Virus record (IMG/VR): IMGVR_UViG_3300048065_001187
Span: 1-64,000 of that record
DNA from: a virus
Strand: one strand, 5' to 3'
DNA length: 64,000 bases
The notes under the pieces are model-generated. The model saw only the letters and a program-made list of their open reading frames with translations. It searched no databases and had not been told where the DNA came from. The position numbers and the translations under genes are program-made. Positions 1 to 64,000 of this stretch are shown in pieces. Numbering within the stretch: position 1 is the stretch's first letter; each line of letters begins with the position of its first letter.

Positions 1-358
1 TAGGGCTAGCCGTCACAAATACTCGTGATGAGCCAGCTGGATTGCAACAGGGAATTAGACGTGCAAAAAGCATGGGAATTGATCCCAAAACTCACGGTGC
101 ATCAAAAGGGTTAGTACCTAATTTTGCCAACCCATTAGCGGATGCAGTAAAACGCGAAAAAAATGCGGGCATTCCTTCTTCAAGAATTAGGATTGAAAAA
201 AGCTCTCAATTAAAAAGCCCCCAAAATCCAATAGGGCTAGCCGTCACAAATACTCGTGATGAGCCAGCTGGATTGCAACAGGGAATTAGACGTGCAAAAA
301 GCATGGGAATTGATCCCAAAACTCACGGTGCATCAAAAGGGTTAGTACCTAATTTTGC
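1..358 (+). repeat. Exact in-frame tandem repeat with a 231-bp (77-aa) period inside the tape measure gene
   Basis: nt 1-127 are identical to nt 232-358 and encode GLAVTNTRDEPAGLQQGIRRAKSMGIDPKTHGASKGLVPNFA twice. Confidence 0.95.
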
Positions 359-3300
359 TAGAGATAAATCTTCTCAAGTGCAGGAAGGTGGACTCATGCA
401 GCTTTTTGTTTTTCAGTCGTTGTTAAGTACGGCAAATGGATTCTTGCAACAATTTGCCGAAGACGGAAGTGAAGCGGCTAAAATGTTTTCTAAGGCAGGT
501 CAAGCTGCTTCTGGTATGGCTTCAGTCTTTTTAACTACAAAAGAAATAGGTAGTCAATTAACCGAAGGCATGGGAATTGATCCTGGAAAAACAATAAACC
601 TGCGCGATTTATTCTCAGAATCAGGGAGAAGAAAAGCTAAAGCTGGCACAGGAAGGTTTACACAAGGGCTCAAGGCTGCCGCAAAAGATGGCTTTAGTCA
701 GGCTGGATCAAAAGGAATACTACAAGGCGTTAAGGCCTTCTCTGGGGGAATAGCTTCAGCCGGCAAGATGTTGTTAAGGTTTACACCAATGATTGGTAGC
801 CTTATAAGTCTTGGAACGGCTGCCAATGAAGTTTTTAAGTTGTTCAATGATGGAAAAGGCGTTATGTCTTTATTTGAAAGTGCTTCGGCGAAAGCGGCTA
901 GAAATCTAGAAAAACTTTCTGAATCAACACAAGCACTAGAATCCGCATTAGGCGCTCTTCAGTCTCAGACAGAGAATAAAGAAAAAATTGACGAGCTAGA
1001 GCTTCTTGGTTCTATGCGTACACAAAAACAAGAGACTGAATTGTTTCAATTAAAAATGAAAGAACTCGACATTCAATCGAAAGTTCAGAAGTCTATGTCT
1101 CAATTGTTTCAGGAAAATGTAACAGGAACAGCTATTGCCTCCAGGCTAAGTCATCAATTTACTCAAAGCGGAATCACAGTCGAAGAGCAAACAGAGACTC
1201 TTCAGAAATTAATTAAGGTACAAAAACAAAGAGTAGTAATCGAAGAGGGCACAAAAGCGTTTGGAGACTTGATAGAAAAAAGATTTGATAGCTTTTTTGA
1301 AATGGGTGACCTGGGGGGTAAAGACGCTAAGTTCCTTGAGCAAGCGGCGTCATTTAGGGGAGCGCAGGCTGGAATGGCTCTCGGAGGGATTATGGCTGGA
1401 TCTGAAGATTTAGACCCAAAAGAAAGACTACGGATTTTAGAGGAAAACATAAAGACAGTAGGGCAGTTTGACTTAGATAAAATCACCGAAAGTTCTGCAG
1501 ACGAAATAAATACTATTTTGTCTGAACAACTAAAAGGGACTGAGGAATTTGGCGGAGCTTTACTGGCGGGTCATATAGGGGACATAATTCATACAATCGA
1601 TGACGCAAAAGATAATATAATGGGGTTAACAGGGGTTGAGGCATCCGCCGCAACAAACGCAATCAAAGCTTTTGTTAATCAACTTCACAAGCAAAAAGAC
1701 TTACTTGAAAAAGATGGCATCGCTCAAACATTAGCTCAAAGCACTGCACAAGTAAAAGAAGAATATTTAAAGATTATTCGCAGTATCAAAGATGAAAGAA
1801 AACAGAGGCTTCATCGGCAAGATCTTGAAAATAGTATCAGTGCCACACAAAGAAAAATAGCCGAATCTCAAATCTCTTTACTTGATGAACATCAGGCAAT
1901 TTCTAAGTCTACTTTAATCAGAAAAGAGTCGTCCAGAAAAATAGAAGAAATATCTGAGAAATTTTCAACAGATATTTTAAAAGCTAATAATACATCGATT
2001 GGAGCCATGCAGTCAGTATCAGAAGAGTTTATTAAGACTGACCAGCTGGCAACGCAATTTAGAAAAGGTGCAGGAATCACAATGGAGGATGCTGTTAACA
2101 ACCTTAAAAAGAATGTCGGGCAAAATCTTACATCTTTAGATTTATCTGGTATAGAAACTGCAATCGGGGAAGCACTGTCTCCTGCTGATGCACAAGAATT
2201 AAGAAATTCGTTTGCTTCAGTATCTTCTAGAATCGCCGACCTGGATGATAATGGAAAAATAATCAATGAGTTCATGAGAGAGTATGGTTCAATCACAGAA
2301 GGAACGGTTGCTGCCGCGTTTATGGCTGCATTGAACCAGAAAGAGATAATGAAGCTTACCCAAAAGCAGAAAAATCTATTGACAGATTCTATTAATGATT
2401 TAACAAGGGCAAGTGAAACAGCGAAAACTCAAAGAAAAAATGCTCTGAGTATTTTAAAAGAAGACAAAACATTAAAATTAATACGAGCAAAAACTGTAGA
2501 CGGTGCAAGAGCATTGAAAGATAAATTAAGTGGTGTAAATATACCTGAGTTATCAATTGAATCAAACCAAGGAGAGACGGCCACTCTATCAGTATTAAAT
2601 GATGCTCGTCGTGGACAAGTAAAAGCATTAATGGATTCTAGAATCCTGGATGACAAAGCCTATCAACTTCAAATTGAAAAAAACAGAACAGAAGCGGAAT
2701 CTTCTGTGCTATCTCTTAGGCAGCTGCAATCTCAAGAAGCAATTTTACGATCAACACAAACCCAAAGCGAAGATTATAAAAATATCATACGTATTCAGCA
2801 GGCAAAATTTGAATCAGAACTCAGTAATTCTTATTTAACAAAACAAGAAACGGTTGCAAGAGAAGATTTTCTAAAGATAGATTCTAAAAGATATAAGCTT
2901 GTTAATGAGCAGTTGGAGACAGAAATGTCAAACGCTAGAACAACAGCTCGACTAAATCTTGAAAAATTAAAGTTAACATCAATCACAGAGACACTGGAAG
3001 AAATTGCAGCAACACAAATTAAAGAAGAACTAACTAGCACCCAATCCTCTTCTCTGATAGCTTCCGAAAAAAGCCTACAGTTAATAAAGAACCAAGAAAT
3101 TTCTGAACAATTATTTAGAGCTTCTCAGCTACAAGAAAAGAGTAACCAGCTTGACGAGCTAAGACTTGCCGCGCGAAAAGCAAGCATGAGTCAACAAGAG
3201 TTTGATCAAAAAGCAGATACTGAAGTTGCGATTGAGCGGGCTAATGCTATTTCTGCCGCAAGATTAAATATTGCAAAATTAAAAAGGTTAAGTATTCAAG

Positions 3301-6300
3301 AAGAATTAAATAAGCAAGTACAAATTGAGCTTACTGAAGAAATAACTTCTGCACAAAGGTCTGCACTAATAGCCTCAGAAAAAGCAATTATACTTTCTGA
3401 AATGGGAGAACAAGGAAGACTTCTGCGTCAGGCAAACGAATTGCTTGAATCCTCTAATAAACTTCAGGAACTTGAAAATGCTATACGAAAAGCAAATGTT
3501 AGCGAAAGGCAACTAAGGTTAAATACAAGCGTTGATATTGCATCTGGCAGAGCAAACGCTATTGCCGACACAAGAGGAGCAGCGATGCGGGCAAGTATTA
3601 CAGGTAGCCCAGAAGATGCCTTGGCTTTTGCCCAGTCACTAAAAGAGACAAATAAATTATTGGGTAATGGCACTAGGGCTTTTGATCAATTAAGAATCAA
3701 GATGGCGGAATTAAATGTTTCTGCCGCCAACCTTGGATCTGATTTGGTTGACATAGGTATCGATGGAGCAAGAACAGGACTCAAGCAATTATTCAAAGAT
3801 ATTGGGTCGGGGGCAAAAAGTGCAAAAGAAGCATGGAGTGATTTTAGTTTAGGACTAGCAGAGCAACTTCTTGATAGAGTAATGGAGCATAATATCGACA
3901 AGATTATTAAGGATCTGACATATGCTTTTACAGGAGAAGATGGAAGTTCTGATGCCGAAAAGATTGCAGGCTCAAATAGTCATTTAACCAGTGCTATGGG
4001 TTCACTAGAAGGAGTACTTAAATCCCTAGGGGGGCACACTAAGGATTTGCAGCAAGAATTACAAAAAGGAATAGGTCTTAATGCTCCAAGTATGGATTCA
4101 AAACTTTCGGAGATGGCTGTGTTTGATAAAAGCATACAAGATCTGGCAATACAAGTCGCCGAACTCTCTAATGCTGTAAAACTAGATGTTTCTAGTAGAA
4201 AAAATAAATCAATAGAGCAAACTAAAGATAGTCAAGATACAACTGATTTCAATCCAACCGGAGATACTTCAAGACTAATTAAAAATAAGACTCTAATTCA
4301 ACAGCAAACAGCAAGAGGTCGAGGGAGGGCGGCCAATCAAGTATTAGCTGATGCTGGATATAGTCCAGACGCCATCCATACTCTGCCATCGGGTATTTCA
4401 AAGCATAGGGATCCGAAATTAAGAAAATTAAAACAAGCTCAAGCTGAAAGCTTAGGCAATATTCGCCACCTTGAATCTAAAATTTCTGATTTAAATATGA
4501 CGCCTGAAAGAAGGGAAGCTCTCAATAAACTTAATATAGAATACGACAGAAAAACAGGAACAGACAAAGAAAGGCAAAGTATAGCAGAAGGTGTCGAGTT
4601 TGCCTTCAGAGAAGGTATTGATAAAACAATACAATCAGACAAACAACGTAATATAAATAACATAGAAGAGCTTCAAAAGAATTTTAAAATAGGAACAGAT
4701 CCTAAATCCGTTCCAAATATATTGACTCGGGGGATGGTTCCTGAAATTGGAGAGGTTAGTTACTTTAAAGGACAAGGAGATCCAAAAAGTCCTAAAAACT
4801 GGGGCGAGATGAATATTAAAAAGTTCATGAAGATCAAAGAGCAATCAACTCTTGAAATTCAAAATTTTTTAGGAGTTACTGAAAATTTAGCCAAAGTATA
4901 TAAAGATGTAGCTATTAATGCTGATGTAGCAAAAGATAGTATGGCTAATAATGCAAAACAACATGATGAGTACTCTATTAAACTAAAAAACGAGCAACAA
5001 AATTATGAAAATACAACCTCAGCAATAAGCTCAACCAACCAAGAGCTTAGTTCTTTTTCTTCAGTTATCAGTAAGACAAGACAAAATTTAGAAACATTTG
5101 ATAATAAACTAGTAACAAGTGGGAATATTAAACCAGAACCAGTGATAGAAAACCCACAAGCAGTATTAAATCAATCAGGTGGAATAATACAAAAATTTGC
5201 AGAGGGAGGTTTCGTAAAAGGGCCAGCTGGAGTAGATAGAGTTCCAGCAATGTTAACAGCTGGAGAGTATGTCATCCCTAAAGAAAGAGTCAAAGAATTA
5301 GTTCGAGGCGGTGAATTACAATATTTTAATAACGGCACAAGTGGGCAAGGTGCAGAAGAAAAAAGAAGCAGAATACAAGCTGGGATAGAAGGTGTAGCGC
5401 GAAGTGTCGTAATGACAGAAGTCACTCGAAGAATCGGAGAAGCAATCAATAAAAAACAAGAAAAAGCTCCCCCAACCTTTGACATGAAAAAATTTGAAAG
5501 ACTGAAACTAGGTTCAGATATTAGTCTTGACAAAGGAGATGCAAGGCTTAGCGGTAGAGCACTGGCAACAGACCCCGTTATGGAGGAATATAGAGATTAC
5601 CTTATGGATAAAGCTGCATATAATGTCCAGCAAAAAAATGAAAAAATAGACAAAAGAATGCAAAGAATTGGGCAAATTACACAACTTGCAGCAGGAGCTG
5701 TCGTTACAGGCCTAGCCTCCATGATAACTCCATATGTTAGTTCTGCAGTCAATTTTGCATCAGAAAAGATAGGCAACACATTTAAAGGAAATTTTAGCCC
5801 TAGTGATACTGGAAAAGCATACAGAGCGGCCAGAAGGCAAGGTCTTGATATTGGATACAAAGATGCAGCGAATTCCCTAAGAGAAAAACAGAGCATTACC
5901 ATAGACAAAGTAAGTTACTTTCCCGAGAGAACTGAAAATATGGGAATAAAGTGGACTGCTGTTGAGCCCAACCAAGCAAAAGGAATACTGGCAAAAAATC
6001 AATATATGCCCTTCTTGGGGAATAAAGGTCAAACACAAAAATTTAGAGAACATCAAATTAACAGTTATTGGAAAAATAGAACTGAAACTTTAAATAAACA
6101 AGAACCCAGTAGATTAAAAAGTTTTAAATTTAATAAAGGCGGAAATATACCTGCAATGCTAACAGCTGGAGAAGCTGTGATACCTGAACCAATTGCAAGA
6201 AGAATTGGCTACGATAATCTCAACAAAATGAATACAACTGGACAAATTCCAGTAGTAAAAGGCAAAGGTGGGATAGATAACGTAGGGCCAGTTGGATTAA

Positions 6301-6758
6301 GCGAAGGTGATTTCGTAATACGAAAAAGTTCTACTGAAAAACTTTTAAGAGAAAATCCTACTATGATGCGGTTTGCGATGCAAAACCCAGAAGGATTTAA
6401 ACGCGGAGAACAAGGATATTATCAAGGCGGAATTGTTGGAACAACTCCAACAGCACCAAGAATATCCACAGCTCCTCAACAAAAAACTCAGACATCAAGC
6501 AGTCCTGTAAACAGGTTACAGCCTATGCTCGATGCAATGCAACCAAGCACTAATAATGCTTCTAGCAATACAACAAATAATGATGTTACTAACAACATTA
6601 ATGTAAATGTTACCGTTGATCAAAACGGAAGGGAAAAGGTATCTACTGAAACAAGCGAAGGTTCTTACGAGCAAGAACAAAAACTCGCCATGAAAATTAA
6701 AACAAAGGTTCTTGAGGTTATCAGAGAGGAGAAAAGAATAGGTGGAGAACTTAGTTAA
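3..6758 (+). CDS. Tail tape measure protein (5'-truncated by the window edge)
   Basis: The frame is open from nt 3, so the TTG at 42 is internal. The protein is very long, helical and rich in Ala/Glu/Lys/Ser/Gln. It has C-terminal TMP-type motifs FAEGGFVKGPAGVDRVPAMLTAGEYVI, FNKGGNIPAMLTAGEAVI and the ending NNINVNVTV...VLEVIREEKRIGG. It lies directly upstream of the tail-tip genes. Confidence 0.88.
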   Translation, partial: GLAVTNTRDEPAGLQQGIRRAKSMGIDPKTHGASKGLVPNFANPLADAVKREKNAGIPSSRIRIEKSSQLKSPQNPIGLAVTNTRDEPAGLQQGIRRAKSMGIDPKTHGASKGLVPNFARDKSSQVQEGGLMQLFVFQSLLSTANGFLQQFAEDGSEAAKMFSKAGQAASGMASVFLTTKEIGSQLTEGMGIDPGKTINLRDLFSESGRRKAKAGTGRFTQGLKAAAKDGFSQAGSKGILQGVKAFSGGIASAGKMLLRFTPMIGSLISLGTAANEVFKLFNDGKGVMSLFESASAKAARNLEKLSESTQALESALGALQSQTENKEKIDELELLGSMRTQKQETELFQLKMKELDIQSKVQKSMSQLFQENVTGTAIASRLSHQFTQSGITVEEQTETLQKLIKVQKQRVVIEEGTKAFGDLIEKRFDSFFEMGDLGGKDAKFLEQAASFRGAQAGMALGGIMAGSEDLDPKERLRILEENIKTVGQFDLDKITESSADEINTILSEQLKGTEEFGGALLAGHIGDIIHTIDDAKDNIMGLTGVEASAATNAIKAFVNQLHKQKDLLEKDGIAQTLAQSTAQVKEEYLKIIRSIKDERKQRLHRQDLENSISATQRKIAESQISLLDEHQAISKSTLIRKESSRKIEEISEKFSTDILKANNTSIGAMQSVSEEFIKTDQLATQFRKGAGITMEDAVNNLKKNVGQNLTSLDLSGIETAIGEALSPADAQELRNSFASVSSRIADLDDNGKIINEFMREYGSITEGTVAAAFMAALNQKEIMKLTQKQKNLLTDSINDLTRASETAKTQRKNALSILKEDKTLKLIRAKTVDGARALKDKLSGVNIPELSIESNQGETATLSVLNDARRGQVKALMDSRILDDKAYQLQIEKNRTEAESSVLSLRQLQSQEAILRSTQTQSEDYKNIIRIQQAKFESELSNSYLTKQETVAREDFLKIDSKRYKLVNEQLETEMSNARTTARLNLEKLKLTSITETLEEIAATQIKEELTSTQSSSLIASEKSLQLIKNQEISEQLFRASQLQEKSNQLDELRLAARKASMSQQEFDQKADTEVAIERANAISAARLNIAKLKRLSIQEELNKQVQIELTEEITSAQRSALIASEKAIILSEMGEQGRLLRQANELLESSNKLQELENAIRKANVSERQLRLNTSVDIASGRANAIADTRGAAMRASITGSPEDALAFAQSLKETNKLLGNGTRAFDQLRIKMAELNVSAANLGSDLVDIGIDGARTGLKQLFKDIGSGAKSAKEAWSDFSLGLAEQLLDRVMEHNIDKIIKDLTYAFTGEDGSSDAEKIAGSNSHLTSAMGSLEGVLKSLGGHTKDLQQELQKGIGLNAPSMDSKLSEMAVFDKSIQDLAIQVAELSNAVKLDVSSRKNKSIEQTKDSQDTTDFNPTGDTSRLIKNKTLIQQQTARGRGRAANQVLADAGYSPDAIHTLPSGISKHRDPKLRKLKQAQAESLGNIRHLESKISDLNMTPERREALNKLNIEYDRKTGTDKERQSIAEGVEFAFREGIDKTIQSDKQRNINNIEELQKNFKIGTDPKSVPNILTRGMVPEIGEVSYFKGQGDPKSPKNWGEMNIKKFMKIKEQSTLEIQNFLGVTENLAKVYKDVAINADVAKDSMANNAKQHDEYSIKLKNEQQNYENTTSAISSTNQELSSFSSVISKTRQNLETFDNKLVTSGNIKPEPVIENPQAVLNQSGGIIQKFAEGGFVKGPAGVDRVPAMLTAGEYVIPKERVKELVRGGELQYFNNGTSGQGAEEKRSRIQAGIEGVARSVVMTEVTRRIGEAINKKQEKAPPTFDMKKFERLKLGSDISLDKGDARLSGRALATDPVMEEYRDYLMDKAAYNVQQKNEKIDKRMQRIGQITQLAAGAVVTGLASMITPYVSSAVNFASEKIGNTFKGNFSPSDTGKAYRAARRQGLDIGYKDAANSLREKQSITIDKVSYFPERTENMGIKWTAVEPNQAKGILAKNQYMPFLGNKGQTQKFREHQINSYWKNRTETLNKQEPSRLKSFKFNKGGNIPAMLTAGEAVIPEPIARRIGYDNLNKMNTTGQIPVVKGKGGIDNVGPVGLSEGDFVIRKSSTEKLLRENPTMMRFAMQNPEGFKRGEQGYYQGGIVGTTPTAPRISTAPQQKTQTSSSPVNRLQPMLDAMQPSTNNASSNTTNNDVTNNINVNVTVDQNGREKVSTETSEGSYEQEQKLAMKIKTKVLEVIREEKRIGGELS
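2928..3580 (+). repeat. Degenerate 312-bp (104-aa) periodic repeat in the tape measure gene
   Basis: SNARTTARLNLEKLK (2928), ANAISAARLNIAKLK (3240) and ANAIADTR (3552) are each 312 nt apart. EELTSTQSSSLIASEK (3024) and EEITSAQRSALIASEK (3336) are also 312 nt apart. Confidence 0.8.
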
Positions 6759-7831
6759 TGAATGGTACAGTTTTAGGATACGAGCAACAATTTTTTATTA
6801 ATGGAACACAGCTTTCAGGTGTTCAAAGTATAGAAGGTTCCTACGCAATACAAGAAAGACCCATCAATATTTTAGGATGGGGGCATGTTAATGATGATTA
6901 CCATTATGGCGTTGACAACATAGAATATGCTGATAATGCTTTTTTATTAGACGAAAATGGATTCAGGTTCTTGCAGGAAAGTACATGTGCTAGGGGAGAA
7001 GAACGCTCTGCTCATAGTATGGCAGTGCTTGATGCTCCGCTTGAAGGCGATTTTAATATAAATTCTATTTTAGTCAGTGAAGATTTCTTTTTACAATTTT
7101 TAGGTGATGAACCGTTTACTGGTAGTATGCATCATGGCTCAAAGTATTTTGGCTTTTATAGTGGATACATAACTAACCATAGTGTTTCCTGTGACATTGG
7201 TCAACTTCCTACTACTTCAACCAGTATCAAAGTTTTTGGCGACATAGGAGGTTCTCCCGATTTTATACTTCAGGAGAATGAGTTCCCTGTACTCAATGAA
7301 GAGGGATACAAGATAGCCATAAGTGAATCTTATAATAATGGGCTATATAATGCTTCTGGCGACAATCCTTACCCAGAAATCAGGCTAACCAATCAGGGCT
7401 CAATTATTGTTGAATGCACTGGTGCGAGTACAGACAGGGTAACATCTTTCCAGCATTCTGTAAACATTCCTATTGATCCCATATATGTAGTAGGATCAGC
7501 ATATGCTGCTCAGGTAGATGTAATATGGCCAGTAACCACAGAGACATCGTTTACTTTGGATATAGATGAATACGCATACCAAAGTCTTCGAAAATACATG
7601 CGAACACCTACAGTACAGGACATAGCGATAAAAATTAATGATTGTTTTGGTGAGCCTATACAGCATTATACAGTTAAAAATGCCCGCCTAATAGCTGAGT
7701 CTATGTCTGCCTCTGTAGACGGAAGATTGACTGTAAATTTGCAGTATAAATCTTATTATAATAAGAGGGGTGAGAAGCCGCATGAAAATGATATAAATTA
7801 TAGTAAATTTAAAGAAAAACAAAATGGCTAA
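6758..7831 (+). CDS. Putative tail tube-like / distal tail structural protein
   Basis: Coupled to the TMP by a TAATG overlap. It is beta-rich, with two similar tube-like segments (SGVQSIEGSYAIQERPINILG and DRVTSFQHSVNIPIDPIYVVG). Confidence 0.5.
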   Translation: MNGTVLGYEQQFFINGTQLSGVQSIEGSYAIQERPINILGWGHVNDDYHYGVDNIEYADNAFLLDENGFRFLQESTCARGEERSAHSMAVLDAPLEGDFNINSILVSEDFFLQFLGDEPFTGSMHHGSKYFGFYSGYITNHSVSCDIGQLPTTSTSIKVFGDIGGSPDFILQENEFPVLNEEGYKIAISESYNNGLYNASGDNPYPEIRLTNQGSIIVECTGASTDRVTSFQHSVNIPIDPIYVVGSAYAAQVDVIWPVTTETSFTLDIDEYAYQSLRKYMRTPTVQDIAIKINDCFGEPIQHYTVKNARLIAESMSASVDGRLTVNLQYKSYYNKRGEKPHENDINYSKFKEKQNG

Positions 7832-9026
7832 ACCTTTCTACAGATATGAAGATGTACCATTACTGCTTGCCTCAGAAGGACAAGAGCCAGTTATGGTGTT
7901 TGCTAATAGAGCAAGTATATCTGCCAGCCAACCATTAGAAGCTAAAAAATTTGCAGAAGACTACAGTATCTCTTTTGCCGACGTGTTTGAAGATGTTGAA
8001 TTTAAAGGTGTCGAAGTTAAAGATTTCTTATTAGGCCCGCCAGGTGGTGGGCCAGGAATGAAAATTCCGTCATCAGTTGAATTAATAAAAAGCGGGCAGA
8101 AAATAGCATACCCTAACGGACAAGCTTTGTATGTAGAGGAAGATGCTCATGCCGGGGATTACCATATAAAGGTAAAGTCTACAGGCGATACATTTCTTGA
8201 TATTGAAACTGATGTGCCTTATGGAGAAATTGATGTATTAAGAACATATGCTGCACAAGGAGAGATTCGGGGTAGATTAAATATCACTTATTATATGAAT
8301 ACTGGTAATATTCATTCTTTTGCAGATTTAACTGGCTTAATGGATCCTACTATTTATCCTCAAGTTAATGAAACAAAAATTACCGGATCTCTTGGTGATT
8401 ATAAATTTAATGACGCATATTTAACTGAAATGTCTTTCTCAGCGGAACCATTTCAAGTAATAGAAACAAATATTGATTTAGATATATACGGAAAAATGGA
8501 ATATGTTGAAGGATGGTCTGAGTCTGTATTCGATAATTATCCTTGCGTTAGAGAAAACCAACTAACCGTTCCTCATGCTATGAACACAAAAATATATGGT
8601 GCGAATAGTGTTGGCATACAATATCCCTTGAGTTTTTCTTACAGCATTTATGCAAATCAAATTCCTGAGATACCTGTGCCGATCAGTGGATATGCTGATG
8701 ATGATGGAGAGCTTCCTGTTAGGGTTGCAAAAAACGAAGTAGATATCACTATAGACTTGGAGGGAGAAAAACTGGATCCATTTTTAAAAATTACAGGACA
8801 AAGAGCTGATGTCACTATTAGTCTTTCTGATATAGGATTTGATGAAAATTTTACTGATAATAATTTTGGTAAATTGAAAGAATTTAAGTTGGCGGGCAAT
8901 TTAGTGCTTCCTGATGCGGTGCCAGAAGAACTTGAACAATATGGTGTAGTTGATCAAGATGCACTATCTGTTTCCGAAGGAGGATTCCTTAGGGGTAGAG
9001 CAAGTGTGAGACAGGCTTACAGGTAA
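7824..9026 (+). CDS. Putative tail tube-like / tail-tip structural protein
   Basis: Lies in the tail operon. It is acidic and beta-rich, with YKFNDAYLTEMSFSAEPFQVIETNIDLDIYG and PLSFSYSI segments reminiscent of tube folds. Confidence 0.45.
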   Translation: MAKPFYRYEDVPLLLASEGQEPVMVFANRASISASQPLEAKKFAEDYSISFADVFEDVEFKGVEVKDFLLGPPGGGPGMKIPSSVELIKSGQKIAYPNGQALYVEEDAHAGDYHIKVKSTGDTFLDIETDVPYGEIDVLRTYAAQGEIRGRLNITYYMNTGNIHSFADLTGLMDPTIYPQVNETKITGSLGDYKFNDAYLTEMSFSAEPFQVIETNIDLDIYGKMEYVEGWSESVFDNYPCVRENQLTVPHAMNTKIYGANSVGIQYPLSFSYSIYANQIPEIPVPISGYADDDGELPVRVAKNEVDITIDLEGEKLDPFLKITGQRADVTISLSDIGFDENFTDNNFGKLKEFKLAGNLVLPDAVPEELEQYGVVDQDALSVSEGGFLRGRASVRQAYR

Positions 9027-12000
9027 TGGATATTTCAGCATCAGATTGGGCCCCAGGTAAATCATACAAGAAGCATGATATTGTCAGGCTGCGCGACCTT
9101 TCTACTCCTTACTATATAGAAAAAGTAGAGGATAAAAAAGTTGATTTACTATTGACACTTGTTGATGATTGCAGCAACAAGATTATAACAGATCAGTCAA
9201 GAAAGGTTGAGCTGGATGTAACCGAGTTCAGTCAATTTTTTGAAAGAGTCACTGTCAGGGAAACTGCTGAGATAGAATATGGTATAAAATTTAAACTTAA
9301 TCCTACCATAGGGTACTCAGCAAAAGTAATGATCAGAAAGATCAGCGAGGATTCAACATTAAATGATCCTAATTTAACATATTTTCAAATAGAAGATTAC
9401 GGTTTAGATAAGTCAAAGTCTACAGGGGTTGGTGTTGGGCTTAAATTCTATGACGAAAAGATGGATTTAATCGAAGATGTTAGACATAGAAAGATACAAA
9501 GGGCTATGGCATCTTCTGAGCTTCATCATAGAGAATGGTATAAGACTCAGATTGACATACATCCAAATGATATACCTCAAAATGCAGCATACGGATCTGC
9601 GTTTATTTTTCTCTATGGATATGATACTGGTGGATTCGAATTTCGTGATGTTGAGGTTTATAATCTAAGTCAATTTTTTTACTGCACCGAAGATCATGTC
9701 TCTGCTGTAACTAATGAACCAAATTATTTAAGATACTGGACTCAAGATTTTGAATGGCGGCCATCTTATGGATCACAAGCAACTTTTGCGGCGATAAACG
9801 AGTCAATGGTTTTAGGAGAAGGCGGCGATTATGTTAATAATTTAGCTATAAATTCTTTGCCTCTTGAAATCGACTTATCTTTTAATAATAGAACCGACCA
9901 AGAAGCGAAAGCTATTATACATTTCTTGCAAGAAAAACATTTTCCTTATGGATCTATTTTTGGATTAGACTATAAAGGTGAAAGGTTGCTTTCTAGTGAT
10001 GTACAAGATTTTAGTTTTACTTATACATTTCCCTATAGAAAAGATTTAAAATATACATGTACTGATTTTTCTCATTCTATAACATACAGAAACAATAATT
10101 CTATACAAGCTAAGTTTATATGTAATACAGAAAGTACCCTTCGTAGTGTAGAAAGTAATGCTGGATATAATCGCAATACAGACGCCATCTTTCCGGTTTT
10201 TGTAAACGAAGAAACATTTTTTGAAAAAGGGAAAATAGCCAGATTAGATTCATTCCCAGTAGAGGAATTCATAGGAGAAGATGCTCAAGAAAAATCAGAA
10301 GAATCGCAAGATGATGATGATGAAAAAACAGTAGCTCTAACTTCTTTGTCAGAAATTGAAGCATATGCCTACGACGAAAATGGCTACCCGAAGGCAGGTA
10401 TACTTTACTTTAGAAAAGAGCAAAAGCTAGAGGTTGGTAATTGTCTGTACATTAGACCTGAATGGCCTGAAAACTCTACATACTCGGTTGGAGTTTGTAA
10501 AGTATTTAAGGTGATTAATCCAAGAACTTTTGTATTTGGTGTTGGACAAGGATACATAGAAAAAATTACATATACGAAAGAGATTTGTCCGGGGCTAGAA
10601 TGGCCATTAGATGAGCCGATCAAAGAAATAATTCTCGATTCCAGATTGCAACCAAATGGTGACCCTCATAATGTTGGGCCGTATGACCCAATTACAAACG
10701 ATCAAGATAATCCACTTGAAGACGACGAAACTTTAGAAAAAATTAGCAGGCTAAGCGAAGAAAGAGATGCTCCTGTTGTTATCTATAAGCTCGGTATGTG
10801 TCCTGAAGATTGTTTAGCGGCTCAACCTATTTTGCCGCCATCTATTGAGGATGGAATTATTCCTCACAAAATTAAAAATCCAGTAACTGGAGAAGAGCAA
10901 AAAAGAATAATATATTTAAAAAATTACAGAATGCTTCAAATGGAAGCTGATATAACTCCTTCCAGTTTTGCTCTGTATGTTACTCCACTGTCTAGTTTTA
11001 GTTTAAAACCTGAAGATGACGGGCAAATCTTAATTCCAGCAGTTACTGGTAGAAGTAGTATATACATGGAGAATCCTGAACTTACCGCAAAATACCCATG
11101 GCTGCAAGTGAGAAATTTTGAGCATCGCCCTAGTATTGCATTTAATATAAATAACCAACCAAAACATTACAATACAGAGTTTACAAAGTTTTATAATAAA
11201 AAATACAAGCAAGGCATTAATCAAAATATGTCTACATTTACTGTTGTATTCGATAAGAGAGATGATACTGAAGCAGCGGAAATATTACAATTTTTAGAAT
11301 CTCATCTTGGTTATAAAAAATTTAGATTCGTCATGCCTCGACCTTATGGAACTGACGCAGATCCATTAACAACTCAATCTAGGCCTCACAATTCTACTTT
11401 CTATTGCCCAAGCTGGAATCATGAAATCGTCTACAAGAATAATCATACAATTTCTGCAACTTTTATAGAATCTTCAACGGCTGTACAGGAAGATCTTGCT
11501 AACCCAAAAGGTCCTTGCTTTGGGGCATATATATATAATCCTATTACTCAGCATGAGATGTGCACATTCTCTTCTGTAGGGGTTGCAAAGCATCAATCAG
11601 GTTTGGATTACGACTCTCAAAATCAGAGCTACTCAATAGAAGCAAAAAATAAAGAAATAGATATTATTTTTGTGATTGACTCTTCTCCCTCTACAAGGCA
11701 ACAGTTTTTAAGTATATCTGATTTGGATAAATCCAAGTATGCATTAATTATTGATTCAATATTGAAATCGATTGTTGGTTATGATAAGAGCAAATTTCCT
11801 TTAACTGAAAGTTTTAATGGTGCGATTGATGTCAGTGGAGACCCCGATTTTGATGGTTCACCTCCTTGGCCAAATTTTTACGATGAAAATGGGCAATTGA
11901 TTTACGATAAAGATCCTGAAAGCGAACAAGATTTTTACCAAGCACTTGTTGAAAGCGGTTACGATACTGACAACTTTTTCAGGTTTAATCTAAAATTAGA

Positions 12001-14275
12001 AGAAAAAAATATTAATGTAGGATTCTCCTTTATGGGTACACTTGCTATAAATGAATATCCAGGTACTGAAAAAAGAATACTAGATTTAAATGACTACCCG
12101 ACATGTTTCGATAAAAAAACTGTATATGAAAAAATTTCTAATATAGATGCAGAATTTCATGGTGCTAAAAATTCTTTAGAAACTATCGCTGATGCTATGG
12201 CTCAACTTTATAATAGCAAAAGAGCAGAATCAGTAGACCAAAGAATGATTTTCTTGATATCTGATTTTAATTTTTCTGGAGCAAACGAATCCGGGTTAAA
12301 ACAAATTAACGATAACATAAGAAGTGGAAAAGAATTATCTCAAAGAAGACCAAAAGATTCAATTTTATCGAAATATGCAAATGGATTAATTACCCAAAAA
12401 TTAAAGGAATTTTCTTATGCTCCTTCTTGGAAAGGTTTTAATGCAGACAAGCAGTATTCTTATCTATTTAATCCAGATTACTCTGAAGGAGGTAATTTTG
12501 AAGACGAAGAAAAATCTAACCCTGCATGGTATTTAAATGAAGTTGATACATTAATCTTCCCTGTTTCATTAGGTTTATCAGGAGAAGGTAATACCGATTC
12601 TTCTTTTTATGAATACGCTAAAGATTATAGTTTAGAGAAACGAAAAAAAGAATTAGAGATGAATTACAAAATTAGTAATACTTCTCCTGGGTCAAGGGAA
12701 GCGTTGAGGTGTATTAATTTCTCTAAAGTTTTATCCAATGTAACTCAAGACTCAGGATTTCAAAATCTTTTTTCAGTAACAATAAAAAATTGTGGACCAA
12801 ATGATATAAAACTAAGAAACATTATAGCTAACACAAAATCTAGTAGTGGATTTCTTGGATGGACAACTGAAAAATTAAGTGCAGGAGTTCCAAAAAATAA
12901 TAATTTTGAAAAAATTGAAACCATGGATGGAACTCATCAAATTGATTGGACCATCCCGGGAAATGGAGGGCAATATTTTAATGACCCTAATAATAAAAAA
13001 ATGTTTGAGGATGAGAACTCAAACACCTTATGGCATTCTTTTAATACTAAATATGAAGTATATAGAGATGGAAAGTTACATGAAATAAACGGAGGGTGGA
13101 GACCTGATAAAGAAACTTTTTTGATTGCGACTGATACTGGCGACATAATCGGAACAGAATTAAACGAATTGATTCAAACAGATCTAATAACGACTGGAGA
13201 AATAAAAACCAAGGGATCACAAAATGCAGGAGTTGTATCAAACGGATTCCCTTTAAAAGTTTTTGGAAAAAATAAAGAATTAGAAATTTTAGATTATAAT
13301 GTTTCTGATTTAAATGAAGCTAACGATTTTATCGGAAATTATGACCATTTACCTATCCTGAAAATGGAAGAATGCATAGATTTATTCTTTGGATTAAGAA
13401 TAGGAAATGTAAATGAACTTCAAGAATCTGTCGAATTACTTTTTTATACTGAAGATCTGGAAGATAAGACTATGTCTTGTTATGCTAGGTTTGAATTTTT
13501 GGCTAAATTTAAAATGGCCGAAGATTCAATTTTAGAAATTCCAGAAAATGCTCCACCTGTTATTGGTCCAGGTTGCCGTGTTTGTTTTAGTGGAGGTTTG
13601 CAAATAGAACCAAATGCAAGTGCCCCATTCGCAGTTATTCCTCCGTTTCAGACACATGCTGGACCTATGCATCTTGCGGATATTATTGGGGGTGACAATT
13701 TTGACAGTGTTGAGAGTACCCTGGCCCAAATAACTCCAAATGCAACAAGAAGAACATTTGATTCTATATTTGTTGACACCACTACACGTGTAAAATTTTG
13801 GAGCGGTACTGCCTCCAGCCCGGGCAATGTAGCTTTTGATTGCATAGGACCATTTATGCTGAGTAATAGTATATGGCGCGACGATGACAGGTATGCCGCA
13901 TATTTCCCTGACTGGGATAGAGCTGCCGGAGATTATAAAGATGAAGATGGTAATAGTATAGATAATTTTTGGAAAAAATACGGCGTAAGAAATAAAGATC
14001 ACTTCAATCGAATTAATTTATATTCTGAATCCAATATGCACAAATGGCCTTACGGAAGAGTCAAGATAGAATGTTTAAGAAATACTTTAGCTAGAGACGA
14101 AAATGGAATATTAATAAATATGCCCGATGATTATTGCTATAAATTAGAGGGAGGAGTATGGGTTCCAACTGAATGTAGAGATGAAAACGGAGACTTAAAA
14201 GACGGGAGTGAAGATGCCAGCGAAGTAACTCAAGATCCTGAAAATTTAGTAAGATACGGAATAACTAATCGATGA
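9026..14275 (+). CDS. Multidomain minor tail protein: two lambda gpM-like domains, carbohydrate-binding modules and a von Willebrand A domain
   Basis: gpM-like segments are WRPSYGS...LAINSLPLEIDLSFNNRTDQEAKAIIHFL and HRPS...GINQNMSTFTVVFDKRDDTEAAEILQFLESHLGYKKFRF...FYCPSW...TISATFIE. The vWA MIDAS is DIIFVIDSSPS, with a later MIFLISD. The N-terminus has CBM5/12-like WAPGKSYKKHDIVR...FYCTEDH. Confidence 0.78.
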   Translation: MDISASDWAPGKSYKKHDIVRLRDLSTPYYIEKVEDKKVDLLLTLVDDCSNKIITDQSRKVELDVTEFSQFFERVTVRETAEIEYGIKFKLNPTIGYSAKVMIRKISEDSTLNDPNLTYFQIEDYGLDKSKSTGVGVGLKFYDEKMDLIEDVRHRKIQRAMASSELHHREWYKTQIDIHPNDIPQNAAYGSAFIFLYGYDTGGFEFRDVEVYNLSQFFYCTEDHVSAVTNEPNYLRYWTQDFEWRPSYGSQATFAAINESMVLGEGGDYVNNLAINSLPLEIDLSFNNRTDQEAKAIIHFLQEKHFPYGSIFGLDYKGERLLSSDVQDFSFTYTFPYRKDLKYTCTDFSHSITYRNNNSIQAKFICNTESTLRSVESNAGYNRNTDAIFPVFVNEETFFEKGKIARLDSFPVEEFIGEDAQEKSEESQDDDDEKTVALTSLSEIEAYAYDENGYPKAGILYFRKEQKLEVGNCLYIRPEWPENSTYSVGVCKVFKVINPRTFVFGVGQGYIEKITYTKEICPGLEWPLDEPIKEIILDSRLQPNGDPHNVGPYDPITNDQDNPLEDDETLEKISRLSEERDAPVVIYKLGMCPEDCLAAQPILPPSIEDGIIPHKIKNPVTGEEQKRIIYLKNYRMLQMEADITPSSFALYVTPLSSFSLKPEDDGQILIPAVTGRSSIYMENPELTAKYPWLQVRNFEHRPSIAFNINNQPKHYNTEFTKFYNKKYKQGINQNMSTFTVVFDKRDDTEAAEILQFLESHLGYKKFRFVMPRPYGTDADPLTTQSRPHNSTFYCPSWNHEIVYKNNHTISATFIESSTAVQEDLANPKGPCFGAYIYNPITQHEMCTFSSVGVAKHQSGLDYDSQNQSYSIEAKNKEIDIIFVIDSSPSTRQQFLSISDLDKSKYALIIDSILKSIVGYDKSKFPLTESFNGAIDVSGDPDFDGSPPWPNFYDENGQLIYDKDPESEQDFYQALVESGYDTDNFFRFNLKLEEKNINVGFSFMGTLAINEYPGTEKRILDLNDYPTCFDKKTVYEKISNIDAEFHGAKNSLETIADAMAQLYNSKRAESVDQRMIFLISDFNFSGANESGLKQINDNIRSGKELSQRRPKDSILSKYANGLITQKLKEFSYAPSWKGFNADKQYSYLFNPDYSEGGNFEDEEKSNPAWYLNEVDTLIFPVSLGLSGEGNTDSSFYEYAKDYSLEKRKKELEMNYKISNTSPGSREALRCINFSKVLSNVTQDSGFQNLFSVTIKNCGPNDIKLRNIIANTKSSSGFLGWTTEKLSAGVPKNNNFEKIETMDGTHQIDWTIPGNGGQYFNDPNNKKMFEDENSNTLWHSFNTKYEVYRDGKLHEINGGWRPDKETFLIATDTGDIIGTELNELIQTDLITTGEIKTKGSQNAGVVSNGFPLKVFGKNKELEILDYNVSDLNEANDFIGNYDHLPILKMEECIDLFFGLRIGNVNELQESVELLFYTEDLEDKTMSCYARFEFLAKFKMAEDSILEIPENAPPVIGPGCRVCFSGGLQIEPNASAPFAVIPPFQTHAGPMHLADIIGGDNFDSVESTLAQITPNATRRTFDSIFVDTTTRVKFWSGTASSPGNVAFDCIGPFMLSNSIWRDDDRYAAYFPDWDRAAGDYKDEDGNSIDNFWKKYGVRNKDHFNRINLYSESNMHKWPYGRVKIECLRNTLARDENGILINMPDDYCYKLEGGVWVPTECRDENGDLKDGSEDASEVTQDPENLVRYGITNR

Positions 14276-15417
14276 GCTTTATAGATCCAGATAAATATAA
14301 TATAAAATTTTCGTCATTACCAAATATAGACGAAAGGGAATATGTATCAGAAGAAGAAAATGATATATTGACTCAATCTGAAGGCGGTCTTTTTATAAAA
14401 ATTGAAACAGAGGAAAAAGAAGGTGATGGGATAGAATGCAAAAACTTATGCAGAGAAAATGCTGTTGATTCAGGTAGTTTTACCATTTCAAATTCTTGCA
14501 CAATGCCTTTAACTATCACTGGATTTAAAATGACTGATCCTGAAAGATTCTCTCTTTTTAAATTCCCAGATTATACTGGAGTTAAAGTTTATCACTCTGG
14601 AATAATAGAGCAGTTACCGTTTACCCTAGAACCGGACCAAAAAAAACAAATACATACCTTTTTTCATCCACTTTACGATGAGTTAATGTCTGGAAACTCC
14701 AGCACAATATTGAACAGAACAGGTGATCAATTCGGATCCTATGTCAAAATCAAACCTGGGTTTCCTATACTAAATTGCGAAGATGGAGATAGCTGCAGAC
14801 CTCAAATTATTTTGACAGGAGAATTTTTATGCGAAGAAAAAGGGTTACCTCAATGGATGGACAACAAAGAAAACTTTGAAGCTTCAGATATTGAATTAAT
14901 TAAATTTCCTGATATAGTTAATGAATTTTTCTTATTAAAAAAAGATACACTGGAATACAGTAACCCCAATAGGAGGTATTCAATTAAAAACTGGTATTCA
15001 GGTTTAAGTGGGGCTATTGAAAGTTATGGGGGCTTATATGGAACTGAATGGATTACACAGAATGGAGATTGGGGTATCACAGGCTCCTTGACATTGCTTT
15101 TTGATATTGTCACGGGAATTATGTATAGAAACGAACACGATACCAAGGAAACACTTTTCAATACAGAAGTAGATAAATTTTTTGAATACAATGACATTAT
15201 AAATTTTAGTTCATCTATTAAAAAAGAAGATATCATTGAGCTAGAATTTGAAGGTGATAGATATACTGGGTTCATGATCGACAATGAAGCTGGAGATAAT
15301 ATTGAAATAATGTCAGATCAAACAGTCTTTTTTAAAACAAGAAATTTAGTGGATATAGATATATTTCTTTGCGATAGAGGAGATTATGAAGTAGAACAAA
15401 TTAAATCAGCAACATGA
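14272..15417 (+). CDS. Tail-associated protein with an Ig-like (ASH/choice-of-anchor D-like) domain
   Basis: The pattern SFTISNSCTMPLTITGFKMT...F...LPFTLEPDQKKQIHTFFHP is typical of ASH-type Ig folds. The gene has ATGA overlaps at both ends. Confidence 0.55.
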   Translation: MSFIDPDKYNIKFSSLPNIDEREYVSEEENDILTQSEGGLFIKIETEEKEGDGIECKNLCRENAVDSGSFTISNSCTMPLTITGFKMTDPERFSLFKFPDYTGVKVYHSGIIEQLPFTLEPDQKKQIHTFFHPLYDELMSGNSSTILNRTGDQFGSYVKIKPGFPILNCEDGDSCRPQIILTGEFLCEEKGLPQWMDNKENFEASDIELIKFPDIVNEFFLLKKDTLEYSNPNRRYSIKNWYSGLSGAIESYGGLYGTEWITQNGDWGITGSLTLLFDIVTGIMYRNEHDTKETLFNTEVDKFFEYNDIINFSSSIKKEDIIELEFEGDRYTGFMIDNEAGDNIEIMSDQTVFFKTRNLVDIDIFLCDRGDYEVEQIKSAT

Positions 15418-16448
15418 GAGACACAAAAGCATACGTAAAAGAAATATTTCAAATTGAACCCTCAACAATTGTATCTCTTTATAAAATAAATTTAAGAGAT
15501 CGAGGGCAATACTTATTTCATGCCGGAGAAAATGGATATAAAAAAAGAATAATATTCAATGGAGAGAATTATGACTTTATGCCAATCAAGGCAGAGGGGT
15601 TTGAGATGCATGGCGACGGAAGGTTGCCTAGGCCAAAGATGACTTTTTCTAATCACCAAGGAAATGTTTCTTTGCGTTTAGGAATTTTTAAAGATTTTAT
15701 TAATTACAAAGTTACCCGGATAAAAACTTTTGTAAAATATCTAGACAAAGAAAACTTTCCAAACAATATCAACCCTCACGCGGAATCAAGCCCCGATGTT
15801 TCTTTTACTGAAGATATATTCTTTGTTAATCAAAAGGTAGCAGAGACCGATCAAATTGTAGAGTTTGAATTGGTTTCATTGCTTGAGCTTCAAAACGCAA
15901 GCATTCCATCAAGAACAATGTATTCTAATTATTGCTCGTGGCAGTATAGAAGCGATATTGGGTGCGGTTACAGAGGTAAACCTGTATCTGATGATAAAAA
16001 CAAGCGTTTTGTTCCTAGCGGATATTCAGGTCAAATGGTCGGAGAAGATTCTTATTTTCCAACAGAATACGGTGCGACAGAGTTTGGAAAAAAAAATGAA
16101 GAGGATGAGTACCCTGTGTGGTCAAGAACAGGAACTTATAATAAAGGAGATATTGTCAGAATAGAACCATTTGACGATGATAAAGCTATTTACCCCGTCA
16201 GTATTTATGTTTGCACACAAGATAATGCCAGATCGCATCCTGCCTTAGATAGAGAGAAGTGGACTCTCGATGATTGCGATAAGACACTTTGTGGCTGTAG
16301 ACTTAGATTTTCTGATCACGCTATTGAAGCTGGGGGTGGAGTTAGAATGCAAGCGAATAATCTAGAGGAAGATGTTAGTTGGACGGAACTAAACAATGGA
16401 TTACCTTACGGAGGTTTTCCTGGCATAGACCCTTATGAGTTTAAATAA
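15414..16448 (+). CDS. Minor tail protein L (lambda gpL-like, Fe-S-binding cysteines) with a CBM-like insertion
   Basis: Motifs include PIKAEGFEMHGDGRLPRPKMTFSN, VTRIKTFVKYLD, CSWQYRSDIGCGY, DDCDKTLCGCRLRF and LPYGGFPG. The insert is WSRTGTYNKGDIVR...YVC. Confidence 0.92.
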   Translation: MRDTKAYVKEIFQIEPSTIVSLYKINLRDRGQYLFHAGENGYKKRIIFNGENYDFMPIKAEGFEMHGDGRLPRPKMTFSNHQGNVSLRLGIFKDFINYKVTRIKTFVKYLDKENFPNNINPHAESSPDVSFTEDIFFVNQKVAETDQIVEFELVSLLELQNASIPSRTMYSNYCSWQYRSDIGCGYRGKPVSDDKNKRFVPSGYSGQMVGEDSYFPTEYGATEFGKKNEEDEYPVWSRTGTYNKGDIVRIEPFDDDKAIYPVSIYVCTQDNARSHPALDREKWTLDDCDKTLCGCRLRFSDHAIEAGGGVRMQANNLEEDVSWTELNNGLPYGGFPGIDPYEFK

Positions 16449-17160
16449 TTTTCATGATAAGATAATATCTCATGCTGAAAGCAAACCAGATCAAGAAGTT
16501 TGCGGGGTAGTTTTACTATGCCCCGATCTTTCTGTTGAAATAAAACAAGAAAATAATATTAATCCTGACCCGGTAAATTCTTTTACTATATCGCCGCAAA
16601 AATTAATAACTTATCAAGTTAAATATAATCTATTGGGAATCTATCATACTCATCCATTTTCAGACGAAAATCCATCAGAGCAAGATATTATTAATTCTGA
16701 AGAATCTGGTATACCTTATTTAATATATAGTTTAATTACAAAGAAGTTTTTTCTTTATTACCCCGAATCTTTTGAGCCTGATAGTTTAATAGGCAGGCCA
16801 TACATCAAAGGCTTCCATGAATGCACTTGCTTGTTAAAAGATTATTTTATTAAAAATTTAAATATCAATATAACGCAATGGAATAAAAACTATTGGTTAA
16901 CAGAATCAGATCAAGAAGCTAATAAGCTACTTATTGATATATTAAATACAAATACTGATAGAGTAGAAATACAGAATATTAAAAAGCATGATATACTGGT
17001 GTTTCAAATAAAGAAAAACGGAAGAAAGCATGTGGGCATTTACCTTGGTGATGATTATTTTATTCATCAATGTGGGCACAGTATCTCCAGGAAAGATATA
17101 CTCGATAGTCGATGGCAATCAAAAATAAAAGGAGCATACAGGCACCGATCTTTAGTGTAA
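16435..17160 (+). CDS. Tail assembly protein K (JAB/MPN plus NlpC/P60 domains)
   Basis: JAB motif EVCG...YHTHP...PSEQD. NlpC/P60 part LIGRPY..GFHEC...HVGIYLGDDYFIH. Sits between the L and I genes as in lambda. Confidence 0.92.
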   Translation: MSLNNFHDKIISHAESKPDQEVCGVVLLCPDLSVEIKQENNINPDPVNSFTISPQKLITYQVKYNLLGIYHTHPFSDENPSEQDIINSEESGIPYLIYSLITKKFFLYYPESFEPDSLIGRPYIKGFHECTCLLKDYFIKNLNINITQWNKNYWLTESDQEANKLLIDILNTNTDRVEIQNIKKHDILVFQIKKNGRKHVGIYLGDDYFIHQCGHSISRKDILDSRWQSKIKGAYRHRSLV

Positions 17161-17178
17161 GAATATAATGGCAAAAGG

Positions 17179-20100
17179 ATGAAAAAGGTATATCTACACG
17201 GAGCCTTAGGTAAAAGGTTTGGAAAGACATGGGATCTTAATGTAAGTTCCCCAGGCGAAGCTATCGCCGCAATCTTTGCAAATAATCCGGAAGTAGAAAA
17301 ATATTTAAATAAAAAACAGCAAGAGGGCGTTATTTATGGAATAAAAAAATCTGGAGAACAAGGGTTTACAGAAAACAAAGAGTTTTTACTGTCTACAGAA
17401 AAAGATTTGCACGTTTTTCCAATAGCCCAAGGTGGTGGCGGATTCGCTGTTAGTTTGATTATGACTGCAATAACTACTGCAGCTATGATGTATGTTTCAA
17501 AAAAAATAGCGGAAGCTATGGAGAGAGACGATGAGACTTTAAAGGTTCAGACGAAATCTTACATATTTAATGGTGTCGATAATAGATATACACAAGGTAG
17601 TACTGTTCCAGTTGGATATGGATGTTTAAATGTTGGATCTCAGGTAGTCTCTGCATGCAACATCAACTATGATTACAACTCAGAACAAAATAAAATTTTA
17701 AATTTTACAAATGGAACATATAGCCTTATCCCGGATTACCATAAGAGTTATTTTCAAGATCTAGGACCATTAGTGTCATGCTTCGCTTTAAATGTTTTTG
17801 ACGGAAGTAGTAAAAATAAATTTGAAGATCCTGGATACAAATATATTAAAACACTTTTTGCTTCAAATAAATTTGGATCTACTGATGGCCTGTATGGAGC
17901 ATTTGAGGATGTCGAATCTCAGCTAAATAGGTTTACTAACATTAAACGTGTAGATAAAACTGGTAATTTAATAGGCGGATATTTTTACTATGAATATAAT
18001 TACGGAAAAGGTGTTAATACCAGTATGCTTGGAAACTTTGACGCGGCGCAAGGTAACTGGTATCCAGAGGCCTTAGATACTGTTGAGCAGTATAGATATA
18101 GTATATCATATCAAAATGCGATTAAAAGCTCATATGTATGCATTCAAAGTAAGCCTCAAAAAGAAAATGATATTCTAGCTCCAGTTTTTTATCCTATAAC
18201 TTTTTCAGAAGAAAGTATTGATTATTTAAAAGGAAATATGTCTAATGCTATAGATAAGGGAGATGTTTCTATTTTTCCTATACAAGTAGGAGAAAGATGG
18301 CGAGGCAGTCAAAAGCAAAATGGAGTAGGATGGTTTAAGCTTGAATCTGCTTCCGTGTCTAAATCAATTGATCTCATTTGCGAAGGAGAAATAGACGGCT
18401 TCAGTGATCATGGCGGAAAAGCTTTAAGATTTAAAAAAGATGCAGAGGTTCCCGCAAGCCCAAACCCAATCAGATACAAAGATGACGATTATTTGCAGGC
18501 GGTAATGCTTGATAACATACCAATAAAAGAAATCAATAAATCATTTGATTATGATTCCTACAACATTAATGAATATGATATAGATGTGGGAATGAATAAT
18601 GCAGAAAAGATTGGGTCCGAAGATCAAAATTTATTAGAACCTCAATACCTATTCACTGCATATACCAAAGAAATTAATAAACCTTTATATGGGCCAAGGA
18701 TATTAAATTTTAATAATTTATCTAACTTAATTGAAGTTGAAGATTTTGAAAAAAATAAACTTTACTATGTAAATCAATATGTTAAATTTGACGGTATTGC
18801 ATACAAAGCATTAAAGCATCTCGATCAAAAGTTTGATAAAAATAATAATTATAAGTGTGATGAAGAAAATAAATATGAATCGGAAATTGTATATACAGAA
18901 AATAATAATTTAATAAATTTCTATATCCCAAACCCAGAAATCAATGAATACGATCAGTTTGCAGCCGAATATGTAGATGAAGATAATCAATTATTTTATG
19001 AAGCAGGTGATAAAGTAAAAAACGTAAAATCTGATTCTTCTGAATATGGTTACTATAAACTTGGGGATGATGCTGATAAATTCTTAGGAATTTTTGATCA
19101 AGCAAAATCATATGAAAATAAAGCTGGGTATTTTGTTATGCAGGAAACCGTTAGAGGCGGACCTAACATTAATTCTCAAGTTTTTTTGATCACTGGAAAC
19201 AATAATTCAGCAAATGATAGTATAATGTCTATTGGTTCAGGAATTACAATTTTTGATGAAGAGGGCGTAGACCAATCATCAGATTTTTTTTATTTCGCTC
19301 AAAATCATGTAGGAAATATTACTGATGAAAATGGAAACTTATTTATCACTGAAACAACTGTTGATTCTGAAGGCACAGAAAGCGAAACAACTATAACCCT
19401 TCCAGTTGCTCAAAATATAGTGGCAGAAGAAGTAGATATTACACCAAACGGACAAGCTGACATAACTGAAAACTTATGGAATGAAATAAAAATAGAGTCA
19501 CCCATACTAATAGAATCAGAAGACGAACAAGATATAGATGAGGAATTATTTTTTACAAAAATCAATGAATCAGAAATAGATCAAAATGTAAATAATAGAA
19601 TAGATGAAGAAAACTATTTACCTCATAGCATAATTAACCCTCTTGTAGAAGAAGCTATAGTTTCGCTTCAAGCAGATGAATTATTCTATCTATACGAAGG
19701 GGATCATGTTGAAGTCACATATGAAATAGGTAAGCTTTGGAGATATTTACTAAAAGCGTGGCTGGCGATTCAAACAGCTAAAGTGTTATATCACGGTACT
19801 AAGGCTATCATCGCCGCAGCAAACGGTGCAGCCGCAGCAGCAAGCCCTTTTAGTGCACACATAGCGACATTTCAGTTTAAAGAGGCTTCTGAAAGAGGAT
19901 TGTTAGCCGCTAAGGCTGCACCACTAGCATTGGCACTAGGAGTTTTATACAACACAGTATTCGACAGAGATTATCGGTGGAAAATAGGTACAAAAGTAGA
20001 AAACTCAGGAGAACTTTGGCCCAACAAAGCAAGATTTAGAATAAAATATGGAAACGAAGGCGAAGTTCTGTATTCTACTGATGTTTATATGTACGGAGTT

Positions 20101-22377
20101 GCTACTTCTCCCTACAGGAAGGATGTAAAAATATATTTGCCACCCAATCCTGACCAAAAAGATAGGATTATAAAAGTTTATAAACTTAACAGGGAAAGGA
20201 ATTTTGTAAAAGAAGGTGAACAAGCAGCTAGATATAAAGAAAAAATGTCGCTTGCGTCAGTCACGGAAATAACGCCTGTTCAATTAAATTATCCAAATTC
20301 AGTAATTGTAGGAACCAGAATTAATGCAAAAGATTCGCCTAATATGCCACAGCGAACATATAACATGCGTTTAAAGAAGGTACAAGTTCCCACTAACTAT
20401 GACCCCGAAAATCGAAAGTATGAAGGCAATTGGAGTGGTGATTTTAGTCCAGATCTAAAGTGGACAGATAACCCAGCATGGTGTCTTTACGACTTAATAT
20501 CTAATAAAAGATTCGGTGTAGGTAAATTTGGCATAAAAGAAGAGAATATAGATAGATGGACATTGTATAAAATTGCAAAATATTGTGATGAATATGTGCC
20601 AAGCGGTTATTCTCCAAAGTATAAAAAAAGAAAACTAACCAGAGACGGATCCTCAGGTGATAAACCTCAATTCAAAATAGAAGGAATAGATTCCAACGAA
20701 TCCTTTAATTCCGAATTTAATTATTCAGGCAAACAGTTAGCGATCTTTTATAATGATTCAACATATGATTCTATAAGAATACATAGTGTTAATAAAGTTA
20801 ATCGCACTATTGTGCTTGAATATGAGCCAGAAACTCAAGAATTTGAGTGTGCAGTTCAAATAGATTATCCACTAGTCGAGCCAAGGTATACCTTAAATGC
20901 ATATATAATGAATCAAGAAAATGCATTTAAATTAATTAACGAATTTGCCGCCATCTTTAGATCGTTTGCATATTGGTCTGGAGGTGCAATCAACTTTTTC
21001 CAAGACGAAAAGAAAGAGTCAGTTATGTTATTCTCTAATAATAATATTTCTGAAGAAGGTTTTAGTTATTCTAGTACGCCAAAAACATCTAGAACTAATT
21101 CATGCAATATTAAGTATGTTGACAGATATAATATGTATCGCCCGAAAATAGAAAGAGCTGAAGATAGAGAAGCTGTCAAAGAGAATAATATGATCGAGCA
21201 GAGTATTGATGGGTTCGGAATAACATCGCAAGCTCAAGCAAAGCGGGCAGCTGAATTTGTAGTCAAGAGTGCCAATCTAGAAACAGAAATTCTATCATTC
21301 AAAACCAGCATGCTTGGATCTTATCTAAAGCCAGGAGATGTGATTGATGTATTAGATAATAAAAGAACAGTAGGTAGGTTTGCCGGAAAAGCTTTAGATA
21401 TCAAGGTAGATGAACAAGGAAGAAATGCAGAAGTACTGGCTGACTACCCTATCCATTCTTTCATTGATCCATACGACAAAGAAACATGGAAAAATGTAAC
21501 ACTTTATGCCCCATCAGGAAATGAAACTATAGCATCTTTAGATTCTGATACAGATGTAACTGACGAAAAGATTGATAGCATGCGAGCTACGCAAGTGGGC
21601 GATTATTTAGTTTACGATATAGCTGAAGACGACAGAACGATGAAGTTATATAATAACATTTATGAGTTTGTCGAAGGTGACTTTACTTGGCTAGAAGCAT
21701 TAAGAGATGCAAAAACAAGAAGTGGACAAATGGCTGTGATAGAAGATGATGTCGCCCAAGACCTTATGTCCATCGTTTTGCCTAAAGATAAAACAGCGTG
21801 GCTGGGTGGATACAATAGAGAAAAACCAGATCCAGAAGCTTTATTGTGGGTAGGTTCGTCTTCTTGTGGTGATAATTTCATAAAATACGAAAATGGATGG
21901 GCCGAAGATTTCCCTAAATTTACTGATCCTCTTTTAACCGACAGAGAAGACGAAGACGAAAATATCGTAACAGATTTACCAAAAAATCCTTGGAATGTTT
22001 CTGCAGATAATCCGAGTAAATTAGGTAACTTTATTTTTGCAAGCGGATCTGAAGATCTTGAGAAGCACGGAAAATGGATGCATATGTCTGGCCATTTAAA
22101 AAGCAATTACATATTGCAAAAAACTTTTGTTGAAGACGACTACTTAAAGAAACTAAAAGATTCAGACGGAACAACTTTTATGATGGAAGATTCTGTAAAC
22201 TTTGCAGAAAAGAAACAATACAAAGTTATAAACATTACAGAAGATTCTGATGGATTATTTAGTATTCAAGCTCTACAATATAATGTAGATAAGTTTGATA
22301 ACATTGAAAAAGATTTATCTATTAGGCCGCCTCATCACCCTGTTATTTTTAACGAGGGTGGGTCGTACAACGAATAG
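17179..22377 (+). CDS. Fused tail assembly protein I and host-specificity/central tip protein J, with a C-terminal C-type lectin-like domain
   Basis: The gpI-like N-terminus is KVYLHGALGKRFG...QGSTVPVGYG. gpJ motifs include DLICEGEIDG, LNYPNS, KVQVPTNYDP, WTDNPAWCLYDLISNKRFGVG, LYKIAKYCDE, EPRYTLN and GITSQAQAKRAA. The CTLD-like part is YEFV...TWLEALRDAKTRSGQMAVI...AWLGG...W...W. Confidence 0.9.
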   Translation: MKKVYLHGALGKRFGKTWDLNVSSPGEAIAAIFANNPEVEKYLNKKQQEGVIYGIKKSGEQGFTENKEFLLSTEKDLHVFPIAQGGGGFAVSLIMTAITTAAMMYVSKKIAEAMERDDETLKVQTKSYIFNGVDNRYTQGSTVPVGYGCLNVGSQVVSACNINYDYNSEQNKILNFTNGTYSLIPDYHKSYFQDLGPLVSCFALNVFDGSSKNKFEDPGYKYIKTLFASNKFGSTDGLYGAFEDVESQLNRFTNIKRVDKTGNLIGGYFYYEYNYGKGVNTSMLGNFDAAQGNWYPEALDTVEQYRYSISYQNAIKSSYVCIQSKPQKENDILAPVFYPITFSEESIDYLKGNMSNAIDKGDVSIFPIQVGERWRGSQKQNGVGWFKLESASVSKSIDLICEGEIDGFSDHGGKALRFKKDAEVPASPNPIRYKDDDYLQAVMLDNIPIKEINKSFDYDSYNINEYDIDVGMNNAEKIGSEDQNLLEPQYLFTAYTKEINKPLYGPRILNFNNLSNLIEVEDFEKNKLYYVNQYVKFDGIAYKALKHLDQKFDKNNNYKCDEENKYESEIVYTENNNLINFYIPNPEINEYDQFAAEYVDEDNQLFYEAGDKVKNVKSDSSEYGYYKLGDDADKFLGIFDQAKSYENKAGYFVMQETVRGGPNINSQVFLITGNNNSANDSIMSIGSGITIFDEEGVDQSSDFFYFAQNHVGNITDENGNLFITETTVDSEGTESETTITLPVAQNIVAEEVDITPNGQADITENLWNEIKIESPILIESEDEQDIDEELFFTKINESEIDQNVNNRIDEENYLPHSIINPLVEEAIVSLQADELFYLYEGDHVEVTYEIGKLWRYLLKAWLAIQTAKVLYHGTKAIIAAANGAAAAASPFSAHIATFQFKEASERGLLAAKAAPLALALGVLYNTVFDRDYRWKIGTKVENSGELWPNKARFRIKYGNEGEVLYSTDVYMYGVATSPYRKDVKIYLPPNPDQKDRIIKVYKLNRERNFVKEGEQAARYKEKMSLASVTEITPVQLNYPNSVIVGTRINAKDSPNMPQRTYNMRLKKVQVPTNYDPENRKYEGNWSGDFSPDLKWTDNPAWCLYDLISNKRFGVGKFGIKEENIDRWTLYKIAKYCDEYVPSGYSPKYKKRKLTRDGSSGDKPQFKIEGIDSNESFNSEFNYSGKQLAIFYNDSTYDSIRIHSVNKVNRTIVLEYEPETQEFECAVQIDYPLVEPRYTLNAYIMNQENAFKLINEFAAIFRSFAYWSGGAINFFQDEKKESVMLFSNNNISEEGFSYSSTPKTSRTNSCNIKYVDRYNMYRPKIERAEDREAVKENNMIEQSIDGFGITSQAQAKRAAEFVVKSANLETEILSFKTSMLGSYLKPGDVIDVLDNKRTVGRFAGKALDIKVDEQGRNAEVLADYPIHSFIDPYDKETWKNVTLYAPSGNETIASLDSDTDVTDEKIDSMRATQVGDYLVYDIAEDDRTMKLYNNIYEFVEGDFTWLEALRDAKTRSGQMAVIEDDVAQDLMSIVLPKDKTAWLGGYNREKPDPEALLWVGSSSCGDNFIKYENGWAEDFPKFTDPLLTDREDEDENIVTDLPKNPWNVSADNPSKLGNFIFASGSEDLEKHGKWMHMSGHLKSNYILQKTFVEDDYLKKLKDSDGTTFMMEDSVNFAEKKQYKVINITEDSDGLFSIQALQYNVDKFDNIEKDLSIRPPHHPVIFNEGGSYNE

Positions 22378-22378
22378 C

Positions 22379-23158
22379 CTAATTAATTAAAGCAAGCATT
22401 ATTCTGGTTTCTTTTGCAGTAAGGTCTTCCCAGTTTGACGCTGATTTAATATTTTGACTTTGATATATTCCTTCTATTTGAGAATGCCACCATGTTTGAA
22501 TGTGGTTTTTCTTGAACTCAGAAAAAGAATCACAATTTAAAACTTCTTTAGCCTTATTCTGCAATAAGCTGGTAGGGCTTAATGGGTTTCCTTTTTTAGC
22601 GGGCTTTGCCGCCGGCTGACTACCGTCTGACTTATCAATCTCGTCGTCTCCGACGATATGGACGTGCAGAAAATTTCTTACGCATCTAACAAATGCACGA
22701 TTACATGCTATAGTTTCTAGGAATTTAGTTGCAAAGCTGCTAGTATTATTCAAAGTCGCGTTAGCCATATCTTGAAAAACTACAGGTTCGCCAAATGTTT
22801 CATAGTTTGGTAGAAATTTTATTTTACAAATTACAGCCACATGATCTTCTTCACATTTGACAACTTCATAAGTTATGTCAGAGAAACCTCTTAATTTAGC
22901 AAGCTCTTTTATGCCGCCAAGCTTTATAAGTAATTGGTGGTCTGCTAGCCCTTCTATTGATCGAGGTGTATCTTTACCTCTCATTTGAAACCAGCTTTTG
23001 TTGGGAAATAAATGCTCTTCTTTTACTAAGCCTCTCCAATTAACAGATCCATCTTCATTAAAAGGATACTCTACATTTTTTAGTAATCCATTTTCATCCC
23101 TAGAGAAAAGATTCGGGCCAACTGAATTATTTTTTTCGTTACTTTTTGATTTTACCAT
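22379..23158 (-). CDS. Probable single-strand annealing recombinase (Rad52/Sak/RecT-like)
   Basis: LLIKLGGIKELA...FQDMANAT...FLETIACNRAFVRCVRNFL...DEI resembles the AxxRAxxRAxR core of SSAPs. It is followed by a low-complexity linker and shares an operon with SSB. Confidence 0.55.
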   Translation of the reverse strand: MVKSKSNEKNNSVGPNLFSRDENGLLKNVEYPFNEDGSVNWRGLVKEEHLFPNKSWFQMRGKDTPRSIEGLADHQLLIKLGGIKELAKLRGFSDITYEVVKCEEDHVAVICKIKFLPNYETFGEPVVFQDMANATLNNTSSFATKFLETIACNRAFVRCVRNFLHVHIVGDDEIDKSDGSQPAAKPAKKGNPLSPTSLLQNKAKEVLNCDSFSEFKKNHIQTWWHSQIEGIYQSQNIKSASNWEDLTAKETRIMLALIN

Positions 23159-24320
23159 AATTGTATGTGTTCATGTGTTCTATTTCTTCCCAAAATTCTT
23201 CACTGTCTATAAGCTTTTGGTGGTCATCTGTTTGCTCTATGTTTATTTTCCACGCTGCTTTACTATAGTACTTCTTATTCTTTGAGATTAGTGTTTTATT
23301 GCTATGATAGAACGTATTATCACATACATCTTCGGTGAAGTCAAGATCTTTTTTTGTTTTAGGAGAATATTCTTCAACAGTATAATCAAAGAATTTCAAT
23401 CTTAAGTCTGATATTTTTTCTTTATCTTTGCATATCAAATTATAATTTATATTTAATTTACTGAGCATTTTTAGATACTCTTCATTTATTGACTCATCAC
23501 CAATAAAAATAGTCATACCTTTGATATTATGCCTAGCTCTATAAACTAAATTGATATCGATAGCTTTATTGATCATTAGATTAACACGCTTAGATAACCA
23601 ATGAGGAAGAGACTCTTCTAGTAACTCGTAATCACATCTGAGATTAATTAGGTTTTTAAAATTAAATTCTTCAGTAGGAATAAAATTGGGCACAATCTCA
23701 ATAATTTTATTAAAATAATGCTTTCCAATATTTAATGTTTCGTAAGTATCAAGATCGTTTTCTATTTCAAGACAATCTAGGACAGCTTTCGCTATGGCTT
23801 CAGGATATATTTCATTGACTCTTTTGGGCTCTTCGTTGTCTCTAAACGAAGGTTTGATTTCTGAAAAGTCCGGGGCTAGCTGAATAGTCTTTGATGATTT
23901 ATTCCAAATAGGTTTAGAGCACTCTGGATATAGGTTAGAATAAAGCCCAACAATTGGCCTGTCGTATATGCTAGCCAAATGAACCGGAAGGCTATCTATT
24001 CCTAAGTGTAGTTTTGTACCTTTTAGGATATAAGCCATTTGCTTAAATGTGGCATCAAGCGTATCATAATCACACTCAGAATAAACAGGATCGTCTGGAC
24101 CTCCTACTTGTATTATGTCAATGTTATTTGCTGAAAGCTTTTCTTTAATTAACTCAAAAACAATCTTCCATAAATCATAGTGTCTTGCTGGAGACTTTTT
24201 ATCATTAGTATGAAATGTAATATAATTATTACTGACGACAGGGTAAAAGTGCTCAGATATAATAGGCTTTCCTATTCTGACGCCCAATGACTTTGCATAT
24301 TCTTCAGCTATGTGACTCAT
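23139..24320 (-). CDS. Glycosyltransferase family 9-like protein (C-terminal GT-B domain plus an extra domain)
   Basis: IIQVGG...QMAYILKGTKLHLGIDSLPVHLASIYDRPIVGLYS is the GT9 DS-x-x-H-x-A signature. Confidence 0.8.
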   Translation of the reverse strand: MSHIAEEYAKSLGVRIGKPIISEHFYPVVSNNYITFHTNDKKSPARHYDLWKIVFELIKEKLSANNIDIIQVGGPDDPVYSECDYDTLDATFKQMAYILKGTKLHLGIDSLPVHLASIYDRPIVGLYSNLYPECSKPIWNKSSKTIQLAPDFSEIKPSFRDNEEPKRVNEIYPEAIAKAVLDCLEIENDLDTYETLNIGKHYFNKIIEIVPNFIPTEEFNFKNLINLRCDYELLEESLPHWLSKRVNLMINKAIDINLVYRARHNIKGMTIFIGDESINEEYLKMLSKLNINYNLICKDKEKISDLRLKFFDYTVEEYSPKTKKDLDFTEDVCDNTFYHSNKTLISKNKKYYSKAAWKINIEQTDDHQKLIDSEEFWEEIEHMNTYNYGKIKK

Positions 24321-24726
24321 CGTTACTGTAGTATTTTTGCTCTTTTATTTCTGAGCTTGTTAATTTATTTATTTCTTGTTTGATAAAAAATCTTCTATCG
24401 TTTTTTCTATATACAGATATGGATAAATCAATAAACTGTTGATCTAGTTGACCGTCTTTTTCTTTATTCCTTTGTAGCTCAAGTATATCCCACAGCTCTG
24501 AGTTAACAACTCTTAAGCTATCCATTAGGGTTGATAGTTCAGGTGTTTTTTTATAAAAAGGTTCACAGAGAGGTTTTAGTAAATTTAATTCATGAAGAAT
24601 GTCATTAACTTTAGACTCATCTTTAATTTTGTTCATTTTCACAGAAAGAACAGAAACCTTATCAAAAAGTTCGCCGACAGATATAGGCGTAGATATTAAA
24701 TTTGATTTACTTGTCATATATATCAA
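24304..24726 (-). CDS. DUF6165-like helical protein
   Basis: Carries the pattern PISVGELFDKVSVLSVK...LRVVNSELWDI...SVYRKNDRRFFIKQEIN...SEIKEQKYY. This family is often associated with GT9. Confidence 0.7.
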   Translation of the reverse strand: MIYMTSKSNLISTPISVGELFDKVSVLSVKMNKIKDESKVNDILHELNLLKPLCEPFYKKTPELSTLMDSLRVVNSELWDILELQRNKEKDGQLDQQFIDLSISVYRKNDRRFFIKQEINKLTSSEIKEQKYYSNDESHS

Positions 24727-26638
24727 ATTGTATTTTATCTTTACCGTTATGAGTATAATTTAAAATTCTTTGCGTGCCTATATTTGGAAGATATGCTACA
24801 TCAAAATACCCAGAGTGCTTCATGCTTCCCTCAAGTAATAAAAGTGAGTCCATCTGATCAGTATGAGGAATTAACTTATGAACAGCAGGATGATCTTCGA
24901 CGAAAGGAAAAAATGTTTTCTTTGTAATAAAATATATATTGTGTTCTGGATAGAGTTCCTTTAAATTGCTGAGCAATGAATTAACCCAAAGTACATCTCC
25001 AGCACTTCCTGGCATTACCACAGCAATTCTTTTGTCTTGACCTTCATCATCTAGTAGATCATCAAAATTAATTTCACTATTTATTTTGGCGTTTTCTTTG
25101 CTGGCAACATTTTTAAAATATTTTAATACTTCGGGGCGAGATAATCCTTTTTTAATTTGAGACATCCAATGCTTGTGACCTTGATCTATTGATGGATCAA
25201 CATCCATCATTAATATATTCTTATATATATCAATAAGCCAATCCGAGTCCGAGTTTATTTGAGGCGGATCGTAGTCAGGATTTCTTGGTTTTTCGGAAAA
25301 GTCAAAATCCCATTCCGTAAAATCCATTTCATCTATAATTTCTTCAAGCTGTTTACCTATAGCTTCAGTAGAGTAATTTTCTATAACAAATTTTCTAGCT
25401 TTTTTACCGATCTCTTTCCTCTTTTGAGGTTTCATCTTGTGGATCTTGTTAAGCTGCTTGCATATGCTGGCGGGGTAGGTACTAGCTTTTATAAATTGAG
25501 TTCCTGGCTCACGGTACTCTGCCCAATCTAATGCAAACCCTCCGCTCTCTGCTGTGCATTGATCTTCACCACAGCTGTAATTTGTGACTAGTGTTATTAG
25601 TTCGCAAAGCTTAGCTTCCTGTATGGGCAGTTCTTGGCCGCCAGATGTAAATGGATGGCAGTATACATCCATAAGATTGTATATCTCATTAAGTTGAGAT
25701 TCGGATACGCCGTGCTTGACATTTGTGGTGCTTTGAGATTCTTTACTCCCGCAATTTTTGCAGTCTAATTTTTGACCAGAGTAAGGTTTAATTTCATAGG
25801 TTTTGCATTTTTCGCAATAGTAAGTTGTGAGTATATCAAAATTATCTATACCTTTTTCTTCAATAAGCCTAGGGATATCCCAACCCTCATCCCAATGTGT
25901 GTGCAGTAATAGTTTAGAATTGACTGACGGATTTTGATCTTTGAACATTTTAAATCCATCCAGCAAATTTGGGACACTTTTTCTTAATTGATTCCTAAAT
26001 ACAAACCCGATTAAAAAACAATTAGAATCAATCTTGTGTTTTTTTCTAAGATTTAATCTAGACTCATCAGTACCTCGAAAGAAATTTTTACGATCTACTG
26101 CCCCATGAAGTGTTTTGAAATGATCGTGGCCTAACTTTTTCATTTCTCTTTCTGCAAAAGATGCCCAACCGTAATAATGCTTGATATGTGATGCAGCAGA
26201 AACAGCTAACGGAAGAATTGGCTCAGAATCTAAAGTCGTCCAAATCATACAGTTTATTTTATTCCACCATTTACGATTCCAATATTCGTTGAATGCCCAA
26301 ATATCTTCAGCTCCAATATAAATATCTGGCTTTACTTCCTTAATGATTTCGTCTATTGTTTCAGCTCCATATGCTGCAGCCCTTGCTAAGTTAGGGTCTT
26401 TATTTAATTCATTAATTCTTGATTGGTCGTTTGGTAAAGTACCAATGCATTTCCATGGCATTTTTGATAGAGGGGTGTGCGATTTAGGAAACCCATTAGC
26501 CGCCTCTATAATTTCATATTTGCCAGTAGACTGTAAATACTTTAAGATATTCTTAGAATTTTTACCAAAACCAGTAAAAGCTTTACAGTGGTTACTGTGA
26601 AAAAGTATTTTCTTTTTTCTACTCATACAAAGGTTCAA
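24707..26638 (-). CDS. GT4 glycosyltransferase with a zinc-ribbon insert, a DUF4214-like domain and a C-terminal GT9 N-domain
   Basis: GT4 motifs are TGFGKN, FRNQLRK and LNEIYNLMDVYCHPFTSGGQELPIQEA. The insert is CEKC...CKNC. The DUF4214-like part is WLIDIYKNIL..DVD..GHKHW...GLSRPEV. The GT9 N-domain is VVMPGSAGDVLW...LKELYPEHNIYFIT. Confidence 0.8.
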   Translation of the reverse strand: MNLCMSRKKKILFHSNHCKAFTGFGKNSKNILKYLQSTGKYEIIEAANGFPKSHTPLSKMPWKCIGTLPNDQSRINELNKDPNLARAAAYGAETIDEIIKEVKPDIYIGAEDIWAFNEYWNRKWWNKINCMIWTTLDSEPILPLAVSAASHIKHYYGWASFAEREMKKLGHDHFKTLHGAVDRKNFFRGTDESRLNLRKKHKIDSNCFLIGFVFRNQLRKSVPNLLDGFKMFKDQNPSVNSKLLLHTHWDEGWDIPRLIEEKGIDNFDILTTYYCEKCKTYEIKPYSGQKLDCKNCGSKESQSTTNVKHGVSESQLNEIYNLMDVYCHPFTSGGQELPIQEAKLCELITLVTNYSCGEDQCTAESGGFALDWAEYREPGTQFIKASTYPASICKQLNKIHKMKPQKRKEIGKKARKFVIENYSTEAIGKQLEEIIDEMDFTEWDFDFSEKPRNPDYDPPQINSDSDWLIDIYKNILMMDVDPSIDQGHKHWMSQIKKGLSRPEVLKYFKNVASKENAKINSEINFDDLLDDEGQDKRIAVVMPGSAGDVLWVNSLLSNLKELYPEHNIYFITKKTFFPFVEDHPAVHKLIPHTDQMDSLLLLEGSMKHSGYFDVAYLPNIGTQRILNYTHNGKDKIQFDIYDK

Positions 26639-27182
26639 TCCCTGCAGACTCAGCTTTTGTTTTGTTTGATTTATTATACCTATGTTGGTAAATTTTTTGA
26701 ATTAAGTATCTTAGAAATGAAATCAAGCATTCGCATTCGCCTGGCTCTAATGATAATTTAAATGTATTGCCACCACTTTTAGAAATGGTCATACCAAACG
26801 CAGGTATGGTTTGCTTAGATTCTTCATATTCTTTTTTCTGAGAATTATAACTCTTGATAGTTGCGACTTTATCCCAAGGAGTAAATTTAATTGATGTATT
26901 GTTTTCTCCGCTTTTATGATAAGTGCTCCACTCGTATCTTTTTTCCAAGCAATTAATAATTGAACCGCACTCAAATTCATTAAACTTAACGGTAATAGTT
27001 TTCTCTGGATTATTAGAGTTACCTTGAAATGTTCCAGAGCCATTATTCCAAGAATACTGAGCTATTCCGTTTACGAATAAAACAGGCTCTCCACTTTTTT
27101 TATCATCTCCCGCAGAGAATGAAAACCCAAAACCTGTATTACTTTTATTTGGCTTGTATATTTGTATGTTCATATTAGTCAA
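26619..27182 (-). CDS. Hypothetical protein, possibly a Whirly/PC4-like nucleic-acid-binding protein
   Basis: Two beta-sheet-plus-helix halves (ITVKFNEFECGSII and FKLSLEPGECECLI), with an N-terminal IQIYK. The resemblance is weak. Confidence 0.35.
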   Translation of the reverse strand: MTNMNIQIYKPNKSNTGFGFSFSAGDDKKSGEPVLFVNGIAQYSWNNGSGTFQGNSNNPEKTITVKFNEFECGSIINCLEKRYEWSTYHKSGENNTSIKFTPWDKVATIKSYNSQKKEYEESKQTIPAFGMTISKSGGNTFKLSLEPGECECLISFLRYLIQKIYQHRYNKSNKTKAESAGIEPLYE

Positions 27183-27561
27183 AATCTATTTTTATATTTT
27201 TATTCTCAAAACTTTTTTTCATCTGATCTGGATGCTTCGCACCTCTTCTAGTCTTAGAGTAGTTCTTATAGTATTTTTCTTTTAATGGATCAACGCCGCC
27301 GTTTTGGGAGGCTCTTTGCGCCGAAAGCTCTGCACTTCGATCCATGAGGTCGCCATAAGTTCCTTGCTTGCCTGCGGTTTTATTAACGAAGTCAGCATTA
27401 TTCCATGGGTCAATTGATGCTTCTGTGTTTAATTGAGGCAAAGAATATATGCGTTTCCATTCAGTTCCATCTTCATCTATATATTTCTTTTCATCATTCA
27501 TACCAAAAAATAATTCAGCTACTTCTTCGGTTTTTGGGTGTTGAAATAAGTATATAGGCAT
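27175..27561 (-). CDS. FmdB-like regulatory protein lacking the zinc-ribbon cysteines
   Basis: The N-terminus MPIYLFQHP...ELFFGMND...WKRIYS follows the FmdB pattern without CxxC. Confidence 0.45.
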   Translation of the reverse strand: MPIYLFQHPKTEEVAELFFGMNDEKKYIDEDGTEWKRIYSLPQLNTEASIDPWNNADFVNKTAGKQGTYGDLMDRSAELSAQRASQNGGVDPLKEKYYKNYSKTRRGAKHPDQMKKSFENKNIKIDFD

Positions 27562-27562
27562 T

Positions 27563-27859
27563 TTACTTTTTGTCTAATTTGTTGGCGGCTAATTGTATTA
27601 AATCTAGCAATGAATCAAAGAACCAGCACAAGGCAGAAGAAGCTAGCGGGAAAAGTGCATAATGAATATTTCTTTCTAGATAAAAAAATACTGCACCAAT
27701 CAAGCAACCTGTCCAAAATCCTAAACATAAACTACAATTGAATAATTCTTTCAATATATTTGATTTATTGCATATGTAAGTTCTTGGTTTGTTAAGGATA
27801 GATCCATACCTAAGGATCCACATCAAGCCAATTGATGCTATAAGTTTAAGAGTTATCAA
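27563..27859 (-). CDS. Small membrane protein (DUF1360-like)
   Basis: Hydrophobic helices with ELFNCSLCLGFW (CxxC-x-x-x-W). Confidence 0.55.
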   Translation of the reverse strand: MITLKLIASIGLMWILRYGSILNKPRTYICNKSNILKELFNCSLCLGFWTGCLIGAVFFYLERNIHYALFPLASSALCWFFDSLLDLIQLAANKLDKK

Positions 27860-28028
27860 GTTCTTTTAAAGCTTCTTGAATAACGTTTAGTTGTTCTTTA
27901 CTTAGCTTGACTTCACCGCCGAAATCATCTTTTAATGAATACATATCATCTTCGGTTTTTTTTAATGCAGGACACCTGCCTTTTCCGCAACATAACAATA
28001 CGCTGTTTCCTTCTCTTTTTATATTCAT
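27846..28028 (-). CDS. Small hypothetical Cys-containing protein
   Basis: 60-aa ORF overlapping both neighbours, containing CCGKGRCP. Confidence 0.6.
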   Translation of the reverse strand: MNIKREGNSVLLCCGKGRCPALKKTEDDMYSLKDDFGGEVKLSKEQLNVIQEALKELDNS

Positions 28029-29110
28029 GACTTAATTAGTTTTAATATTTGGTTAATAGTATTTGAGTAATTAAATGTTTCTTTTAGTTTTACCCCTTCT
28101 GTGTTTTTACTTTTGCAGACAGATATAGCTTTTTCTGTAGCAGAATAGAAATCTTCATCAGAAAAGATGTTAAAGTTACCTTGATTAAAATTGTCATCTT
28201 TCTTGAAGAATATATTATCGTATATCTCTTCCTGGGATGACGGATTTACTATGATAGAGTTTTCTTCTGTCGCCCAATCTTTATGAGATGTAGCATTGAG
28301 AACAATACTCCATTTACCTAAGCAGGTTGAATTAAATGCTGGCAAGTTCCATCCTTCTGCCCCGCTTAAACCACTAAGATTGATGTCTATAGAATTATAA
28401 AGTTCATTCATCTCAGAGTTTGTTTTAAGATGGGGTAGGAAGTTTATATTTTTGTATGTTTTTCCTGCCAACGCACTAGCGATAACTAACTTCATTTGAT
28501 CTTCTTTGAAGAATGGATTTGTTATACAGCAAGTCAGTTGGTAGTCTGGATTGTCTCCGTATTTTTCGGCCCAAAGCTTTAATATTTTTGCAGTGTGCTT
28601 TCTTTTTTCAAACTTGCCAACTAATCCAAAATTGATTTTATCTCCAAGATATTCCTTATCTGTTTCAAAGAAATCTTCATCAAAACCTATAGGTATGTAT
28701 TCGGTATTGGTTAAACCTTTACTTTTGAAGCATTCCTCAGAATGGGAGCTACTAAAAATTGTTTTTTCATGAATACTTGATAAATTAACTTCTGCGTCAG
28801 TTGGTTGATCGCATTCATAAAAAGTATAAAGAAAACTTCTTGAACCAACTGTAGATTCTGAACCCATAAGGTGCCACATCTTTAGTGATGGATTATCTTT
28901 ATTTAGATTTTTTAATCTATTATGATAACAGTCAGTAATCCAAGATTTGCAATCCTCGGAAAGCTTGTCATATGCATCGAAATCTAAATTATTTCCAACA
29001 GGAAAAAAACAGATTTTTTGATCTAACTTATGCAACTCTCTCAACATATTGACAGTAACATTGCCAAAGCTTAAGGAGTTTATTGGTCCGCTAAAATTAA
29101 TGTAATCCAT
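28025..29110 (-). CDS. Glycosyltransferase family 4
   Basis: Motifs include FGLVGKFEKRK and MNELYNSIDI...AEGWNLPA. Confidence 0.85.
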   Translation of the reverse strand: MDYINFSGPINSLSFGNVTVNMLRELHKLDQKICFFPVGNNLDFDAYDKLSEDCKSWITDCYHNRLKNLNKDNPSLKMWHLMGSESTVGSRSFLYTFYECDQPTDAEVNLSSIHEKTIFSSSHSEECFKSKGLTNTEYIPIGFDEDFFETDKEYLGDKINFGLVGKFEKRKHTAKILKLWAEKYGDNPDYQLTCCITNPFFKEDQMKLVIASALAGKTYKNINFLPHLKTNSEMNELYNSIDINLSGLSGAEGWNLPAFNSTCLGKWSIVLNATSHKDWATEENSIIVNPSSQEEIYDNIFFKKDDNFNQGNFNIFSDEDFYSATEKAISVCKSKNTEGVKLKETFNYSNTINQILKLIKS

Positions 29111-29111
29111 A

Positions 29112-29495
29112 TTAAAAGGGCATTTCTTCTTCGTCGATAATTTCCTTTATACTATTGGAAGGTTGAGGATTTTCAATTTTTTTATCCTCATCTTTTTTAC
29201 CATTAGGAAGGAATCTTACGATGTCTGCTCCAACAAAAAACTTCTGGCGTTTGTTGCCTTCCTTGTCTTCCCATTTATTAACTTTTATTTTACCTTCTAT
29301 GTAAACGCAGGAACCTTTTGATATATATTTATTGCAGTTGCTTGCGACCTTGTTCCAGCATTCGACATCCATAAATAAGACTTCTTCTTTTGAGGAATTT
29401 ATCGCAATTGAGAAAACACATTTCGTGTATTCACCTAAATCCTTTAACTCTGGTGACCTAGTGAGGTGGCCTATTCCTATAAATTTATTAATCAT
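29112..29495 (-). CDS. ssb: Single-stranded DNA-binding protein
   Basis: MINKFIGIGHLTRSPEL, VECW, KGSCVYIEGKI...W and the acidic C-terminal EEEMPF. Confidence 0.95.
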   Translation of the reverse strand: MINKFIGIGHLTRSPELKDLGEYTKCVFSIAINSSKEEVLFMDVECWNKVASNCNKYISKGSCVYIEGKIKVNKWEDKEGNKRQKFFVGADIVRFLPNGKKDEDKKIENPQPSNSIKEIIDEEEMPF

Positions 29496-30100
29496 ATGTC
29501 TTTGCTTAGCTCTTTCTTTATTTTTGATATTGTTTTATTGTGAATATTAATGCAGCCCTGAATGCTTAAATTGAGAGAGTCGCCTATTTGTTTCCATGGT
29601 GTCACTTTATTGGTGCTTGCATCAATGTATCTCATTTTAAAAATCTGAGACACTCTCTGATCTTTGTAATTATCTATCATCGACATTACCTTGTTAAGAA
29701 ATTCCTTGGATATAATCTTTTGATCATAATCTTCCTCTTCAGGCATCTCTTTAATTTCCGGTTGATCTAAGAAGATTTCACGGAATGATTGATTTTTGTT
29801 CTTATTGTATAAATTTAAGCACATCCATCTAGTTTCATTGCCTAAGTAAGTTGAAAACTTAGTGTTCCTAGACTCATCATACTTGAGTGCAGCTTGATAT
29901 ATGTAATAATTTTTATCTGAGATTAATTCATTCTTAAAAGAAGGTATGGAGCTATTTGTTCCTGGAGTATAATTATTAACCATAGTCATATATATTCCGC
30001 TGTGCCTCGATATTAGCTCTAGTAAGCACTCTGTGGAGCTGGTATCTTCTCTTAATTTATGGATTAACTCAGAATCCGACATTTTCTCTGTATTTTTCAT
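29492..30100 (-). CDS. Phage RNA polymerase sigma factor (sigma70 family, regions 2 and 4)
   Basis: Region 2 is YQAALKYDESRNTKFSTYL. The region 4 HTH is IFKMRY...WKQIGDSLNLSIQG. The start is probably the ATG at 30100 (GGAGG upstream) rather than 30115. Confidence 0.85.
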   Translation of the reverse strand: MKNTEKMSDSELIHKLREDTSSTECLLELISRHSGIYMTMVNNYTPGTNSSIPSFKNELISDKNYYIYQAALKYDESRNTKFSTYLGNETRWMCLNLYNKNKNQSFREIFLDQPEIKEMPEEEDYDQKIISKEFLNKVMSMIDNYKDQRVSQIFKMRYIDASTNKVTPWKQIGDSLNLSIQGCINIHNKTISKIKKELSKDI

Positions 30101-30113
30101 TTGAATTTCCTCC

Positions 30114-30143
30114 ATGTTAACATAACATCTATAGTAATGTCAA
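30114..30143 (-). promoter_or_regulatory. Second sigma70-type promoter upstream of the sigma factor gene
   Basis: On the minus strand: TTGACA (30143-30138), 18 bp, then TAACAT (30119-30114) with an extended TGn. Confidence 0.55.
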
Positions 30144-30193
30144 CATTATTATTAGGTTTACGTAAGATAATTATAAGATATACGTTAGAAATA

Positions 30194-30215
30194 TCCTTAA
30201 ACTAAAGTTTAAGGA
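30194..30215. promoter_or_regulatory. Perfect inverted repeat (operator or 5' hairpin)
   Basis: TCCTTAAAC-TAAA-GTTTAAGGA forms a 9-bp stem at the predicted +1 of the leftward promoter. Confidence 0.6.
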
Positions 30216-30220
30216 ATAAT

Positions 30221-30248
30221 ATTATAACATAAAAATAAAAAATGTCAA
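30221..30248 (-). promoter_or_regulatory. Consensus sigma70 promoter of the leftward operon
   Basis: On the minus strand: TTGACA (30248-30243), 16 bp, then TATAAT (30226-30221) with an extended TGn. Confidence 0.8.
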
Positions 30249-30997
30249 GTAAAAATTTTAATAATATATCTTTTTGTATCGCCACCAACGGAAAAAAGGT
30301 TGAGAAGACGAAAGTTTTAATATCTTCTATACTAGGTATTAAAAAATATGGAAACTTTAATATTGATATAAATATATGTGGATGCACGGATAGTTTTATA
30401 GGTATTCCTGGGCTCAATTTGATAGATGCTTGCCAGGAAGCTAAGAGCGGTATGTTATCAGCACTTAGGTTTATTGCGGCAGAGGATATTAATACTGATA
30501 TCTTTGTGTTTGTGGATGATGACTTTGTTTTCCCGGAAGATTGGTTGCTTAATTTAATAAATTTCAGCGAAGATAATTATTGGGATGTGCTTGGTCATAA
30601 AATATTATTACCAAATGGTGACAGATTCTGGGATAAGGCTACTTTTAGTCCCCATAGAATGATTAATTATGATGATCCTATAAGTGAAAATTATTATCAA
30701 ACAGGTGGGTTTTGGATAATTAAATCATCTGTTTACAATCAATGCAAATGGGATGCCTCAATACCTATTAATGCTACAGATAAAGGGTTTAAATACAACG
30801 AAGATGTTGACATGAGTATTCGTATTAGGGATAATGGTTTTATTTTTAATTTTGACAAAAACAATTTAGTATGGCATAATGATGATTCTTATCATCAAGA
30901 AGGTAGTAGAGTTTTTAAAACACCAAACCACATGAAGTTAATAAAAGGAACTTTAAATACCTTTAAAAAATTAGTTGATACTAATAAAAATATTTAA
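30242..30997 (+). CDS. Glycosyltransferase family 2 (GT-A)
   Basis: ISFCIATNG, IFVFVDDD and NEDVDMSIR motifs. Confidence 0.82.
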   Translation: MSSKNFNNISFCIATNGKKVEKTKVLISSILGIKKYGNFNIDINICGCTDSFIGIPGLNLIDACQEAKSGMLSALRFIAAEDINTDIFVFVDDDFVFPEDWLLNLINFSEDNYWDVLGHKILLPNGDRFWDKATFSPHRMINYDDPISENYYQTGGFWIIKSSVYNQCKWDASIPINATDKGFKYNEDVDMSIRIRDNGFIFNFDKNNLVWHNDDSYHQEGSRVFKTPNHMKLIKGTLNTFKKLVDTNKNI

Positions 30998-31002
30998 TAA
31001 TC

Positions 31003-31725
31003 ATGAATAGTAATAATAACAAAACTATAGTAGTTATGGCAAACGGGCCTTCACTAAGGGATGTTGATTTTAATTCCTTTAAACATTTAGATACATTTGG
31101 CCTTAATGCGGCTTACAGGATGTATAGTAAAATGAATTGGTGGCCAACATATCATGGCTGCTTTGATTATGTGATTTGCGAGAATCATAGAAAACAGTAC
31201 CAATCCTTAATTGACGACGCATCAAATAATATCAAAAAATTTTTCTACATAAAAGATTTTAATAAATCACCAAGATTTCAAAGAATTAAATTAAGCGGAG
31301 ACTTTAATCCTCATAACCCATTATGTAGATCAATTAGTGACTTCGACTATTTTCACGATAAAGGGAATTCAGGTGCCAATGCTTGTCAAGTAGCAATCTG
31401 CCTTGGTTACAAGAAAATTATACTACTTGGAGCAGATTGTAATTATAAAGAAATTGTTGATGGTGCGGAAATATACAAAGATAATGAAGCAAACAGATTA
31501 ATTATTTCAGAAACCATAAATAAAAATCCTAACTATTGGTTTGATGACTACCAGCAACCTGGCGACAGATACAACATACCAAATGTAAATGTATTTCAAA
31601 AACCTGGCTGGGAAAGTTTGGCTTCAAAATGCAAGAATACAGATATAGATATAGTTAACTGCAGTGCAGTCAGCAAATTAGATTGTTTTAGAAAATCAGA
31701 ATTACATTTAGAGCTTGATGTATAA
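31003..31725 (+). CDS. Sialyl/ulosonyl-transferase-like protein (CST/MAF/DUF115-type)
   Basis: VVMANGPSL, TFGLN, NSGANACQVAICLGYKKIILLGAD and IVNCS are the GT42/MAF-like motif set. Confidence 0.7.
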   Translation: MNSNNNKTIVVMANGPSLRDVDFNSFKHLDTFGLNAAYRMYSKMNWWPTYHGCFDYVICENHRKQYQSLIDDASNNIKKFFYIKDFNKSPRFQRIKLSGDFNPHNPLCRSISDFDYFHDKGNSGANACQVAICLGYKKIILLGADCNYKEIVDGAEIYKDNEANRLIISETINKNPNYWFDDYQQPGDRYNIPNVNVFQKPGWESLASKCKNTDIDIVNCSAVSKLDCFRKSELHLELDV

Positions 31726-31739
31726 ATTTATTTCATGCA

Positions 31740-32411
31740 ATGAAGTTATTATTTTTCACAGACTCTAGAGGAGAACACAAACTTTCCTTTGCTAATAGAA
31801 AAATTTTTCCAGAAAAATTCCTGGATGATTCTGAATGCGATCTTTTTCTTTGCCCCTTTAAATGGACTACTACCCTTGACTTCATACGTCTCATTGAAGA
31901 AAAGAAAATTGACATCAATAAATATGATAAAATAATTCTATACACGGGAGTTGTGGAATTTTCTCCTAGAAACATTTCAAACTTTAAAGAATGCATGCAG
32001 GACAAATTTGTTTTCCTCAAGCACTTTCTAGGTAAATATTTAGATCTGAATCACACATATGGAGTACATTACAAAGGGGAAGATACGAAAAGTTTGATAA
32101 CAACAGAAGCATATCAAGATATTGTAATTCCATATCTTCAAAATTTTGATGAAAAATTAATATTAATTAATACAAATAATATTGTTCCTCAATGGGATGG
32201 AAATTACCTTAAAGTAAACCCGCTAGGCAGGCCTAAAAATATAAACGTAGTTAGCAATTATTCAAAAAAAACAGTTGGTAAATTCAGTAAATTAGTTAAT
32301 TTATTAGAATGGGATTTTAATGAAGTTAAAAAATACACTGTAGATAATATGCATTTGACTTATGCAGGCTCTGAATTCATCTATAAAAAAGTAAGAGAAT
32401 ACATAAATTGA
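31740..32411 (+). CDS. SGNH/GDSL-like hydrolase or O-acyl enzyme
   Basis: N-terminal FFTDSRG (GDS-like), ILYTGVVE and a C-terminal DNMHL (DxxH). Confidence 0.55.
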   Translation: MKLLFFTDSRGEHKLSFANRKIFPEKFLDDSECDLFLCPFKWTTTLDFIRLIEEKKIDINKYDKIILYTGVVEFSPRNISNFKECMQDKFVFLKHFLGKYLDLNHTYGVHYKGEDTKSLITTEAYQDIVIPYLQNFDEKLILINTNNIVPQWDGNYLKVNPLGRPKNINVVSNYSKKTVGKFSKLVNLLEWDFNEVKKYTVDNMHLTYAGSEFIYKKVREYIN

Positions 32412-33037
32412 TAGTATATATTCCAATTAAAAAAAACTCTCAGCGAGTTCCTCGCAAAAACTTTAGAAGCTTTCAAGGTAAACCTCTTTGGGAGAACACG
32501 ATTGATAAGTTAAAGGATTTTGATGTATTTATAGATACAGACTCAGATTCAATTTTTAAAGAATGTGAGCATAAAGAATGGGTTACATGCTTCCACAGAA
32601 GAAGGCATTTGGTAGGCGATAAAGTTTCGGTGGTAGATTTATTAAAAAATTTCGTAGATCAATTTTCAATTAACGAACCTATAAGCCAAATACATGTCAC
32701 CTCTCCTTTCTTAAATCCTGATCATATAAAATTTGCGTTAGATAAAATTAACAACGAAGGTTATGACTCAGTCTTTTCGGCTGATGGTGTGCAAAATAGA
32801 TTTTGGCGCAAAGAACCTTACGGCTATTGTCCAATTAATCATAATCCCATGAAGCTTGAACAGACCCAAGATCTTCCAGTATATTATATGGAAAACTCTT
32901 ATTTGTATGCCTTTTTACCTAAAGTGCTTGAATACAATAATAGAATAGGCTATAATCCCTACATAATGGAAATAGGGTTTCCATATAATTTAGATATAGA
33001 TACAGAAGAAGACTGGAAACTAGTAAATATAATATAA
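32408..33037 (+). CDS. CMP-ulosonic acid (acylneuraminate) cytidylyltransferase, NeuA/KdsB family
   Basis: IPIKKNSQRVPRKN...GKPL, IDTDS, TSPFL, TQDLP and DIDTEEDW motifs. Confidence 0.88.
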   Translation: MIVYIPIKKNSQRVPRKNFRSFQGKPLWENTIDKLKDFDVFIDTDSDSIFKECEHKEWVTCFHRRRHLVGDKVSVVDLLKNFVDQFSINEPISQIHVTSPFLNPDHIKFALDKINNEGYDSVFSADGVQNRFWRKEPYGYCPINHNPMKLEQTQDLPVYYMENSYLYAFLPKVLEYNNRIGYNPYIMEIGFPYNLDIDTEEDWKLVNII

Positions 33038-33038
33038 T

Positions 33039-33629
33039 ATGGCATCGCATACATTAATTAAAGAAATATCAAATTTGCAATCTTTATTAAAAGAGGGTTG
33101 TATTGTTGAGATAGGTAGCGCTAGAGAGTCGATTGAAACCAGCTCTACTAAATACTTTAATGACATATCAAAAAAATACGGTGTTAATTTTTATTCTATA
33201 GATTTTTCAGAATATTGTTACGGCTTAGCTAAATCCTTAATTGGCAATAAGGCCATTCTGGGTAAAGGTGAAGAAAAAATTCAAGAAATAAAAGAGCGAA
33301 TATCTGTTTTGTATCTGGACAACTTTGACACTATCAATAACCCAACTCATGAATCATCATTAAGAACCAGAATTAAAAAATTTGGAAATGCTTATGAAAA
33401 AAATAATGTCGATATAGAAAAGACTAATCTCTTGAGCCAGAAAACTCATTTAACCCAGGCTCAATCATCTTTACCAAAACTTTCCGCAAATGGGGTGGTA
33501 ATATTTGATGATACCCCTAGGTCAGGCGATGGTTTTAGTGGTAAAGGAGGGCTAGCTGTTCCATGGTTGGTTTCGCAAGGTTTTAAAATTTTACATACCC
33601 AAGGTAGTGGCGTTTTACTTCGTAGATAA
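33039..33629 (+). CDS. Class I SAM-dependent methyltransferase-like protein
   Basis: IVEIGS, FYSID, VLYLD and GVVIFDD...GKG motifs. Confidence 0.65.
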   Translation: MASHTLIKEISNLQSLLKEGCIVEIGSARESIETSSTKYFNDISKKYGVNFYSIDFSEYCYGLAKSLIGNKAILGKGEEKIQEIKERISVLYLDNFDTINNPTHESSLRTRIKKFGNAYEKNNVDIEKTNLLSQKTHLTQAQSSLPKLSANGVVIFDDTPRSGDGFSGKGGLAVPWLVSQGFKILHTQGSGVLLRR

Positions 33630-33631
33630 TC

Positions 33632-34378
33632 ATGAAATTATTCTGGCAACAAATTCCCTCCCCTGTAATAACTGAAATATTTTGCTCTTCTTCTTTTGAT
33701 GGAGTGGTGCTAGATTTAGAGCACGGGCATTTTAATAATGAAACTTTATACTCGTGCATACAGGTTGGCACACTATTAAACAAAAAAGTATTTGCACGTT
33801 TTTCTTATTTAGATAGGCAATGCATAAGGATGTGTCTAGATGCAGGTATTTCAGGAGTTATCTTATCGACGGTTGAAACTTTTGAACAAGCTAAAGAATT
33901 TTATGACTATTGTATCTATCCATTTAAAAATCAGGTAGAAAAGTTTGACCAAGATAATCGAGGCGTAATAAGAAAATCAATCGTAACAGAAACTGGCGGG
34001 AAAAGGGGTCAGGGTCTGGTGCGAGAAAATTTATGGGGAATGAAGCCTCTAGAATTAAGGCGCCCAATAATAATACCTCAAATAGAAACAATCAAGGGTG
34101 TTGAAAACATAGATCACATATCAAGCATAGATTTTGATTATTATCTTGTCGGTCCATATGATTTATCTGCCAGTTTGGGTTCAGTTGGTGATTTCAATAA
34201 TTCTGGCTTTAAAAACTGCCTTGAAAAATTAAAAAATACTACTAGAAAAAAAATAGGTTTTCATATACCATCTGATATCAAAAATAAATTTAAAGATTAC
34301 AAAGACTATCCATTCTTAGCTTTGGGCATGGATACAACCTTTATAGCCGAAAAAATAGAAGAAACTTTATCGTTGTGA
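33632..34378 (+). CDS. HpcH/HpaI family class II pyruvate aldolase
   Basis: FDGVVLDLEHG, CLDAG, GGKRG, PQIETIKGVENIDHI and VGPYDLSASLG motifs. Confidence 0.9.
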   Translation: MKLFWQQIPSPVITEIFCSSSFDGVVLDLEHGHFNNETLYSCIQVGTLLNKKVFARFSYLDRQCIRMCLDAGISGVILSTVETFEQAKEFYDYCIYPFKNQVEKFDQDNRGVIRKSIVTETGGKRGQGLVRENLWGMKPLELRRPIIIPQIETIKGVENIDHISSIDFDYYLVGPYDLSASLGSVGDFNNSGFKNCLEKLKNTTRKKIGFHIPSDIKNKFKDYKDYPFLALGMDTTFIAEKIEETLSL

Positions 34379-35406
34379 AAAAAATAATTATAACAGGAGT
34401 AACAGGTCAAGATGGCAGCCATATGGCTGACTACTTACTAAAAAATACTAATTTTAAAATCTATGGAGCAGTTCGCCGTCTTAGCGTTAAGAATCACGAG
34501 AATATCTTGCATTTAGAGAATGAACCACGACTTCAATTAATCAATATGGACCTAAATGATGCCCACAGCATGAGGGATGCCATCATTAATATTCAGCCTG
34601 ATTATTTTATTAATTTTGCCGCCCAGTCTTTTGTTGCGGGTAGCTGGGATTATCCAATTCAAACATGGGATACTGACGCAGATGCAGTTCTTCATATATT
34701 AGAATCAATCAGAAGATTTGCACCAGCTTGTCGTTTCTATAACGCAGGATCCTCCGAAGAATTTGGCGATGTTATTTATAGCCCCCAAAATGAAGAGCAT
34801 CCATTACGACCACAATCTCCTTATGGCGCAGCAAAGTGCGCGGCACGTCACATTGTTAGGGTTTACAGAGAATCTTATGGTTTGTTTGCGATTCAAGGCT
34901 GGCTATTTAATCACGAGGGCACAAGAAGAGGTCTCGATTTTGTTACAAGAAAAATCAGTAACGGTGTCGCAAAAATTAAGCATGCAATTGAAAGCGGTAA
35001 AGAAATCTCCATCCTGCAACTCGGCAATATTGATGCTCAACGAGACTGGACTGATGCAGAAGATTTCATGGAAGGAGTATGGATGATGATCAACAGAGAC
35101 AAGCCAAAAAACTATGTTCTCGCTAGCGGCAAGATGTATACCGTTCGTGAATTTTTGAATGAAAGTTTAAAATGTGCTGATATTAAATTTATAGCGAAAG
35201 GCTCCGCAGAAAACGAAGAATATTATACCGAAGACGGCAAACTAATCTTTAAGGTTAATCCAAAATTTTATAGGCCCGCTGAAGTTCATGAGCTTTGCGG
35301 AGATTGCTGCCTGGCGGAGCAGGAGATGGGCTGGACTCGTAAAACTGACTTCTACGGTTTGGTTAAAAAAATGTACGAGAATGATTACAAACTTCTCTCA
35401 AAGTGA
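34375..35406 (+). CDS. gmd: GDP-mannose 4,6-dehydratase
   Basis: ITGVTGQDG, NFAAQSFV, RFYNAGSSEEFG, PQSPYGAAK, LFNHEGTRRG..FVTRKI and YRPAEV motifs. Confidence 0.97.
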   Translation: MKKIIITGVTGQDGSHMADYLLKNTNFKIYGAVRRLSVKNHENILHLENEPRLQLINMDLNDAHSMRDAIINIQPDYFINFAAQSFVAGSWDYPIQTWDTDADAVLHILESIRRFAPACRFYNAGSSEEFGDVIYSPQNEEHPLRPQSPYGAAKCAARHIVRVYRESYGLFAIQGWLFNHEGTRRGLDFVTRKISNGVAKIKHAIESGKEISILQLGNIDAQRDWTDAEDFMEGVWMMINRDKPKNYVLASGKMYTVREFLNESLKCADIKFIAKGSAENEEYYTEDGKLIFKVNPKFYRPAEVHELCGDCCLAEQEMGWTRKTDFYGLVKKMYENDYKLLSK

Positions 35407-36347
35407 AAGAAAGTAAAGTCTTCGTAGCCGGCCATAGAGGAATGGTCGGTTCCGCAGTGTTAGATAATTTAAAATCAAAAGGTTACAAAAATATAGTAAC
35501 CAAGACCAGAGATGAATTAGATTTAACCAGCCAGCAAGATGTTGGTAAATTTTTCAAGAATGAAAAAATTGATTATGTTATTTTATGTGCAGCTAAAGTT
35601 GGTGGTATATTAGCCAACAATACATACCGAGGCGATTTCATATACGAAAACTTACAAATAGCCTCAAATATTATTAAATCATCGCAAGTTTATGGTATTT
35701 CAAAATTAATTAATCTTGGCTCTTCATGTATTTACCCAAGAGATGCAAGAATACCAATTCAAGAAAATTCATTATTTACAGGTATACTAGAAAAAACGAA
35801 TGAACCTTACGCTATCGCTAAAATAGCGGCACTGAAAATGTGCGAAGCATTTAATTCTCAGTATGGCAGTAACTTTTACTCTTTAATGCCTTGTAATTTG
35901 TATGGCCCGAGGGATAATTTTGACTTGCAAACATCTCACGTACTTCCTGCATTTATTAATAAAGTTCATGCTGCAAAAATTTCTAATCAAAAAGAGATAG
36001 AGGTGTGGGGTAGCGGAAAACCCCTCAGGGAATTTCTTTATGTCGAAGATTTGGCTAACGCGGTTACTTTTTGCCTCGAAAACATAGATGCCGGCGATAT
36101 TTACTCGAAAGGAATCTCTCATTTAAATTGCGGCTCAGAAGAAGAGGTTTCTGTATCTGAACTAATGTATTTGATTCAAGATATTATTGGTTATTCAGGC
36201 AGAATAGTTTTTGATAAATCGAAGCCTGACGGAACTTTTAGAAAAAAAATGGATAACTCAATTATTAAAAACCTTGGCTTTTCTAGTATAACAACACTTG
36301 AAAAAGGTATTGAGCAAACTTATAATTGGTATATAAATAATATTTAA
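35403..36347 (+). CDS. fcl: GDP-L-fucose synthase
   Basis: VAGHRGMVGSA, AAKVGGILAN, LGSSCIYP, TNEPYAIAK, NLYGPRDNF, SHVLPA and WGSGKPLREFL motifs. Coupled to gmd. Confidence 0.97.
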   Translation: MKESKVFVAGHRGMVGSAVLDNLKSKGYKNIVTKTRDELDLTSQQDVGKFFKNEKIDYVILCAAKVGGILANNTYRGDFIYENLQIASNIIKSSQVYGISKLINLGSSCIYPRDARIPIQENSLFTGILEKTNEPYAIAKIAALKMCEAFNSQYGSNFYSLMPCNLYGPRDNFDLQTSHVLPAFINKVHAAKISNQKEIEVWGSGKPLREFLYVEDLANAVTFCLENIDAGDIYSKGISHLNCGSEEEVSVSELMYLIQDIIGYSGRIVFDKSKPDGTFRKKMDNSIIKNLGFSSITTLEKGIEQTYNWYINNI

Positions 36348-36349
36348 TT

Positions 36350-36568
36350 ATGTCTGAAGAAGAAACTAATCAAAATACAGAAGAGAATCAAACAATAATC
36401 TCTATCGACGGTAACGATCATGTCCTTGAAGATATGAGTGATGAGCAAAAAACGATCATACAGCATATTGCCGACTTAGACAGTAAAGCAAAAAATGCAC
36501 AATTTACCCTTGATCAGTTTAATATTGCCAGAAAAGCATTCATGGATATGCTTAAAGAATCTCTTTAA
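36350..36568 (+). CDS. Small coiled-coil hypothetical protein
   Basis: 72-aa ORF with ISIDG..H.LEDMSDEQK followed by a heptad helix. Confidence 0.7.
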   Translation: MSEEETNQNTEENQTIISIDGNDHVLEDMSDEQKTIIQHIADLDSKAKNAQFTLDQFNIARKAFMDMLKESL

Positions 36569-36581
36569 TTCCTTTTCTTGC

Positions 36582-36586
36582 GTGTA
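36582..36586 (+). promoter_or_regulatory. GTGTA upstream element (candidate phage promoter)
   Basis: Begins 14 nt before ATG 36596, in a 27-nt intergenic gap with no SD. Confidence 0.55.
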
Positions 36587-36595
36587 TAAACTTAC

Positions 36596-37507
36596 ATGCA
36601 TAAAATAAAATCCTTAGTTACTGGTGGGGCTGGCTTTATTGGTAGTCATCTTATTGAACGCTTGCTAAAAGCAGGGCATGAAGTCGTAGTAGTTGACGAT
36701 GAGTCTTCTACTGCTAATTCAAATTTTAACTGGAGAGAAGATACGGAAAATCATAAAGTTGACATTTGTGATTTTGATAAGCTTGAACCTTTATTTAAAG
36801 GAGTTGATTTCGTTTTTCATTTAGCTGCTCGATCTCGCATACAAATTTGTGTGCAAGATCCATCTGATGCAGTAAAAAACAACTCTCTTGGGACAGTTAA
36901 TGTTCTGCAATCCGCAAGACTGAACAACTGCAAGCGAGTAATGTTTGCCGGAACTTCTTCTTGCTACGGTTTAGCTAATCCGATTCCACTACAAGAGGAT
37001 ATGCCAAATGATTGCCTTAATCCTTATTCTGTAAGCAAAGCAAATTGTGAAGAATTATGCAAAATGTACACAAAGCTTTTTGGGCTAGAAACTGTACTAT
37101 TTAGATTTTTTAATGTTTACGGTGAGCGTCAACCTTTAGCTGGCGACTATGCTCCTGTTATTGGCCTATTCTTCAGGCAAAAAGAAGCAGGTCAACCAAT
37201 GACGGTTGTAGGTGATGGGCTTCAAACTAGAGATTATACATATGTAAAAGATATTGTTGAAGCTATGTACTTGGCTGGAGAGTCACAAAATAAAGAAATT
37301 ATCGGTGAAATGTTTAATCTTGGCACCGGAAGAAATCACTCTGTCCTTGACATCGTTGATTTAGTCGGGGGCAAACATTCTTTTATTGATGCCAGACCAG
37401 GAGAATCCAGAGAGACTTTGGCCGACAACACGAAAGCCAGAACTCTACTTGGATGGAACCCCGCCCAAAGATTTGAAGATTGGGTAAAAGCGAATCGACC
37501 ACAATGA
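36596..37507 (+). CDS. NAD-dependent epimerase/dehydratase (UDP-Glc/GlcNAc 4-epimerase-like)
   Basis: VTGGAGFIGSH, FHLAA, NPYSVSK, FNVYGERQ and GDGLQTRDYTYV motifs. Confidence 0.92.
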   Translation: MHKIKSLVTGGAGFIGSHLIERLLKAGHEVVVVDDESSTANSNFNWREDTENHKVDICDFDKLEPLFKGVDFVFHLAARSRIQICVQDPSDAVKNNSLGTVNVLQSARLNNCKRVMFAGTSSCYGLANPIPLQEDMPNDCLNPYSVSKANCEELCKMYTKLFGLETVLFRFFNVYGERQPLAGDYAPVIGLFFRQKEAGQPMTVVGDGLQTRDYTYVKDIVEAMYLAGESQNKEIIGEMFNLGTGRNHSVLDIVDLVGGKHSFIDARPGESRETLADNTKARTLLGWNPAQRFEDWVKANRPQ

Positions 37508-38334
37508 AAATTGGAGTAATTGGCAATGGGTTTGTTGGTTCTGCAGTTGCCAGCGGTTTCGGTAAATACGATGTAAAAGTTTTCGACAAGAATCCTGATA
37601 TATCGCAGAATTCATTAGAAGAAGTTTTAACTCAAGATTTTGTTTTTATTAGTGTACCAACCCCCATGAAAGATGCCATGGGAGCTGATTGCAATCTATC
37701 AATTATAGAGTCTTGTTTTGATGAAATTGACTCTATTGGTTCAAATGCTATATTTATTATAAAATCTACAGTACCAATCGGCACAACTAAAAACCTACAG
37801 AGTAAACATCGTAATCTTAATATTGTTCATTCTCCCGAGTTCCTGACTGCCAAATTTGCCAAAGAAGATTTTTTAAATGCCGATAGGCATGTGGTAGGGT
37901 ATACTAGAAAGAAAAGTGTTGGTGAAAAAGCTATTAAATTATTCAACAATGCATTCCCGAACATACAAACTATATTAATGAAGAGCGATGAATCTGAATC
38001 CGTTAAGTATATAGCCAATTGCTTCTTTGCAACTAAGGTTAGTTTTTTTAACGAAATCCATGGTTTGATTAATAAGCTTGGGTTAGACTGGCACTCAATT
38101 ATTAATGGCGTAATGAGTGATAAGCGAATCGGGCAATCTCACTTTCAAGTGCCAGGCCATGATGGAGATAAAGGTTTCGGCGGCACATGCTTCCCCAAAG
38201 ATATTAATGCTCTAATAAAAACTTTCGAAAAAAATGGATTAGATCCAAAATTATTAAAATCTGCTTGGGAAGTAAACCTTGATGTAAGGAGCGATTTAGA
38301 TTGGGCTAGGTCAGAATCTGCAGTTAAAGAATAG
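37504..38334 (+). CDS. ugd: UDP-glucose/GDP-mannose 6-dehydrogenase (short form without the C-terminal domain)
   Basis: GVIGNGFVG, VPTP, IKSTVPIGTT, HSPEFL, KYIANCFFATKVSF.NE and GFGGTCFPKD motifs. The real start is likely 37504 (ATGA overlap). Confidence 0.9.
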   Translation: MKIGVIGNGFVGSAVASGFGKYDVKVFDKNPDISQNSLEEVLTQDFVFISVPTPMKDAMGADCNLSIIESCFDEIDSIGSNAIFIIKSTVPIGTTKNLQSKHRNLNIVHSPEFLTAKFAKEDFLNADRHVVGYTRKKSVGEKAIKLFNNAFPNIQTILMKSDESESVKYIANCFFATKVSFFNEIHGLINKLGLDWHSIINGVMSDKRIGQSHFQVPGHDGDKGFGGTCFPKDINALIKTFEKNGLDPKLLKSAWEVNLDVRSDLDWARSESAVKE

Positions 38335-38361
38335 ATTGTTAATAAGTTAGCGAGATTGGTC

Positions 38362-38390
38362 TTGCATTACACGAATTTCTATGGTAACAT
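38362..38390 (+). promoter_or_regulatory. Sigma70-type promoter upstream of nrdA
   Basis: TTGCAT (38362), 17 bp, then TAACAT (38385) with an extended TGn. Confidence 0.55.
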
Positions 38391-38438
38391 AGGAAAATAT
38401 ATCAAATTATTGTTTTTATTGAAATACAAAATACCCCT

Positions 38439-38443
38439 GTGTA
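38439..38443 (+). promoter_or_regulatory. GTGTA upstream element (candidate phage promoter)
   Basis: Begins 15 nt before the nrdA ATG at 38454. Confidence 0.55.
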
Positions 38444-38453
38444 AAATACCTTC

Positions 38454-40904
38454 ATGGATATAAAAGTTAAGAAGAGAAATGGCCGCCTAGAAAGCTTTGA
38501 AGTAGACAAAATTAATGCAAGTGCACAAAGAGCTTGTGAAGAAATAGAAGATGTTTCTGCGAGCGAAATAGTCTTAGATGCACAACTTCAATTATTTGAT
38601 AAAATAACTACCAAAGAAATAGATCAAGCACTGATATTATCTGCTCGTGAAAAGATAGAAAAAGAACCCAATTATTCTTACGCTGCTGCACAGCTTTTAT
38701 TAAATTGTTTGTACAAAGAAGTATTTAAAGAAGGCGTAGATTCCGATGCGTTTAGACTTCAGTATAGAAAAAGCTTTATACAAAATATAAAAAAATTAGT
38801 AAAAGAACACAGGTTAGATAAAAGACTACTTGACTTTGATTTAAATAAATTATCTAATGCATTAAAAATTAGAAGAGATAAAGACTTTAAATACTTAGGT
38901 ATACAAATTCTTTTTGATAGGTATTTCATTAAGCAAGATAGTAAAATAATGGAAACACCTCAAGCCTTTTGGATGCGTGTGGCAATGGGATTAGCTATAA
39001 ACGAAAAAGATAAAGATGAAAAGGCTATAGAATTTTACGATCTATTTAGCCAATTTTTATATACCCCATCGACCCCAACCCTTTTCAACAGTGGAACTAC
39101 TCACTCGCAGCTTAGTTCTTGCTACCTTAATACTTTTGATGATAGTATTGACGGCATCTTTGACGGTGCTTGGCAAGAAGCTCGTAAATCAAAGTACGCC
39201 GGTGGCCTTGGCCTTGATGTTACCCCTTTTCGGTCTACAGGTTCTCATATTCAGGGAACTAACGGCATTTCTAGCGGCTTGGTCCCTTGGCTTAAAATAT
39301 ACAACGATCTTTTGGTCGCAGTAAATCAAGGTGGTAAGCGTCCAGGAGCTGGATGCGCTTATCTTGAGCCATGGCATTTAGATTTCGAAGATTTCTTAAA
39401 TCTAAGAAGAAATACAGGAGATGATAGACTTCGTTGCCATGACATGAACACAGCATCTTGGGTTCCAGACGAATTTATGCGTAGGGTTCAAAATGAAGAC
39501 GCCTGGTATTTCTTTGATCCAAGAGATACTGAAGATGAAAACGGAAAAACCCTTCACGATCTTTTCGGAGAGGATTTTGATAATCGATACGACGAGTTAT
39601 GTAAAGCAGCAGACGCAGGTTCAATTAAAAATTATCGAATAATTCCCGCAAAAGAATTGTGGAAAAAAATGCTGAAAGTTTTATTCGAAACATCCCATCC
39701 TTGGAATACATTTAAAGATCCTTGTAATATACGTTATACAAATCAACATGAAGGAGCAGTTCACAGCTCTAATCTTTGCACAGAAATCACACTACATACC
39801 AAATCTTCTAAATATAAAGCAGGCGAAAAAGTAGAAATTGGAGAAACTGCGGTTTGTAATTTAGGCTCAGTTAATTTAAAAAATCATTTAATAGAGAAGA
39901 CTACTCACGGAAAATCTAATTATGCAATTGACTACAAAAAGTTAGAGTCAACAATTCATACGGCAATTAGAATACTTGACAATGTCATTGATATTAATTT
40001 TTACCCGACTAAGGAAGCGGAAAAATCCAATATTCAACATAGACCAATAGGCTTAGGCATGATGGGCTTGCACGACATTCTACATATGCTTGAGATTCAA
40101 ATTGACAGCAATGAAGCAATAGAATTTAACGATAAGCTTTTTGAGTTTTATTCGTGTCATGCAATATATGCAAGCTCCCTCATTGCCAAAGAAAAAGGAT
40201 CCTATAATACCTACGAAGGATCTTTATGGAGCAAGAGTATTTTACCTATCGATTCTTACAAAAACTTAATGTCTTACAGAGGTAAAAAAGAAGGGCTAAA
40301 AGGCGAAACCTTAGATACTTGGCAAAAAGTGCGTGAGCAAATTAAAGAATCGGGCATGAGAAACTCTAATGTTATGGCTATTGCTCCTACCGCAACTATT
40401 GGTTACATTAATGGAATAGAACAAAGCATAGAGCCAAACTTCTCAGTTCTTTTTGTCTACGAGAATAAAAGCGGTAATTTCTATATCACTAACGAACATT
40501 TTGTTAAAGATATGAAAAATAAAGGTCTCTGGTCGTCCGAAATATCTGCTATGGTGAAAAGTGTTGACGGCGATTTATCACTATTAAATGGATCTATACC
40601 AGAAGAATTGAAACAAAAGTACAAGACAGCATTCGATAGAGATATGTTTAAACTAATCGAATGTAATGCGGTGCGTCAAAAATGGATCGACCAAGCAGTA
40701 AGCTTTAATCTTTATAATAAGACAACATCCTTAAAATATTTAAATGATGTTTACATAGCTTGCTGGGAAGCAGGTTTAAAAACTACATATTACCTAAGAA
40801 ATAGAGCTGCCAGTAAAGTAGAGAAGTCAACAACAGAAGAAGCACCATCTGCATGCAGTATCGAGGCGATGAAAAATGGAGAAACTTGCGAAAGCTGCCA
40901 ATAA
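38454..40904 (+). CDS. nrdA: Ribonucleoside-diphosphate reductase alpha subunit with an N-terminal ATP cone
   Basis: VKKRNG ATP cone, ETPQAFWMRVAMGL, TPTLFNSG..QLSSCY, SSNLCTEI, VCNLGS, IAPTATI, KTTYYLR and a C-terminal CESC. Confidence 0.98.
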   Translation: MDIKVKKRNGRLESFEVDKINASAQRACEEIEDVSASEIVLDAQLQLFDKITTKEIDQALILSAREKIEKEPNYSYAAAQLLLNCLYKEVFKEGVDSDAFRLQYRKSFIQNIKKLVKEHRLDKRLLDFDLNKLSNALKIRRDKDFKYLGIQILFDRYFIKQDSKIMETPQAFWMRVAMGLAINEKDKDEKAIEFYDLFSQFLYTPSTPTLFNSGTTHSQLSSCYLNTFDDSIDGIFDGAWQEARKSKYAGGLGLDVTPFRSTGSHIQGTNGISSGLVPWLKIYNDLLVAVNQGGKRPGAGCAYLEPWHLDFEDFLNLRRNTGDDRLRCHDMNTASWVPDEFMRRVQNEDAWYFFDPRDTEDENGKTLHDLFGEDFDNRYDELCKAADAGSIKNYRIIPAKELWKKMLKVLFETSHPWNTFKDPCNIRYTNQHEGAVHSSNLCTEITLHTKSSKYKAGEKVEIGETAVCNLGSVNLKNHLIEKTTHGKSNYAIDYKKLESTIHTAIRILDNVIDINFYPTKEAEKSNIQHRPIGLGMMGLHDILHMLEIQIDSNEAIEFNDKLFEFYSCHAIYASSLIAKEKGSYNTYEGSLWSKSILPIDSYKNLMSYRGKKEGLKGETLDTWQKVREQIKESGMRNSNVMAIAPTATIGYINGIEQSIEPNFSVLFVYENKSGNFYITNEHFVKDMKNKGLWSSEISAMVKSVDGDLSLLNGSIPEELKQKYKTAFDRDMFKLIECNAVRQKWIDQAVSFNLYNKTTSLKYLNDVYIACWEAGLKTTYYLRNRAASKVEKSTTEEAPSACSIEAMKNGETCESCQ

Positions 40905-41304
40905 ACAAGCTGCTGGCGTAGCCGTAGTTCATGGTTCATCTATTTTATTGGCTAAAAGAATAGAGGTTTGCCCTTTTTCAAAAAAACCCATTACATTTGG
41001 CGGGTATTGGTCTATTTTTTCAGGGGCGATGGACGAAAACGAGTCACCTCCTGTATGTGCTTGTAGAGAGTTAAAAGAAGAAACACAAATTGATATTGGT
41101 GTATCTGAGATTGAATTTATTTGTTCATATAAAAATCCCCATAGTTTACTACATTTATATTGCCACAGATCTGATGAGCTACTTGCTCCTAAATTAAACT
41201 TCGAGCACACTCAATTTGGATGGTTTGATTTAAATACACTAGATTCATTAACTGAAAAAATAGACCTTGACTTAATGAAGGTCATTTCTAATTTTGTTTA
41301 CTAA
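40876..41304 (+). CDS. Nudix hydrolase
   Basis: Nudix box WSIFSGAMDENESPPVCACRELKEET and LNFEHTQFGW. Confidence 0.88.
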   Translation: MEKLAKAANKQAAGVAVVHGSSILLAKRIEVCPFSKKPITFGGYWSIFSGAMDENESPPVCACRELKEETQIDIGVSEIEFICSYKNPHSLLHLYCHRSDELLAPKLNFEHTQFGWFDLNTLDSLTEKIDLDLMKVISNFVY

Positions 41305-41314
41305 ATATTTTTTT

Positions 41315-41319
41315 GTGTA
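41315..41319 (+). promoter_or_regulatory. GTGTA upstream element (candidate phage promoter)
   Basis: Begins 15 nt before ATG 41330. A second copy at 41382 is 14 nt before the in-frame GTG at 41396. Confidence 0.5.
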
Positions 41320-41329
41320 ATAGTATTAC

Positions 41330-41710
41330 ATGGGAGAAATATTAAATTTTATTTGGCGTTCGCTAAGTTTCTGCATTTTTAGTGTAAAAAAATGTGTGAA
41401 CCTTATAATAGAAGCATCTCTCTCAGAGCCGCCAAGTGAAATATCTTGCTTCAGAGATGTTACTTTGTATGGTAAAAGTTTTGTATTTGAAGATGTAGTG
41501 CTTTCTTGTGAACAAGGTACTCGCTCAATATACTGGAATTGGTTAAAATCTCATGGAGCTCATGACTTCGTATCTTATCTTGCACTTGAAACTGAATCTA
41601 TTGATGGAGTTTTAATGCACAGCGAAAAAGGTGACTTTACAATTGATAGAATTACCTCTTTTAATTTGAATAAAATAATAAGTTACCTCCAATCTTTTCG
41701 TCGATTATGA
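41330..41710 (+). CDS. Hypothetical protein (start may be the GTG at 41396)
   Basis: ORF coupled to the next gene. A GTGTA motif precedes both candidate starts. There is a faint HAD-like YWNWLKSHG segment. Confidence 0.55.
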   Translation: MGEILNFIWRSLSFCIFSVKKCVNLIIEASLSEPPSEISCFRDVTLYGKSFVFEDVVLSCEQGTRSIYWNWLKSHGAHDFVSYLALETESIDGVLMHSEKGDFTIDRITSFNLNKIISYLQSFRRL

Positions 41711-41979
41711 AAATTACATCTTTATTTGTTTGCCTCATGTGCCTATTCGTAGGGAATTGCTCAGTAAGAAGTACCAACCAATCTTCTTATCACTCACCTT
41801 ATGTAGCTGCGAGTTCACCAGTTACAACAAAAACATCAACGCCTCAATCTAGTATACAAATTAACACTGAATCCCCAATTCAAGCTATTACCCTTATTAT
41901 TGGTGGTATTTTTGTCTTCTGCCTTGTCAATGGAGCTACTATATACTTGTATTCTAGGTATAAAAAAAATAAAAACTGA
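41707..41979 (+). CDS. Small envelope protein with a lipoprotein-like signal, Ser/Thr-rich linker and C-terminal TM helix
   Basis: MKITSLFVCLMCLFVGNC, then an S/T/P-rich middle, then ITLIIGGIFVFCLVNGATIYLY and a basic tail RYKKNKN. Confidence 0.65.
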   Translation: MKITSLFVCLMCLFVGNCSVRSTNQSSYHSPYVAASSPVTTKTSTPQSSIQINTESPIQAITLIIGGIFVFCLVNGATIYLYSRYKKNKN

Positions 41980-41981
41980 TC

Positions 41982-42010
41982 TTGACTTTAGGTTTATTTC
42001 GTAGTATTAT
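41982..42010 (+). promoter_or_regulatory. Sigma70 promoter of nrdB, predicted leaderless
   Basis: TTGACT (41982), 17 bp, then TATTAT (42005-42010). The ATG starts 7 nt after the -10 and there is no SD. Confidence 0.7.
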
Positions 42011-42016
42011 ATTACT

Positions 42017-43030
42017 ATGTCTGATAAAAGTGGTCAATTACTATCTGAAAATATTGCTGGTGTAAATCGAATTTTGCCTCATAAGCATAAATATGCATGG
42101 GATTTATTCCTTAAAAGTTGCGCAAACAACTGGATGCCTACAGAAATATCCATGCAAAACGATATCAATCAATGGAAAAACAATGAAATCACAGAAGATG
42201 AAAAGCTCCTTGTTAAGCGTTGTCTTGGCTTTTTTGCAGGAAGTGAGTCTCTCGTTGGTAATAACTTGCTTCTTTCTGCTTTTAGATTTATTACTGACGC
42301 TGAATGCCGTCAGTATATTCTGCGTCAAGCTTTTGAAGAAAGCCTTCACAATCTTACGATAGTTTATGTTTGTGACAGTTTAGACTTAGATATCGACGAA
42401 GTTTTTACTGCTTACGAAACCATCCCGAGTATAAAAGCTAAAGATGACTTTCTTATGGGTATAACAGATGATCTCAGTCGCCAAGATTTTGATGCTACCA
42501 CTACAGAAGGCAAACAAGAAATACTTAGAAATTTCTTAACATATTGGATTGTGTGCGAAGGAACATTCTTTTTTAGCGGATTTGCTATGCTTCTTGCCCT
42601 TGGTCGTCAAAACAAGCTGCAGGGTATCTCTGATCAAATTAAATACACGCTTAGAGATGAAAGCTCTCACATTGCGTTTGGAACATATTTAATTAATACA
42701 TTAATTGAGCAAAACCCAGAGATATGGACTCAAGAAATACAAAATGAGTTTATTGATCATATGAAAAAAGCGGTAGAACTAGAGATAGCATATGCAAAAG
42801 ATGTTTTACCTACAGGCATTCTCGGTTTAAATTCTGATATGTTTGTTGACTACATGTATTATATAGGAAACCGAAGGCTTGAAGCTATAGGTTTAGATTA
42901 TCGTTTTCCTAGTGACAAAAATCCATTTCCATGGCTAGGAGAGGTAGTTGACGTTCAAGCTATGGGAAATTTCTTCGAAAGAAGGGTTAGAGAATATCAA
43001 CAAAGCGGCTCATTAGAAGACGATTTTTAA
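42017..43030 (+). CDS. nrdB: Ribonucleotide reductase beta subunit, class Ic (Mn/Fe)-like
   Basis: NWMPTEI, LGFFAGSESLVGNN, RQAFEESLHNLTI, EGTFFFSGF, RDESSH and NFFERRVREY motifs. The first ligand is Glu77 and the radical-Tyr position is Ile115. Confidence 0.96.
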   Translation: MSDKSGQLLSENIAGVNRILPHKHKYAWDLFLKSCANNWMPTEISMQNDINQWKNNEITEDEKLLVKRCLGFFAGSESLVGNNLLLSAFRFITDAECRQYILRQAFEESLHNLTIVYVCDSLDLDIDEVFTAYETIPSIKAKDDFLMGITDDLSRQDFDATTTEGKQEILRNFLTYWIVCEGTFFFSGFAMLLALGRQNKLQGISDQIKYTLRDESSHIAFGTYLINTLIEQNPEIWTQEIQNEFIDHMKKAVELEIAYAKDVLPTGILGLNSDMFVDYMYYIGNRRLEAIGLDYRFPSDKNPFPWLGEVVDVQAMGNFFERRVREYQQSGSLEDDF

Positions 43031-43067
43031 TATAATTATCCATAATTTATTATTATAATAAGTTACT

Positions 43068-43601
43068 TTGGATACTTTTAAATTAAAACTATTAAGACAA
43101 CTAAAAGCTAAATGCTCAGAAATTTCAGAAGAGTTTTCTGAGGTTGATGGATTATTTAATCAGGCTGTCCCTCTTTTTTGCTCTGCTGTTTATTCTTATT
43201 GTGAAGATAATTCTTGCAAAAACCCACTAGATGAATTAGAAGATTCAGAAAAAAAAGACAAGCAAGTTGTCACAGATAATATTAAATCTGTTTACAGAAA
43301 AATAGCTATTCAAACGCACCCTGATAAAGGTGTGAGTGATGAAAATAAAGTTGATCTATATAAAGATGCCGCAAAAGCTAAAAAAAATAACGAAGTAGAT
43401 AAGTTAATTTCTATTGCAAAAGATCTAAAAATTGATATTTCAGATCTAAATTATTCCGATATTAGGTCTATTGAGCAGTCTATATCTGACACAGAAGTTA
43501 AAATTAATAAAATGAGGTCTAGTTACCCATGGATTTGGTTCTTTTCTACAGTTAAAAAAAGAGAAGATATTATATCTAGGTTCGTCCTTAATAAAGTGTA
43601 A
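43068..43601 (+). CDS. J-domain (DnaJ-like) protein
   Basis: IKSVYRKIAIQTHPDKG (HPD motif) lies within a helical protein. Confidence 0.75.
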   Translation: MDTFKLKLLRQLKAKCSEISEEFSEVDGLFNQAVPLFCSAVYSYCEDNSCKNPLDELEDSEKKDKQVVTDNIKSVYRKIAIQTHPDKGVSDENKVDLYKDAAKAKKNNEVDKLISIAKDLKIDISDLNYSDIRSIEQSISDTEVKINKMRSSYPWIWFFSTVKKREDIISRFVLNKV

Positions 43602-43719
43602 TACATAATTTATGGACTGTAGCCTAATAATTTTTGTAAATTTTGTTTTTTGTTTAAGATTTATTTATAAATTAGGAGGTTTATGGCGAAATATGTAATA
43701 TTAAGGTTTAAGGAAATAA

Positions 43720-43827
43720 ATGGCTCGTCTAATTATAAAGAAAACGGCAACTTTGGTGCTCTCAAAGCTATCAAAGATTATCGTTAAGCAGTCTGAGCCC
43801 GAAGGCCCACCGCCTCCGCCTACATAA
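43720..43827 (+). CDS. Small basic peptide with a poly-Pro tail (35 aa)
   Basis: MARLIIKKTATLVLSKLSKIIVKQSEPEGPPPPPT, with TAAGGA upstream. Its stop lies 1 nt before the next ATG. It is below the ORF-track cutoff. Confidence 0.45.
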   Translation: MARLIIKKTATLVLSKLSKIIVKQSEPEGPPPPPT

Positions 43828-43828
43828 A

Positions 43829-44470
43829 ATGATATCTTTTATTAAAAAATCTATATCTTCTATGAAGAATGTGTACGAAATAAAGGGGATGCAAATCCTC
43901 GAGTACCTAGATAGAGAGATTAAATACGAACAATCTTTAAAATATTATACAGACCAGAATCACATAAATAAATTAACAATGGAATACGAAGCTTATCCTT
44001 TTAACGAATCAATTCATAGTCTTAGCTCTATGCCCGAGCCAGCTATAGAAGAAATTATCAGAGTTAATAAACGAATCACAGAACATACTTGGGGTGTTAT
44101 ATTAGAATCAAATAAAGTTTCTGATTTAAATGTTTATATCGCACAAATGAATAAAGTGCAAATAAATGCAAGACAAGCTAATTTTTTTGTTGTTACCGAT
44201 TCAGAAGAAATATTATTAAAACTGCACGATATATTCAACTGGATGAATAAAGTTTTTTATATTGTACCCAATACATACAATAGCAATATAGAAGAAGAAT
44301 ACAGGGCAAGTATTAATTTTCATTGCTTGAAACATCTAGACAAGCATATCTCTACCCCAAACTCTACATACATGAATATGTTAAAGCAAATTGGAGGTAA
44401 ACAGGTTACAGTCCCAAGCCCTAGTAGAGTATTTTGTTTTAACGCCAAAAGATTAGTGCCAGAAGAATGA
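43829..44470 (+). CDS. Divergent fucosyltransferase-like (GT-B C-domain) protein
   Basis: FFVVTDS...RASINFHCLKHLDKHISTPNSTY parallels the FxATD...AxxDxxxL...STF motif of NodZ/GT11/GT23 enzymes. Confidence 0.4.
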   Translation: MISFIKKSISSMKNVYEIKGMQILEYLDREIKYEQSLKYYTDQNHINKLTMEYEAYPFNESIHSLSSMPEPAIEEIIRVNKRITEHTWGVILESNKVSDLNVYIAQMNKVQINARQANFFVVTDSEEILLKLHDIFNWMNKVFYIVPNTYNSNIEEEYRASINFHCLKHLDKHISTPNSTYMNMLKQIGGKQVTVPSPSRVFCFNAKRLVPEE

Positions 44471-45396
44471 AAAGAATATCGTACATAGTTTGCTCTCGTA
44501 ATGATAATTATAACGGCGATTCTGTAGGCAGATGCATCAACACGGTTAATCACGCTTGTGAAATTATCAAAAAAAATAATGTAGAAGATGAATCTGAAGT
44601 TTTGCTTATTGACTGGTGTTCAAGAAATGCGCCAATGAAAGATGCTATCACTAGCGGATTGGTTCCAGAAACTCAAGGCTTGCTTAAAATTGTGACCGTT
44701 CCACCTGATATAGCGGACAAGCATCAAGGCGACTCACCATTCTCTGAGGTTCATGCCATGAATGTAGGTTTCCGCCAGATGGAAGGTAAACATTTTGCTC
44801 GCATCGATCAAGATACATTAATAGGTCAGCGTTTCATGGATTGGTTTCATCATGAATTTGAAGTTAAAGATTATGGTTGGCCGTGGCCCCGTGCATCTTT
44901 TTGCAGCCGCCGAAATTTAGATGAATCACAGTCCCATCATTCTGTTTTTCGCGATTTTATATATGACCAAGAACTTTCCTACAAGGTAGAGATTTGTCAC
45001 GAGCACAATCATTACAGTCGATTGATGCCAAATAAGCAGATCTTTCCTTTTTACGGTGGAGCAGTTGGTGTCATGATGGTTGAAAGAGAGTGTTATCTAG
45101 AGCATAAAGGCTTCAACGAGCAACTTGTATACATGAACAGTATGGATACCGAATTCATGAACAGGATTGCTGCAAAAGAAGATATCTACAATCTATGTCT
45201 AGCGATTGATGCAGATTTCTATCATCAATTCCATGGCCGCGATGATGGCGCGTCAAATGATACTACCCAGCCACATGCGCAACAAGAAGGCGCAAGGAAA
45301 ACTAATTCTTTAGATATTAGAAACAAGTTACTAGATAACCCCAACCCAGATAATTGGGGTTTGCTTGACGAAGACTTGGAGGTTACAGCTTTATGA
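44467..45396 (+). CDS. GT-A fold glycosyltransferase
   Basis: ISYIVCSRNDNY, EVLLIDW, AMNVG, ARIDQD, GFNE and YHQFH motifs. Confidence 0.7.
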   Translation: MKRISYIVCSRNDNYNGDSVGRCINTVNHACEIIKKNNVEDESEVLLIDWCSRNAPMKDAITSGLVPETQGLLKIVTVPPDIADKHQGDSPFSEVHAMNVGFRQMEGKHFARIDQDTLIGQRFMDWFHHEFEVKDYGWPWPRASFCSRRNLDESQSHHSVFRDFIYDQELSYKVEICHEHNHYSRLMPNKQIFPFYGGAVGVMMVERECYLEHKGFNEQLVYMNSMDTEFMNRIAAKEDIYNLCLAIDADFYHQFHGRDDGASNDTTQPHAQQEGARKTNSLDIRNKLLDNPNPDNWGLLDEDLEVTAL

Positions 45397-46244
45397 GTAA
45401 TGTTATTTATGTAATTAACGATTTACCAAAGGACACTGACTTTGCGAATCCTGGCTATAAAGATATGGCATGGGTTCCTCATTGCCTTGGATCTATTGAA
45501 AAGTATGCAGAGAAAATTGGTTGTGATTTAAAGATTATATCAATGTCAGACTTTCCTGGCTATCAAGATATACATCAATATACGTTTAGCCATTACCAGA
45601 AGAGTACGTTTGTTAAAGTTTTGTTTTTGCATGAGTTTTTAAAGACGGACTATAACAAATTCGCATTGCTTGATCTTGATATGGTTGTAAGCAAAACTGC
45701 CCCCGACATTTTTGAGTATCACAAAGATGATGAATTTATGATGCAGTATGGTTTTAACGAAGCAGTAGTCAAAAAGAACGAAGTATTTCTAAAAGAATAT
45801 TTAAAAGCTATCCCTAAAGACGAAGATGTTTATTGGTTTAATGAGAAAACTCAACGCAATATACCCAAGTATAATTTAAACTTAGGCTGCTACATTATGA
45901 GCCGCAAGATTGTATCTGAGATGGTTGAGGTATTACCAGACCAATATTCTATTGTAGATTTCCTAAAAAATCATAACTTAATTGATAACCCAGTTTTGGA
46001 AATACTTGGAGAGCGCAAAGATTTCATTGATCAAGACATGTACGGCTATGCATATGCCAAAACAACTGTTACTGATCACCACAAACCTCTTCAATGGGTG
46101 TGGAATGCGAACTATCAGGCTTGCTTCCAAAAAGGTAAAGATAATAAAGATTTTTACTTATGTCATCTTTGCGGTGAAGACGGAAAAGAGTTCTTGCTAG
46201 ACAATTTAAATAACCCCGAAGTCATGGAGAAGATCGATGTATAG
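45393..46244 (+). CDS. GT-A glycosyltransferase (GT34/GT8-like)
   Basis: YAEKIGCD, FALLDLDMVV...APDIF, NLG.YI, DQD, WN and HLCG motifs. Confidence 0.7.
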   Translation: MSNVIYVINDLPKDTDFANPGYKDMAWVPHCLGSIEKYAEKIGCDLKIISMSDFPGYQDIHQYTFSHYQKSTFVKVLFLHEFLKTDYNKFALLDLDMVVSKTAPDIFEYHKDDEFMMQYGFNEAVVKKNEVFLKEYLKAIPKDEDVYWFNEKTQRNIPKYNLNLGCYIMSRKIVSEMVEVLPDQYSIVDFLKNHNLIDNPVLEILGERKDFIDQDMYGYAYAKTTVTDHHKPLQWVWNANYQACFQKGKDNKDFYLCHLCGEDGKEFLLDNLNNPEVMEKIDV

Positions 46245-46923
46245 TTATGACCATAAGTTTATTTATGTACATATCCCAAAGTCTGGCGGTACGTTTATCA
46301 AGCATTATCTTCTGTCAAATATAGAGCCTGGATATCAAGAAAACCAAAACCAGCAAGACTACGACGATAAATATAGAACTACATGTGAAAGATCCATAGG
46401 AGGAATCCTTCATGAAGTGCCCGATTATAAAAACTATTTTAAATTTACTGTAGTTCGCAATCCTTTTGACCGCGTAGTCTCCATGTTTTCATATCTTGGC
46501 GGCTGGAAATATGATTATTTTGTAGAGAATAATATCGACTCTCCTAAAATGCCATATGTGCAAAAGTTTCATGATTTTTATATCCGAGACGACTTTGACG
46601 GTTTTATTGATTACGCTTACGAACAAAAAGCTATTAAAGAGTTTCATGCGGGATACTATGAAACGAATTTAGAGAGAGTAAGAGTTCGTGGAAGAGTAGA
46701 GATTGACAAGTTTTTTAAAGTAGAAGACATGCAAAAGTGCTTATTCCAGCTGCAAATGAAACTTGGCTTTGAAAGCCGAAAGGGATTTGATGACTGGCGA
46801 AAGAATAGTAGCGCAGAGTATAAAAAGAAACAAGACTACAAAGATTATTATTCAACATACAGCAAAGACTATATAGAAAAACACTTTGCAGAAGATTTAA
46901 TTTATTTTAATTATGGATTCTAA
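46237..46923 (+). CDS. Carbohydrate sulfotransferase (Sulfotransfer_2 family)
   Basis: 5'-PSB motif FIYVHIPKSGGT, 3'-PB motif FTVVRNPFDRVVS and a C-terminal ED..YFNY. Confidence 0.9.
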   Translation: MYSYDHKFIYVHIPKSGGTFIKHYLLSNIEPGYQENQNQQDYDDKYRTTCERSIGGILHEVPDYKNYFKFTVVRNPFDRVVSMFSYLGGWKYDYFVENNIDSPKMPYVQKFHDFYIRDDFDGFIDYAYEQKAIKEFHAGYYETNLERVRVRGRVEIDKFFKVEDMQKCLFQLQMKLGFESRKGFDDWRKNSSAEYKKKQDYKDYYSTYSKDYIEKHFAEDLIYFNYGF

Positions 46924-47713
46924 ATTTGTAGTTTTCGGTCAAGAAAGGGCGGGAACCACAAGTTTAATTGCCGCTCTTAACAAGAATGATCGGATTGTTC
47001 ATGAGCCGCTATCTTCTTTGACTGGCGATCTTGAGCATAACTCACGGTACGCTAAGATTATTGAAGAACATGGAATGAATCCAGAATATTTACCAAAGTC
47101 AGACCATATACCGTATTTCAATAAATTTAATAATATATCGGAAGACAAAGATAAGCTTTGGGATTTTTTAGATGATTTATTTAAAACTTTTGATGGAGTT
47201 AAACATGTCTGGTGTACAGTTTCAGAAGTCGGTAACGAAAACTTTATATATTACTGCGCGGCACACGGCATAAAAATTATATACCAATATAGAGAAAGTG
47301 CATTTTATCCTGCAGTTTCGTGGCAGCTTGCTAACCAAGTTCAAGTTTGGCAGCTGGGCGAACAAAAAGAGCACAAAGAAAAAGTTGACTTATTCGACTA
47401 CCAAGAATTAGAAGAGCCACCTATTCAAAGAAGAATTAAATGGTATAAAAAATATTTACCTCATTACCATGAGTTACTTCCTCCTGATGCCTACATCTCT
47501 AAATACGAAGATCTTTACGGCTTAGAAACTTATCAACAAAGACTTGCTCAGTTTGACAATATAGCCGCATATCTTGACATAGAAGTTGATTATAATAATG
47601 TTGAGAATTTTTTGGGCACAGACAGAAGAGTTTTTGGTAAAAAAGCATACGACAAGATACCCAACTATCAAGAAATGTTTGATAAATATGGAGATGAGAA
47701 GATTATATTGTGA
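46913..47713 (+). CDS. Sulfotransferase (Stf0-like)
   Basis: FVVFGQERAGTTSL..AL...HEP, KIIYQYRE...AVSW, YEDL and IPNYQE motifs. Confidence 0.7.
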   Translation: MDSKFVVFGQERAGTTSLIAALNKNDRIVHEPLSSLTGDLEHNSRYAKIIEEHGMNPEYLPKSDHIPYFNKFNNISEDKDKLWDFLDDLFKTFDGVKHVWCTVSEVGNENFIYYCAAHGIKIIYQYRESAFYPAVSWQLANQVQVWQLGEQKEHKEKVDLFDYQELEEPPIQRRIKWYKKYLPHYHELLPPDAYISKYEDLYGLETYQQRLAQFDNIAAYLDIEVDYNNVENFLGTDRRVFGKKAYDKIPNYQEMFDKYGDEKIIL

Positions 47714-48597
47714 ACGATTATTATTATTTTTCTCGTGATACTGGCTGGGGCGATACTTTGTGGCATCTCACAAATGCCTTAATGTATTGTGAGCAGAATA
47801 ATAAAGGTATGCTCGTTGATATGCGCGGGCATTGGGCCAGCAAAGGTGATAGTAATTTGTTCACCGAATACTTTCACCATATTGATACAGACATCGAAGT
47901 CATCATAAATGAAGAATACATAGACCAACTCAAAAAAGATGCCGAAAAACATTCTGACTCTAGATTAGTAATAAAAAACCCACTTAAATCTAAAGAAGAG
48001 TCTAAAAAATTTTATGATACATTTGATCGAATCAGCGTTCACGGAACTATCGCCAAAGAAATAGATGAGATACGTGAAAAATATTTTGCCGCGAATTATA
48101 TAGTTGGAGTTCATGCCAGAACATCAAACGGAGAAGTTTTGCCGCTAAGAACCGGAAACTCAAATCGTTTTCAGGGAGAAAGAAATGCAATACAAACTAT
48201 TTTTGATATTTACAAAGAGAAAATAGATCAGGTATTATTTGATGCCCCTCGTGCATTTTTAAAATCTTGTGATAATTATAAATTTTTTGTGGCCACAGAT
48301 TCAAAGCAGTTTGTTGATTTGTTTGAAAAAGAATACGGTAATACAATCGTAACCGAAAGGTATTTTGCCCCTCCAGGTTGTGGCACTGGCCACGAAAAAG
48401 GCGAACAATCCACAGAGATACAAATTCAGATGGAAGAAAAATATGGACGCATAAACATAGCTAAAGAAGCTTTGGTTGACTTTTACTTATTACAGTATAC
48501 AAATTTTTTATTTAAAAACTTTAGCAGGTTTAATGAGTTTTGCCTGTATAAAGGTATACCAAATTTTCACATTAATTTTCAGGAGAAGTGTTATTAA
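47710..48597 (+). CDS. NodZ-like fucosyltransferase
   Basis: TGWGDTL, VDMR, VGVHART..GE, FFVATDS and EALVDFYLL motifs. Confidence 0.78.
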   Translation: MNDYYYFSRDTGWGDTLWHLTNALMYCEQNNKGMLVDMRGHWASKGDSNLFTEYFHHIDTDIEVIINEEYIDQLKKDAEKHSDSRLVIKNPLKSKEESKKFYDTFDRISVHGTIAKEIDEIREKYFAANYIVGVHARTSNGEVLPLRTGNSNRFQGERNAIQTIFDIYKEKIDQVLFDAPRAFLKSCDNYKFFVATDSKQFVDLFEKEYGNTIVTERYFAPPGCGTGHEKGEQSTEIQIQMEEKYGRINIAKEALVDFYLLQYTNFLFKNFSRFNEFCLYKGIPNFHINFQEKCY

Positions 48598-49530
48598 ATG
48601 AAATCAATATTAGTTACAGGCGGACTCGGCTTTATAGGAAGCAATTTTGTCAAACATATTTTCAAAAAGTATGATTATAAAATTTTTAATGTTGATGTAA
48701 AAACTTATGCAGCAAACTACAAGAATATAAGCGAAGAAATCAATCAGTCAGGTAGATATTATTTATCTTTGTATGATATCAACAGCACAAAAGATATAAA
48801 AAGATTAGTTCAAAAGAATCAAATTAATTATATTGTTAATTTTGCAGCAGAAAGTCATGTAGATAATAGTATAAATAATTCAAATCCATTTGTTGAAACG
48901 AATATAAATGGAACTCATTCATTATTAACACTATTACATGATTGCCCAAGTATAGAGAAATATCTTCAAGTATCTACAGACGAGGTATACGGCAGTTTAA
49001 TGGAAGAAGACGATCCTTTTACTGAAAATACTCCATTACAAGCTAACAGCCCTTACTCTGCAAGTAAAGCAAGTGCAGACTTATTGTGTCGCAGTTTTTA
49101 TGAGACTTTTAATTATCCTATTTTAATTACTCGCTGCTCAAACAATTATGGGCCAAATCAACACGAAGAAAAGCTAATCCCATTAATGATTAAAAATGCT
49201 AAGCTAGGCAAAAAATTACCCGTTTACGGCGATGGCAGAAATATTCGTGACTGGATTCATGTTTCTGATCATTGTTCGGGCATTGATGCGGTTTTACATA
49301 GTGGTAAAATTGGTGAAATTTATAATATTGGCGGAAAAAATGAAATGCGCAATATCGATATCATCAAGACTATCCTTAAATTGTTAGGCAAAGATCAAAG
49401 TCAAATAGAATTTATTCAAGACAGACTGGGCCATGATTGGCGTTACGCAATTGACAATAGTAAAATACAAAACGAATTAGGCTGGAATCCAAGTGTAAGT
49501 TTTATGAGTGGATTAAAAGAATTAATATGA
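48598..49530 (+). CDS. rfbB: dTDP/NDP-glucose 4,6-dehydratase
   Basis: VTGGLGFIGSNF, NFAAESHVDNSI, VSTDEVYG, SPYSASKA, TRCSNNYGP and DRLGHD.RYAID motifs. Confidence 0.96.
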   Translation: MKSILVTGGLGFIGSNFVKHIFKKYDYKIFNVDVKTYAANYKNISEEINQSGRYYLSLYDINSTKDIKRLVQKNQINYIVNFAAESHVDNSINNSNPFVETNINGTHSLLTLLHDCPSIEKYLQVSTDEVYGSLMEEDDPFTENTPLQANSPYSASKASADLLCRSFYETFNYPILITRCSNNYGPNQHEEKLIPLMIKNAKLGKKLPVYGDGRNIRDWIHVSDHCSGIDAVLHSGKIGEIYNIGGKNEMRNIDIIKTILKLLGKDQSQIEFIQDRLGHDWRYAIDNSKIQNELGWNPSVSFMSGLKELI

Positions 49531-50222
49531 TTAAAATTTTTCAAATTCATTATAAGGATGAACAAAAAAAAGATCTCCTTGATGGCTTCACTCCATATAT
49601 GAACCATAAAAAAAGCATTTCTATGGAGTCTGAATGCATACATGACATTAGACACAACAGATTAACGAGCGATATTACTCACATTGGATCAGTAGGCTAT
49701 AAATTACACAATAAAGTACTCCATAAACCTCAATACATAGATTTTCATAGAACAATAGAAGCACATCGTGATGCGGATATATTTTCGCCCAGGTTAGAGA
49801 CGCTATGGATTAAGGCAATCAGGCGACCTCGTCGTATTTGTTATCCAAATCAGCTTGATATGAGGTTTTCAGCTATACCATTTTTGGAAGATCTTGCAGA
49901 TTTGAATGTCATTAAAAAATCATCAATTAAGTTATGGGAGCGACCTTATAAATCTCCTGCTTATTTTAATTACTGGGTAGCTAAGCGAGAAGTCTTTTTA
50001 GATTATGTTGATAATTTTTTAGATAAAGTTTTTGATTTAATGCATAGCTATGATAAAGATAATTGGATATTTACCGTAGATGAGGATTACACCCCCGTTC
50101 CACCAGAAGAGTGGCAAAATGCTACGGGATTTTCAAATTATCCTATTATTACATTTATCTTGGAGAGATTAATTAATATATATATACAAGATAGAAAACT
50201 CAACCACAAAGCAATATTATGA
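49527..50222 (+). CDS. Putative glycosyltransferase-like protein (DUF4422-like)
   Basis: KIFQIHY, FNYWVAKREVFLDY..FL and FILERL motifs. Confidence 0.5.
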   Translation: MIKIFQIHYKDEQKKDLLDGFTPYMNHKKSISMESECIHDIRHNRLTSDITHIGSVGYKLHNKVLHKPQYIDFHRTIEAHRDADIFSPRLETLWIKAIRRPRRICYPNQLDMRFSAIPFLEDLADLNVIKKSSIKLWERPYKSPAYFNYWVAKREVFLDYVDNFLDKVFDLMHSYDKDNWIFTVDEDYTPVPPEEWQNATGFSNYPIITFILERLINIYIQDRKLNHKAIL

Positions 50223-50947
50223 ATACTAATAAATTATACAGCTGGATGCTTAAATGCAATAATTTTATAATAGACTGGTCACCAAAAGCAGGATGCACAG
50301 TTATAACAAAGATTTGGTTTGATTGTATGAATGTTCTTGAGGAAGCACTTGAGACTGAGGTAGTTCACAATAGACGATTAATTAAAGGCTGGGTACATGA
50401 CTTCACACCAACATTTAAAAAAAGATTTGGAAAGGTAACATCAGACGAGTTAAAATCCGATAATTTTATTAAAATTAAATATGTTAGAAACCCATATGAT
50501 AGAGCAGTAAGTTCATACATTCATTGCTGTAAACATCCAGAAATCTTATTAGGAAAGCACAAGGATAAAAACCCTACATTTAAAGATTTTTTAAATCTTA
50601 TAGTTACCAATAAAATACACGACGATCATTACGAAATTCAAAATTCTTTTCCAGAAATAAAATACGATGAAATCATTAAGATAGAAAACCTAGAATCGGA
50701 AACAAAAAGATTAAATGAAAAATACGATATAAAACTTAAATGCGATTTTAATTCAAGCCATCATGTTAAAAAGAAAAATAAAATTGATAATTTCTTTAAT
50801 ATTCCTGTGTCCGATGTTAAAAAATATTTACATAAAAATAAAGAACTTCCCACCTATGATTCATTTTACAACGACGAAACAAAGGAAATAGTTTATCAAA
50901 TATATAAAACAGATATAGAAAGGTTTAATTACAAATCCCCATATTAA
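50219..50947 (+). CDS. Carbohydrate sulfotransferase (Sulfotransfer_2 family)
   Basis: WSPKAGCT, VRNPYDRAVSSY, IIKIENL and YKTDIERFNY motifs. Confidence 0.85.
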   Translation: MNTNKLYSWMLKCNNFIIDWSPKAGCTVITKIWFDCMNVLEEALETEVVHNRRLIKGWVHDFTPTFKKRFGKVTSDELKSDNFIKIKYVRNPYDRAVSSYIHCCKHPEILLGKHKDKNPTFKDFLNLIVTNKIHDDHYEIQNSFPEIKYDEIIKIENLESETKRLNEKYDIKLKCDFNSSHHVKKKNKIDNFFNIPVSDVKKYLHKNKELPTYDSFYNDETKEIVYQIYKTDIERFNYKSPY

Positions 50948-50948
50948 T

Positions 50949-51389
50949 ATGAACAGACAAATAATAGGATTTACAGCAGGAAACTTTGATCTCTTGCATC
51001 CAGGATACATTTATACTTTTGAAGAAGCAAAACGACACTGTGATCGTTTTTTAGTGTTTTTACAGAAAGATCCAAGCGCTACAAGGTTCACAAAATATAA
51101 GCCTGTCATACCATATTACGAACGTTACAAAGCATTAATGGCTATAAAATATATAGACGAAGTATATATGTATCAAACAGAGGATGAATTGGTGGAACTA
51201 ATAAAATTCTGGAAACCTGATATCCGCATACTTGGAGAAGATTATATCGGTAAAGGTTTTACTGGTGATGATCTACCTCCCCGTGTAATATATACTACTC
51301 GATCACATGAATGGTCTACTACTCGATTAAAAGATTTGATTACGAAGCAAACGATGAAACAGAATCCAAATATACTGAAAGATGAGTAA
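50949..51389 (+). CDS. Cytidylyltransferase (TagD/RfaE-like; HxGH-type motif reads HPGY)
   Basis: GFTAGNFDLLHPGY, KPV...ER, YIDEV, LGEDY and WSTT motifs. Confidence 0.88.
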   Translation: MNRQIIGFTAGNFDLLHPGYIYTFEEAKRHCDRFLVFLQKDPSATRFTKYKPVIPYYERYKALMAIKYIDEVYMYQTEDELVELIKFWKPDIRILGEDYIGKGFTGDDLPPRVIYTTRSHEWSTTRLKDLITKQTMKQNPNILKDE

Positions 51390-52494
51390 AACCATATTTT
51401 ACGGAGCCTTTGGTAGACATAACTTTGGGGATATGCTATTTCCATATATTTTAAAATCATTACTAAAAAGTAATTCAATAAATACAGACATAGAATATTG
51501 TGATATAACAGAAGCAGATATGAGGCGTGATGGTGGTCACAATGTAAAATCTATTACAGATTTTTTTGATTACGAATTAGAATTAAATTTGATTCAAGCA
51601 GGTGGTCATACTGCAAACGATTGTAATGCTCTGCAATATTTCCCCCAAGGCATAAAGAAGAAATATAGCCATTTATTGAATCAAAGAGGTATTTATCCTT
51701 CGTACATTTTAAGTAAAAAAGCATTCAATAAACCTAATATTTTTATAGCAAACGCAGTCGGAGGGTTTTCTGCTAGTGGCGCAAATAAATTAAAAGAGTA
51801 TAATTTTGTGAGTTTTAGAAATAAAGGTTCTTATAATAAATCATTAGATTTTGGGTTAGAATGTCAATTCGCACCCGATTGCGTAGTATTATTGAAGCGC
51901 TTTTACGATAAAACCATCTCTGGCAGAATCTCAACTTCAGAAGATATAAAAACATTAAATAGCTTATATGGTAAAGATTATATTGCAATACAAATTAGTA
52001 AAGGTTTACTAAACGGACGATCAGGCGAAATAATTCAAAATGTTAAAAACGTAATTGAAGAAACTGAGCTACCATTGGTTTTTTTCTGCGCTGGGATCGC
52101 GCCGGGGCACGATTCAATGAATCTATATAAGCAAAAATTTCAAAATATCTTACCAAACAATATGGTCTATTTTTTCGATGGGACAAATATTTGGGATACT
52201 TGCAATGTCATATCTAATGCTAAATTTGCTATAGGCACAAGTCTTCATGTTCGCATAGTTTCCACTGTATTTAATGTTCCACGAGTCACCTTGTATTCTG
52301 GTCATGCAGACAACAAAGCAAGAGAGTTTATTGAACAATGGGACACCGTAAGCCATTATAAAGACAACAAATCTTTAACAAAGTACATTCAAAAAGAACT
52401 TAAAGAACATGATTATGATGCTGATGCAAAACAATTAAAATTTTTAGAAAATGAATATTTAACAAAATCAACTTGGATAAATTTATTGAAATAA
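51382..52494 (+). CDS. Polysaccharide pyruvyl transferase
   Basis: GAFGRHNFGDMLF, AGG, NAVG, SFRN..S, APD and IGTSLH motifs. Confidence 0.82.
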   Translation: MSKTIFYGAFGRHNFGDMLFPYILKSLLKSNSINTDIEYCDITEADMRRDGGHNVKSITDFFDYELELNLIQAGGHTANDCNALQYFPQGIKKKYSHLLNQRGIYPSYILSKKAFNKPNIFIANAVGGFSASGANKLKEYNFVSFRNKGSYNKSLDFGLECQFAPDCVVLLKRFYDKTISGRISTSEDIKTLNSLYGKDYIAIQISKGLLNGRSGEIIQNVKNVIEETELPLVFFCAGIAPGHDSMNLYKQKFQNILPNNMVYFFDGTNIWDTCNVISNAKFAIGTSLHVRIVSTVFNVPRVTLYSGHADNKAREFIEQWDTVSHYKDNKSLTKYIQKELKEHDYDADAKQLKFLENEYLTKSTWINLLK

Positions 52495-52495
52495 C

Positions 52496-53350
52496 ATGCA
52501 CATTATATTAGGAAAAAACGGATACATAGCAGAAGCTATAATAAAAGAATTAAAGTCACGCGATTTACCTTATGTCGCATGGAGTAGGAGTGATGTAGAT
52601 TACACAAATCTTGCAGAACTCAAATATAATCTTTATATTTTAGGAGATGACTTGCATATTATAAATTGTGCAGGGTATATCGGCAAGCCAAATGTTGACG
52701 CTTGTGAATTAGCAAAAGCCGATTGTATAGAAGGTAATGTTTTGCTTCCTGCGATGTTAGCTCAATTGTGCCACGAAAAGGGATATAATTTTACGCAGAT
52801 ATCTTCGGGCTGTATCTATGGTGGATACGAAAAAGATTTCACCGAACAAGATGCCCCTAATTTTGACTTTCAAAATGGTAGTTTTTATAGCGGGACGAAA
52901 GCTCTTGCAGAAAAAGTTGTCTTACAAAATAATCCAAATAGTTATATTTTTAGACTGCGGATTCCATTTGATGAATATGCATCTCCAAGAAATTACTTAA
53001 CCAAATTATTATCTTACGATACTTTGTTGGATGCAAAAAATTCTTTATCTCATCGTGCTGACTTCGCTAAATATACAATAGATCTTATTGAGCAAAAAGT
53101 ACCTCATGGAATTTACAATATTACAAATAAAGGTAGCGTCACAACAAAAGATGTTGTAGATTTAATTAAAAAACATAATTTATCAGATAAATATTTTAAG
53201 TTTTTTGATGACTCAGAATCTTTCGCCAAAGCGACAGTCGCCCCAAGATCAAATTGCGTATTAGACACATCTAAAATAGAACAATATATAAAAATAAGGA
53301 CTGTAAGTGAAGCTTTAATAGATTCTATTAAGAATTATCGATATGAATAA
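52496..53350 (+). CDS. NDP-4-keto-6-deoxyglucose 3,5-epimerase/4-reductase (NRS/ER, RmlD-like)
   Basis: LGKNGYI, INCAGYIGKPNVDACE, SSGCIY, SFYSGTK, RLRIPF, RNYLTKL and APRSNC.LD motifs. Confidence 0.85.
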   Translation: MHIILGKNGYIAEAIIKELKSRDLPYVAWSRSDVDYTNLAELKYNLYILGDDLHIINCAGYIGKPNVDACELAKADCIEGNVLLPAMLAQLCHEKGYNFTQISSGCIYGGYEKDFTEQDAPNFDFQNGSFYSGTKALAEKVVLQNNPNSYIFRLRIPFDEYASPRNYLTKLLSYDTLLDAKNSLSHRADFAKYTIDLIEQKVPHGIYNITNKGSVTTKDVVDLIKKHNLSDKYFKFFDDSESFAKATVAPRSNCVLDTSKIEQYIKIRTVSEALIDSIKNYRYE

Positions 53351-54053
53351 ATATAAGATTTTAATAAGTTTTGTTTATTTTGAAAAAGATAATACAAAAA
53401 AAAATTTACAGTTCTTTTTAAAACATGGCCTTAAAAAGAATCACCACCTCTTAATTAACTGCAAATCAAATAATTTCTCGATAGATACTTCTGCCTACGA
53501 TAATGTAAAAGTAATAATGTCTAATGAAAACTTAGGTTTTTGCATGAAAGGGCATCTTGATAACCTGAGCACAATAAGCTCATTCAATGATTTTGATTAT
53601 TTTATCATCATGAATGATAGTGTAAAAGGTCCATACTTCAGGGGGCTAGATTGGGAAGATCCATTTATCTCTAAAATAAATCAAGGCTTTGATATGTGTG
53701 GGACCATAAATAATCACGGGTATTTTAATTTTCTGACTCCAGCTCATGTAAAAAAATTTTATGATTTCATAAAAGACAAGCCTGCAATTAGTTATAAAGA
53801 TGCGGTTGATATCGAATTTGGCTTTCACCCTTTAGGCAAGAGAACTAACTTAACCAATATAAAATGGTGGGATAGACCTCATTCTCCATGGGATGTTATT
53901 TTTGTGAAGCAAAATAGAATAGGTTTTTTTCAAGGAGACGAAAACGAATGGACAGCTACAGACATTAGTTATATAACTGAAGAGGTTTTAGATAAATGCG
54001 ACAAAGAAATGGATTTAATATATGAAAAAAATAGGCAGTCCAGAAATATTTGA
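53343..54053 (+). CDS. Putative glycosylation-related protein
   Basis: NLQFFLKHG, NENLGF and DYFIIMNDSVKGP (RgpF-like/GT-A-like segment), in a glycan cluster. Confidence 0.45.
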   Translation: MNKYKILISFVYFEKDNTKKNLQFFLKHGLKKNHHLLINCKSNNFSIDTSAYDNVKVIMSNENLGFCMKGHLDNLSTISSFNDFDYFIIMNDSVKGPYFRGLDWEDPFISKINQGFDMCGTINNHGYFNFLTPAHVKKFYDFIKDKPAISYKDAVDIEFGFHPLGKRTNLTNIKWWDRPHSPWDVIFVKQNRIGFFQGDENEWTATDISYITEEVLDKCDKEMDLIYEKNRQSRNI

Positions 54054-54939
54054 TAATGATTCAGAATGCCCCGAAACTTCATGGGGTCAAAAGTTTAGAA
54101 ACACTAGATTAGTTTTTAGGAAAAAAGATGGTAAACTTGAATTCCACACTTATGGTGGTGATCACAGACCTCGTACTTTTATTTCTCAAATTAAGCGGGC
54201 AGATCAAGATGTTATATTTAATGATTTTGATTATAAAAGATTATATACAACAGATAACAATCCTGGGCATGATATGGTTGAATCCAGTCCAGAGCCTGTT
54301 TTTTCGCAGTGCTACATCGATCCAGAGTCAGAGTGCTATCCAGATACATTTAAAATGGAACAGTATCATAAAGATTTAATTTGCTGTCCTGATTTTAATT
54401 TTTCCACTTGGCTAAATTTCAATCACGCTCAAATGTATGACGACCTTTTAGATTTGGAGTTAAATGATAATCCGATACCCAAAATCTGCTGGAGAGGCGC
54501 GGCAAGAATAGATAGTAGAAAAAATCTTTGTGAATTGACTAAAAAATATCCAGAGCATATTGACGCATATCATGTCGGCGGTCAAAATCAAGATCACAGA
54601 ATGAGCCTATTTGATACTTTTAAAAACTATAAGTATGTAATTGATACTCAAGCTTTTGGTTTTAGTGGCAGATTAAAATATTTATTATTAAGTGGCAGGT
54701 TATTATTCCTGCAATGTCATTACCATAAATGCTTTTTCGAAAAGAGTCTTGAGCCATGGATTCATTATATCCCAGTGAAGCATGATTTTTGTGACATTAT
54801 TGACAAAATAAAATGGGCACAATCCAATGAACAAAAGTGTAAACAAATTATAGAAAATACCCTGAAATTCTCTCGCTCAACCTTTTCAATACCGAACATT
54901 AATAAAATCTGGAAAAATCTGTTAAATAATGAAAATTAA
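54022..54939 (+). CDS. Glycosyltransferase family 90 (CAP10/POGLUT-like)
   Basis: PDFNF..W, CWRGA, YKYVID....SGRLKYLL and LEPWIHYIPVKHD...IKWA motifs. Confidence 0.85.
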   Translation: MKKIGSPEIFDNDSECPETSWGQKFRNTRLVFRKKDGKLEFHTYGGDHRPRTFISQIKRADQDVIFNDFDYKRLYTTDNNPGHDMVESSPEPVFSQCYIDPESECYPDTFKMEQYHKDLICCPDFNFSTWLNFNHAQMYDDLLDLELNDNPIPKICWRGAARIDSRKNLCELTKKYPEHIDAYHVGGQNQDHRMSLFDTFKNYKYVIDTQAFGFSGRLKYLLLSGRLLFLQCHYHKCFFEKSLEPWIHYIPVKHDFCDIIDKIKWAQSNEQKCKQIIENTLKFSRSTFSIPNINKIWKNLLNNEN

Positions 54940-55921
54940 TATTATAGGATGCGGGCTTGCTGGAGTCACTTCTGCAATTTTGCTGAAAGAACAAGGGCAT
55001 GATGTGGAAATTTTTGAAATGCGCGATCATATCGCAGGTAACTGTTTTGACATAAAGCAAGATGGAGTTACCGTTCATATGTACGGTGCTCATATTTTTC
55101 ACACGCCAGATAAAGAAGTGTGGGATTTTGTAAATAGATATTCTAAATTCAATGATTATGAGCATAAAGTTCGCGCGAATACAAAATATGGATTAATATC
55201 AATTCCTTATAATAAAAAGACTGCCGAACAAATAGGTAGAGATTTAAATCCTAAAGAAATTCAAGAACTTATTTTTAAAGAATATTCGGAAAGACATTGG
55301 GGAATTCCATGGGAAGAACTTCCAAAATCTATATCAGGAAGAGTTCCCAATAAAAGAGATAATTATGACGAGCGTTATTTTGCCGAAGACTATCAAGGAA
55401 TACCAGTAAACGGTTATACCGAAATGTTTAAGAGCATGCTTGATGGAATCAAAGTAAACCTCGGAGTGTCCAAAAAAGATTATAAAAAGCTTAAATGCGA
55501 TAAAATGATTTACACTGGTAAGCCAGATGAGTTTTTCGATTTTTCTTTTGGTAAATTACCATATAGATCTTTACGATTCGAACACTTTCGTGGCGAAAGA
55601 AATGATGATTTTTCTTTTGAAAAGGGCAGTGTCATAAATGAATGTAATGATAAGAAATTTAATCGCACTGGAGATAATGCAATTTTCTTGAATGAAACTG
55701 ACTTAGATCATACAATATATACACGCGATTATCCAGAAGAACATGATGAAACTAATGATCCAATATACCCCAAGAACTTTGGCGAAGGACAGGCTACATA
55801 TGACAAATACAAACAAGCAATTTTGTCAGAAAATAACGTTATTTTTCTTGGCAGGCTTGCAAGTTATAAATATTTAGACATGTGGATGGCAATCAAGCAA
55901 GTCATGACTAAATTAAAATGA
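54929..55921 (+). CDS. glf: UDP-galactopyranose mutase
   Basis: IIGCGLAG, RDHIAGNCFD, HMYGAHIFHT, YQGIP..GYT, LPYRSL, PIYP and GRLASYKYLDM motifs. Confidence 0.96.
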   Translation: MKINIIGCGLAGVTSAILLKEQGHDVEIFEMRDHIAGNCFDIKQDGVTVHMYGAHIFHTPDKEVWDFVNRYSKFNDYEHKVRANTKYGLISIPYNKKTAEQIGRDLNPKEIQELIFKEYSERHWGIPWEELPKSISGRVPNKRDNYDERYFAEDYQGIPVNGYTEMFKSMLDGIKVNLGVSKKDYKKLKCDKMIYTGKPDEFFDFSFGKLPYRSLRFEHFRGERNDDFSFEKGSVINECNDKKFNRTGDNAIFLNETDLDHTIYTRDYPEEHDETNDPIYPKNFGEGQATYDKYKQAILSENNVIFLGRLASYKYLDMWMAIKQVMTKLK

Positions 55922-56544
55922 AATATGATTTAATACATGCAACAAAAACTGGAGGAAGTGCCCTTTATAGTTTTTTGCTCAAAAATTATTCTGAATATTT
56001 CACTATACAAATAAAACATTCAGCCAAAAGAAAACCACATTCTTTTTTATGCGGGGATTCAGAGAATCCTATAATCATTTTTCGAGATCCTATAGACAGA
56101 TTTAATTCGATGTTTTCTTACTGGAAATATGGATCGTCAACATGGAGACGCTCTCGTCTTTTTCTAAAAGAAACTAAAAATATAGGTGTTAATAATTTTG
56201 TTTCTTTGATACGCAATAATCGCATTGATATCTTAGACAGAGCTTTTACTTGGGATGCTCATTATTCTACACAGTCTAGATGGCTTACTGGTGATTATCA
56301 AAACATTATTATCATTAACTATCAAAATGACTTACAATCTTCACTTGTTAGTCTTTTAGGCTTTTTGCAAATTCCAGACAAAGGGGTTCACCTTAAAAAA
56401 GTTAATGCCAGTAAAAAACGGCAAAATTATTTCGAAGATCTGAATCAGGAATCATTGGATTGGTTTTATGAATATTATAAGGAGGATTTTGAAATACAGC
56501 AAAAGATCTCATCAACACCAGAAATTTTTAAAAAAGTAATATGA
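55918..56544 (+). CDS. Carbohydrate sulfotransferase (Sulfotransfer_2 family)
   Basis: LIHATKTGGS, FRDPIDRFNS, HY..Q..W and YKEDF motifs. Confidence 0.82.
   Translation: MKYDLIHATKTGGSALYSFLLKNYSEYFTIQIKHSAKRKPHSFLCGDSENPIIIFRDPIDRFNSMFSYWKYGSSTWRRSRLFLKETKNIGVNNFVSLIRNNRIDILDRAFTWDAHYSTQSRWLTGDYQNIIIINYQNDLQSSLVSLLGFLQIPDKGVHLKKVNASKKRQNYFEDLNQESLDWFYEYYKEDFEIQQKISSTPEIFKKVI

Positions 56545-64000: not shown

What the first reader, a model, noticed from the sequence alone, without database searches (positions are those of the whole stretch)
42017..43030. Phage NrdB lacks the radical tyrosine: class Ic (Mn/Fe)-type, with Ile at the radical site
Seen: the first metal ligand is Glu77 (GAG, 42245-42247, FFAGSESLVGNN). 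The residue four after the ligand His111 is Ile115 (ATA, 42359-42361, EESLHNLTI). Known: class Ia R2 has Asp and Tyr at these sites, whereas Chlamydia trachomatis class Ic R2 has Glu89/Glu120/His123/Phe127 with the same spacing and uses a Mn(IV)/Fe(III) cofactor. Inference: this is a Tyr-radical-free RNR in a phage, with Ile instead of the usual Phe. It may resist host NO or radical stress, and the Chlamydia-like sequence hints at a PVC-superphylum host.
Basis: partly seen in the sequence, partly recalled or inferred. Interest (0 to 1): 0.78.

Follow-up and report, generated by a model that had tools for sequence, protein, structure and literature searches.

The report
Tyrosine-less (Ile-type) phage RNR small subunit
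An uncultured 150-kb marine phage encodes a ribonucleotide reductase whose small subunit has isoleucine where most such enzymes keep the radical tyrosine; this reading holds, but the Ile/Val viral lineage is common in ocean viromes, was flagged in a 2026 preprint, has never been tested biochemically, and says nothing about a Chlamydia-like host.

Summary
ORF 42017-43030 (+) encodes a 337-aa NrdB with Glu77 (GAG 42245-47) as first metal ligand and Ile115 (ATA 42359-61) four residues after ligand His111. It aligns without gaps across the metal site to C. trachomatis R2c, with I115 opposite F127.

All six metal ligands are present, as are the Trp39 and C-terminal Tyr327 relay residues. An intact class I NrdA lies 1.1 kb upstream. 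The gene is under strong purifying selection (dN/dS about 0.03).

Ile is not an assembly error. Eight independent IMG/VR contigs carry ATA or ATT at this codon and 72 carry Val. No Phe, Leu or Tyr occurs among about 200 close relatives.

The Ile/Val proteins form their own supported clade, found almost only on viral contigs. The window protein is about 50% identical both to cellular Glu/Phe (class Ic) and to Asp/Tyr (class Ia) relatives, so the PVC-host hint is unsupported.

The clade also has three pocket changes of its own: Asn112, Thr211 and Cys180.

This lineage was named 'subclass Ic-like' in a 2026 preprint (PMC12918982). Ile/Val at this site was noted as early as 2010. Earlier follow-ups of this scan reached the same verdict on other phage genomes. 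The cofactor is untested.

The parts
42017..43030 (+). nrdB, class I RNR beta subunit, 337 aa, Tyr-less Ile type
   Evidence: ORF. Pfam PF00268 at 254 bits. NCBIfam NF005550 at 447 bits against a cut-off of 309. PDB 1SYY at E=3.8e-112. AF2 model pLDDT 89; Foldseek top hit is Ct NrdB Mn/Fe 4m1i, TM 0.90.
42245..42247 (+). Glu77 (GAG), first metal ligand (Asp in class Ia)
   Evidence: Read. Aligned to Ct E89. Invariant in the Ile/Val clade.
42338..42349 (+). Glu108-Ser-Leu-His111, the first ExxH ligand motif
   Evidence: Invariant over 47 family members.
42350..42352 (+). Asn112, clade-specific residue next to ligand His111 (Thr in other groups)
   Evidence: Asn in 100% of nine diverse Ile/Val lineages and in 0% of 49 other family members.
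42359..42361 (+). Ile115 (ATA) at the radical-tyrosine position
   Evidence: Val or Ile in all close relatives.
42554..42559 (+). Cys180 (clade-specific; Met elsewhere) and ligand Glu181
42647..42649 (+). Thr211, at the position of E. coli Ile234 in the hydrophobic pocket (Glu ligand minus 4); Ile in other groups
   Evidence: Thr in 89% of Ile/Val lineages; Ile in 85-100% of the others. The equivalence to E. coli I234 is inferred from ligand spacing.
42659..42670 (+). Glu215-Ser-Ser-His218, the second ExxH ligand motif
   Evidence: Invariant.
42131..42133 (+). Trp39, electron-relay Trp (Ct W51, E. coli W48)
   Evidence: Invariant.
42995..42997 (+). Tyr327 in the disordered C-terminal tail, the inter-subunit radical-transfer Tyr (Ct Y338, E. 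coli Y356)
   Evidence: At least 90% conserved. Tail 313-337 has pLDDT below 50.
38454..40904 (+). nrdA, class I RNR alpha subunit, 816 aa, one ATP-cone
   Evidence: Pfam PF03477, PF00317 and PF02867. NCBIfam NF005544 at 1017 bits. Best PDB hit is P. aeruginosa NrdA 5im3, E=2e-238. Motifs SSC223, N440-L-C442-T-E444, C468, Y779-Y780 and C812-E-S-C815 are present. It is the only PF02867 match in the 150.8-kb genome.
40876..41304 (+). NUDIX hydrolase between nrdA and nrdB
   Evidence: Pfam PF00293, E=4e-13. Present in 25 of 80 related loci.

Best explanation
The gene encodes a functional beta subunit of a phage class I ribonucleotide reductase that cannot hold a tyrosyl radical. It belongs to a marine, predominantly viral lineage in which the radical-Tyr position is always Val or Ile. 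By analogy with C. trachomatis R2c, O2 activation of a dinuclear metal site is inferred to store the oxidising equivalent on the metal cluster itself. The site has Glu77, Glu108, His111, Glu181, Glu215 and His218. The stored hole would then pass through Trp39 and the C-terminal Tyr327 to the Tyr779-Tyr780 pair and Cys442 of the adjacent NrdA. The cofactor is most likely Mn(IV)/Fe(III), at about 50% given that the enzyme is active. A Mn2 or Fe2 high-valent cluster is the main alternative. Shown here: gene integrity, ligand set, register of the Ile, fold, clade structure, purifying selection, and pairing with nrdA. Inferred: the metal identity and the radical-transfer route.
For: The alignment to Ct R2c is gapless, with all ligands and W51, Y222, F197 and Y338 equivalents kept. 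The AF2 model (pLDDT 89) matches Ct Mn/Fe NrdB best, TM 0.90. Across 150 family representatives the first ligand and the radical site co-vary: D/Y 42, E/F 26, E/V 10, E/L 8, E/I 5. Ile/Val rows form one supported clade, SH-aLRT 98 and 96. 325 IMG/VR contigs encode a relative; the 80 closest are all Val (72) or Ile (8). Median dN/dS is 0.03 at saturated dS. nrdA lies upstream on the same strand in 53 of 68 loci with enough flank and has all catalytic motifs. The phage has a single alpha and a single beta and no NrdI. Y117 is not conserved within the clade (T, V, I or D in other lineages), so it cannot be a hidden radical site. The literature describes the same Ile/Val viral 'Ic-like' group, anticorrelated with iron.
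Against: No member of this clade has been characterised. Metal identity cannot be read from sequence. The clade is not nested in the clade of characterised Ic enzymes (Chlamydia, Saccharopolyspora) in the best tree. It carries its own changes next to the ligands and in the pocket (N112, C180, T211), which could signify different chemistry. The Ct activation-pathway Tyr (Y222, here Y210) is not invariant in the clade: Phe or Leu in two lineages.
Confidence: 0.8

Rival explanations
1. The enzyme is Tyr-less and active but uses a different cluster from Chlamydia R2c. Candidates are a class Id-like Mn(IV)/Mn(III) cofactor assembled with superoxide, or an Fe(IV)/Fe(III) cluster. The Ile/Val clade would then be a separate subclass rather than class Ic.
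For: The clade is separate in trees. It has clade-specific Asn112, Cys180 and Thr211 around the site. The preprint kept it apart from Ic and says the cofactor is unknown. Glu at ligand 1 also occurs together with Tyr in six representatives, so Glu alone does not specify Mn/Fe.
Against: The closest solved structures by sequence and fold are the two Mn/Fe R2c proteins. The F197 equivalent (F185), proposed to matter for R2c metal sites (PMC4118035), is kept.
Confidence: 0.3
2. The radical is held on another protein residue, such as Tyr117, Tyr210, Cys180 or a post-translationally modified residue, rather than on the metal.
For: Tyr117 lies two residues from the site. Cys180 next to ligand Glu181 is clade-specific.
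Against: Tyr117 equals Ct Y129, which holds no radical, and is replaced by T, V, I or D in other lineages of the clade. Tyr210 is Phe or Leu in two lineages and Cys180 is Met or Thr in two. The metal ligands are complete, unlike metal-free class Ie, and there is no NrdI.
Confidence: 0.05
3. The protein is a non-catalytic R2-like protein, such as an R2lox-type oxidase or a structural partner, and not an RNR subunit.
For: Tyr-less R2 homologues with other roles exist, for example R2lox and apicomplexan R2_e2 (PMC3824934).
Against: R2lox NCBIfam models score far below their cut-offs, 69 against 194 bits. The C-terminal Tyr and tail that R2lox lacks are conserved. The gene is the only beta beside the only alpha in the genome. 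dN/dS is 0.03.
Confidence: 0.03
4. The ATA codon is an assembly or sequencing error for TAT/TAC (Tyr) or TTT (Phe).
For: None found.
Against: Ile codons occur at this site in 8 independent viral contigs and 45 protein clusters. All the others have Val, which is one transition away (GTA to ATA). None has Tyr or Phe.
Confidence: 0.01

Closest known systems
Marine viral 'subclass Ic-like' RNR clade (bioRxiv 2026, PMC12918982; 269 GOV 2.0 alpha sequences)
   Same: The group consists of uncultured marine viruses. The alpha subunit is nearest the NrdAz group. The beta subunit lacks the radical Tyr and has Ile or Val. No member has been characterised. My data match each point: NF005544 and the P. aeruginosa-type alpha, Val/Ile only, and Tara/JGI marine sources.
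   Different: I could not compare sequences with the preprint's set, so identity of the clades is inferred from these shared properties. The preprint does not report the pocket co-variation (N112, T211, C180) or the C-terminal Asp335.
Chlamydia trachomatis class Ic R2 (R2c; PDB 1SYY, 4D8F, 4M1I), Mn(IV)/Fe(III)
   Same: About 50% identity. Same fold, TM 0.90. Glu at ligand 1, full ligand set, redox-inert residue at the Tyr site. W51, F197, Y222 and Y338 equivalents are kept.
   Different: Ile instead of Phe127, Asn instead of Thr124, Thr instead of Ile223, Cys instead of Met192. The partner NrdA has one ATP-cone and 816 aa. The two are in separate clades in the best tree. The cofactor here is untested.
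Saccharopolyspora-type R2c (PDB 6Y2N)
   Same: E=1.6e-106, Glu/Phe signature, same register.
   Different: Cellular actinomycete enzyme with Phe. It groups with other cellular Glu/Phe and Asp/Tyr proteins, not with the viral clade.
Class Ia NrdBz-type R2 of Betaproteobacteria and of Pseudomonas phage vB_PpuM-Peetri / 'Acinetobacter phage MD-2021a'
   Same: Equally similar in sequence, 44-51% identity. Same family model NF005550. These two are the closest deposited phage NrdBs.
   Different: They have Asp at ligand 1 and Tyr at the radical site.

Membership tests
Class I RNR beta subunit (R2, Pfam PF00268) | Ferritin-like fold with two E/D...ExxH motifs | tested here: met
   PF00268 at 254 bits. 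E77, E108xxH111, E181 and E215xxH218 are present. The AF2 model matches R2 structures.
Class I RNR beta subunit (R2, Pfam PF00268) | C-terminal tail with the conserved Tyr for radical transfer, and a cognate class I alpha | tested here: met
   Y327 lies in the disordered tail. nrdA sits 1.1 kb upstream with its Cys, Asn, Glu, YY and CxxC motifs.
Class Ic (R2c) | Redox-inert residue in place of the radical Tyr | tested here: met
   I115 aligns to Ct F127. Reference Ic has Phe or Leu. Ile and Val are reported for R2c proteins by Hogbom 2010, as cited in PMC3824934.
Class Ic (R2c) | Glu instead of Asp as first metal ligand | tested here: met
   E77 aligns to Ct E89.
Class Ic (R2c) | Mn(IV)/Fe(III) cofactor as radical initiator | not testable with these tools
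   This needs metal reconstitution and spectroscopy. No member of the Ile/Val clade has been characterised.
Class Ic (R2c) | Common descent with the characterised Ic enzymes (Chlamydia, Saccharopolyspora) | tested here: inconclusive
   The best trees put the Ile/Val clade apart from the group holding PVC and actinomycete Glu/Phe proteins and betaproteobacterial Asp/Tyr proteins. The AU test does not reject Ile/Val plus PVC as one clade, p=0.42.
[quoted passage not shown] | Matches R2lox models; lacks the C-terminal Tyr | tested here: not met
   The best R2lox NCBIfam model scores 68.9 bits against a cut-off of 194. The C-terminal Tyr is present.
Class Ie (metal-free, DOPA radical) and class Ib | Loss of metal ligands (Ie) and an NrdI partner | tested here: not met
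   All six ligands are present. No PF07972 match in the genome.

The most novel reading that the evidence does not exclude
The Ile/Val viral clade is a mechanistically distinct class I subclass, not just class Ic with a different plug residue. Four positions around metal site 1 change together: Tyr/Phe to a beta-branched Val/Ile, Ile to Thr211, Thr to Asn112 and Met to Cys180. Together they could create a more polar, roomier pocket that tunes a different cofactor or oxidant. Examples would be a Mn2 cluster or another way of holding the hole, suited to iron-poor ocean water.
Probability: 0.2. Interest if true: 0.7.

Novelty: new member of a known kind. Interest (0 to 1): 0.35.

Why it matters
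Class I RNR subclasses are defined by how the beta subunit stores its oxidant. Each new solution (Ic, Id, Ie) has taught new metallo-radical chemistry. This lineage is abundant: 325 IMG/VR contigs here and 269 GOV 2.0 populations in the preprint. It is strongly conserved and entirely uncharacterised, so it is a cheap, well-defined target for expression and spectroscopy. It may also bear on how ocean phages economise on iron. As a sequence observation, however, it is already in the literature and was already found in this scan.

Tried and rejected
I used independent assemblies instead.
2. A genome scan with the nine-sequence alignment A1 failed for lack of a conserved stretch. It was repeated with alignment A2.
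3. PVC origin or host: the best tree does not support it, but the AU test could not reject Ile/Val plus PVC as one clade (p=0.42). The gene's origin therefore stays open, and the host stays unknown.
4. Host clues gave little. The window has no tRNA. The phage tmRNA is the standard one-piece type, which is uninformative. GC of about 0.34 suggests only a low-GC host.
5. Tyr117 as a hidden radical site was rejected.
6. R2lox, class Ie and class Ib were rejected.
Their pocket roles rest on ligand spacing and on published E. coli and Ct structures.
8. Hogbom 2010 is not in the library. It is cited second-hand through PMC3824934.

Full report
OBSERVATION. The ORF at 42017..43030 (+) encodes 337 aa. 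Counting from the ATG in the DNA, codon 77 is GAG (42245-42247, Glu in FFAGSESLVGNN). Codons 108 and 111 are the Glu and His of EESLH. Codon 115 is ATA (42359-42361, Ile).

IDENTITY OF THE PROTEIN.
- Pfam gives Ribonuc_red_sm at 254 bits. NCBIfam gives NF005550 at 447 bits against a cut-off of 309. The R2lox models score far below their cut-offs.
- The best solved relatives are C. trachomatis R2c (1SYY, 4D8F; E about 4e-112) and a second R2c (6Y2N; E=1.6e-106). E. coli class Ia R2 scores only about 5e-16.
- The alignment to the chlamydial protein is gapless from residue 6 to 305. It pairs E77 with E89, E108 with E120, H111 with H123 and I115 with F127. In the F127Y mutant 2ANI, I115 pairs with the introduced Tyr.
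- The same alignment pairs Y117 with Y129, W39 with W51, F185 with F197, Y210 with Y222 and Y327 with Y338. Within the Ile/Val clade that position is also T, V, I or D.
- An AlphaFold2 model built on a 47-sequence alignment has pLDDT 89 and pTM 0.87. Only the C-terminal tail (313-337) is disordered, as expected for a free R2.
- Foldseek ranks the Mn/Fe-loaded chlamydial NrdB first, with TM 0.90 and 50% identity.

CONTEXT. The window is the first 64 kb of a 150,766-bp IMG/VR virus record that CheckV rates complete.
- It carries lambda-type tail genes: gpL-like at 15414-16448 and gpK-like NlpC/P60+JAB at 16435-17160. 'Phage' is therefore correct.
- A class I NrdA lies 1.1 kb upstream at 38454-40904. 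It has 816 aa and one ATP-cone, scores 1017 bits on NF005544, and its nearest structure is P. aeruginosa NrdA.
- A NUDIX gene and two small ORFs lie between nrdA and nrdB.
- NrdA has the expected catalytic motifs: C223, N440/C442/E444, C468, Y779-Y780 and a C-terminal CESC. The assignment of these to the E. coli residues rests on established knowledge.
- The genome has one alpha and one beta, and no NrdI, glutaredoxin or thioredoxin.

IS THE ILE REAL, AND HOW WIDESPREAD IS IT?
- The 120 closest protein clusters (80-100% identity, from Tara, JGI and ENA marine assemblies) have Val in 74 cases and Ile in 45 at this site.
- IMG/VR holds 325 viral contigs with a relative. The 80 closest have Val in 72 (GTA 63, GTT 7, GTG 2) and Ile in 8 (ATA 6, ATT 2). 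The synonymous flanks differ between contigs.
- The window's Ile is thus a common G-to-A variant of the majority Val, not an assembly error. Val and Ile interchange repeatedly on the tree.
- No Phe, Leu, Met or Tyr was seen at this site among these roughly 200 close relatives.
- NrdB is under strong purifying selection: median dN/dS is 0.03 at saturated dS.
- nrdA lies upstream on the same strand in 53 of the 68 loci that have enough flank.

FAMILY-WIDE PATTERN. Among 150 representatives clustered at 50% identity, the first ligand and the radical site co-vary: Asp/Tyr 42, Glu/Phe 26, Glu/Val 10, Glu/Leu 8, Glu/Tyr 6, Glu/Ile 5.
- In two quick IQ-TREE analyses the Ile/Val rows form one supported clade, with SH-aLRT 98 and 96.
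- That clade lies apart from a group that mixes three kinds of protein. These are PVC Glu/Phe proteins (Simkania, Planctomycetota, Verrucomicrobiota), actinomycete Glu/Phe proteins (Saccharopolyspora, Nocardiopsis) and betaproteobacterial Asp/Tyr proteins.
- Inside that group a Planctomycetota Glu/Phe protein is sister to a Planctomycetia Asp/Tyr protein with support 99. The Ia and Ic signatures have therefore switched more than once.
- An AU test does not reject Ile/Val plus the PVC group as one clade (p=0.42), so the deeper origin stays open.
- Of the 80 best matches in species-representative cellular genomes, 65 are Asp/Tyr, 13 are Glu/Phe and one is Glu/Ile. All except that one are 47-52% identical to the window protein.
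- The exception is a 7-kb, 48%-GC contig binned into a marine 'Deinococcota' MAG, at 63% identity. It carries nrdA, a small ORF, nrdB and a YceI-like gene. It holds the only PF02867 match in that MAG. Whether it is cellular or mis-binned is unknown.
- A more distant Ile-type member (P0121, 56% identity) sits in a phage-style nucleotide module. That module has an intein-bearing NrdA, an RNA ligase, DHFR and ThyA.
- The nearest deposited phage NrdBs are from Pseudomonas phage Peetri and 'Acinetobacter phage MD-2021a', at 44-46% identity. Both are Asp/Tyr. The Aquificae Joseph's Coat Spring virus NrdB is Glu/Phe.

WHAT ELSE SETS THE CLADE APART. I compared nine diverse Ile/Val lineages with 49 other family members. 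Five positions are clade-specific:
- Asn112, next to ligand His111; Thr elsewhere.
- Cys180, next to ligand Glu181; Met elsewhere.
- Thr211, four residues before ligand Glu215; Ile in 85-100% of the others.
- Asp335 in the alpha-binding tail; Trp elsewhere.
- Asp94.
By ligand spacing, Thr211 occupies the position of E. coli Ile234. That residue, with Phe208 and Phe212 (here the invariant F185 and F189), forms the hydrophobic pocket around Tyr122. This is established knowledge applied by inference. The loss of the aromatic residue therefore comes with a coordinated remodelling of the pocket. I could not measure distances because the model coordinates are not exposed.

MECHANISM. The best-supported reading is an active, Tyr-radical-free class I RNR in which a high-valent dinuclear cluster stores the oxidant. 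By analogy with the two closest solved proteins the cluster is most likely Mn(IV)/Fe(III). The hole would reach NrdA through Trp39 and Tyr327. The sequence, fold, pairing and selection evidence is shown here. The metal identity and the transfer route are inferred. A Mn2 (Id-like) or Fe2 cluster is the main rival.

LITERATURE. A 2026 preprint on GOV 2.0 viral RNRs describes an unknown viral clade nearest NrdAz. Its beta subunits lack the Tyr and carry Ile or Val instead of the reference Phe or Leu. The authors name it 'subclass Ic-like' and count 269 sequences. They find it anticorrelated with iron and most abundant at the deep chlorophyll maximum, and they report no characterised member (PMC12918982). 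PMC3824934 states that substitution of Phe by Leu, Ile and Val in R2c proteins was documented by Hogbom in 2010. Earlier follow-ups in this scan reached the same verdict for Val-type copies in other phage genomes.

VERDICT. The Mn/Fe cofactor is plausible but untested. The PVC-host and NO-resistance ideas have no support. The case is a new member of an already flagged viral lineage. Its remaining interest lies in the untested chemistry and the pocket co-variation.

Noticed in passing
window 22379-64000: The window carries a very large block of sugar-nucleotide and glycan genes. I saw GDP-mannose 4,6-dehydratase, several epimerases, a UDP-glucose dehydrogenase-like gene, a cytidylyltransferase, an HpcH-type aldolase, and GT1, GT2 and GT9-like transferases. 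This is unusual in extent for a tailed phage.
   Followed up: partly
G000 108068-108435 (L172:8068-8435, +): The phage encodes a full-length, standard one-piece tmRNA (Rfam RF00023, 121 bits). ARAGORN did not call it.
   Followed up: partly
P0136 (alignment A1 columns 115-261); P0122, P0123, P0127, P0128 and others of about 650 aa; L085:1-2983: Inteins are frequent in this NrdB family. One sits between the ligand Glu and His of the first ExxH motif. Many representatives are about 650 aa and match in two stretches. The NrdA next to P0121 also carries an intein.
   Followed up: no
L090 (JBCCOX010000253.1, 'Deinococcota' MAG contig, 6993 bp): This is the only Ile-type NrdB found in species-representative cellular genomes (63% identity, GC 0.48). 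It lies next to nrdA and a YceI-like gene and is the only PF02867 match in that MAG. It is either a cellular user of the Ile-type RNR or a mis-binned viral fragment.
   Followed up: partly
L095 and L102 (Planctomycetota): A Glu/Phe (class Ic signature) NrdB and an Asp/Tyr (class Ia signature) NrdB are sisters with SH-aLRT 99. The two signatures have therefore switched recently within one bacterial lineage.
   Followed up: no
window 43068-43601: A 177-aa ORF just downstream of nrdB has a partial DnaJ (J-domain) match below Pfam's cut-off (24.1 against 27.8 bits). It is present in 20 of 80 related loci.
   Followed up: no
P0148, P0164, P0181, P0192, P0204, P0209, P0252 and others: Several R2-family representatives have lost multiple metal ligands (Ser, Ala, Gly, Asn or Lys at ligand positions). 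These are candidates for metal-free or non-catalytic R2-like proteins.
   Followed up: no
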